Assembly (NCBI RefSeq): GCF_054482525.1 | Contig: NZ_CM137006.1 | DNA length: 64,000 bases | Direction: 5' to 3' (one strand) | Part shown: positions 1 through 64,000 of the stretch, piece after piece | How positions within the stretch are numbered: position 1 is the first letter of the stretch | Layout: every line of letters starts with the position of its first letter | Position numbers and translations under genes: made by a program | The notes under the pieces: model-generated | Database searches by the model: none | What the model was told of the DNA's origin: nothing | Seen by the model: the letters and a program-made list of their open reading frames with translations, nothing else

Positions 1-921
1 CTAGGATCGGATGCGCTGGATTCGCCTGGTTTTGACCTGCTGGCGTTGTTCACCGGATCGGAAGGTATGCTCGGCGTGACCACCGAAGTGACGGTGAAGC
101 TGTTGCCGAAGCCGCCCGTGGCGCGGGTTCTGTTAGCAAGCTTTGACTCGGTAGAAAAAGCCGGACTTGCGGTTGGTGACATCATCGCTAATGGCATTAT
201 CCCCGGCGGGCTGGAGATGATGGATAACCTGTCGATCCGCGCGGCGGAAGATTTTATTCATGCCGGTTATCCCGTCGACGCCGAAGCGATTTTGTTATGC
301 GAACTGGACGGCGTGGAGTCTGACGTACAGGAAGACTGCGAGCGGGTTAACGACATCTTGTTGAAAGCGGGTGCGACTGACGTCCGTCTGGCACAGGACG
401 AAGCAGAGCGCGTACGTTTCTGGGCCGGTCGCAAAAATGCGTTCCCGGCGGTAGGACGTATCTCCCCGGATTACTACTGCATGGATGGCACCATCCCGCG
501 TCGCGCACTGCCTGGCGTACTGGAAGGCATTGCCCGTTTATCGCAGCAATATGATTTACGCGTTGCCAACGTCTTTCATGCCGGAGATGGCAACATGCAC
601 CCGTTAATCCTTTTCGATGCCAACGAACCCGGTGAATTTGCCCGCGCGGAAGAGCTGGGTGGGAAGATCCTCGAACTCTGCGTTGAAGTTGGCGGCAGCA
701 TCAGTGGGGAACATGGCATCGGGCGAGAAAAAATCAATCAAATGTGCGCCCAGTTCAACAGCGATGAAATCACGACCTTCCATGCGGTCAAGGCGGCGTT
801 TGACCCCGATGGTTTGCTGAACCCTGGGAAAAACATTCCCACGCTACACCGCTGTGCTGAATTTGGTGCCATGCATGTGCATCACGGTCATTTACCTTTC
901 CCTGAACTGGAGCGTTTCTGA
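1..921 (+). CDS. glcD: Glycolate oxidase subunit GlcD, 3' portion (5' end upstream of window)
   Basis: Frame open from the window edge; translation ...HGIGREKINQMCAQFNSDEITTFHAVKAAFDPDGLLNPGKN matches the FAD-linked oxidase C-terminal domain; stop overlaps the glcE start (ATGA-type coupling); operon context. Confidence 0.88.
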   Translation, partial: LGSDALDSPGFDLLALFTGSEGMLGVTTEVTVKLLPKPPVARVLLASFDSVEKAGLAVGDIIANGIIPGGLEMMDNLSIRAAEDFIHAGYPVDAEAILLCELDGVESDVQEDCERVNDILLKAGATDVRLAQDEAERVRFWAGRKNAFPAVGRISPDYYCMDGTIPRRALPGVLEGIARLSQQYDLRVANVFHAGDGNMHPLILFDANEPGEFARAEELGGKILELCVEVGGSISGEHGIGREKINQMCAQFNSDEITTFHAVKAAFDPDGLLNPGKNIPTLHRCAEFGAMHVHHGHLPFPELERF

Positions 922-1973
922 TGCTACGCGAGTGTGATTACAGCCAGGCGCTGCTGGAGCAGGTGAATCAGGCAATTAGCGATAAAACGCCGCTGGTGAT
1001 TCAGGGCAGCAATAGCAAAGCCTTTTTAGGTCGCCCTGTCACCGGGCAAACGCTGGATGTGCGTTGTCATCGCGGCATTGTTAATTACGACCCGACCGAG
1101 CTGGTGATAACCGCGCGTGCCGGAACGCCGCTGGTGGCGATTGAAGCGGCGCTGGAGAGCGCCGGGCAAATGCTCCCCTGTGAGCCGCCGCATTATGGTG
1201 AAGAAGCCACCTGGGGCGGGATGGTCGCCTGCGGGCTGGCGGGGCCGCGTCGCCCGTGGAGCGGTTCGGTCCGCGATTTTGTCCTCGGCACGCGCATCAT
1301 TACCGGCGCTGGAAAACATCTGCGTTTTGGTGGTGAAGTGATGAAAAACGTTGCCGGATACGATCTCTCACGGTTAATGGCCGGAAGCTACGGTTGTCTT
1401 GGCGTGCTCACTGAAATCTCGATGAAAGTGTTACCGCGACCGCGCGCCTCCCTGAGCCTGCGTCGGGAAATCAGCCTGCAAGAAGCCATGAACGAAATCG
1501 CCCAGTGGCAACTCCAGCCGCTACCCATTAGTGGCTTATGTTACTTCGACAATGCGTTGTGGATCCGCCTTGAGGGCGGCGAAGGATCGGTAAAAGCGGC
1601 GCGTGAACTGCTGGGGGGCGAAGAGGTTGCGGGTCAGTTCTGGCAGCAATTGCGTGAACAACAACTGCCGTTCTTCTCGTTACCAGGTACCTTATGGCGC
1701 ATTTCATTACCCAGCGATGCGCCGATGATGGATTTACCCGGCGAGCAACTGATCGACTGGGGCGGTGCGTTACGCTGGCTGAAATCGACAGCCGAGGACA
1801 ATCAAATCCATCGCATCGCCCGCAACGCTGGCGGTCATGCGACCCGCTTTAGTGCCGGAGATGGTGGCTTTGCCCCGCTATCGGCTCCTTTATTCCGCTA
1901 TCACCAGCAGCTTAAACAGCAGCTCGACCCTTGCGGCGTGTTTAACCCCGGTCGCATGTACGCGGAACTTTGA
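921..1973 (+). CDS. glcE: Glycolate oxidase FAD-binding subunit GlcE
   Basis: 350-aa ORF; FAD-binding PCMH-type sequence; position between glcD and glcF. Confidence 0.88.
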   Translation: MLRECDYSQALLEQVNQAISDKTPLVIQGSNSKAFLGRPVTGQTLDVRCHRGIVNYDPTELVITARAGTPLVAIEAALESAGQMLPCEPPHYGEEATWGGMVACGLAGPRRPWSGSVRDFVLGTRIITGAGKHLRFGGEVMKNVAGYDLSRLMAGSYGCLGVLTEISMKVLPRPRASLSLRREISLQEAMNEIAQWQLQPLPISGLCYFDNALWIRLEGGEGSVKAARELLGGEEVAGQFWQQLREQQLPFFSLPGTLWRISLPSDAPMMDLPGEQLIDWGGALRWLKSTAEDNQIHRIARNAGGHATRFSAGDGGFAPLSAPLFRYHQQLKQQLDPCGVFNPGRMYAEL

Positions 1974-1983
1974 GGAGCAGGCT

Positions 1984-3207
1984 ATGCAAACCCAATTAAC
2001 TGAAGAGATGCGGCAGAACGCGCGCGCGCTGGAAGCCGACAGCATCCTGCGCGCCTGTGTTCACTGCGGATTTTGTACCGCAACCTGCCCAACCTATCAG
2101 CTTCTGGGCGATGAACTGGACGGGCCGCGCGGGCGCATCTATCTGATTAAACAGGTGCTGGAAGGCAACGAAGTCACGCTTAAAACACAGGAGCATCTCG
2201 ATCGCTGCCTCACTTGCCGCAATTGTGAAACCACCTGTCCTTCTGGTGTGCGCTATCACAATTTGCTGGATATCGGGCGTGATATTGTCGAGCAGAAAGT
2301 GAAACGCCCACTGCCGGAGCGAATACTGCGCGAAGGATTGCGCCAGGTAGTGCCGCGTCCGGCGGTCTTCCGTGCGCTGACGCAGGTAGGGCTGGTGCTG
2401 CGACCGTTTTTACCGGAACAGGTCAGAGCAAAACTGCCTGCTGAAACGGTGAAAGCTAAACCGCGTCCGCCGCTGCGCCATAAGCGTCGGGTTTTAATGT
2501 TGGAAGGCTGCGCCCAGCCTACGCTTTCGCCCAACACCAACGCGGCAACTGCGCGAGTGCTGGATCGTCTGGGGATCAGCGTCATGCCAGCTAACGAAGC
2601 AGGCTGTTGTGGCGCGGTGGACTATCATCTTAATGCGCAGGAGAAAGGGCTGGCACGGGCGCGCAATAATATTGATGCCTGGTGGCCCGCGATTGAAGCA
2701 GGTGCCGAGGCAATTTTGCAAACCGCCAGCGGCTGCGGCGCGTTTGTCAAAGAGTATGGGCAGATGCTGAAAAACGATGCGTTATATGCCGATAAAGCGC
2801 GTCAGGTCAGTGAACTGGCGGTCGATTTAGTCGAACTTCTGCGCGAGGAACCGCTGGAAAAACTGGCAATTCGCGGCGATAAAAAGCTGGCCTTCCACTG
2901 TCCGTGTACCCTACAACATGCGCAAAAGCTGAACGGCGAAGTGGAAAAAGTGTTGCTTCGTCTTGGATTTACCTTAACGGACGTTCCCGACAGCCATCTG
3001 TGCTGCGGTTCAGCGGGAACATATGCGTTAACGCATCCCGATCTGGCGCGCCAGCTGCGGGATAACAAAATGAATGCGCTGGAAAGCGGCAAACCGGAAA
3101 TGATCGTCACCGCCAACATTGGTTGCCAGACGCATCTGGCGAGCGCCGGTCGTACCTCTGTGCGTCACTGGATTGAAATTGTAGAACAAGCCCTTGAAAA
3201 GGAATAA
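1984..3207 (+). CDS. glcF: Glycolate oxidase iron-sulfur subunit GlcF
   Basis: ATG at 1984 gives 407 aa starting MQTQLTEEM; two CxxCxxCxxxCP ferredoxin-like motifs (CVHCGFCTATCP, CLTCRNCETTCP) and C-terminal CCG domains. The track's longer ORF from 1837 overlaps glcE and was not used. Confidence 0.88.
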   Translation: MQTQLTEEMRQNARALEADSILRACVHCGFCTATCPTYQLLGDELDGPRGRIYLIKQVLEGNEVTLKTQEHLDRCLTCRNCETTCPSGVRYHNLLDIGRDIVEQKVKRPLPERILREGLRQVVPRPAVFRALTQVGLVLRPFLPEQVRAKLPAETVKAKPRPPLRHKRRVLMLEGCAQPTLSPNTNAATARVLDRLGISVMPANEAGCCGAVDYHLNAQEKGLARARNNIDAWWPAIEAGAEAILQTASGCGAFVKEYGQMLKNDALYADKARQVSELAVDLVELLREEPLEKLAIRGDKKLAFHCPCTLQHAQKLNGEVEKVLLRLGFTLTDVPDSHLCCGSAGTYALTHPDLARQLRDNKMNALESGKPEMIVTANIGCQTHLASAGRTSVRHWIEIVEQALEKE

Positions 3208-3211
3208 CAAA

Positions 3212-3616
3212 ATGAAAACTAAAGTCATTCTTAGCCAGCAAATGGCGAGTGCAATTATTGCCGCAGGTCAGGAAGAGGCGCAGAAAAATAACTGGTCTGT
3301 TTCCATTGCTGTTGCCGATGACGGCGGTCATCTGCTGGCGTTAAGTCGCATGGACGATTGCGCGCCGATTGCGGCTTATATCTCCCAGGAGAAAGCGCGT
3401 ACCGCCGCGCTGGGGCGTCGTGAAACTAAGGGCTATGAAGAGATGGTGAACAACGGACGTACCGCGTTCGTGACTGCGCCGTTATTAACGTCGCTGGAAG
3501 GCGGCGTACCGGTTGTTGTGGATGGGCAAATTATTGGTGCCGTGGGCGTTTCTGGTTTAACCGGAGCACAGGATGCGCAGGTCGCGAAAGCGGCAGCAGC
3601 GGTGTTGGCGAAATAA
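3212..3616 (+). CDS. glcG: GlcG (heme-binding GlcG/HbpS-like protein)
   Basis: 134-aa ORF from ATG 3212 (MKTKVILSQQ...), immediately after the glcF stop. Confidence 0.8.
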   Translation: MKTKVILSQQMASAIIAAGQEEAQKNNWSVSIAVADDGGHLLALSRMDDCAPIAAYISQEKARTAALGRRETKGYEEMVNNGRTAFVTAPLLTSLEGGVPVVVDGQIIGAVGVSGLTGAQDAQVAKAAAAVLAK

Positions 3617-3637
3617 GCGAAAACGAGGAGATAAACA

Positions 3638-5809
3638 ATGAGTCAAACCATAACCCAGAGCCGTTTACGCATTGACGCCAATTTTAAACGTTTTGTGGAT
3701 GAAGAAGTTTTACCGGGAACAGGGCTGGACGCTGCGGCGTTCTGGCGCAATTTTGATGAGATCGTTCACGATCTGGCACCAGAAAATCGTCAGTTGCTGG
3801 CAGAACGCGATCGCATTCAGGCGGCGCTTGATGAGTGGCATCGCAGCAATCCGGGGCCGGTTAAAGATAAAGAGGCCTATAAATCTTTCCTGCGTGAACT
3901 GGGCTACCTGGTGCTACAACCGGAGCGCGTGACGGTGGAAACCACGGGCATTGACAGCGAAATCACCAGCCAGGCGGGGCCACAGCTGGTGGTTCCGGCA
4001 ATGAACGCCCGCTACGCGCTGAACGCGGCGAACGCTCGCTGGGGCTCACTGTACGATGCGTTATACGGCAGCGACATCATCCCGCAGGAAGGGGCGATGG
4101 TCAGCGGCTACGATCCGCAACGCGGTGAGCAGGTTATCGCCTGGGTTCGGCGTTTCCTCGATGAATCACTACCGCTGGAAAACGGCAGCTATCAGGATGT
4201 GGTGGCGTTTAAGGTGGTCGATAAACAATTACGCATCCAGTTGAAAAATGGTAAAGAAACCACGTTACGTACCCCGGCGCAGTTTGTCGGTTACCGTGGC
4301 GATGCCGCTGCGCCGACCTGCATTTTGCTGAAAAATAACGGTCTGCATATTGAACTGCAAATTGATGCCAACGGGCGGATTGGCAAAGACGATCCGGCGC
4401 ATATCAACGATGTTATCGTCGAAGCGGCCATCAGTACCATTCTCGACTGCGAAGATTCGGTCGCTGCGGTTGATGCGGAAGATAAAATCCTGCTGTACCG
4501 CAACCTGCTGGGCCTGATGCAGGGGACTCTGCAAGAGAAAATGGAAAAAAACGGTCGGCAAATCGTGCGTAAACTGAATGACGATCGTCATTACACCGCC
4601 GCCGATGGCTCTGAAATTTCTCTGCACGGACGCTCGCTGCTGTTTATCCGCAACGTGGGTCATTTGATGACTATTCCTGTGATTTGGGACAGCGAAGGCA
4701 ATGAAATCCCGGAAGGCATTCTTGATGGCGTCATGACTGGCGCGATTGCCCTCTATGATTTAAAAGTGCAGAAAAACTCGCGCACTGGCAGCGTCTATAT
4801 TGTGAAACCGAAAATGCACGGTCCGCAGGAAGTGGCGTTCGCCAACAAACTGTTTACCCGCATTGAGACAATGCTCGGTATGGCACCGAATACCCTGAAA
4901 ATGGGCATTATGGATGAAGAACGCCGGACCTCGCTGAACTTGCGTAGCTGTATCGCTCAGGCGCGTAACCGCGTGGCGTTCATCAATACCGGTTTCCTCG
5001 ACCGTACCGGCGATGAAATGCATTCGGTGATGGAAGCTGGCCCGATGCTGCGTAAAAACCAGATGAAATCGACGCCGTGGATCAAAGCCTACGAACGTAA
5101 TAACGTGCTTTCCGGTCTGTTCTGTGGGCTGCGCGGTAAAGCGCAAATCGGTAAAGGCATGTGGGCAATGCCGGACCTGATGGCAGACATGTACAGCCAG
5201 AAGGGCGACCAACTGCGTGCCGGGGCAAACACAGCCTGGGTTCCGTCACCAACCGCTGCTACGCTCCATGCGCTGCACTACCACCAAACCAACGTACAGA
5301 GCGTGCAGGCCAACATTGCCCAGAGCGAGTTCAATGCTGAATTTGAACCGCTGCTGGACGATCTGCTGACTATTCCGGTGGCTGAAAACGCTAACTGGTC
5401 AGTGGAAGAGATCCAACAAGAGCTGGATAACAACGTGCAGGGGATTCTGGGGTACGTGGTGCGTTGGGTGGAGCAGGGGATTGGTTGTTCAAAAGTGCCG
5501 GATATTCACAACGTGGCGTTGATGGAAGACCGTGCAACGTTGCGTATCTCCAGCCAGCATATCGCCAACTGGTTACGTCACGGTATTCTGACCAAAGAAC
5601 AGGTGCAGGCGTCGCTGGAGAATATGGCGAAAGTGGTTGATCAGCAAAACGCTGGCGATTCGGCTTATCGTCCGATGGCGGGGAATTTCGCTAACTCGTG
5701 TGCTTTTAAAGCTGCCAGCGATTTAATCTTCCTCGGCGTGAAACAGCCAAACGGCTATACCGAACCGTTATTACACGCCTGGCGTTTACGCGAAAAAGAA
5801 AGTCATTAA
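3638..5809 (+). CDS. glcB: Malate synthase G
   Basis: 723-aa ORF; length and sequence typical of malate synthase G; RBS GAGGAG upstream. Confidence 0.92.
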
Positions 5810-5821
5810 TAGCGTCAAAAA

Positions 5822-5849
5822 AGCCCCGGCAAGTTTTATTGTCGGGGCT
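5822..5849 (+). terminator. Possible stem-loop after glcB
   Basis: Inverted repeat agccccggcaa...ttgtcggggct directly after the glcB stop; weak T-tract. Confidence 0.35.
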
Positions 5850-6163
5850 ATGATAGTAACTGCGGTAGTACATTTATCCCGGAAATAACCGGAGCGATTA
5901 TCAGGGTTTAACAATATTAAATACCCGTAGCGCATTACTAGCGGGCCTAAAACAACAATATGGACATCTTAACGATATTCTGCGCCTGCGTGTGCGGAAC
6001 AGAAACCCTTACCCGATATACTTGTTATGCCAGAGGTAGCAATTGCGTTAGCAGCGTACTGTTGCTGTAAAGTATAACGCCTATATTTTACAGTTCAGTC
6101 CTCTTTTGCTTATTACAACCTTAAGTATATCAAGCATATAAAGATAATAAGAGACTGAACAAT

Positions 6164-7846
6164 ATGGTTAGCTGGACCCAAATGTATATGCCGATGGGAG
6201 GACTGGGGCTATCCGCTCTGGTCGCCCTGATCCCGATAATATTCTTCTTCGTTGCACTCGCGGTATTACGTCTGAAAGGACATGTCGCCGGAGCAATAAC
6301 CCTTATATTATCTATTCTGATTGCGATATTCGCCTTTAAAATGCCGATTGATATGGCATTTGCTGCTGCGGGCTATGGCTTTATTTATGGTTTATGGCCT
6401 ATTGCGTGGATTATTGTCGCGGCGGTGTTCCTCTATAAATTAACCGTTGCCAGCGGCCAGTTCGATATTATCCGCAGCTCGGTTATCTCCATCACCGACG
6501 ATCAGCGTTTGCAGGTGTTACTGATTGGTTTCTCCTTTGGCGCGTTGCTGGAAGGGGCGGCTGGCTTTGGTGCGCCGGTGGCGATTACCGGTGCGCTGCT
6601 GGTGGGCCTGGGCTTCAAACCGTTATACGCGGCGGGGCTGTGTCTGATTGCCAACACTGCGCCGGTGGCGTTTGGTGCGTTGGGTGTGCCGATTCTGGTC
6701 GCCGGTCAGGTAACGGGAATCGATCCGTTCCACATTGGCGCAATGGCGGGACGTCAGTTACCGTTCCTGTCGGTTCTTGTGCCGTTCTGGCTGGTAGCAA
6801 TGATGGACGGCTGGAAAGGGGTGAAAGAGACGTGGCCAGCGGCGCTGGTTGCTGGGGGAAGCTTCGCTGTCACGCAGTTCTTTACCTCTAACTATATTGG
6901 TCCGGAACTGCCGGATATTACTTCGGCGCTGGTGAGTATCGTCTCACTCGCTTTATTCCTTAAAGTCTGGCGGCCGAAAAATACCGAAACGGCAATCAGC
7001 ATGGGACAATCCGCAGGTGCGATGGTGGTGAATAAACCATCTTCTGGCGGTCCCGTGCCTTCAGAATATAGTCTGGGGCAAATCATTCGTGCGTGGTCAC
7101 CGTTTTTAATCTTAACGGTGCTGGTCACCATCTGGACCATGAAGCCGTTTAAAGCGTTATTTGCTCCGGGCGGCGCGTTTTATTCACTGGTGATTAATTT
7201 CCAGATCCCTCATTTGCATCAACAAGTGTTGAAAGCGGCACCCATTGTCGCCCAACCAACGCCAATGGATGCGGTGTTTAAATTCGACCCTCTCTCGGCT
7301 GGCGGCACCGCTATTTTTATTGCGGCGATTATCTCTATCTTCATCCTCGGCGTGGGCATCAAGAAAGGGATTGGCGTCTTTGCCGAAACGCTAATTAGTC
7401 TGAAGTGGCCGATATTGTCGATTGGCATGGTGCTGGCGTTCGCCTTCGTCACCAACTATTCCGGTATGTCCACCACGCTGGCGCTGGTACTGGCAGGTAC
7501 AGGCGTGATGTTCCCGTTTTTCTCACCGTTTCTCGGCTGGCTGGGCGTATTCCTTACCGGCTCGGACACCTCCTCTAACGCCCTGTTTGGTTCACTGCAA
7601 TCGACCACGGCGCAGCAAATCAACGTCTCTGACACTCTGCTGGTGGCAGCAAATACCAGCGGCGGCGTAACTGGCAAGATGATCTCCCCGCAATCTATCG
7701 CCGTGGCCTGCGCCGCGACGGGAATGGTGGGCCGAGAATCTGAACTGTTCCGCTACACCGTGAAGCACAGTCTGATCTTTGCCAGTGTGATCGGCATTAT
7801 CACGCTGTTGCAGGCGTATGTGTTTACCGGGATGTTAGTTTCGTAA
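6164..7846 (+). CDS. glcA: Glycolate/lactate permease (LctP family)
   Basis: 560-aa multi-pass membrane protein with lactate permease family features; downstream of glcB as in the E. coli glc locus. Confidence 0.88.
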
Positions 7847-7855
7847 GTCAATAAA

Positions 7856-7890
7856 GCCGGATGATCGTTAATATCATCCGGCTTCATTTA
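7856..7890 (+). terminator. Rho-independent terminator after glcA
   Basis: Perfect hairpin gccggatgat-cgttaat-atcatccggc followed by a T-rich run. Confidence 0.7.
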
Positions 7891-8311
7891 CATTACTCTG
7901 TCTTATTAATGGAAAATTATTTCCCGCTTTATTATCCATGTAACAATAATGTTTCGCGTTCAGATAACATGCTAAATAATTAAGAGCGTGAGAACATCTA
8001 TTATTTATCACGCAAAACAAGTCAGTATTAATTATGTTCGCTTGATGAGCAAACACCGTTCTATCTGTTGCTTTTGCAATCTTAATCGTTAAAACTACCA
8101 ACAAATTTATATAGTTACGTTGTGAAAGGTTGTTAATTTTTTGTTTATTGAAATTTCGTAAAAATAACCAGCCAGACATCGAATAGGGGTTATTCTTATA
8201 AATTTCACCTGTTTTTCTATCAATGATGCCGTTTTCTTAAGAATGGAGGAAGTTATTAAAGAAGATAAAGCATAAAACTATTTCCCCGGTTACGAATCTT
8301 TTAACTTTGTT

Positions 8312-11300
8312 TTGTCACTTGCGTTATTAATGAATAAGAAATTTAAATATAAGAAATCGCTTTTAGCGGCTATTTTGAGTGCAACCCTGTTAGCCGGTTG
8401 TGATGGCGGTGGCTCCGGATCTTCCTCCGATACGCCGCCTGTAGATTCTGGAACAGGGTCTTTGCCGGAAGTGAAACCTGATCCAACACCAAACCCGGAG
8501 CCGACGCCTGAGCCAACGCCGGACCCAGAACCTACGCCGGAACCGACACCTGATCCTGAGCCAACACCAGAACCGGAGCCAGAACCTGTTCCTACGAAAA
8601 CGGGTTATCTGACCCTGGGCGGAAGCCAGCGGATAACTGGTGCTACTTGTAATGGTGAATCCAGCGATGGCTTTACCTTTACGCCAGGCGACAAAGTCAC
8701 CTGTGTGGCAGGGAACAACACGACAATTGCTACCTTCGACACCCAGTCAGAAGCTGCGCGTAGCCTGCGTGCGGTTGAAAAAGTGTCGTTTAGTCTTGAG
8801 GACGCGCAAGAACTGGCAGCTTCCGATGACAAGAAAAGCAATGCGGTTTCGCTGGTAACGTCCAGTAACAGCTGTCCGGCGAATACAGAACAGGTTTGCC
8901 TGACGTTCTCCTCAGTGATCGAGAGTAAACGTTTCGACTCGCTGTATAAGCAAATCGATCTGGCACCGGAAGAGTTCAAAAAGCTGGTCAATGAAGAGGT
9001 GGAAAACAATGCCGCGACCGATAAAGCGCCATCCACTCATACTTCACCGGTTGTGCCCGTCACCACGCCGGGAACAAAACCGGATCTGAACGCTTCCTTC
9101 GTGTCGGCTAACGCGGAACAGTTTTATCAGTATCAACCCACTGAAATCATTCTCTCCGAAGGCCGACTGGTAGATAGCATGGGCAATGGTGTGGTTGGCG
9201 TAAATTACTACACCAGCTCAGGCCGTGGCGTAACTGGCGAAAACGGCAAATTCAATTTCAGCTGGGGCGAAACCATCTCCTTTGGTATCGACACCTTTGA
9301 ACTGGGCTCAGTGCGCGGCAATAAGTCGACCATTGCGTTGACTGAACTGGGTGACGAAGTTCGCGGCGCGAATATTGATCAGCTTATTCATCGTTACTCC
9401 CAGGCCGGAAAAAATGATGAGCGTGAAGTGCCGGACGTAGTGCGCAAGGTCTTTGCCGAGTATCCCAACGTAATCAACGAGATTATCAATCTCTCGTTAT
9501 CCAATGGCGAGGCGTTGAGCGAAGGCGATCAAACCTTTGAGCGGACAAACGAATTTCTTGAGCAGTTTGAATCCGGGCAGGCTAAAGAGATTGATACGGC
9601 GATTTGTGACTCCCTTGGGGGCTGCAACTCTCAGCGTTGGTTCTCGTTGACAGCACGCAATGTTAATGACGGCCAGATTCAGGGCGTTATTAACAAGCTG
9701 TGGGGTGTGGATACGAACTACAAATCTGTCAGCAAGTTCCATGTATTCCATGACTCTACCAACTTCTATGGCAGCACCGGTAATGCGCGCGGTCAGGCAG
9801 TGGTGAATATCTCCAACGCGGCATTCCCGATTCTGATGGCGCGTAATGATAAAAACTACTGGCTGGCCTTCGGCGAAAAACGCGCCTGGGATAAAAACGA
9901 GCTGGCGTACATTACGGAAGCGCCTTCTCTCGTTGAGCCGGAAAACGTTACGCGCGATACCGCCACCTTTAACCTGCCGTTTATTTCGCTGGGGCAAGTC
10001 GGTGAGGGCAAACTGATGGTTATCGGTAACCCGCACTACAACAGCATTTTGCGTTGTCCGAACGGTTACAGCTGGGAAGGCGGTGTTGATAAAAACGGTC
10101 AGTGTACGCGTAACAGTGATTCTAATGATATGAAGCACTTTATGCAGAACGTGTTGCGCTATCTGTCCGACGATAAATGGACGCCGGACGCGAAAGCCAG
10201 CATGACCGTAGGTACCAACCTGGATACTGTCTATTTCAAACGTCATGGTCAGGTTACAGGAAACAGCGCTGAGTTCGGCTTTCATCCGGATTTTGCGGGT
10301 ATCTCTGTTGAGCATTTAAGTAGCTATGGCGATCTCGACCCGCAGGAAATGCCGCTGCTGATCCTCAACGGCTTTGAGTATGTGACTCAGGTTGGTAACG
10401 ATCCTTATGCAATCCCGCTGCGAGCAGATACCAGCAAACCGAAGCTGACTCAGCAGGATGTGACCGATCTGATCGCCTATCTGAACAAAGGTGGATCGGT
10501 GCTGATCATGGAAAACGTGATGAGCAATCTTAAGGAAGAGAGCGCGTCTGGCTTTGTACGTCTGCTTGATGCCGCAGGTCTGTCGATGGCACTGAACAAG
10601 TCGGTAGTAAATAACGATCCGCAAGGGTATCCGAACCGCGTTCGTCAGCAGCGCGCAACGGGCATTTGGGTCTATGAACGTTATCCTGCCGTAGATGGTG
10701 CGCTGCCGTACACCATCGATAGTAAGACAGGGGAAGTTAAGTGGAAATATCAGGTAGAAAACAAACCTGATGACAAACCGAAGCTGGAAGTTGCCAGCTG
10801 GCTGGAAGATGTAGATGGCAAACAGGAAACGCGTTATGCCTTTATTGATGAGGCCGATCATAAAACAGAGGATTCTCTGAAGGCTGCGAAGGCAAAAATC
10901 TTTGAGAAGTTTCCTGGATTAAAGGAGTGTAAGGACCCAACTTACCACTACGAGGTCAACTGTCTGGAATATCGTCCTGGCACGGGGGTTCCGGTTACTG
11001 GTGGCATGTATGTTCCACAGTATACGCAACTAAGCCTTAACGCCGACACGGCAAAAGCGATGGTGCAGGCTGCGGATTTAGGCACCAACATTCAGCGTCT
11101 GTATCAGCATGAGCTCTACTTCCGGACCAATGGTCGCAAAGGTGAGCGTCTGAGCAGCGTCGATCTGGAACGTCTGTACCAGAACATGTCGGTCTGGCTG
11201 TGGAATAAAATTGAATATCGTTATGAAAACGACAAGGATGACGAGCTGGGCTTTAAAACGTTCACCGAGTTCCTGAACTGCTACGCCAACGATGCCTATA

Positions 11301-12895
11301 CTGGCGGCACGCAGTGTTCTGATGAGCTGAAAAAATCGCTGGTCGATAACAACATGATCTACGGCGAGAAGAGCGTTAATAAAGCGGGCATGATGAACCC
11401 GAGCTATCCGCTCAACTATATGGAAAAACCGCTGACGCGCCTGATGCTGGGTCGTTCCTGGTGGGATCTGAACATCAAAGTTGATGTCGAGAAGTATCCG
11501 GGAGCGGTATCGGCAGAAGGTGAGAAGGTTACTGAAACCATCAGCCTGTACTCGAATCCGACCAAATGGTTTGCGGGTAACATGCAGTCTACTGGCCTGT
11601 GGGCTCCGGCTCAGAAAGAGGTCACCATTGAGTCTACTGCATCAGTTCCTGTGACTGTCACCGTGGCGCTGGCCGACGACCTTACCGGACGTGAGAAGCA
11701 TGAAGTCGCTCTGAACCGTCCGCCAAAAGTGACGAAAACCTATGAGCTGAAAGCCAATGGTGAGATGAAGTTTACGGTTCCTTACGGTGGTCTGATTTAT
11801 ATCAAGGGCAACAGCCCACAGAATGAGTCAGCCGAATTCACCTTTACTGGTGTGGTGAAAGCGCCGTTCTATAAAGATGGCGCATGGAAAAACGCTCTGA
11901 ACTCCCCTGCGCCGTTGGGCGAGCTGGAGTCAGACGCTTTCGTCTACACCACGCCGAAGAAGAACCTTGAGGCCAGCAATTTCACTGGTGGCGTAGCAGA
12001 ATTCGCTAAAGATCTGGATACCTTTGCCAGCTCGATGAATGACTTCTACGGTCGTAATGATGAAGACGGTAAGCACCGGATGTTTACCTATAAAAACTTG
12101 ACGGGGCACAAGCATCGTTTCACCAACGATGTGCAGATCTCCATCGGTGATGCGCACTCTGGTTATCCGGTAATGAACAGCAGCTTCTCGACGAACAGCA
12201 CCACGCTGCCGACGACGCCGCTGAACGACTGGCTGATCTGGCACGAAGTTGGTCACAACGCTGCAGAAACGCCGCTGACTGTTCCTGGCGCAACTGAAGT
12301 AGCGAACAACGTGCTGGCGCTGTACATGCAGGATCGCTATCTCGGCAAGATGAACCGTGTCGCTGACGACATTACCGTCGCGCCGGAATATCTGGAGGAG
12401 AGCAACGGTCAGGCATGGGCGCGCGGCGGTGCGGGTGACCGTCTGCTGATGTACGCACAGCTGAAAGAGTGGGCAGAGAAAAACTTTGATATCAAGACGT
12501 GGTATCCAGATGGCAATCTGCCAGCGTTCTACAGCGAGCGTGAAGGGATGAAAGGCTGGAACCTGTTCCAGTTGATGCATCGTAAAGCACGCGGCGATGA
12601 GGTTGGCAAAACCAAGTTTGGCGAAAGAAATTACTGTGCCGAATCCAACGGTAACGCTGCCGACAAGCTGATGCTGTGTGCATCCTGGGTCGCCCAGACG
12701 GATCTTTCGGAGTTCTTTAAGAAATGGAATCCGGGCGCGAATGCTTACCAGTTGCCGGGAGCGAGCGAGATGAACTTCGAGGGCGGTGTGAGCCAGTCGG
12801 CTTACGAGACACTGGCGGCGCTTAATCTGCCGAAACCGCAGCAAGGGCCGGAAACCATTAATCAGGTTACCGAGCATAAGATGTCAGCTGAGTAA
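8312..12895 (+). CDS. yghJ: SslE/YghJ lipoprotein, M60-like zinc metalloprotease (mucinase), type II secretion substrate
   Basis: 1527-aa ORF; lipobox LLAGC near the N-terminus; Pro/Glu/Thr-rich linker; HEVGH zinc-binding motif (WHEVGHNAAE); immediately upstream of pppA and the gsp operon. Confidence 0.9.
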   Translation: MSLALLMNKKFKYKKSLLAAILSATLLAGCDGGGSGSSSDTPPVDSGTGSLPEVKPDPTPNPEPTPEPTPDPEPTPEPTPDPEPTPEPEPEPVPTKTGYLTLGGSQRITGATCNGESSDGFTFTPGDKVTCVAGNNTTIATFDTQSEAARSLRAVEKVSFSLEDAQELAASDDKKSNAVSLVTSSNSCPANTEQVCLTFSSVIESKRFDSLYKQIDLAPEEFKKLVNEEVENNAATDKAPSTHTSPVVPVTTPGTKPDLNASFVSANAEQFYQYQPTEIILSEGRLVDSMGNGVVGVNYYTSSGRGVTGENGKFNFSWGETISFGIDTFELGSVRGNKSTIALTELGDEVRGANIDQLIHRYSQAGKNDEREVPDVVRKVFAEYPNVINEIINLSLSNGEALSEGDQTFERTNEFLEQFESGQAKEIDTAICDSLGGCNSQRWFSLTARNVNDGQIQGVINKLWGVDTNYKSVSKFHVFHDSTNFYGSTGNARGQAVVNISNAAFPILMARNDKNYWLAFGEKRAWDKNELAYITEAPSLVEPENVTRDTATFNLPFISLGQVGEGKLMVIGNPHYNSILRCPNGYSWEGGVDKNGQCTRNSDSNDMKHFMQNVLRYLSDDKWTPDAKASMTVGTNLDTVYFKRHGQVTGNSAEFGFHPDFAGISVEHLSSYGDLDPQEMPLLILNGFEYVTQVGNDPYAIPLRADTSKPKLTQQDVTDLIAYLNKGGSVLIMENVMSNLKEESASGFVRLLDAAGLSMALNKSVVNNDPQGYPNRVRQQRATGIWVYERYPAVDGALPYTIDSKTGEVKWKYQVENKPDDKPKLEVASWLEDVDGKQETRYAFIDEADHKTEDSLKAAKAKIFEKFPGLKECKDPTYHYEVNCLEYRPGTGVPVTGGMYVPQYTQLSLNADTAKAMVQAADLGTNIQRLYQHELYFRTNGRKGERLSSVDLERLYQNMSVWLWNKIEYRYENDKDDELGFKTFTEFLNCYANDAYTGGTQCSDELKKSLVDNNMIYGEKSVNKAGMMNPSYPLNYMEKPLTRLMLGRSWWDLNIKVDVEKYPGAVSAEGEKVTETISLYSNPTKWFAGNMQSTGLWAPAQKEVTIESTASVPVTVTVALADDLTGREKHEVALNRPPKVTKTYELKANGEMKFTVPYGGLIYIKGNSPQNESAEFTFTGVVKAPFYKDGAWKNALNSPAPLGELESDAFVYTTPKKNLEASNFTGGVAEFAKDLDTFASSMNDFYGRNDEDGKHRMFTYKNLTGHKHRFTNDVQISIGDAHSGYPVMNSSFSTNSTTLPTTPLNDWLIWHEVGHNAAETPLTVPGATEVANNVLALYMQDRYLGKMNRVADDITVAPEYLEESNGQAWARGGAGDRLLMYAQLKEWAEKNFDIKTWYPDGNLPAFYSEREGMKGWNLFQLMHRKARGDEVGKTKFGERNYCAESNGNAADKLMLCASWVAQTDLSEFFKKWNPGANAYQLPGASEMNFEGGVSQSAYETLAALNLPKPQQGPETINQVTEHKMSAE
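8478..8592 (+). repeat. Imperfect tandem repeat encoding a proline-rich (PEPTPEPTPDPEPT...) linker inside yghJ
   Basis: Reiterated cc(a/g)ac(a/g)cc(t/g)ga(a/c)cc units in the sequence; low-complexity translation. Confidence 0.7.
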
Positions 12896-12899
12896 GCCT

Positions 12900-13010
12900 G
12901 TATGCCGGATAAGGCGCTCGCGCCGCATCCGGCATGAAATAAGGCGCATCGGGCCTGGAGGAAAGCCGTATGGCATACACCTGCAGGCCCGCATCCGGCA
13001 AGTTACAACA
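12900..13010. repeat. REP (repetitive extragenic palindromic) elements
   Basis: Copies of the gccggataaggcg...cgccgcatccggca palindromic unit between yghJ and pppA. Confidence 0.75.
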
Positions 13011-13024
13011 AATAACCTTTAACC

Positions 13025-13834
13025 ATGTTTTTTGATGTTTTTCAGCAATACCCCGCGGCGATACCCGTCCTGGCTACCGTCGGAGGATTGATTATCGGCA
13101 GTTTTTTGAATGTGGTGATTTGGCGTTACCCCATCATGCTGCGCCAACAAATGGCGGAGTTTCACGGTGAAATGCCGAGCGCGCAGTCAAAAATAAGCCT
13201 TGCGCTACCGCGTTCGCACTGCCCACATTGTCAGCAGACCATCCGGATACGTGACAATATTCCGCTGCTCTCCTGGCTGATGCTCAAAGGGCGCTGCCGT
13301 GATTGTCAGGCGAAAATCAGCAAGCGTTATCCGCTGGTGGAGTTATTGACAGCACTCGCTTTTTTGCTGGCGAGTCTGGTGTGGTCAGAAAGTGGATGGG
13401 GACTGGCGGTGATGATATTATCCGCCTGGCTGATTGCCGCGAGCATCATCGACCTCGATAACCAATGGCTGCCCGATGTTTTTACTCAGGGCGTATTGTG
13501 GACCGGGCTGATTGCGGCATGGGCGCAACAGAGTCCGTTAACGCTACAAGACGCAGTTACCGGCGTCCTGGTGGGGTTTATCACTTTTTACTCCCTGCGC
13601 TGGATAGCCGGAATAGTTCTGCGTAAAGAAGCATTAGGCATGGGCGATGTATTATTGTTCGCCGCTTTAGGTAGTTGGGTGGGGCCGTTATCACTGCCCA
13701 ATGTTGCTTTAATCGCCTCATGCTGCGGCCTGATATATGCCGTTATTACAAAAAGAGGATCAACCACACTGCCTTTTGGACCGTGTTTAAGTCTGGGCGG
13801 TATAGCAACACTTTATCTACAGGCATTGTTTTAA
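13025..13834 (+). CDS. pppA: Prepilin peptidase (A24 family) serving the T2SS
   Basis: 269-aa polytopic membrane protein; paired CxxC motifs (CPHCQQ...CRDCQ) typical of the prepilin peptidase N-terminal domain. Confidence 0.85.
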
Positions 13835-13899
13835 TGATAACCACGTCATTATCAAAGTGACATTTTAACTCTTATTAATAACCTTAGAGATTATTTACC

Positions 13900-14310
13900 A
13901 TGTCGATAAAACAAATGCCAGGGAGGGTATTAATATCGCTATTGTTGAGCGTTACAGGATTATTAAGTGGCTGTGCCAGCCATAATGAAAATGCCAGTTT
14001 ACTGGCGAAAAAACAGGCGCAAAATATCAGCCAAAACCTGCCGATTAAATCTGCGGGATATACCTTAGTGCTGGCGCAAAGTAGCGGCACGACGGTAAAA
14101 ATGACCATTATCAGCGAAGCGGGTACTCAGACCACGCAGACACCTGACGCCTTTTTAACCAGCTATCAACGACAAATGTGCGCTGACCCGACGGTGAAAT
14201 TAATGATCACTGAGGGAATTAATTACAGCATAACGATTAATGATACACGTACAGGTAACCAGTATCAGCGGAAACTGGATCGTACCACCTGTGGAATAGT
14301 CAAAGCATAA
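13900..14310 (+). CDS. yghG: T2SS pilotin lipoprotein (YghG/GspS-beta/AspS-like)
   Basis: 136-aa ORF with signal peptide and lipobox LLSGC; position between pppA and gspC. Confidence 0.75.
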   Translation: MSIKQMPGRVLISLLLSVTGLLSGCASHNENASLLAKKQAQNISQNLPIKSAGYTLVLAQSSGTTVKMTIISEAGTQTTQTPDAFLTSYQRQMCADPTVKLMITEGINYSITINDTRTGNQYQRKLDRTTCGIVKA

Positions 14311-14327
14311 CGTCGGGTAGATATAAA

Positions 14328-15287
14328 TTGGCGCGGGTTGTTTTTCGTGACGCACGAATTTATCTCATTCAATGGCTGACAAAAATTCGTCACACTCTTA
14401 ACCAGAGACAATCTCTTAATACAGACAAAGAGCATCTGCGCAAAATTGCACGCGGGATGTTCTGGCTGATGCTGCTTATTATTTCTGCAAAAGTGGCGCA
14501 TTCACTCTGGCGCTATTTCTCCTTTTCTGCGGAATATACGGCGGTTTCCCCATCGGCGAATAAACCGCTCCGTGCGGATGCAAAACCGTTCGATAAAAAT
14601 GACGTGCAATTAGTCAGCCAACAAAACTGGTTTGGCAAATATCAACCCGTCGCCGCACCGGTAAAACAACCTGAATCTGCGCCTGTGGCAGAAACGCGTC
14701 TTAATGTGGTGCTGCGCGGGATCGCCTTTGGTGCCAGACCCGGCGCGGTTATTGAAGAAGGCGGCAAACAGCAGGTCTATTTGCAGGGTGAACGGCTTGG
14801 CTCTCACAACGCGGTGATTGAGGAAATTAATCGTGACCATGTGATGCTGCGCTATCAGGGGAAAATGGAACGTCTGAGTCTGGCAGAAGAGAAGCGTCCC
14901 ACCATAGCCGTGACCAGCAAAAAAGCCGTCAGCGACGAAGCAAAGCAAGCTGTTGCTGAGCCTGCTGCCAGTGCGCCAGTTGAGATCCCGGCTGCCGTGC
15001 GTCAGGCACTGGCGAAAGATCCGCAGAAAATTTTTAACTATATCCAGCTTACGCCTGTGCGTAAGGAAGGGATTGTCGGTTATGCAGTGAAACCGGGGGC
15101 AGATCGTTCTCTGTTCGATGCCAGCGGTTTTAAGGAAGGCGATATCGCCATTGCGCTAAATCAGCAGGATTTCACTGATCCACGAGCAATGATTGCTCTG
15201 ATGCGGCAGTTACCTTCAATGGATTCCATTCAACTTACGGTTTTACGCAAGGGTGCGCGCTACGACATTTCCATCGCGCTGCGCTAA
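14328..15287 (+). CDS. gspC: Type II secretion protein GspC
   Basis: 319-aa bitopic protein with an N-terminal TM segment and C-terminal PDZ-like region; first gene of a contiguous gspC-M array. Confidence 0.8.
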   Translation: MARVVFRDARIYLIQWLTKIRHTLNQRQSLNTDKEHLRKIARGMFWLMLLIISAKVAHSLWRYFSFSAEYTAVSPSANKPLRADAKPFDKNDVQLVSQQNWFGKYQPVAAPVKQPESAPVAETRLNVVLRGIAFGARPGAVIEEGGKQQVYLQGERLGSHNAVIEEINRDHVMLRYQGKMERLSLAEEKRPTIAVTSKKAVSDEAKQAVAEPAASAPVEIPAAVRQALAKDPQKIFNYIQLTPVRKEGIVGYAVKPGADRSLFDASGFKEGDIAIALNQQDFTDPRAMIALMRQLPSMDSIQLTVLRKGARYDISIALR

Positions 15288-15316
15288 CCGCATTTAATCC
15301 AGGAGAATCATTCATC

Positions 15317-17377
15317 GTGTTTTGGCGTGATATGACGTTGTCGGTCTGGCGTAAGAAGACAACTGGCCTCAAAACAAAAAAGCGTTTACTGCCGCTGGTG
15401 CTGGCAGCGGCATTATGCAGTTCACCGGTCTGGGCGGAAGAAGCCACTTTCACCGCTAATTTTAAAGATACCGACCTGAAATCGTTCATCGAAACCGTCG
15501 GCGCTAACCTTAATAAAACCATCATTATGGGGCCGGGCGTTCAGGGGAAAGTGAGTATTCGCACCATGACCCCGCTCAATGAACGCCAGTATTACCAGCT
15601 ATTCCTTAACCTGCTGGAAGCACAGGGGTATGCCGTCGTACCGATGGAAAACGACGTGCTGAAGGTGGTGAAATCCAGTGCCGCGAAAGTCGAGCCGCTG
15701 CCGCTGGTCGGTGAAGGCAGCGACAACTACGCGGGCGATGAAATGGTCACCAAAGTCGTGCCGGTACGTAATGTGTCGGTACGCGAGCTGGCACCGATTC
15801 TGCGCCAGATGATCGACAGCGCAGGCTCAGGCAACGTTGTTAATTACGATCCCTCCAACGTGATTATGCTTACCGGACGCGCCTCAGTTGTGGAGCGCCT
15901 GACGGAAGTGATCCAGCGCGTGGATCATGCGGGTAATCGCACCGAAGAGGTGATCCCGCTGGATAACGCCTCGGCTTCGGAAATCGCCCGCGTGCTGGAA
16001 AGCCTGACGAAAAACAGCGGCGAGAACCAGCCTGCGACGCTGAAATCTCAAATTGTCGCCGACGAACGCACCAACAGTGTGATTGTCAGTGGTGACCCGG
16101 CCACGCGGGACAAAATGCGCCGCCTGATCCGTCGGCTGGACTCAGAAATGGAGCGCAGCGGCAACAGCCAGGTTTTCTATCTCAAATACAGCAAAGCCGA
16201 AGATCTGGTCGATGTACTGAAGCAGGTCAGCGGCACGCTCACGGCGGCTAAAGAAGAGGCGGAAGGCACCGTCGGTAGCGGGCGTGAGGTTGTCTCCATC
16301 GCCGCCAGCAAACACAGTAATGCCCTGATTGTTACCGCGCCGCAGGACATCATGCAGTCGCTGCAAAGCGTGATTGAACAACTGGATATTCGCCGTGCTC
16401 AGGTGCACGTCGAGGCGTTGATCGTGGAAGTTGCCGAAGGTAGCAATATCAATTTCGGCGTGCAGTGGGCGTCGAAAGATGCCGGATTAATGCAGTTTGC
16501 TAACGGTACGCAGATCCCTATTGGCACGCTGGGTGCAGCCATTTCTCAGGCGAAACCGCAGAAAGGCTCCACGGTGATCAGTGAAAACGGCGCTACCACC
16601 ATTAACCCGGATACTAACGGCGATCTCTCCACGCTCGCTCAGCTTCTTTCTGGCTTTAGCGGTACGGCGGTTGGCGTGGTGAAAGGCGACTGGATGGCGC
16701 TGGTACAGGCGGTCAAAAACGACTCCAGCTCGAACGTGCTCTCCACGCCGAGTATCACCACGCTGGACAACCAGGAAGCCTTCTTCATGGTGGGCCAGGA
16801 CGTTCCGGTATTAACCGGCTCTACTGTTGGCTCTAATAACAGCAATCCTTTCAATACGGTAGAGAGGAAAAAAGTCGGCATCATGCTGAAAGTCACGCCG
16901 CAGATTAACGAAGGAAACGCGGTACAGATGGTGATTGAGCAGGAAGTGTCGAAGGTGGAAGGACAGACCAGCCTCGATGTCGTGTTTGGCGAGCGCAAAC
17001 TGAAAACCACCGTGCTGGCTAACGATGGTGAGCTGATCGTGCTTGGCGGTCTGATGGACGATCAGGCGGGAGAAAGCGTGGCGAAAGTGCCGCTGCTTGG
17101 CGATATCCCATTGATTGGTAACCTGTTTAAATCGACGGCGGATAAAAAAGAAAAACGTAACCTGATGGTATTTATCCGCCCGACCATTCTGCGTGACGGT
17201 ATGGCGGCAGACGGCGTGTCGCAGCGCAAATATAACTATATGCGCGCCGAACAGATCTATCGCGATGAGCAAGGCTTGAGCCTGATGCCGCACACCGCGC
17301 AGCCGGTACTGCCAGCGCAAAATCAGGCTCTACCGCCAGAAGTTCGCGCGTTCCTTAATGCCGGGAGAACGCGTTAA
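15317..17377 (+). CDS. gspD: Type II secretion secretin GspD
   Basis: 686-aa ORF (GTG start at 15317 after RBS aggag; alternative ATG at 15332); signal peptide; secretin C-domain. Confidence 0.88.
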
Positions 17378-18870
17378 TGGTGCCTGTAGCACAGGAAACC
17401 ACCGCTAACACCGTGCGTCTGCCCTACAGTTTCAGCCGTCGGTTTAGCCTGGTGGCATGGTGCGAAGCGTCGCTGGAGATCCTCCATGTTCATCCGTTGT
17501 CGCTCTCTGTTTTGCAGGAGCTGCAGCGGGGGCTGAACGCGTCTTTTACGCTGAGGCAAATCGACGAGGCCGAATTTGAACAGCGGCTGAATGCGGTCTG
17601 GCAGCGGGACTCTTCCGAGGCCCGCCAGCTGATGGAAGATCTCGGTTCTGCTGAGGACTTTTTTACTCTCGCAGAAGAACTACCGGAAACGGAAGATCTG
17701 CTGGAAAGTGACGACGATGCGCCAATCATCAAACTGATCAACGCCATGTTGGCAGAGGCGATTAAAGAAGGCGCTTCGGATATCCACATCGAGACGTTTG
17801 AAAAGAGTCTGGTGATCCGTTTTCGTGTTGACGGCACACTATATGAAATGCTGCGTCCGGGGCGCAAACTGGCCTCGCTGCTGGTATCGCGTATTAAGGT
17901 GATGGCACGGCTGGATATCGCCGAAAAACGCGTACCGCAGGATGGGCGCATTGCGCTGCTGCTGGGCGGTCGGGCGATTGACGTGCGTGTCTCCACCATG
18001 CCTTCCGCCTGGGGGGAACGGGTGGTGCTGCGACTGCTGGACAAAAACCAGGCTCGCCTGACGCTGGAGCGTCTGGGTTTAAGTCTCGAACTGACTGCGC
18101 AGTTGCGCCAGCTGTTACACAAACCGCACGGCATTTTTCTGGTGACGGGGCCGACCGGTTCCGGCAAAAGCACCACGCTGTACGCTGGATTGCAGGAGCT
18201 GAACAACCACTCGCGTAACATTCTCACGGTTGAAGACCCTATCGAATACATGATTGAAGGGATCGGTCAGACGCAGGTTAACACCCGCGTCGGCATGACC
18301 TTCGCCCGTGGCCTGCGCGCGATTTTGCGTCAGGACCCGGATGTGGTGATGGTCGGTGAAATCCGCGATACCGAAACCGCAGAAATTGCCGTCCAGGCAT
18401 CGCTTACAGGGCACCTGGTCCTTTCCACGCTGCATACCAACACGGCGGTGGGGGCGATCACACGTTTGCAGGATATGGGCGTGGAGCCTTTCCTGCTCTC
18501 TTCCAGTCTGACGGGCGTGATGGCGCAGCGACTGGTTCGCACGCTGTGTCCCGATTGCCGCCAGTCCGCGCCTGCCACCGACGAAGAAAAACGCCTGCTG
18601 GGGATTACCGATGCGCGAACCGTCACGCTGTACCATCCGCAGGGTTGTCCCGCCTGTAATCATAAAGGTTTTCGCGGACGTACTGCCATCCATGAGCTGA
18701 TCGTGGTGGACGCCACATTGCGTGATTTGATCCACCGTCAGGCCGGGGAACTGGAGCTGGAACGTTATGTCCGGCAACACTCTGCGGGTATCCGCAGCAA
18801 CGGCATTGAGAAAGTGCTCGCCGGAGAAACCTCTCTCGATGAAGTTCTGCGGGTAACCATGGAGGCGTAA
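17377..18870 (+). CDS. gspE: Type II secretion ATPase GspE
   Basis: 497-aa; Walker [11 protein letters not shown]-terminal tetracysteine motif (CPDC...CPAC); start overlaps the gspD stop. Confidence 0.92.
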
Positions 18871-20093
18871 TGGCACTGTTTTACTATCAGGCGCTGGAGC
18901 GTAATGGTCGCAAAACCAAAGGCATGATTGAGGCGGATTCCGCGCGTCATGCCCGCCAGTTGTTGCGTGGTAAAGAGCTTATCCCCGTGCACATTGAAGC
19001 CCGGCTGAATGCTTCGACTGGGGGAATGTTGCAGCGTCGGCGGCATGCACATCGTCGCGTGGTGGCGGCAGATTTGGCGCTGTTCACACGCCAACTGGCA
19101 ACGCTGGTGCAGGCAGCAATGCCGCTGGAAACCTGCTTACAGGCGGTCAGTGAGCAAAGTGAAAAACTGCATGTAAAAAGCCTCGGAATGGCGCTGCGCA
19201 GCCGGATTCAGGAAGGTTATACCCTGTCGGACAGCCTGCGCGAACATCCCCGCGTCTTTGACTCCCTGTTTTGTTCGATGGTCGCTGCCGGAGAAAAATC
19301 CGGACATCTCGACGTGGTGCTCAATCGCCTGGCGGATTACACCGAACAGCGGCAGCGTCTGAAATCACGCCTGCTGCAGGCCATGCTCTACCCGCTGGTA
19401 CTGCTGGTGGTGGCAACGGGCGTGGTCACTATTTTGCTGACGGCAGTAGTGCCGAAAATTATCGAACAGTTTGATCATCTCGGACACGCGCTGCCTGCCT
19501 CCACCCGAATGCTCATCGCCATGAGCGACATGTTACAGACCAGCGGCGTGTACTGGCTGGCGGGTTTGCTGGGGCTTCTGGTGCTGGGGCAACGGCTACT
19601 CAAAAATCCTGCGATGCGCCTGCGCTGGGATAAAACCTTGCTGCGTTTGCCCGTGACGGGGCGTGTTGCGCGCGGACTGAATACGGCGCGTTTTTCCCGC
19701 ACATTAAGCATCCTCACCGCCAGCAGTGTTCCGCTGCTGGAAGGTATTCAGACCGCCGCCGCCGTGTCGGCAAATCGTTATGTCGAGCAACAACTGCTGC
19801 TGGCGGCAGATCGCGTCCGCGAAGGAAGCAGCCTGCGCGCCGCGCTGGCGGATCTGCGCCTGTTCCCGCCGATGATGCTGTACATGATCGCCTCCGGCGA
19901 ACAGAGCGGCGAACTGGAAACCATGCTTGAGCAGGCCGCAGTCAACCAGGAACGGGAATTTGATACCCAGGTGGGGCTGGCGTTAGGGCTGTTTGAACCG
20001 GCGCTGGTGGTGATGATGGCGGGCGTGGTGCTGTTTATCGTCATCGCCATCCTCGAGCCGATGCTGCAACTGAACAATATGGTTGGAATGTAA
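18870..20093 (+). CDS. gspF: Type II secretion inner-membrane platform protein GspF
   Basis: 407-aa polytopic protein; GspF/PilC family; overlaps the gspE stop. Confidence 0.9.
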   Translation: MALFYYQALERNGRKTKGMIEADSARHARQLLRGKELIPVHIEARLNASTGGMLQRRRHAHRRVVAADLALFTRQLATLVQAAMPLETCLQAVSEQSEKLHVKSLGMALRSRIQEGYTLSDSLREHPRVFDSLFCSMVAAGEKSGHLDVVLNRLADYTEQRQRLKSRLLQAMLYPLVLLVVATGVVTILLTAVVPKIIEQFDHLGHALPASTRMLIAMSDMLQTSGVYWLAGLLGLLVLGQRLLKNPAMRLRWDKTLLRLPVTGRVARGLNTARFSRTLSILTASSVPLLEGIQTAAAVSANRYVEQQLLLAADRVREGSSLRAALADLRLFPPMMLYMIASGEQSGELETMLEQAAVNQEREFDTQVGLALGLFEPALVVMMAGVVLFIVIAILEPMLQLNNMVGM

Positions 20094-20109
20094 TTTACGG
20101 AGTTATCAC

Positions 20110-20565
20110 ATGAATTCGTTATCCCGCACACAAAAACCACGGGCAGGTTTTACCCTGCTGGAAGTGATGGTGGTGATTGTTATTCTTGGCGTCCTGGCAA
20201 GTCTGGTGGTGCCTAACCTGTTGGGCAACAAAGAGAAAGCCGATCGGCAAAAAGCCATCAGCGATATCGTGGCGCTGGAGAATGCGCTGGATATGTACCG
20301 ACTGGATAACGGGCGTTATCCGACTACCGAACAGGGGCTGGAGGCGCTGATCCAGCAACCGGCCAATATGGCGGATTCCCGTAACTACCGTACCGGTGGA
20401 TACATTAAACGACTGCCAAAGGATCCGTGGGGCAATGATTATCAGTATCTCAGCCCGGGTGAAAAAGGGCTGTTTGATGTTTATACCCTGGGAGCAGATG
20501 GTCAGGAAAACGGGGAGGGCGCTGGCGCAGATATCGGTAACTGGAATTTGCAGGAGTTTCAGTAA
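20110..20565 (+). CDS. gspG: Major pseudopilin GspG
   Basis: Prepilin leader followed by the GFTLLEVMVVIVILG cleavage/methylation motif; ATG at 20110 preferred over the upstream in-frame ATG at 20083. Confidence 0.88.
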   Translation: MNSLSRTQKPRAGFTLLEVMVVIVILGVLASLVVPNLLGNKEKADRQKAISDIVALENALDMYRLDNGRYPTTEQGLEALIQQPANMADSRNYRTGGYIKRLPKDPWGNDYQYLSPGEKGLFDVYTLGADGQENGEGAGADIGNWNLQEFQ

Positions 20566-20568
20566 TCA

Positions 20569-21132
20569 GTGCCTGAACGCGGATTCACACTTCTGGAAAT
20601 CATGCTGGTGATTTTCCTTATCGGCCTTGCCAGTGCGGGCGTGGTGCAGACTTTTGCGACAGATTCTGAACCGCCTGCGAAAAAAGCAGCGCAGGATTTT
20701 CTGACTCGCTTTGCGCAGTTTAAGGACAGGGCAGTGATCGAAGGGCAAACACTCGGTGTGCTAATCGACCCGCCTGGCTATCAGTTTATGCAGCGTCGTC
20801 ACGGGCAATGGTTGTCCGTTTCTGCGACCCGGTTATCGGCACAGGTTACGGTGCCGAAACAGGTGCAGATGCTGTTACAACCCGGAAGTGATATGTGGCA
20901 GAAGGAATATGCGCTGGAGCTGCAGCGTCGTCGCCTGACGCTGCATGATATTGAACTGGAGCTGCAAAAAGAGGCGAAAAAGAAGACGCCGCAGATCCGT
21001 TTTTCGCCTTTTGAACCCGCCACGCCGTTTACGCTGCGTTTCTACTCAGCGGCGCAAAACGCATGTTGGGCGGTAAAACTGGCACACGATGGCACGTTAT
21101 CCCTCAGTCAATGTGATGAGAGGATGCCATGA
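20569..21132 (+). CDS. gspH: Minor pseudopilin GspH
   Basis: N-terminal MPERGFTLLEIMLVIFLIG prepilin motif. Confidence 0.85.
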   Translation: MPERGFTLLEIMLVIFLIGLASAGVVQTFATDSEPPAKKAAQDFLTRFAQFKDRAVIEGQTLGVLIDPPGYQFMQRRHGQWLSVSATRLSAQVTVPKQVQMLLQPGSDMWQKEYALELQRRRLTLHDIELELQKEAKKKTPQIRFSPFEPATPFTLRFYSAAQNACWAVKLAHDGTLSLSQCDERMP

Positions 21133-21500
21133 AGCGCGGATTTACTTTGCTGGAAGTGATGCTTGCGCTGGCGATTTTTGCGCTGGCTGCCATGGCGGTG
21201 TTACAGATTGCCAGCGGTGCGCTGAGTAATCAGCACGTTCTTGAGGAGAAAACGGTAGCGGGCTGGGTAGCTGAAAACCAGACCGCGCTGCTCTATCTGA
21301 TGACCCGCGAGCAGCGGGCGGTCAGCCACCAGGGCGAGAGCGATATGGCAGGAAGCCGCTGGTACTGGCGAACCACACCGCTGAGTACAGGCAACGCGCT
21401 GCTCCAGGCAGTGGATATTGAAGTCAGCCGTCACGAAGACTTTTCGTCGGTGATTCAGTCACGACGCGCCTGGTTTAGCGCCGTGGGAGGCCAACAGTGA
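21129..21500 (+). CDS. gspI: Minor pseudopilin GspI
   Basis: N-terminal MKRGFTLLEVMLALAIFA prepilin motif; 123 aa. Confidence 0.85.
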   Translation: MKRGFTLLEVMLALAIFALAAMAVLQIASGALSNQHVLEEKTVAGWVAENQTALLYLMTREQRAVSHQGESDMAGSRWYWRTTPLSTGNALLQAVDIEVSRHEDFSSVIQSRRAWFSAVGGQQ

Positions 21501-22102
21501 GAAGGACTTGCGCTGGTTTCACGTTACTGGAAATGCTGGTGGCAATTGCCATTTTTGCCTCACTGGCACTGATGGCGCAGCAGGTGACAAACGGCGTTAC
21601 ACGCGTGAATAGCGCCGTCGCCGGACACGATCAAAAACTAAACCTCATGCAGCAAACGATGAGTTTTTTGAACCACGATCTGACACAAATGATGCCGCGT
21701 CCGGTAAGAGGCGATCAGGGCCAGCGTGAACCAGCGTTACTGGCGGGCGCTGGCGTGCTGGCGTCTGAGAGTGAAGGGATGCGTTTTGTGCGCGGCGGCG
21801 TGGTTAATCCGTTGATGCGTCTGCCGCGCAGTAATCTGCTCACCGTCGGTTACCGCATTCATGGTGGTTATCTCGAACGGTTAGCCTGGCCACTGACCGA
21901 TGCGGCAGGCAGCGTGAAGCCAACAACGCAAAAATTAATCCCGGCGGATTCGCTCCGTTTGCAGTTCTACGACGGCACGCGCTGGCAGGAGAGCTGGTCA
22001 TCAGTGCAGGCGATTCCTGTGGCAGTACGCATAACCCTGCATTCGCCGCAATGGGGCGAGATTGAACGCATCTGGTTGTTACGCGGGCCGCAATTATCAT
22101 GA
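21497..22102 (+). CDS. gspJ: Minor pseudopilin GspJ
   Basis: GTG start; N-terminal AGFTLLEMLVAIAIFA prepilin motif; 201 aa. Confidence 0.85.
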   Translation: MRRTCAGFTLLEMLVAIAIFASLALMAQQVTNGVTRVNSAVAGHDQKLNLMQQTMSFLNHDLTQMMPRPVRGDQGQREPALLAGAGVLASESEGMRFVRGGVVNPLMRLPRSNLLTVGYRIHGGYLERLAWPLTDAAGSVKPTTQKLIPADSLRLQFYDGTRWQESWSSVQAIPVAVRITLHSPQWGEIERIWLLRGPQLS

Positions 22103-52146: not shown

Positions 52147-52623
52147 TTAAAGCAGACCGTGTTCGGCAAAGGAGAAAACCTGGTTGCCACCGACTATCAG
52201 ATGGTCCGGCACCCGGATATCCACCAGGCCCAGTGCCTGTACCAGACGTTCCGTGATAAGGCGGTCTGCCTTACTGGGTGTGACTTCACCGGACGGGTGA
52301 TTGTGCGCCAGCACCACGGCAGCGGCATTGTGGTACAGGGCGCGTTTAATCACTTCCCGGGGATGGACTTCCGTGCGGTTGATGGTGCCGGTGAAGAGGG
52401 TTTCACCGGCAATCAGCTGATTCTGGTTATTCAGATACAGTACCCGGAACTCTTCACGCTCCAGTCCCGCCATGTTCAGAATCAGCCATTCCCGTGCCGC
52501 ACGGGTGGAGGTGAAGGCCACGCCGGGTTCATGAAGATGGCGTTCCAGGGTTTTCAGGGCCCGCAGAATGAGACTGCGCTCGCCGGGCGTCATCTCTCCT
52601 GGCAGAAAGGAAAGTTGTTGCAT
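52147..52623 (-). CDS. yeeS: RadC-like JAB-domain protein (YeeS/YkfG/YfjY family)
   Basis: 158-aa from ATG 52623; JAMM-like motif HNHPSGEVTPSKAD. Confidence 0.8.
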   Translation of the reverse strand: MQQLSFLPGEMTPGERSLILRALKTLERHLHEPGVAFTSTRAAREWLILNMAGLEREEFRVLYLNNQNQLIAGETLFTGTINRTEVHPREVIKRALYHNAAAVVLAHNHPSGEVTPSKADRLITERLVQALGLVDIRVPDHLIVGGNQVFSFAEHGLL

Positions 52624-52638
52624 TGTGCTTCTCTCCAT

Positions 52639-53124
52639 TCAGTCGATGATGCGCATAATGGCGCTGCATTCCGGATGCTGCAGGGCGTAATCCCGCAGCC
52701 GGTAATAATGGACCGTCATGGCATAACACTCCGTACGACAGGCATGATGACTGTACGTCATCAGACAGGCAGCAATGCCGGCGGCTTCCGGGCTCATTTC
52801 AGCGCGGTTACCGTTCATGACATTGAACAGTACCCATGTTTCGTCATCATCGTCATCCGGTTCGGGTGCCATAAATGCCCCTCCGTTATTCAGTGTGTAC
52901 AGATTCCAGATACCACCGCAGTAGTCTTCACACAGACGGTCCATCCAGCCGAAGACACGGGGCTCCAGGGTCACCCACTGTGGAATGAGGCCAAAGTGCT
53001 GTGGCCAGAAGCTGATGCACTGTTCATCAGGGACGGGAGTGGCAACCAGTTGAGACTGGTTATTCCCTGATGCAGTAGTTACGGAAACAGAAGGTGTGGT
53101 GGAATTATGTGAAACGGTTGTCAT
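52639..53124 (-). CDS. Antirestriction protein (KlcA/ArdB-like; YfjX/YafX/YeeR-neighbourhood family)
   Basis: 161-aa; acidic stretch EPDDDDDETW; family resemblance. Confidence 0.7.
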   Translation of the reverse strand: MTTVSHNSTTPSVSVTTASGNNQSQLVATPVPDEQCISFWPQHFGLIPQWVTLEPRVFGWMDRLCEDYCGGIWNLYTLNNGGAFMAPEPDDDDDETWVLFNVMNGNRAEMSPEAAGIAACLMTYSHHACRTECYAMTVHYYRLRDYALQHPECSAIMRIID

Positions 53125-53214
53125 GATATTATTCCTTATAAAAAGCAAATGAATGAAGAAGGCTCGGGGGCAGGGACAGACGTGAGTCAGGACGGCGCTT
53201 TCAGGTAAACGGTA

Positions 53215-54033
53215 TCAGCGCATGTTCTCCAGCAGCGTTTCCGCCATCACCCATAATGCGCGATTGAGCTTAATATCGGTGTCGATGCTGTGAATGGCCC
53301 GGGTATGGATACGTTTTCCTCTGGCACTGCGGCCGGAAATTCCGCCTTTCAGCATATTCTCCTGGATGGTCTGATATGCGCTCCACAGGTCCTTACCGTA
53401 ATCCTCCCTGCGTCGTGGCGTAAGAATGTCAGCGGTGGTGACGGGCTGATGTTCGTCACCATAACGGTAAGTCAGGGCCGCCTGTGCCAGCGCCTGGCGT
53501 GCCGGTGGCGGCAGGACCAGCGACTGCATGGCATCACGCTTCTCCTCTATCCGGTCAAACACGCCCACCACCTCGTAAGCCCCTTCGATAACTTTCTCCA
53601 CTACATTTCCCCGGTGTGGAACACGCACTTCCCCCAGAGACTGGCCACAGACGCACCCGTTCTGGCAGACGAACCTGAAGTAACCCGGCAGCATCTGGTA
53701 GCTGGAGGTACCGTCATGAGAGTTGAGCAGAATAATTTCAGGGACATGTTCTCCGTTTATCTCTCCGGCCCGCCGCAGACGCAGCATGTGTTTGGTATAT
53801 TCCCGGCGGCTCTGGTCGCGCACACGGGTCTGGCAGGCGAAGAACGGCTGAAAGCCTTCCCGCTGCAGATTTTCCAGGACGGTAATGGTGGGAATGTACG
53901 CATACCGTTCACTGCGGGAGGTGTGCCGGTCTTCCCCAAAAATACTGGGTACATGGCGTATCAGTTCTTCATGTGTCAGCGGACGGTCACGGCGTATCTG
54001 GTTTACATGACCAAAACGACTTGCTAATCGCAT
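53215..54033 (-). CDS. DUF932-family protein (YafZ/YfjQ-like)
   Basis: 272-aa; typical size and sequence of the YafZ/YfjQ family found in CP4-type elements. Confidence 0.7.
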   Translation of the reverse strand: MRLASRFGHVNQIRRDRPLTHEELIRHVPSIFGEDRHTSRSERYAYIPTITVLENLQREGFQPFFACQTRVRDQSRREYTKHMLRLRRAGEINGEHVPEIILLNSHDGTSSYQMLPGYFRFVCQNGCVCGQSLGEVRVPHRGNVVEKVIEGAYEVVGVFDRIEEKRDAMQSLVLPPPARQALAQAALTYRYGDEHQPVTTADILTPRRREDYGKDLWSAYQTIQENMLKGGISGRSARGKRIHTRAIHSIDTDIKLNRALWVMAETLLENMR

Positions 54034-54123
54034 GATTTGCTCCTTATGAATGAGTTAGCGGTATAAATGAAAAAGCCGCGTCTTCTGGAGAAGACGCGGC
54101 CTGATGGATCAAGTGAATGACGT

Positions 54124-54357
54124 TTATTGCCTGAGAATTCCCTCACTGGCGAGATACGGATTTAGCTGTTTTCCGGCATCAGGTTCAAAATTCCAGCACC
54201 GCCAGCGTAGCTGCCCTTCAGCATTGCGAATAACCAACCGGAAATGTGTTCCCTGGTCATCTTCAATAAGCACATTAAGGTAAGCCGTTGTGACGGCAAG
54301 TGCCTGGTTGCGTGAGAAAGGGCCTTCGGGCAATAAACGTGATGTACAACCCGGCAT
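54124..54357 (-). CDS. Small DUF905-like protein (YkfF/YfjR-like)
   Basis: 77-aa ORF immediately downstream of the Ag43 gene. Confidence 0.5.
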
Positions 54358-54427
54358 ATCTGTTGCTCCCTGTAAGTAAAAGGCCCCGGTAATGATGACC
54401 GGGGCCTGAAGGGGAGTGACCTGATTA

Positions 54428-57274
54428 TCAGAAAGTCACGTTCAGTGTGGCCTGACCGTTATAACCTTCAGCGCTGCTGCCGCTGACACTGTGGGCATAA
54501 CCGGCCTGAACGCCCAGGGTGATATTTTCCCGGACACGGGCTTCCAGTCCGGCCTGCAGGTCCAGTGACGTGCCATTCTGGGACGGTGAGAACGTCATGT
54601 TACTGCCGGCTGCGGCTGTACCCATGCTCATGTCTCCCCGGGAGCTGAAGGTGCGGATAACAGAAGGCTGTACCCACCAGTTCACCGGCAGTTCACTCAC
54701 GCTGTGTTTGGCACTGTCGCGCAGGGTGTCACGGGATGAGGTGCCTTCGCCAAAGGTCATATCGTTGTGGCTGCCCAGACGGAAACCGGCACGCACATGT
54801 TGTGCACTGCCATGCCCGAACTTCACATAACCGGCGTTATCCTGACCGTCATCCAGGGAGAGCCCCTGCCAGGTGTACTGCAGTTGTGGCTCCAGCATCA
54901 GGTTGTCAGTGATACTGAAGGGCAGACCGGTTTCCAGTGAGCCCAGCCAGCCCCAGCCCCGGGCGCGGAAGTCGTTATTGTCCGATGACGCTTTCATGCT
55001 GTGGCGGGTTCCCTGTGCCACAATGTCAGCCCACAGGCCGGAGGATGTGTGTACCAGATTCAGGTATCCGCCCAGACTGCCGGCATCATCCCGGACCGTG
55101 CCGGCGCGGGAGCCGTCATCATCCTTAACATCAACGGAAGAATGGCCTGCAGCACCATACACCCCTGTCGTCAGAGACATACCGGCAACCTCTGTTCTGA
55201 GCAGGTCACCCTCCAGACGGACGAAGCCATAGCTGCCGCTGCTTTCCGGCGTGGCCCCACGGGCAATACCGCCGTTGTTATCGTGCCCGAGATGACCGCC
55301 CTGAATGCTGAGACGGACGCTGTTATTTTCACCGTTTACACCGGTCTGATGGCTGCGGGAGCCTGCCAGAATCCGGTCATAGTCCATTGCCTGTGTCAGC
55401 ATGGAGGCATACAGGGGGACTTCAGCACGATAAGCATTTTCACTGCGCAGGTACCAGTCTTCATCGCTGTCACGGTTCAGGGTGTAGTTAAAGGCGCCGG
55501 CCTGAAGCGGGCGGCTCAGGGCAAACGCACCTTCTTCTGTGGTGGCACCATTCTGTGCATCCACAACCCGGATACCCTGTCCGGTGGTTGCCACCCCGAG
55601 GTTACTGTTTCCGACATTTGTGAACGCAAGCCAGGTTTTGCCGGTTGCCTGGCCACCATTAATCACCAGCTGGTCAGAGGCATTGCTGCCATCAAGGCGA
55701 ACACGCATATTGATGGTGCCCCCCTGACCGGTGAGGTTACTGGTGGTCAGTTTATGGAACGTTACCGGGGAGTCGCCTTTTGCAACAGCACGGCTCAGCG
55801 CGGCATCCGGTGTCGTCTGATTATCAAAGTGAATCTCTCCTGCGTTAACAATATCGCCGGTACTGACCACATCACCATTCAGTACCATGCTGGCGCCTTT
55901 ACTGAGCTGTGTTCTGCCACTCAGACTTCCCCCGGCAGCCAGCGTCAGTGTTCCACGATGTCCGACAGTGGTGTTGCCTGCCTGTCCCCCGGCATTAACC
56001 GTAAAGCTGCCGCCATTTTCCAGTAGCAGGCCGCTGGCCTGCCCGGATATGCCATCAATACTGAACTTACCGCTGGCATTGGTCCCCTCAACAGTGGCAC
56101 CACTGTCTGCTATCAGGGCACCACCGGATGTCATGGTGACATCTGTTGCCTTACCACCGGCAGACACTGCCAGGGTACCGCCGTCATCCACCAGTGTTTT
56201 CTGCGCTGAATGGCCCTCCAGTACATCCAGGCGACCGCCGGACTCCAGAACAACGCCGTCAGCCTTACCGTTTTCCACCGTGAAATTGCCCAGACGGTTG
56301 CTGCCGGTGACGGTTGCCGCCGTACTGGTGACCAGTGCGCCGCCCTGCGTCAGGGTGACATTCGTGGCTGTACCACCGGCGTTCACCTGCAGTTTGCCTT
56401 TCTGGTTAACGGTGGTGAAATCCGCCAGACCACCTTCCTTGATAATCTGCCAGCCGTCACTGTTAACAACAGTGCCAGACGCCGTACCGCCGTTGTGCAC
56501 ATACTGGTACCCCCCATTCAGCGTGGTATCCAGTGCGTGACCATGTACAGTCTGGTCGCCGCCGGCATAAACCACAGTGGTATTTGCCGTTCCTTCAGCA
56601 GCCACAATCTGACGACCATTTTTATTGATGGTGGTGCGTACGGCATCTCCGTAGACGGTCTGCCCGGTATCACCATTTTCCGCATCCGGTCCTCCTTCCG
56701 CGCCAGTATTCACAACCGTGTCGGTTGCCATTGCGCCGGATTTGACGGCCTGCCAGCCCTTCTCATTAATGACGGTACCCGTTGCAATCCCGCCTTCATG
56801 TACCCACTGCTCACCGCCGTTCAGAGTGGTGTTCACTGCCTGCCCCTGAAGGCTCTGTCCGCCTCCGGCCCTGATAACCGTGTCTGAAACGCTTCCTCCG
56901 GCATTCACTCTCTGAAGACCACCACCGGTGACAGTAGTGTTGTTGGCGATACCGCCATTTTGTATCCATTGCCCGCCGGTATTGGCCTCGTTATCCGGCC
57001 CATACTCCAGACCGGTACTGATGGTCATTCCGTTGGCTGTACCGAAGACAATCTGGTTGTCATGATTTTCCAGTGCTCCGCCGCTCACGGTTTCTCCCGC
57101 CTGTACAACCGTGTCAGCAGCCAGTACCGGGAGTGATGTGACAGCAGCAAGAGACAGCGCAACCGCCACACCGGCGCGTTTTCCCCGTGAGCGGGCCAGT
57201 TCGGAGGCCACCACCAGGGTGCCCGTAATGTGATTCCATACCAGCCTGTAGCTGGTGTTCAGATGTCGTTTCAT
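54428..57274 (-). CDS. flu: Antigen 43-family self-associating autotransporter adhesin
   Basis: 948-aa from ATG 57274 ([31 protein letters not shown]... extended signal peptide); Gly/Thr/Asn-rich beta-helical passenger; C-terminal beta-barrel ending ...NVTF. Confidence 0.9.
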
Positions 57275-57491
57275 CAGCTTTTCCTTACAGAGGGTGAATA
57301 AAAAAGCCGGTACCCACAAATGTGGATACCGGCAGGTACAAAACAGCATGGTCAGATAAAGTGGTTTTTCCCGGACATAAATGCTTCCCCTCTCTCATCC
57401 GCCTGAGAAGTATCAGTCCGTTGTGTGCAATTCCGTTCTGCATGATGAAGAGATTCAGCTGCCTTTTCGCAGGCCATTAACCACTATAAAC

Positions 57492-57527
57492 GATCGATAT
57501 AAACGATCGATATCTGTTTTATCGATC
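57492..57527 (-). promoter_or_regulatory. Three clustered GATC sites upstream of the Ag43 gene (Dam/OxyR phase-variation switch)
   Basis: GATC at 57492-57495, 57505-57508 and 57524-57527 within 36 bp, about 220-250 bp upstream of the Ag43 start. Confidence 0.75.
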
Positions 57528-57646
57528 GTTTTATTCTATTAATAACAAGGCAGCCACGCAAGAGAAACAGGAGGAGTATGAGGGGTTTGTGTCATGTTTT
57601 CAGTTGGTTAACGCAATGTAATCAGGCATTTCCTCTGGCAGAGTGT

Positions 57647-58519
57647 TCAGAAGAAAATCCAGTTCCATACAGCGCGGGCAACAGAGACCACCGAGTCACG
57701 GACGGCACGCAGAACCGTGCGTGCAACAGAGGCAATACAGACGCTCTCCGCTGTGTCAAATATCCGGTCCACCGCACCGGTAAACTGTTCACGGGCCTGA
57801 GACCGGACAGATTCCGTGCGCAGCTCGTCCTGCAGGCGGGTCATCAGGGGACTGGCGGCATGGTCGGGAAGCGCTGTCATGAGCGCACTGACCAGCGTAT
57901 CCAGTTCCCAGCCGGTGCGGGCCGATACGGCCACAACCGGATGTACGGGCCGGAACAGACGGAATACCGCCTCCGTTTTTTCGCGAATATTCTGTGCCTG
58001 TGCGGGAGAAGGCTGAATACCGGCCATATCCCATTCATGGCAGGGCTCCGTTTTGTCGGCCTGCGTCACCACAAACAGCACCTGCTGATGTCCCCGGTGC
58101 AGGATGTGTCGCCAGAAATACTCATCCACAGACAGGGCGCGGTCATCGGCTTTAATCAGCCACAGCACCAGGTCCAGTTCGGGCAGAATGTCACGGTACA
58201 GGGCTTCATACTCTGCATCTCTGTCCCGGCTCTCGCCCACCCCGGGCAGGTCAGTGATAACCATGCTGTGACCGTGGCCACTCAGACGGAAGCGCCGCAC
58301 TTCCCGGGTGCCGGCGTGAACATCACTGACCGGGGTGACCTCCCCCTGAAACAGTGCATTACAGAGTGAGGATTTACCGGCCCCGCTTTTACCCATAATG
58401 CCAATCACGGGTTCGTGACTGGTGAGTTTGCGCAGATGTTCCAGGATGTGACGGGAAAGTGAGTAAGGCAGGGAGGAGAGCGGTTTTTCAATTGCCTCAA
58501 TGGCATCAGACGGATTCAT
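57647..58519 (-). CDS. yeeP: YeeP/YfjP/YkfA-family GTPase
   Basis: 290-aa from ATG 58519 (MNPSDAIEAIEKPLSS...); P-loop GIMGKSGAGKSSLCNALF; G3-like DLPGVGES. Confidence 0.8.
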   Translation of the reverse strand: MNPSDAIEAIEKPLSSLPYSLSRHILEHLRKLTSHEPVIGIMGKSGAGKSSLCNALFQGEVTPVSDVHAGTREVRRFRLSGHGHSMVITDLPGVGESRDRDAEYEALYRDILPELDLVLWLIKADDRALSVDEYFWRHILHRGHQQVLFVVTQADKTEPCHEWDMAGIQPSPAQAQNIREKTEAVFRLFRPVHPVVAVSARTGWELDTLVSALMTALPDHAASPLMTRLQDELRTESVRSQAREQFTGAVDRIFDTAESVCIASVARTVLRAVRDSVVSVARAVWNWIFF

Positions 58520-58748
58520 ACATGTATTCCCGGTGAAAAAAGACAAAACCCCGCACACCGGAAAGATGGCGGGGGGATTCACGGAGATAATATCTGCCTG
58601 AAATTATTTGGAATGCAGGTATATGTGGCTGATTTGTATCAGCTAATGAGTACAGGTCTGAATCTAATCTGACAGTCCGCTCTGTGCCAGGAGCGGACAT
58701 TGTTTTCCAACTATTACCTAAGCCTGCGAACCATCTCATCTTCACCCC

Positions 58749-59636
58749 TTAAATTCTCAATGTATCGATAACCGCTCGTAGGGCGGGTGACACATTGCGG
58801 TGCGGATAATAGATATATGAACCCTCCAGGCGTTGGCTGTAGCATTGCAAAACTCTGATTAGCGCCCCCTGTTCTATATCATCAGACACTAATTCCTCCG
58901 GAACATAGGCCAGCCCCAGACCTAGCCTTGCGGCTTTGGCTTCCATATAACTGTCAGCAAAGGCCCATTGTCCCTGAGGCTGATGGGTGATCTTTTTACC
59001 GTCCTGATTGAGTTCCCAGACATACAGACTGCCGTCGCCGAACTGGTAAGCGATGCAGGGATGACCTACTAAATCGGTGGGGGTTTGTGGAAATCCGTAG
59101 CGCTGAAAGTGCCCGGGCGTGCCGACAACAGCCATCTCCATATCGGGCGAAATGCGCACCGCAACCATACCGCTATCCACTTCCGAGCCCAGACGTATAC
59201 CGGCATCGAAGCGCTCAGTAATAATATCGACAAACCGGCTTTCGCTGATGAGCTCCAGCCGAATATCCGGGTATCGTTGTTTAAACACCGCCAGCTTCGG
59301 CAGCAGCACTTTATCAATGGCGTGCTGGCTCGCATTAATTCGGACCGTACCCGATGGTGTATGGCGATAATGGGCCAGTGTGGCAAGCCCCATATCTAAG
59401 GCGTCAAATCCAGATTCGACGTTTCGATAGAGTAACTCGCCGGCATGGGTGAGCGATAACTTGCGCGTGGTGCGTACCAGAAGCTGCACGCCCAGTCGCT
59501 CTTCCAGCTCGCGCACTGCACGGCTAATTCCTGATTGCGCCAGGCCAAGCCTCTGCGCGGCGGCGGTAAAACTCCCTTCTCGCACGACCTGCATAAACAG
59601 ATAGAGATCGTTATAGTTTTCCCGTTTCGCCATCAT
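58749..59636 (-). CDS. LysR-family transcriptional regulator
   Basis: 295-aa; N-terminal HTH (FTAAAQRLGLAQSGISRAVRELEERLGVQLLVRTTRKLSLT); divergent from a hydrolase/transporter pair. Confidence 0.85.
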   Translation of the reverse strand: MMAKRENYNDLYLFMQVVREGSFTAAAQRLGLAQSGISRAVRELEERLGVQLLVRTTRKLSLTHAGELLYRNVESGFDALDMGLATLAHYRHTPSGTVRINASQHAIDKVLLPKLAVFKQRYPDIRLELISESRFVDIITERFDAGIRLGSEVDSGMVAVRISPDMEMAVVGTPGHFQRYGFPQTPTDLVGHPCIAYQFGDGSLYVWELNQDGKKITHQPQGQWAFADSYMEAKAARLGLGLAYVPEELVSDDIEQGALIRVLQCYSQRLEGSYIYYPHRNVSPALRAVIDTLRI

Positions 59637-59788
59637 CCTTCCCCTGCTGCATCACAATTCAGAACAATATGTTATTAATCTTAGCATTTTTTACCCTCTA
59701 ATTAGCACTATTAATGCTAACTATAATGTGCGCGTTGCAACAAAGCACAGCAGTGTTATCCGTATGAAACCAGTATCTGGCATATTTT

Positions 59789-60940
59789 ATGAGGGGGATT
59801 TTGATGACTGCTTTCACCCAAAAATTGACAGCCGCGATACCCACCATGCTGTTATGCGTATCATTAAGTGGAGTCACAAATATGAGTTACGCTGATACAA
59901 CCAATCCGAACGCGCCCGTTTCGCAGGTCGAGAAATGGGATAAAACTTTTGCTGAGAGCACGAAAGTTGATCACCGTAAGGTGACCTTTCCGAACCGGTA
60001 CGGGATCACCTTAGTCGGGGATCTCTATATACCGAAGGATCGTGGCGATCGCAAGCTGGCAGCAATTGCTGTTAGTGGCCCCTTCGGGGCGGTGAAAGAG
60101 CAATCCAGCGGCCTGTATGCGCAGACGCTGGCTGAACGGGGGTTTGTCACTCTGGCTTTTGACCCTTCATACACGGGTGAAAGCGGTGGCTACCCGCGAA
60201 ACGTCGCATCTCCGGATATCAACACCGAGGATTTCAGCGCGGCGGTTGATTTCTTAGGCCTGCAAAAAGAGGTGGATCGCAACCGTATCGGGTTGCTCGG
60301 CATCTGCGGATGGGGTGGCATGGCCTTAAACGACGCCGCGATGGACACACGTGTCAAGGCGGTGGCGAGCAGCGTGATGTATGACATGAGCCGTGCAATG
60401 GGGCATGGCGTGGGCGATGGCAAAGACCGCTATACCACTGCCGATCGTCGTGCCGTATTGCAGTATTTGAACATGCAGCGCTGGAAGGATGCTGAAAATG
60501 GCGCTTTCGCGCCAGGCGGGCATGATATTTACGTTGATGAGAAGGGCAACGTCACCGCTTCCGATCGTATTTTACCGGAAACTTTGCCAGCGAATTCTAA
60601 TCCGGTATTGAAAGAGTTCTTTGATTATTACCGCATGCCGCGTGGTTTCCATGCGCGTTCGGTCAACTCAACCAGTGCCTGGAATGCAACCATGCCTCTG
60701 TCATTTATGAATATGCCGCTGCTGAGTTACGCTAATGAAGTTACTATCCCTACACTCATCGTGACCGGTGAAAAAGCCCATTCACGCTATTTTGCTGAAG
60801 ATGCCTTTAAGGCAATCGGCAGCAAAGAGAAAGAGTTAGTGATTGTCCCCGAGGCAAACCATGTTGATCTGTACGACAACGTTGCGGGTAAGATCCCATT
60901 TGCCAAATTTGAGCAATTTTTCAAGGCAAACTTAAGATAA
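59789..60940 (+). CDS. Secreted alpha/beta-hydrolase-fold protein (dienelactone-hydrolase-like, putative Cys nucleophile)
   Basis: 383-aa (alternative ATG at 59804); signal peptide; nucleophile-elbow-like GICGWGG. Confidence 0.65.
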   Translation: MRGILMTAFTQKLTAAIPTMLLCVSLSGVTNMSYADTTNPNAPVSQVEKWDKTFAESTKVDHRKVTFPNRYGITLVGDLYIPKDRGDRKLAAIAVSGPFGAVKEQSSGLYAQTLAERGFVTLAFDPSYTGESGGYPRNVASPDINTEDFSAAVDFLGLQKEVDRNRIGLLGICGWGGMALNDAAMDTRVKAVASSVMYDMSRAMGHGVGDGKDRYTTADRRAVLQYLNMQRWKDAENGAFAPGGHDIYVDEKGNVTASDRILPETLPANSNPVLKEFFDYYRMPRGFHARSVNSTSAWNATMPLSFMNMPLLSYANEVTIPTLIVTGEKAHSRYFAEDAFKAIGSKEKELVIVPEANHVDLYDNVAGKIPFAKFEQFFKANLR

Positions 60941-60956
60941 CCCGAAAGGTTTACCA

Positions 60957-60986
60957 GGCCACCTGTCGTAAACGGGTGGCTTTTAA
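60957..60986 (+). terminator. Rho-independent terminator after the hydrolase gene
   Basis: Hairpin gccacc-tgtcgtaaacg-ggtggc followed by tttt. Confidence 0.55.
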
Positions 60987-61117
60987 CTGCCTGGTGTGAT
61001 GCAGAATATGCCGCATCGCCCTATATTCTCACCCAACTATTATGTCGTTATTCCCTGAATAACTTCTGACCCGATTGCGCTTGAATCTGGCTGGTTCGAT
61101 ATTAAGGGGGGCTAATA

Positions 61118-62311
61118 ATGTCCACTGTAAGTCTCAAACAATTATACGGAAAAACGCATGCATACTGGAGCGGCGTATTCGCCATGACGCTTTGCGTGTT
61201 TGTGCTGATCGCTTCTGAGTTTATGCCAGTCAGCCTGCTTACGCTCATTGCCCATGATTTGCACGTTACCGAAGGGCTGGCAGGGCAAGGAATTGCTGTC
61301 TCTGGTGCGCTGGCGGTGCTTACCAGTCTGACTATCTCCCGTATTGTCGGAGACCTGAATCGAAAATATCTTTTGCTGGGACTGACGGTCTTAATGGCCA
61401 TATCGGGAATAATTATCACTATAGCACCTGACTATCCGGTTTATATGCTGGGGAGGGCTCTGATTGGTGTTGTCATTGGAGGGTTCTGGTCAATGTCGGC
61501 TGCAACCGCCATTCGGCTCGTGCCGCAGCACCAGGTTTCCCGCGCACTGGCAATTTTTAACGGCGGAAACGCACTGGCCACCGTTGTGGCAGCGCCACTT
61601 GGTAGCTATCTGGGGACAACCATCGGCTGGCGTGGGGCCTTTTTATGTCTGGTCCCCCTTGCGATAGCTGCGTTCATCTGGCAATGGGTCAGTCTGCCTC
61701 CGATGGAAAGTGATAAAACACAAAAGCCACAGAGATCTGTGCTTCGCCTGTTCAGCGTTGCCATCGTACCAACGGGACTGCTGGCCTGCGGACTCTTCTT
61801 TATGGGACAGTTTGCTTTATTTACCTACGTGCGCCTCTTTCTGGAGAGCGTCACCAGAGTGGGACCTTCTGATCTTTCTCTGATTTTGCTCGCAATAGGT
61901 GTAGCAGGCTTTGTCGGCACAATGATCGTCTCAACATTCCTGAACACCATATTTTATAAGACCTTAATAATGATCCCGTTGCTTATGGCAGCGATTACCG
62001 GTGCGTTACTGCTGGTCGGACACCATATCTGGGCTGTTGCCGTTTTACTCAGCCTGTGGGGGCTACTTGCGACAGCTGCGCCAACGGGGTGGTGGACATG
62101 GATAGCACGCGCGTTACCCGAAGATGCAGAGACGGGGGGAGGCCTCATGGTTGCAGTGATTCAGTTATCTATTGCACTTGGTTCAACGGCTGGAGGTCTG
62201 GTATTCGACAGTCTGGGATGGAGAAGTGCTTTTGGTTTAAGTGGTTTGTTACTTCTGGGAGCGGTAGCGATGACATGTGCCACATCCCGTCAAAACAGGA
62301 AGGCGCAGTAG
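61118..62311 (+). CDS. MFS-family transporter (12 TMS)
   Basis: 397-aa highly hydrophobic ORF with MFS-like loop motifs. Confidence 0.8.
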   Translation: MSTVSLKQLYGKTHAYWSGVFAMTLCVFVLIASEFMPVSLLTLIAHDLHVTEGLAGQGIAVSGALAVLTSLTISRIVGDLNRKYLLLGLTVLMAISGIIITIAPDYPVYMLGRALIGVVIGGFWSMSAATAIRLVPQHQVSRALAIFNGGNALATVVAAPLGSYLGTTIGWRGAFLCLVPLAIAAFIWQWVSLPPMESDKTQKPQRSVLRLFSVAIVPTGLLACGLFFMGQFALFTYVRLFLESVTRVGPSDLSLILLAIGVAGFVGTMIVSTFLNTIFYKTLIMIPLLMAAITGALLLVGHHIWAVAVLLSLWGLLATAAPTGWWTWIARALPEDAETGGGLMVAVIQLSIALGSTAGGLVFDSLGWRSAFGLSGLLLLGAVAMTCATSRQNRKAQ

Positions 62312-62836
62312 CGCAATCCTTTTATTTCTGGCGTACGCTCTTTAAGGCATCCGGCTGAGAGGCTAATGATCACTCCTCGCTCACAACGGACCTTCAGCTC
62401 AGCCGCTCCGGCCGCTTCATGCCATGAATGTACGCAGCCAGTCAGAATATTAAGGTGCGGATTTCAGTTCACTTGCCAGCCCAGTGATACAGGACAGTAA
62501 TGACCAACAATTTGGTATTGATACAACAAGTTGCGGCCCCGGTTCGTGGGGGAGATGAAACGAAGGTAGCTGAAGTTACTGAAATGAAGAATTCAGAGAG
62601 ACTGAATGATATGCCTCACCTTTAGTGAATAGTGTAAAAACGGGAGACTCTCACCCGAGATTATCCACTCATGCTCAATGTATAACTTTCGTGCCCCTCA
62701 CAGGTAAGAGCCGGATACATTCGTTGTGTATGCTGCAGAATTGGTAACCGGGGCCCTGCAGTCTTTAACTCCATGTCTTGTGCTGCTCATTTGCCACAAA
62801 ATCCTGGTACGTCTGCTCAATCATTTCATTCAGCAG

Positions 62837-62852
62837 TTTTTTTGGGGGGGGG
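62837..62852 (+). repeat. T7-G9 homopolymeric tract in an ORF-poor remnant
   Basis: tttttttggggggggg in the sequence; the minus-strand frame across it is open for ~83 codons but has no start codon. Confidence 0.6.

Positions 62853-64000: not shown

What the first reader, a model, noticed from the sequence alone, without database searches (positions are those of the whole stretch)
57275..57540. Antigen 43 gene retains the three-GATC phase-variation switch
Three GATC sites within 36 bp (57492-57527) sit upstream of a full-length Ag43-family autotransporter. This matches the arrangement in which Dam methylation competes with OxyR binding to give heritable ON/OFF expression, so this copy is probably phase-variable and epigenetically regulated.
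Basis: partly seen in the sequence, partly recalled or inferred. Interest (0 to 1): 0.35.

Follow-up and report, generated by a model that had tools for sequence, protein, structure and literature searches.

The report
Antigen 43 Dam/OxyR phase switch
The three GATC sites are real and form the textbook methylation-versus-OxyR on/off switch in front of an intact E. coli antigen 43 adhesin gene, so this is an ordinary, already understood feature found in most E. coli genomes.

Summary
Confirmed and already known. The window is E. coli. GATC sites lie at 57492-57495, 57505-57508 and 57524-57527. They sit 218-253 nt upstream of an intact 948-aa Ag43/Cah autotransporter on the minus strand (54428-57274).

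A 36-bp GATC triad is not unusual here: the window has five. The evidence is homology. The spacing (19 and 13 bp) and the position next to the -10 hexamer match K-12 flu/agn43, and the leader matches Rfam IS102/IsrC and ends in a terminator hairpin.

Two half-sites, each 8/10 to ATAGnTnnnAnCTAT, lie 17 bp apart (the spacing reported for reduced OxyR) at 57493-57539. They overlap all three GATCs and the -10. This is the single best score in the 64 kb, no simulated sequence reached it, and K-12 scores the same at the homologous position.

In 77 distinct related alleles the GATC columns and the specified OxyR positions hardly vary, whereas the consensus 'n' positions of the downstream half-site do.

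Side notes: this allele family is the common one in E. coli and includes O157 cah. Its 7-bp core is inverted relative to K-12 and CFT073. The switch sits in a GATC-poor island. Methylation and ON/OFF behaviour could not be tested.

The parts
54428..57274 (-). Intact Ag43/Cah-family autotransporter adhesin gene, 948 aa. It is a mosaic: residues 53-330 resemble K-12 Flu and residues 331-948 resemble O157 Cah.
   Evidence: NCBIfam NF033177 over 1-948/948, 1998.6 bits. Pfam ESPR, AIDA, AC_1, Autotransporter. Closest solved structure is 7KO9. Segment identities. The CDS contains no GATC.
57282..57286 (-). Shine-Dalgarno AAGGA, 7 nt before the ATG at 57274
   Evidence: Read from the sequence. Identical in K-12 and EDL933.
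57300..57333 (-). Intrinsic terminator in the leader: a 12-bp stem (GCCGGTATCCAC / GTGGGTACCGGC), loop ATTT, then six T (57305-57300)
   Evidence: Terminator scan. Present in the MFE and centroid RNA folds. It forms the 3' end of the Rfam IS102 match. Conserved in K-12.
57293..57529 (-). agn43 5' leader, equivalent to the IsrC/IS102 small RNA; the predicted transcription start is at about 57527-57529
   Evidence: Rfam RF00124 IS102, 79.4 bits against a gathering score of 46, model positions 1-206/206. K-12 isrC is annotated as starting at the G of GATC-I.
57524..57527 (.). GATC-I, at the predicted transcription start and inside OxyR half-site 1
57505..57508 (.). GATC-II, overlapping the first tetranucleotide of OxyR half-site 2
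57492..57495 (.). GATC-III, overlapping the last tetranucleotide of OxyR half-site 2
57525..57539 (-). OxyR half-site 1, ATAGAATAAAACGAT (8/10 to ATAGnTnnnAnCTAT); it overlaps the -10 hexamer and GATC-I
   Evidence: Half-site scan. Identical in K-12. Invariant or nearly so in 77 alleles.
57493..57507 (-). OxyR half-site 2, ATCGTTTATATCGAT (8/10); it overlaps GATC-II and GATC-III and lies 17 bp from half-site 1 (32 bp centre to centre)
   Evidence: In 77 alleles the specified positions vary 0.01 and the 'n' positions 0.15. A 32-bp centre distance (from the positions given) is called canonical for reduced OxyR in PMC4856963.
57513..57519 (-). 7-bp core AAACAGA between 12-bp palindromic arms (57501-57512 and 57520-57531); inverted relative to K-12-type alleles (TCTATTT / TCTGTTT)
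   Evidence: Both CFT073 copies are K-12-type.
57533..57538 (-). -10 hexamer TAGAAT
   Evidence: Read from the sequence. Identical in K-12 and invariant or nearly so in 90 distinct alleles.
57556..57561 (-). Probable -35 hexamer TTGCGT, 17-bp spacer (K-12 has TTGTCC at the same distance)
   Evidence: Read from the sequence. It matches TTGACA at only 3/6, so the consensus scanner did not report a promoter.
57647..58519 (-). Upstream YeeP-like GTPase-family gene of the CP4-44-like island, same orientation, intact here
   Evidence: Annotation of the 99.6%-identical strain AH50. The same neighbour occurs in CFT073 and EDL933.

Best explanation
This is the regulatory region of an E. coli antigen 43 (agn43/flu/cah) gene, and it carries the classical Dam/OxyR epigenetic phase-variation switch. 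Transcription starts from a sigma-70 promoter (-35 at 57561-57556, -10 at 57538-57533), at or next to GATC-I (about 57527), and runs leftward on the minus strand. OxyR, as a reduced tetramer, binds two half-sites at 57539-57525 and 57507-57493. These overlap the -10/+1 region and all three GATCs. When bound, OxyR blocks transcription and shields the GATCs from Dam; this is the OFF state with unmethylated sites. When Dam methylates the GATCs after replication, OxyR cannot bind and the gene is transcribed; this is the ON state with methylated sites. Each state reproduces itself, and the post-replication race between Dam and OxyR allows rare switching. Transcripts then cross a 253-nt leader. Its intrinsic terminator (57333-57300) yields a short IsrC-like RNA unless it is read through into the 948-aa adhesin gene. 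Shown here: the sequence elements, their homology to K-12, the statistical uniqueness of the OxyR site, and purifying selection on the GATCs and the OxyR contact positions. Inferred from the K-12 literature: binding, methylation states and heritable switching.
For: The three GATCs and their 19/13 spacing match K-12 flu. The Ag43/Cah gene is intact. The leader matches Rfam IS102/IsrC and has a terminator. The OxyR site scores 8/10 + 8/10 with a 17-bp spacer at 57493-57539; it is the unique maximum in the 64 kb (next best 14/20), 0 of 60 Markov simulations reach 16, and K-12 scores the same at the homologous position. In a sample anchored only on the leader terminator, 110 of 117 metagenomic alleles keep all three GATCs (112 of 119 with the window and K-12 included). 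In 77 distinct alleles of this family, GATC columns vary 0.004 against 0.065 for other columns. In half-site 2 the specified positions vary 0.01 against 0.15 for the 'n' positions. The island around the switch avoids GATC: 4 sites in 8.4 kb, 3 of them in the switch, and 2 in 50001-57275 against 25 expected. Retaining the triad against that background argues for selection. The mechanism itself is described in PMC2909390, PMC3764049, PMC4872104 and PMC13337833. Unmethylated triads upstream of both CFT073 agn43 genes are reported in PMC4752239.
Against: No methylation, binding or expression data exist for this sequence. dam and oxyR lie outside the window; their presence is inferred from the E. 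coli identity. This allele's leader is only about 74% identical to K-12's, and its 7-bp core is inverted. In the register that gives K-12's best four-groove consensus match (14/20), the window scores only 10/20, and its best N7-spaced match (13/20) is shifted 11 bp upstream (the 10/20 is my hand count of the register). I found no open-access experiment on this allele family. The sigma-70 consensus scanner reported no promoter because the -35 matches only 3/6. Of the 117 metagenomic alleles sampled, 7 have lost one GATC, so the triad is not absolutely required.
Confidence: 0.87

Rival explanations
1. The switch is homologous to K-12's but behaves differently in this allele family. The core inversion moves the weak third OxyR half-site from downstream (K-12 index 11-25, 6/10) to upstream-paired (window index 23-37, 5/10). 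OxyR affinity, the dependence on its redox state, or the ON/OFF rates could then differ from K-12, up to a strong bias towards one state.
For: Core orientation co-segregates strictly with leader family: 77 distinct alleles of this type against 13 K-12-type. The best N7-spaced consensus register shifts by 11 bp. In opvAB, single-base changes in OxyR half-sites lock the switch (PMC4856963).
Against: The two strong half-sites (8/10 each) and all three GATCs are identical in both families, and the inverted bases lie in the spacer between them. The GATCs are under equally strong constraint in this family.
Confidence: 0.1
2. The GATC cluster is incidental. It could be a by-product of a palindromic element, such as a terminator for a neighbouring gene or a recombination scar, with no regulatory role in this strain.
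For: Triads of this size are common in the window. The palindrome 57501-57531 followed by T-rich sequence was reported as terminator-like on the plus strand.
Against: No plus-strand gene ends upstream of it. The element sits exactly where the K-12 switch sits relative to the -10 and the leader. The GATCs and OxyR positions are conserved while neighbouring bases vary freely. The OxyR score is unique in the 64 kb.
Confidence: 0.02
3. The switch works at the level of transcription initiation, but little visible phase variation results. Output would be limited by termination in the leader (giving only the IsrC-like RNA), or the adhesin would be masked by the group 2 capsule encoded next to it.
For: A strong conserved terminator lies 26 nt before the start codon. 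A kps capsule cluster occupies about 25-48 kb of the same window. From my own knowledge, not retrieved here: capsule shielding of short adhesins including Ag43, and premature termination in the agn43 leader, have both been published.
Against: The same terminator is present in K-12, where Ag43 phase variation is readily seen (PMC3764049). The open reading frame is intact, whereas about 10% of sampled alleles are truncated.
Confidence: 0.12

Closest known systems
E. coli K-12 flu/agn43 regulatory region (CP4-44 prophage; IsrC leader)
   Same: Three GATCs spaced 19 and 13 bp. Identical -10 TAGAAT. Identical OxyR half-sites ATAGAATAAAACGAT and ATCGTTTATATCGAT, 17 bp apart. Same leader terminator, Shine-Dalgarno sequence and first codons. 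YeeP-type GTPase gene upstream and a GATC-free coding sequence.
   Different: The leader is about 74% identical and 31 nt longer here. The -35 is TTGCGT rather than TTGTCC. The 7-bp core between GATC-I and GATC-II is inverted (AAACAGA against TCTATTT). The sequence after GATC-III differs. The protein is 948 aa against 1039 aa, 71% identical. yeeP is intact here and a pseudogene in K-12.
cah (calcium-binding Ag43 homologue) of E. coli O157:H7 EDL933
   Same: Same leader family. The upstream region is 94% identical, and the switch is identical except for one base (A here, G in EDL933, in the core). Protein length is 948/949 aa with 90% identity. The same GTPase gene lies upstream.
   Different: Passenger residues 53-330 are only 72% identical to Cah and 87% to K-12 Flu. 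The protein is therefore an SL1-EJ2-BL2 mosaic, which would be class C4 in the scheme of PMC6668479.
OxyR/Dam switches of Salmonella gtr (P22) and opvAB
   Same: GATC sites lie inside OxyR half-sites of the ATAGnTnnnAnCTAT type at reduced-OxyR spacing, and methylation blocks OxyR binding (PMC2909390, PMC4856963).
   Different: Those systems have three or four half-sites upstream of the promoter, and OxyR alternates between an activating and a repressing pair. Here there is one site over the -10/+1, where OxyR can only repress.
pap-type Lrp/Dam phase variation
   Same: A heritable methylation pattern set by competition between Dam and a DNA-binding protein.
   Different: The regulator is Lrp with PapI, acting on two GATCs 102 bp apart in alternative Lrp sites (PMC2909390). 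That arrangement is not present here.

Membership tests
agn43-type Dam/OxyR phase-variation switch | Three closely spaced GATC sites at the start of the transcribed region, spaced 19 and 13 bp | tested here: met
   57527-57524, 57508-57505 and 57495-57492 on the coding strand. K-12 has the same spacing at L001 3318/3337/3350.
agn43-type Dam/OxyR phase-variation switch | An OxyR recognition sequence overlapping the GATC sites | tested here: met
   8/10 + 8/10 half-sites 17 bp apart at 57493-57539. This is the unique top score in the 64 kb, 0 of 60 simulations reach it, and K-12 has the same score and position. Physical binding was not tested.
agn43-type Dam/OxyR phase-variation switch | A promoter placed so that bound OxyR occludes it (-10 inside or next to the OxyR site, +1 at GATC-I) | tested here: met
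   The -10 TAGAAT at 57538-57533 lies inside half-site 1. The K-12 isrC start is annotated at the G of GATC-I, and the Rfam IS102 match starts at 57529. The generic sigma-70 scanner reported nothing because the -35 is weak.
agn43-type Dam/OxyR phase-variation switch | Long leader (IsrC/IS102) with an intrinsic terminator before the Ag43 start codon | tested here: met
   RF00124 at 79.4 bits against a gathering score of 46, full model length. Hairpin plus T-run at 57333-57300.
agn43-type Dam/OxyR phase-variation switch | The host encodes Dam methyltransferase and OxyR | not testable with these tools
   Neither gene is in the window. The window is 99.6-100% identical to E. coli strain AH50, and both genes are core E. 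coli genes (established knowledge).
agn43-type Dam/OxyR phase-variation switch | GATCs unmethylated in OFF cells and methylated in ON cells; heritable, reversible ON/OFF expression that depends on dam and oxyR | not testable with these tools
   This needs methylome or reporter experiments. It has been reported for K-12, and unmethylated triads were reported upstream of the CFT073 agn43 genes.
Ag43/Cah self-associating autotransporter (NCBIfam NF033177) | Full-length architecture: extended signal peptide, beta-helical passenger with AIDA repeats, autochaperone, C-terminal beta-barrel | tested here: met
   NF033177 over 1-948/948 at 1998.6 bits. ESPR 6-50, five AIDA stretches, AC_1 488-599, Autotransporter 673-924. 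The passenger matches the solved Ag43 structures 7KO9, 7KOH and 4KH3.
gtr/opvAB-type OxyR/Dam switch | Three or four OxyR half-sites upstream of the promoter giving two alternative tetramer positions (one activating, one repressing) | tested here: not met
   There are only two strong half-sites, over the -10/+1. The middle half-site scores 5/10 (with the half-site breakdown counted by hand). No other site in the window reaches 16/20.
pap-type Lrp/Dam switch | Two GATCs about 102 bp apart within Lrp sites, with a PapI/PapB-type regulator | tested here: not met
   The spacings are 13 and 19 bp, and the nearest other GATCs are 1.5 and 3.4 kb away.

The most novel reading that the evidence does not exclude
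The allele family to which this switch belongs is the majority type in E. coli (about 2,890 of 5,426 complete genomes) and includes O157 cah. Its palindrome-flanked 7-bp core is in the opposite orientation to the K-12 and CFT073 alleles, on which all the evidence I could retrieve rests. The inversion leaves the two strong OxyR half-sites untouched. It moves the weak third half-site so that a four-groove (oxidised-type) OxyR footprint would sit one helical turn further upstream, over the -10. The two families could therefore differ in switching rates or in sensitivity to the redox state of OxyR. The near-absence of GATC from the Ag43 gene and the surrounding island could also help insulate the switch from processive Dam. 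Neither idea has been tested, as far as I could find.
Probability: 0.15. Interest if true: 0.4.

Novelty: already known. Interest (0 to 1): 0.12.

Why it matters
It matters little as a discovery, because Ag43 phase variation by Dam and OxyR is a textbook epigenetic switch and this sequence family occurs in most E. coli genomes. For annotation it shows that this strain's Ag43 copy is intact and almost certainly expressed in only part of the population. That bears on aggregation, biofilm and vaccine-antigen studies of the strain. The allele comparison also gives a compact, testable description of the OxyR site: two 8/10 half-sites 17 bp apart, with natural variation confined to the non-contact positions. 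It points out that the most common natural allele family has not been the one studied.

Tried and rejected
1. I scored the classical four-groove OxyR consensus (two half-sites 7 bp apart). K-12's best register scores 14/20. The window scores 10/20 in that register (hand count) and 13/20 one turn upstream. Scores of 13 or more occur at 14 places in the 64 kb, so this model does not discriminate. I replaced it with the reduced-OxyR spacing, which does.
2. The generic promoter scanner found nothing in 57200-57700. The promoter was assigned by homology to K-12 instead.
3. GATC clustering as evidence on its own was rejected.
4. The first scan of the species-representative genomes, using the start-codon region, found nothing. 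The second, using the triad pattern, found one hit, in Raoultella.
5. I tried to read the primary agn43 papers (PMC135096, PMC4135671) and the O104:H4 methylome paper (PMC3879109). None is held.
6. Three literature searches for experiments on the non-K-12 allele family found nothing usable. A fourth, for a published note on the GATC-free coding sequence, also found nothing usable.
7. I checked whether CFT073, the strain with SMRT evidence, carries this allele family. It does not; both copies are K-12-type.
8. I tested whether alleles that lost a GATC are preferentially pseudogenes. There is no signal: 1 of 5 against 9 of 93.
9. I tested whether GATC depletion is specific to the switch's neighbourhood. 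TCGA, GGCC and CGCG are also depleted, and neighbouring island genes also lack GATC. General palindrome avoidance by a mobile element is therefore the simpler reading.

Full report
**What is in the sequence.** GATC occurs at 57492-57495, 57505-57508 and 57524-57527. The neighbouring large gene is on the minus strand. Its ATG is at 57274 and its stop at 54428, giving 948 codons with no interruption. A longer ORF starting at 57349 runs through a terminator hairpin and has no ribosome-binding site, so I do not take it as the real start. The protein matches NCBIfam NF033177 'Ag43/Cah family autotransporter adhesin' end to end, 1-948 of 948, at 1998.6 bits against a cut-off of 1200. Pfam finds ESPR, AIDA, AC_1 and the Autotransporter beta-domain. 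The closest solved structure is 7KO9. The window is E. coli: it is 99.6-100% identical to strain AH50 over the 39 kb compared.

**Is the triad more than chance?** Not by count. The window has five GATC triads spanning 36 bp or less, and random placement of its 216 GATCs gives at least one in 66% of trials. The evidence is homology and context. On the coding strand the sites are spaced 19 and 13 bp, exactly as in K-12 flu (L001 3318, 3337, 3350). They follow the same -10 hexamer TAGAAT (57538-57533), with a weak -35 TTGCGT 17 bp upstream (57561-57556); K-12 has TTGTCC at the same distance. Rfam's IS102 model, the IsrC RNA annotated as the flu leader in K-12, matches 57529-57293 over its full length at 79.4 bits against a gathering score of 46. 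The match starts two bases before GATC-I, where K-12 isrC is annotated to begin. The leader ends in a 12-bp hairpin plus six T (57333-57300), 26 nt before the start codon. The neighbours are those of the CP4-44-type island: an upstream YeeP-like GTPase gene, then downstream DUF905, DUF932, an antirestriction gene, RadC, DUF987 and YeeU/CbtA.

**The OxyR-site search.**
- The classical consensus, two ATAGnTnnnAnCTAT half-sites 7 bp apart, is uninformative. K-12's best register scores 14/20. The window scores 10/20 in that register by my hand count, and 13/20 one helical turn upstream. Scores of 13 or more occur at 14 places in the window.
- The arrangement reported for reduced OxyR is decisive. 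It places the half-sites 17 bp apart, 32 bp centre to centre; from the half-site positions given in PMC4856963, that is the distance the paper calls canonical.
- In that arrangement ATAGAATAAAACGAT (57539-57525) and ATCGTTTATATCGAT (57507-57493) each score 8/10.
- The total of 16/20 is the single best in the 64 kb, the next being 14. None of 60 simulated sequences reached 16. K-12 has the same two half-sites at the homologous position.
- Half-site 1 contains the -10 and three bases of GATC-I. Half-site 2 begins with ATC of GATC-II and ends with GAT of GATC-III.
- For comparison, functional opvAB half-sites match 7-10 of 10.

**Evidence from related alleles.** I collected 120 metagenomic loci with a pattern that specifies only the 3' arm of the leader terminator, so the sample is not conditioned on the switch.
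- Of the 117 metagenomic loci with enough upstream sequence, 110 keep all three GATCs at 19/13 spacing, and 7 have lost exactly one. The 119 upstreams include the window and K-12.
- The 90 distinct sequences fall into two leader families: 77 like the window and 13 like K-12.
- Within the window's family the twelve GATC columns have a mean variability of 0.004, against 0.065 for the other columns.
- In half-site 2 the ten specified positions vary 0.01 and the five 'n' positions vary 0.15. The pentamer between GATC-II and GATC-III occurs as TTACT, TTGCT, TTGGT, CTGAT, TCACC, TTTAT and others, always at the same length.
- This pattern is what selection for Dam targets and OxyR contacts would produce.
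- In complete E. coli genomes the window-type switch is found in 2,892 of 5,426, including O157:H7 EDL933 cah, which differs by one base. The K-12 type is found in 1,243.

**How it most likely works.** Several retrieved papers describe the mechanism in K-12. OxyR bound to the unmethylated site represses agn43 and protects the GATCs from Dam. Methylation of the GATCs prevents OxyR binding and allows transcription. Replication reopens the competition, giving heritable ON and OFF states that switch at roughly 10^-3 per generation (PMC2909390, PMC3764049, PMC4872104, PMC13337833). SMRT data for CFT073 show the six GATCs upstream of its two agn43 genes unmethylated (PMC4752239). All the cis elements are present and constrained here, so I take the same mechanism to apply, with confidence 0.87. 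Binding, methylation and switching are inferred, not shown.

**Where this allele differs.**
- The leader is only about 74% identical to K-12's.
- The 7 bp between the 12-bp palindromic arms that carry GATC-I and GATC-II read AAACAGA here and TCTATTT in K-12. One K-12-type allele (L083) has TCTGTTT, the exact reverse complement.
- Orientation co-segregates strictly with leader family. One recombinant (L088) joins a window-type promoter to a K-12-type core. This is therefore an old fixed difference, not a flipping element.
- The inverted bases lie in the spacer between the two strong half-sites, which explains why the inversion is tolerated. It does move the weak third half-site to the other side: 6/10 at index 11-25 in K-12, 5/10 at index 23-37 here.
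- Both CFT073 copies are K-12-type. I found no accessible experiment on the window's family. This is the only respect in which the finding goes beyond the textbook case.

**The protein.** It is a mosaic. Residues 53-330 are 87% identical to K-12 Flu and 72% to O157 Cah. Residues 331-613 are 96-97% identical to Cah and about 58-60% to K-12. That corresponds to the SL1-EJ2-BL2 combination, class C4, in PMC6668479.

**Verdict.** The feature is already known and very common, so interest is low.
- The gene is on the minus strand.
- The count of GATCs is not itself evidence.
- The promoter's -35 lies just outside the stated interval.
- The OxyR site is best described as two half-sites 17 bp apart at 57493-57539.
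- The allele belongs to the unstudied majority family with an inverted core.

Noticed in passing
window 50611-58988 (Ag43 CDS 54428-57274 in particular): A GATC desert. This 8.4-kb island segment holds only four GATCs, three of them the switch. The Ag43 CDS has none against 6.4 expected (0 of 1000 synonymous shuffles reach 0). K-12 flu also has none against 8.7 expected, and 94 of 101 metagenomic Ag43 CDSs have none. TCGA, GGCC and CGCG are also depleted, and neighbouring island genes lack GATC, so general palindrome avoidance by a mobile element is the simplest reading. PMC4659465 reports GATC under-representation in genomic islands.
   Followed up: partly
window 57513-57519 (arms 57501-57512 and 57520-57531): The 7-bp core of the switch palindrome is inverted relative to the K-12 and CFT073 alleles. 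Its orientation co-segregates with the leader family, and one natural recombinant (L088) joins a window-type promoter to a K-12-type core.
   Followed up: yes
L003 5081-5133 (Raoultella ornithinolytica NBRC 105727, NZ_BCYR01000007.1): A near-identical switch: ATAGTTTATAACGAT-N17-ATCGTTTATATCGAT, scoring 9/10 + 8/10 by hand count, with three GATCs at 19/13 spacing. It lies about 100 bp upstream of an unannotated 256-aa ORF with a hydrophobic N-terminal region (read by eye from the translation) and a 118-aa ORF with no family matches. Directly beside them is a CBASS system (SLATT 2TM effector plus cyclase). This may be an undescribed OxyR/Dam phase-variable locus in a defence island.
   Followed up: partly
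window 54428-57274: The Ag43 protein is a mosaic. Residues 53-330 are 87% identical to K-12 Flu and residues 331-613 are 96-97% identical to O157 Cah. That is the SL1-EJ2-BL2 combination, called class C4 in PMC6668479.
   Followed up: partly
loci L004-L123 (metagenomic agn43 loci): About 10% of Ag43 reading frames on contigs long enough to judge are truncated by premature stops, and 7 of 117 switches have lost one GATC. The two defects are not obviously linked. 948 aa is the most common length.
   Followed up: partly
window 1-50000: Context: the glc operon, the sslE-gsp type II secretion cluster, C0719 sRNA (5864-6085, minus strand), a JUMPstart element (25779-25817) and a group 2 kps capsule cluster whose serotype-specific region is low in G+C (33-42% over about 24-40 kb). 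By homology to strain AH50, an IS4 element and an IS110 remnant separate the capsule cluster from the Ag43 island. No tRNA gene lies in the window.
   Followed up: no
window 47304-47330, 60020-60050, 10466-10507, 46245-46280: Four other GATC triads spanning 27-37 bp. None has the 19/13 spacing, and none appears among the top-scoring OxyR-like sites. 60020-60050 lies inside the region annotated as an alpha/beta hydrolase gene; the others were not mapped to genes.
   Followed up: partly

Follow-up and report, generated by a model that had tools for sequence, protein, structure and literature searches.

The window analyzed here is a 64,000-nt stretch of one strand of NZ_CM137006.1 (GCF_054482525.1), and a three-gene cassette lies at its positions 58749–62311. 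A gene for a LysR-type transcriptional regulator (58749–59633, minus strand, 294 aa) is divergent from two plus-strand genes. The first of these encodes an α/β hydrolase of the PA2218/YcjY family with a predicted export signal and a Cys nucleophile (59804–60940, 378 aa), and the second encodes a 12-TM-type MFS transporter of the DHA1/NepI-like group (61118–62311, 397 aa). This is the arrangement given in the initial annotation, and all three ORFs are intact.

Two start codons needed attention. An alternative ATG of the LysR gene lies one codon upstream and would extend the minus-strand ORF to 59636. The open frame of the hydrolase (59789–60940, plus strand) is longer than the gene called from the ATG at 59804. 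This ATG is the true start, because GAGGGGG precedes it, it is kept across species, and PGAP calls the same start.

All three genes are under purifying selection, with dN/dS of 0.04–0.13 overall, 0.05–0.07 for the LysR gene and 0.06–0.13 for the MFS gene. The low values persist even against a 93%-identical copy in Kosakonia, and all three ORFs are also intact in the other genomes listed as carrying the cassette. No defense system was matched by any of the three proteins in PADLOC at E ≤ 0.01.

The cassette occupies an imported segment of 3.7 kb (58683–62394) that contains the cassette genes only, as delimited by blastn and by islands lacking the cassette. A plasmid of Kosakonia cowanii, NZ_CP107078.1, is 93.2% identical over 58683–62394 by blastn. 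In cassette-free islands, the alignment with the window stops at about 58702 on the left side and resumes at 62377 on the right side. Thus, the junctions with the island backbone fall within 58683–58702 and 62377–62394. Neither direct nor inverted repeats of the kind found at transposon ends flank the segment. A terminator-like GC-rich hairpin was picked up by a consensus scan at the left junction (58675–58698, plus strand), with a 9-bp stem containing six GC pairs followed by ATTGTTTTCC. It lies about 50 nt past the LysR stop codon, and its pattern is no commoner than in shuffled sequence, being weak evidence.

On its left side the cassette adjoins a CP4-like module, which had been recognized from the window and is borne out by an identical genome, annotated there with GTPase, Ag43, DUF905, DUF932, antirestriction, RadC, YeeU/CbtA and DUF4942. 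On the other side lies an AlpA/integrase backbone. The island is a mosaic, partly decayed, with many pseudogenes and IS elements, and tandem islands make up a long mosaic around it. In the identical genome, no tRNA is found at the island end within 20 kb downstream. In other strains the backbone runs on unbroken without the cassette, and in one strain the same slot holds iron-uptake genes as cargo. Plasmids of Kosakonia, Pantoea, Klebsiella and Salmonella also carry the cassette.

Whether the genes are island cargo or core had been left for a presence/absence check across E. coli, with universal conservation and a housekeeping role as the outcome that would speak for core. The cassette allele was found in 103 of the 5426 complete E. 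coli genomes (1.9%). Because of this patchy distribution, the backbone on both sides and the 93% identity to the Kosakonia plasmid segment, we conclude that the cassette belongs to the island as cargo and is no core gene set.

A second allele of the cassette, 75% identical at the DNA level, adjoins paoD in about 880 further genomes. K-12 has lost the paoD-side allele through a 6.1-kb deletion, and the K-12 pseudogene yagP is accounted for as the scar of this deletion: yagP is a neighboring LTTR gene truncated when the sister allele was taken out. Incidentally, yagP was also considered as a remnant of the cassette LysR gene itself and rejected at an identity of 28–29%.

The LysR protein has an N-terminal HTH_1 domain (PF00126, E = 7e-24) and a C-terminal LysR substrate-binding domain (PF03466, E = 7e-36), placing it among the LysR-type regulators. 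It stays under the cut-off of every NCBIfam equivalog, the best being YafC (NF040888, 196.5 vs 470 bits). Two K-12 LTTRs were compared with it, yielding 40% identity (214 bits) for PgrR and 33% identity (157 bits) for YafC.

LysR genes are typically divergent from their targets, and here 170 bp separate the LysR and hydrolase genes. A conserved control region within them (59657–59727) was delineated by a nine-species alignment and direct reading. It contains a TTAGCA element (59681–59686), a dyad TTAGCA-N7-TGCTAA (59702–59720) at the place where a −35 element would be, and a −10 hexamer TATAAT (59722–59727) facing the hydrolase gene. The −35 of this putative promoter is poor (TAATTA), and its transcripts are predicted to begin about 7 nt past 59727. 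The block of invariant columns ends in ACTA.AAT, and the dyads and the invariant −10 are kept from E. coli to Aeromonas. The TTAGCA elements would be LysR binding sites by analogy with the general LTTR architecture, in which T-N11-A dyads are bound and the activation site overlaps the −35. The divergent target, the dyad and the conserved repeats all match this architecture as predicted sites.

A consensus promoter scan called no promoter in the divergent region, which is ascribed to the weak −35. Therefore, the promoter proposal rests on the phylogenetic footprint. The conserved 5′ UTR folds no better than shuffled sequences (z = −0.8), and an Rfam search of 58400–64000 returned no match except one at chance level (E = 0.47).

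The hydrolase begins with a Sec-type signal peptide (residues 1–30, 59804–59893, plus strand) with predicted cleavage between SYA and DT. Its N-terminus, MTAFTQKLTAAIPTMLLCVSLSGVTNMSYA followed by DT, combines a basic residue with the most hydrophobic stretch of the protein and the S-Y-A cleavage motif. Signal peptide and cleavage site were read from such sequence features rather than with a dedicated predictor. Residues 1–37 are disordered in an AlphaFold model. Export signals are present at the N-terminus in most of 82 homologues, as Sec-type signals, lipoboxes or, in Alphaproteobacteria, twin-arginine signals. Both the protein’s own features and its homologues thus agree with the signal peptide noted at the outset, but the accompanying term ‘secreted’ holds for export only, the final place being most likely the periplasm as judged from sequence.

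The AlphaFold2 model (pLDDT 87.9) has the features of an α/β hydrolase. Cys168 (codon 60305–60307) sits on the turn between strand 157–167 and helix 169–180, the nucleophile-elbow position, and His353 (60860–60862, plus strand), the predicted catalytic His, follows strand 343–348 in the translated motif ANHVDLYD. At E ≤ 0.001, more than 1700 α/β hydrolases in the PDB match the protein. The translated elbow, GICGWGG (60299–60319, plus strand), aligns with GICAG of YcjY. The Cys is therefore where the initial annotation had put it, while the motif is G-I-C-G-W and not literally GxCxG.

Cys168, the sole Cys of the mature protein, and His353 are each invariant in 82 of 82 homologues, and four of five distant relatives that lack the Cys have also lost the His, bearing out a Cys-type nucleophile. 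Glu323 (60770–60772, plus strand) lies in the loop straight after strand 317–322, at the canonical acid position after β7 in the model. This position is Glu or Asp in 81 of the 82 homologues (Glu in 78, Asp in 3), and from position and conservation Glu323 is likely to be the catalytic acid.

Another ten polar residues show no variation among homologues from many phyla. K98 and Q100 are found in all 82 homologues, and E99 and D355 in 81 each. Arg183, Arg226, Arg280 and His283 are invariant, suggesting a substrate with a carboxylate or other anionic group. The aspartate of the conserved MYDM motif is Asp194.

Membership in the PA2218/YcjY clade is indicated by full-length sequence and structural similarity, lid included. 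The clade motifs are present, namely G(P/x)xGxVKEQ after β3, the G-I-C elbow and the NH.DLYD histidine loop, and they can also be recognized in the alignments with YcjY and PA2218. Between Proteobacteria, Bacteroidota, Firmicutes, Melainabacteria, Spirochaetes and Elusimicrobia, exported hydrolases of the PA2218 type keep more than 50% identity, and gut organisms are the source of many of them. The literature on PA2218, YcjY and opdE yielded no biochemical function or substrate, so the chemistry of the clade is read from fold and residues. These hydrolases are a very widespread, unusually conserved and structurally solved orphan enzyme family, mostly extracytoplasmic, with an invariant Cys–His pair and an invariant active site rich in arginines.

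The three genes are found linked again, in varying order, in Gamma-, Beta- and Alphaproteobacteria. In Enterobacterales, Psychrobacter, Vogesella and Luteimonas, the hydrolase gene has an orthologous LysR gene (>230 bits) and an orthologous MFS gene (>260 bits) on its flanks. A different order is seen in Bosea, Rhizobium, Brevundimonas and Paracoccus, where the LysR gene is divergent from the MFS gene, which is followed at some distance by the hydrolase gene. The neighborhood survey covered the best 80 loci, and recurrent neighbors were judged on 75 homologous loci. In other phyla, AraC and MerR regulators recur in the neighborhood together with SDR, aldo/keto reductase, Zn-ADH, old-yellow-enzyme-like, FMN reductase, flavodoxin, CMD, acetyltransferase and cyclophilin-like proteins, making a context of small-molecule or carbonyl metabolism.

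The MFS protein belongs to Pfam MFS_1 (E = 9e-40). Its best NCBIfam match, the equivalog NF007578 for the purine ribonucleoside efflux pump NepI, extends over the full length but stays below the cut-off (271 vs 584 bits), and a sugar-efflux model and a Cmx/CmrA model come next. The hydrolase and MFS genes are 177 bp apart, and their spacer holds a hairpin (60956–60986, plus strand) whose 11-bp stem runs into UUUU. Its folding energy is −23.1 kcal/mol (z = −2.6), and 1 of 200 shuffled sequences was as stable. Judged from sequence, it may be an intrinsic terminator or an attenuator. With such a strong hairpin between them, co-transcription of the two genes is uncertain in this allele. On the other hand, the spacer is 4–196 bp in other species, and the two genes are operonic elsewhere.

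We conceive of the cassette as a horizontally mobile, inducer-responsive accessory module, in which a LysR-activated periplasmic Cys hydrolase and a DHA1 transporter act on a small molecule, and we consider this explanation as a whole somewhat better than an even bet. Gene content, fold, conserved catalytic residues, export signal, mobility, selection and linkage were computed here, and we infer the activation logic, the transport direction and the chemical class of the substrate.

The LysR protein would bind the conserved dyads in the divergent region, sense a small-molecule effector and then activate the hydrolase promoter with its weak −35, and it would probably autoregulate its own gene. 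The hydrolase would be taken to the periplasm by the Sec pathway. There Cys168 would form a covalent acyl-thioenzyme, with His353 as the base and Glu323 as the likely acid, for cleavage of an ester, lactone, thioester or amide bond. The NepI-like transporter would carry the same compound or its product over the inner membrane, most probably from cytoplasm to periplasm by analogy with its relatives. As a unit, the cassette would serve to detoxify or scavenge an exogenous small molecule, for which a xenobiotic or an ester or lactone of plant or microbial origin is the most likely candidate. One point that weighs against this explanation is that the relatives of the MFS protein are exporters, which suit detoxification but not plain catabolism in which a compound is hydrolyzed outside and the product imported.

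Two further points weigh against this mechanism. A lone catalytic thiol is unusual in the oxidizing periplasm. Also, the closest characterized structural relatives of the hydrolase, DcsB and GrgF, use carrier-protein thioesters, which are absent from the periplasm.

More tentatively, and as something we would rather doubt than expect, the PA2218-type family could catalyze a yet undescribed reaction, either on a small molecule common in the gut or the environment or on an envelope component. If so, Proteobacteria would pair the family with a PgrR-like sensor and a NepI-like transporter dedicated to it, and the E. coli island copy would be a tractable three-gene route to the substrate, for which K-12 provides a natural null background.

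Four other readings were weighed. First, the cassette could be a periplasmic counterpart of K-12 pgrR–ycjY, where the hydrolase is a peptidase or amidase on peptidoglycan-derived or other D-amino-acid peptides, a PgrR-like repressor senses a cell-wall fragment, and the MFS protein moves this fragment or its product. This is unlikely. The 40% identity to PgrR, from a comparison with two K-12 LTTRs, is ordinary among LTTR paralogues, and YcjY itself is without demonstrated activity and cytoplasmic, whereas the cassette hydrolase is predicted to be exported. Among the recurrent neighbors at the 75 homologous loci, genes for peptidoglycan recycling (mpaA, ycjG, mppA, ampG and ldcA types) do not appear; redox and small-molecule enzymes do.

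Second, the genes could be inert cargo that rides with the island, neither expressed nor used in E. coli. Their rarity, the decay of the host island and the loss of the related allele from K-12 without obvious harm would suit such hitch-hiking. We nevertheless hold it to be quite improbable, as the reading frames remain intact, the control region is conserved, and dN/dS remains low even relative to the Kosakonia copy.

Third, the exported hydrolase could be a quorum-quenching lactonase opening N-acyl-homoserine lactones (AHLs), as Serratia UilS does, or other signaling lactones of competitors. UilS, which degrades AHLs, originally bore the annotation of a dienelactone hydrolase (PMC11633161). 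The UilS family of AHL lactonases is the best NCBIfam match of the cassette hydrolase (NF047920, E = 2e-18), and an exported location suits catching external signals. However, the match reaches 67 of the 400 bits required and extends over residues 78–198 only, a generic core up to the nucleophile; UilS has 285 aa and did not turn up when the hydrolase was matched by sequence to solved structures; and no luxI/luxR link was seen in the family neighborhoods examined. We regard this lactonase reading as very doubtful.

Finally, the enzyme could be a remnant of a chloroaromatic or aromatic degradation pathway, namely a true dienelactone hydrolase (carboxymethylenebutenolidase), which we find hardly credible. 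The Cys nucleophile, α/β fold and conserved arginines are all shared, and the Pfam DLH score is just over the gathering threshold (21.7 vs 21). That match covers residues 107–194 only, with no stretch passing by itself, and PETase (33.4 bits) and Hydrolase_4 score higher.

We rate the cassette as ordinary accessory metabolism around an orphan enzyme family, and not as a virulence, defense or mobility function of the island. It links two structural-genomics orphans, PA2218 (solved in 2006) and YcjY (solved in 2018), to a conserved regulator and transporter. As a compact, mobile and self-regulated unit, it could reveal the substrate, and the LysR-controlled promoter could be used as a biosensor.

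Known systems resemble the cassette in part. The dienelactone hydrolase family (PF01738, EC 3.1.1.45) shares the α/β fold, the Cys nucleophile and the His, with a partial, borderline Pfam match. Pseudomonas dienelactone hydrolase has a Cys123/His202/Asp171 triad and substrate-binding arginines, whereas the cassette hydrolase has Glu323 at the acid position. Of the dienelactone-hydrolase likeness that was originally proposed, the fold and the Cys–His pair stand, but structures of that family are not the nearest ones. Fungal DcsB (7D78) and GrgF (6LZH) are trans-acting polyketide thioesterases/transferases, eukaryotic and cytosolic, and their substrates are polyketides bound to carrier proteins. 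NepI and the DHA1 efflux pumps of E. coli provide the best curated model for the transporter, from which, given its cut-off, the substrate is not transferable.

Closer likeness is found in Pseudomonas aeruginosa PA2218 (PDB 2HDW, deposited in 2006 as a ‘hypothetical protein’), which has no assigned function. It adjoins PA2219 opdE, whose product we take to be an MFS protein homologous to the cassette transporter, and PA2220 is presumably a LysR regulator. PA2218 is apparently a lipoprotein, whereas the cassette hydrolase is predicted to be a Sec-cleaved soluble protein. YcjY lacks the N-terminal signal and linker (about 55 residues) of the cassette hydrolase and is therefore cytoplasmic. Unlike the cassette gene, ycjY comes first in an operon with mpaA and lacks an MFS partner, and the pgrR (ycjZ)–ycjY pair is chromosomal core in K-12, whereas the cassette travels as island cargo.

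The three-gene set claimed by the initial annotation was found in an ORF listing over 56500-64000 together with Pfam matches. A LysR-type regulator gene on the minus strand (58749-59633/59636, ORF of 294/295 aa, HTH_1 and LysR_substrate) diverges from two plus-strand genes, a hydrolase ORF at 59789-60940 (383 aa as listed, with overlapping alpha/beta-hydrolase models: PETase 33 bits, Hydrolase_4, DLH 21.7 bits and Peptidase_S9) and an MFS transporter gene at 61118-62311 (ORF of 397 aa, MFS_1). The most likely hydrolase start is the ATG at 59804, making 378 aa, because this ATG has a GAGGGGG Shine-Dalgarno sequence on its 5′ side, is kept in 9/9 aligned species and is also the start in RefSeq. 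The GICGWGG codons are at 60299-60319. The cassette is real and intact, and its genes already carry generic RefSeq annotation. Its stretch is 100% identical to E. coli AH50 (NZ_CP169755.1). AH50 annotation also places the CP4-like module directly left of the cassette, as had been read, with a GTPase family protein, Ag43/Cah, DUF905, DUF932, antirestriction, RadC, a YeeU/CbtA toxin-antitoxin pair and DUF4942.

Here 'allele A' refers to the island copy in the window, and 'allele B' to the sister allele beside paoD, with ~75% identical DNA. In a sensitive DNA search of 5426 complete E. coli genomes, either allele was found in 982, so the cassette does not show the universal conservation with a housekeeping role that would have refuted the initial annotation. 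Allele A (at least 95% identity) was present in 103 genomes, and the second allele was the best match in 882 records (~75% identity); some genomes have both. Between core gene and island cargo, which the initial annotation had left undecided, the cassette is ordinary island cargo.

Window 58683-62394 is homologous to a Kosakonia cowanii plasmid segment (93.2% identity), and no repeats were found flanking it. The island backbone of cassette-free strains runs to ~58702 on the left and restarts at 62377 on the right. Incidentally, Kosakonia-shared and backbone-shared stretches overlap by ~18-20 bp at 58683-58702 and 62377-62394, which may stem from recombination where short sequences are shared, or be chance. 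In cassette-free E. coli C25 (NZ_CP127314.1), the right backbone is 98.6% identical to 62377-63993, and a TonB-dependent receptor with a FecCD-type ABC transporter, an uptake system, lies to its left. In this island family, the cassette position seems to act as a slot for interchangeable cargo. The three-gene unit is also on Pantoea, Klebsiella pneumoniae and Salmonella plasmids, and the LysR-hydrolase pair without MFS on Leclercia, Enterobacter and Mixta plasmids.

Right of allele A come gene remnants, an AlpA regulator, IS100, a P4-type integrase and then a second CP4-like island. A decayed fragment at ~62765-62979 (minus strand), in RefSeq a frameshifted partial hypothetical protein, contains a T7 G9 homopolymer run at 62837-62852, which may be its frameshift site. 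Beyond the window, the AH50 record (914000-950000) has the second CP4-like module downstream of the island integrase, followed by a TIR-domain protein, inovirus Gp2-like genes and T6SS tssF/tssG fragments, and further on by a 1652-aa AAA-domain protein, nanY with an MFS gene, and tia. Tandem islands form a long mosaic in this part of AH50, with no tRNA gene found in the first 20 kb.

Allele B is the chromosomal copy; O157:H7, O55:H7, E. coli C, O145 and 042 have it between the thrW-island region and paoD. A 6.1-kb deletion relative to Sakai explains its absence in K-12: in MG1655 (297239-297720 and from 297716), 6,129 bp are absent between yagP and paoD, corresponding to 1997-8125 of the Sakai O157:H7 locus. 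The missing stretch holds the yagP 5′ part, an SDR oxidoreductase, a small ORF and the sister allele ECs_0309-0311. As it includes the yagP 5′ part, the substrate-binding-domain fragment called yagP in K-12 is a deletion scar. We considered yagP as a remnant of the cassette LysR gene and rejected this, yagP being a different LTTR.

When the divergent regions of nine cassettes, from E. coli allele A to Aeromonas, were aligned, a phylogenetic footprint appeared at 59657-59727. Its invariant columns end in a -10 element, ACTATAAT, with TATAAT at 59722-59727 facing the hydrolase. A dyad TTAGCA-N7-TGCTAA occupies the expected -35 location (59702-59720), and a further TTAGCA is at 59681-59686. The -35 hexamer TAATTA, spaced 17 bp from the -10, is poor, as is typical of activator-dependent LTTR promoters, which is why a consensus promoter scan made no call in the divergent region. 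The hydrolase 5′ UTR (59728-59803, ~75 nt) equals the coding sequence in its conservation among Enterobacterales; its fold is not significant (z -0.8), and it has no Rfam match.

The reading as a Cys-type hydrolase is supported by several observations. AlphaFold2, given 26 diverse homologues, produced a model that is confident except at residues 1-37 (pLDDT 87.9, pTM 0.86). In it, Cys168 sits between strand 157-167 and helix 169-180, making the nucleophile elbow; His353 comes after strand 343-348 and Glu323, in the canonical acid position, after strand 317-322. Among 82 homologues from ~75 species of many phyla, each >50% identical to the cassette hydrolase, Cys168 and His353 are kept in 82/82, and the Glu323 position is Glu or Asp in 81/82; K98, Q100, D120, S127, D149, D181, R183, R226, Y276 and H283 are also invariant. 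Among more distant cluster representatives, Cys is replaced by Gly or Ser in five members, four of which also lack His, as would be expected if the two residues form a catalytic pair. Cys168 is moreover the sole cysteine of the mature protein. The GxCxG motif as first written is not literal, the actual residues being G-I-C-G-W. The distant Cys-less subclade (P0146, P0171 and P0245, also P0156 and P0162, in alignment A1) may consist of pseudoenzymes; three of the five have a C-terminal extension of ~150 residues.

The claimed signal peptide also holds, as MTAFTQKLTAAIPTMLLCVSLSGVTNMSYA|DT at the N-terminus includes a lysine, the protein's most hydrophobic 11-residue window and a small-x-small motif at the predicted cleavage site. 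By a simple heuristic, 66 of the 82 homologues have an N-terminal hydrophobic region, 13 of them with a lipobox, and several of the remainder visibly carry signal peptides. Twin-arginine motifs, e.g. RRDLMKLTGAG, occur in alphaproteobacterial homologues (Bosea, Brevundimonas, Rhizobium, Mesorhizobium, Paracoccus). Judged from these signals, one enzyme family uses three export routes, Sec, lipoprotein and Tat, and extracytoplasmic location is a conserved trait of the subfamily. Nine of the 82, mostly Clostridia, lack an N-terminal extension, as does YcjY, unlike the cassette hydrolase. Sec-type signals are found in the enterobacterial copies and lipoboxes in many from Bacteroidota and Pseudomonas, and Tat motifs are also in some gammaproteobacterial homologues.

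The transporter is a DHA1-type MFS; among curated models NepI scores highest (271 bits, cut-off 584), ahead of a sugar-efflux model and the Cmx/CmrA chloramphenicol efflux model. The hydrolase-MFS spacer is 177 bp in the island allele, with a hairpin at 60956-60986 (11-bp stem then UUUU, z -2.6), and is down to 4 bp in other species. Linkage was surveyed in the best 80 loci, one genome per species, with orthologue thresholds of >230 bits for LysR and >260 bits for MFS. The order is LysR, then divergent hydrolase and MFS, in Enterobacterales, Psychrobacter, Vogesella and Luteimonas, and LysR, then divergent MFS and, further on, hydrolase in Bosea, Rhizobium, Brevundimonas and Paracoccus. That the three genes stay linked in three proteobacterial classes despite rearrangement speaks for a functional link between them.

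Outside Proteobacteria, recurrent hydrolase neighbours differ from LysR/MFS: a small PF18050 cyclophilin-like protein (19 of 75 related loci), a hexapeptide acetyltransferase (18 loci) and CMD-family proteins (16 loci), alongside AraC and MerR regulators and SDR, aldo/keto reductase, Zn-ADH, old-yellow-enzyme-like, NMO, FMN reductase and flavodoxin proteins. Together they give a small-molecule, carbonyl or redox context. The PF18050 protein, the commonest non-regulatory neighbour across phyla, often has its own signal peptide, and is absent from E. coli cassettes.

The cassette is best supported as an inducible accessory module. LysR would sense a small molecule and activate the hydrolase promoter; the periplasmic hydrolase would cleave an ester, lactone, thioester or amide bond via an acyl-thioenzyme on Cys168, assisted by His353 and probably Glu323; and the transporter would carry the compound or product over the inner membrane. 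An anionic substrate would fit the invariant arginines and a histidine in the lid.

The main rival, by analogy with pgrR-ycjY of K-12, would be a periplasmic role on peptidoglycan peptides. The LysR protein is under the cut-off of every NCBIfam equivalog (top YafC, 196 of 470 bits), and in pairwise comparison PgrR/YcjZ (40% identity, 214 bits) is nearer than YafC (33%, 157 bits). Since pgrR is also divergent from ycjY, the first gene of ycjY-ymjD-ymjC-mpaA, the cassette LysR-hydrolase pair looks like a paralogue of pgrR-ycjY; this paralogy supports the rival, as does the filamentation seen when ycjY is over-expressed (PMC3614548). However, cell-wall genes are absent from the 75 neighbourhoods, with no recurrent peptidoglycan-recycling gene among them. 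The case for an AHL lactonase is a partial UilS match of 67 bits, far under the 400-bit cut-off.

A true dienelactone hydrolase is unlikely, as both genomic context and structural ranking are contrary. The structures rank as PA2218 (2HDW, 49.0), YcjY (5XB6, 40.3), a Chloroflexus hydrolase (7QJM, 32.1), fungal thioesterase DcsB (32.0), GrgF (31.1), PET46 (27.3), a feruloyl esterase (26.5) and last dienelactone hydrolases (23.0-25.7, core only). The proposed dienelactone-hydrolase type stands as a superfamily-level resemblance and nothing closer. Inert cargo is unlikely because purifying selection is strong on each of the three genes (dN/dS 0.04-0.13 vs Kosakonia, Klebsiella and E. coli allele-B copies).

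For specialists, the cassette gives compact access to a widespread family of exported cysteine hydrolases. Its hydrolase adds a member to a known family that is functionally orphan; in the literature, we found no PA2218/YcjY clade member with characterised function. The second PDB sequence match, E. coli YcjY (E 1.5e-40), has GICAGAG at the elbow vs GICGWGG in the cassette hydrolase. The top match is P. aeruginosa PA2218 (E 1.4e-121), deposited as a 'hypothetical protein', whose GICGWGG and ANHVDLYD motifs are identical to those of the cassette hydrolase.
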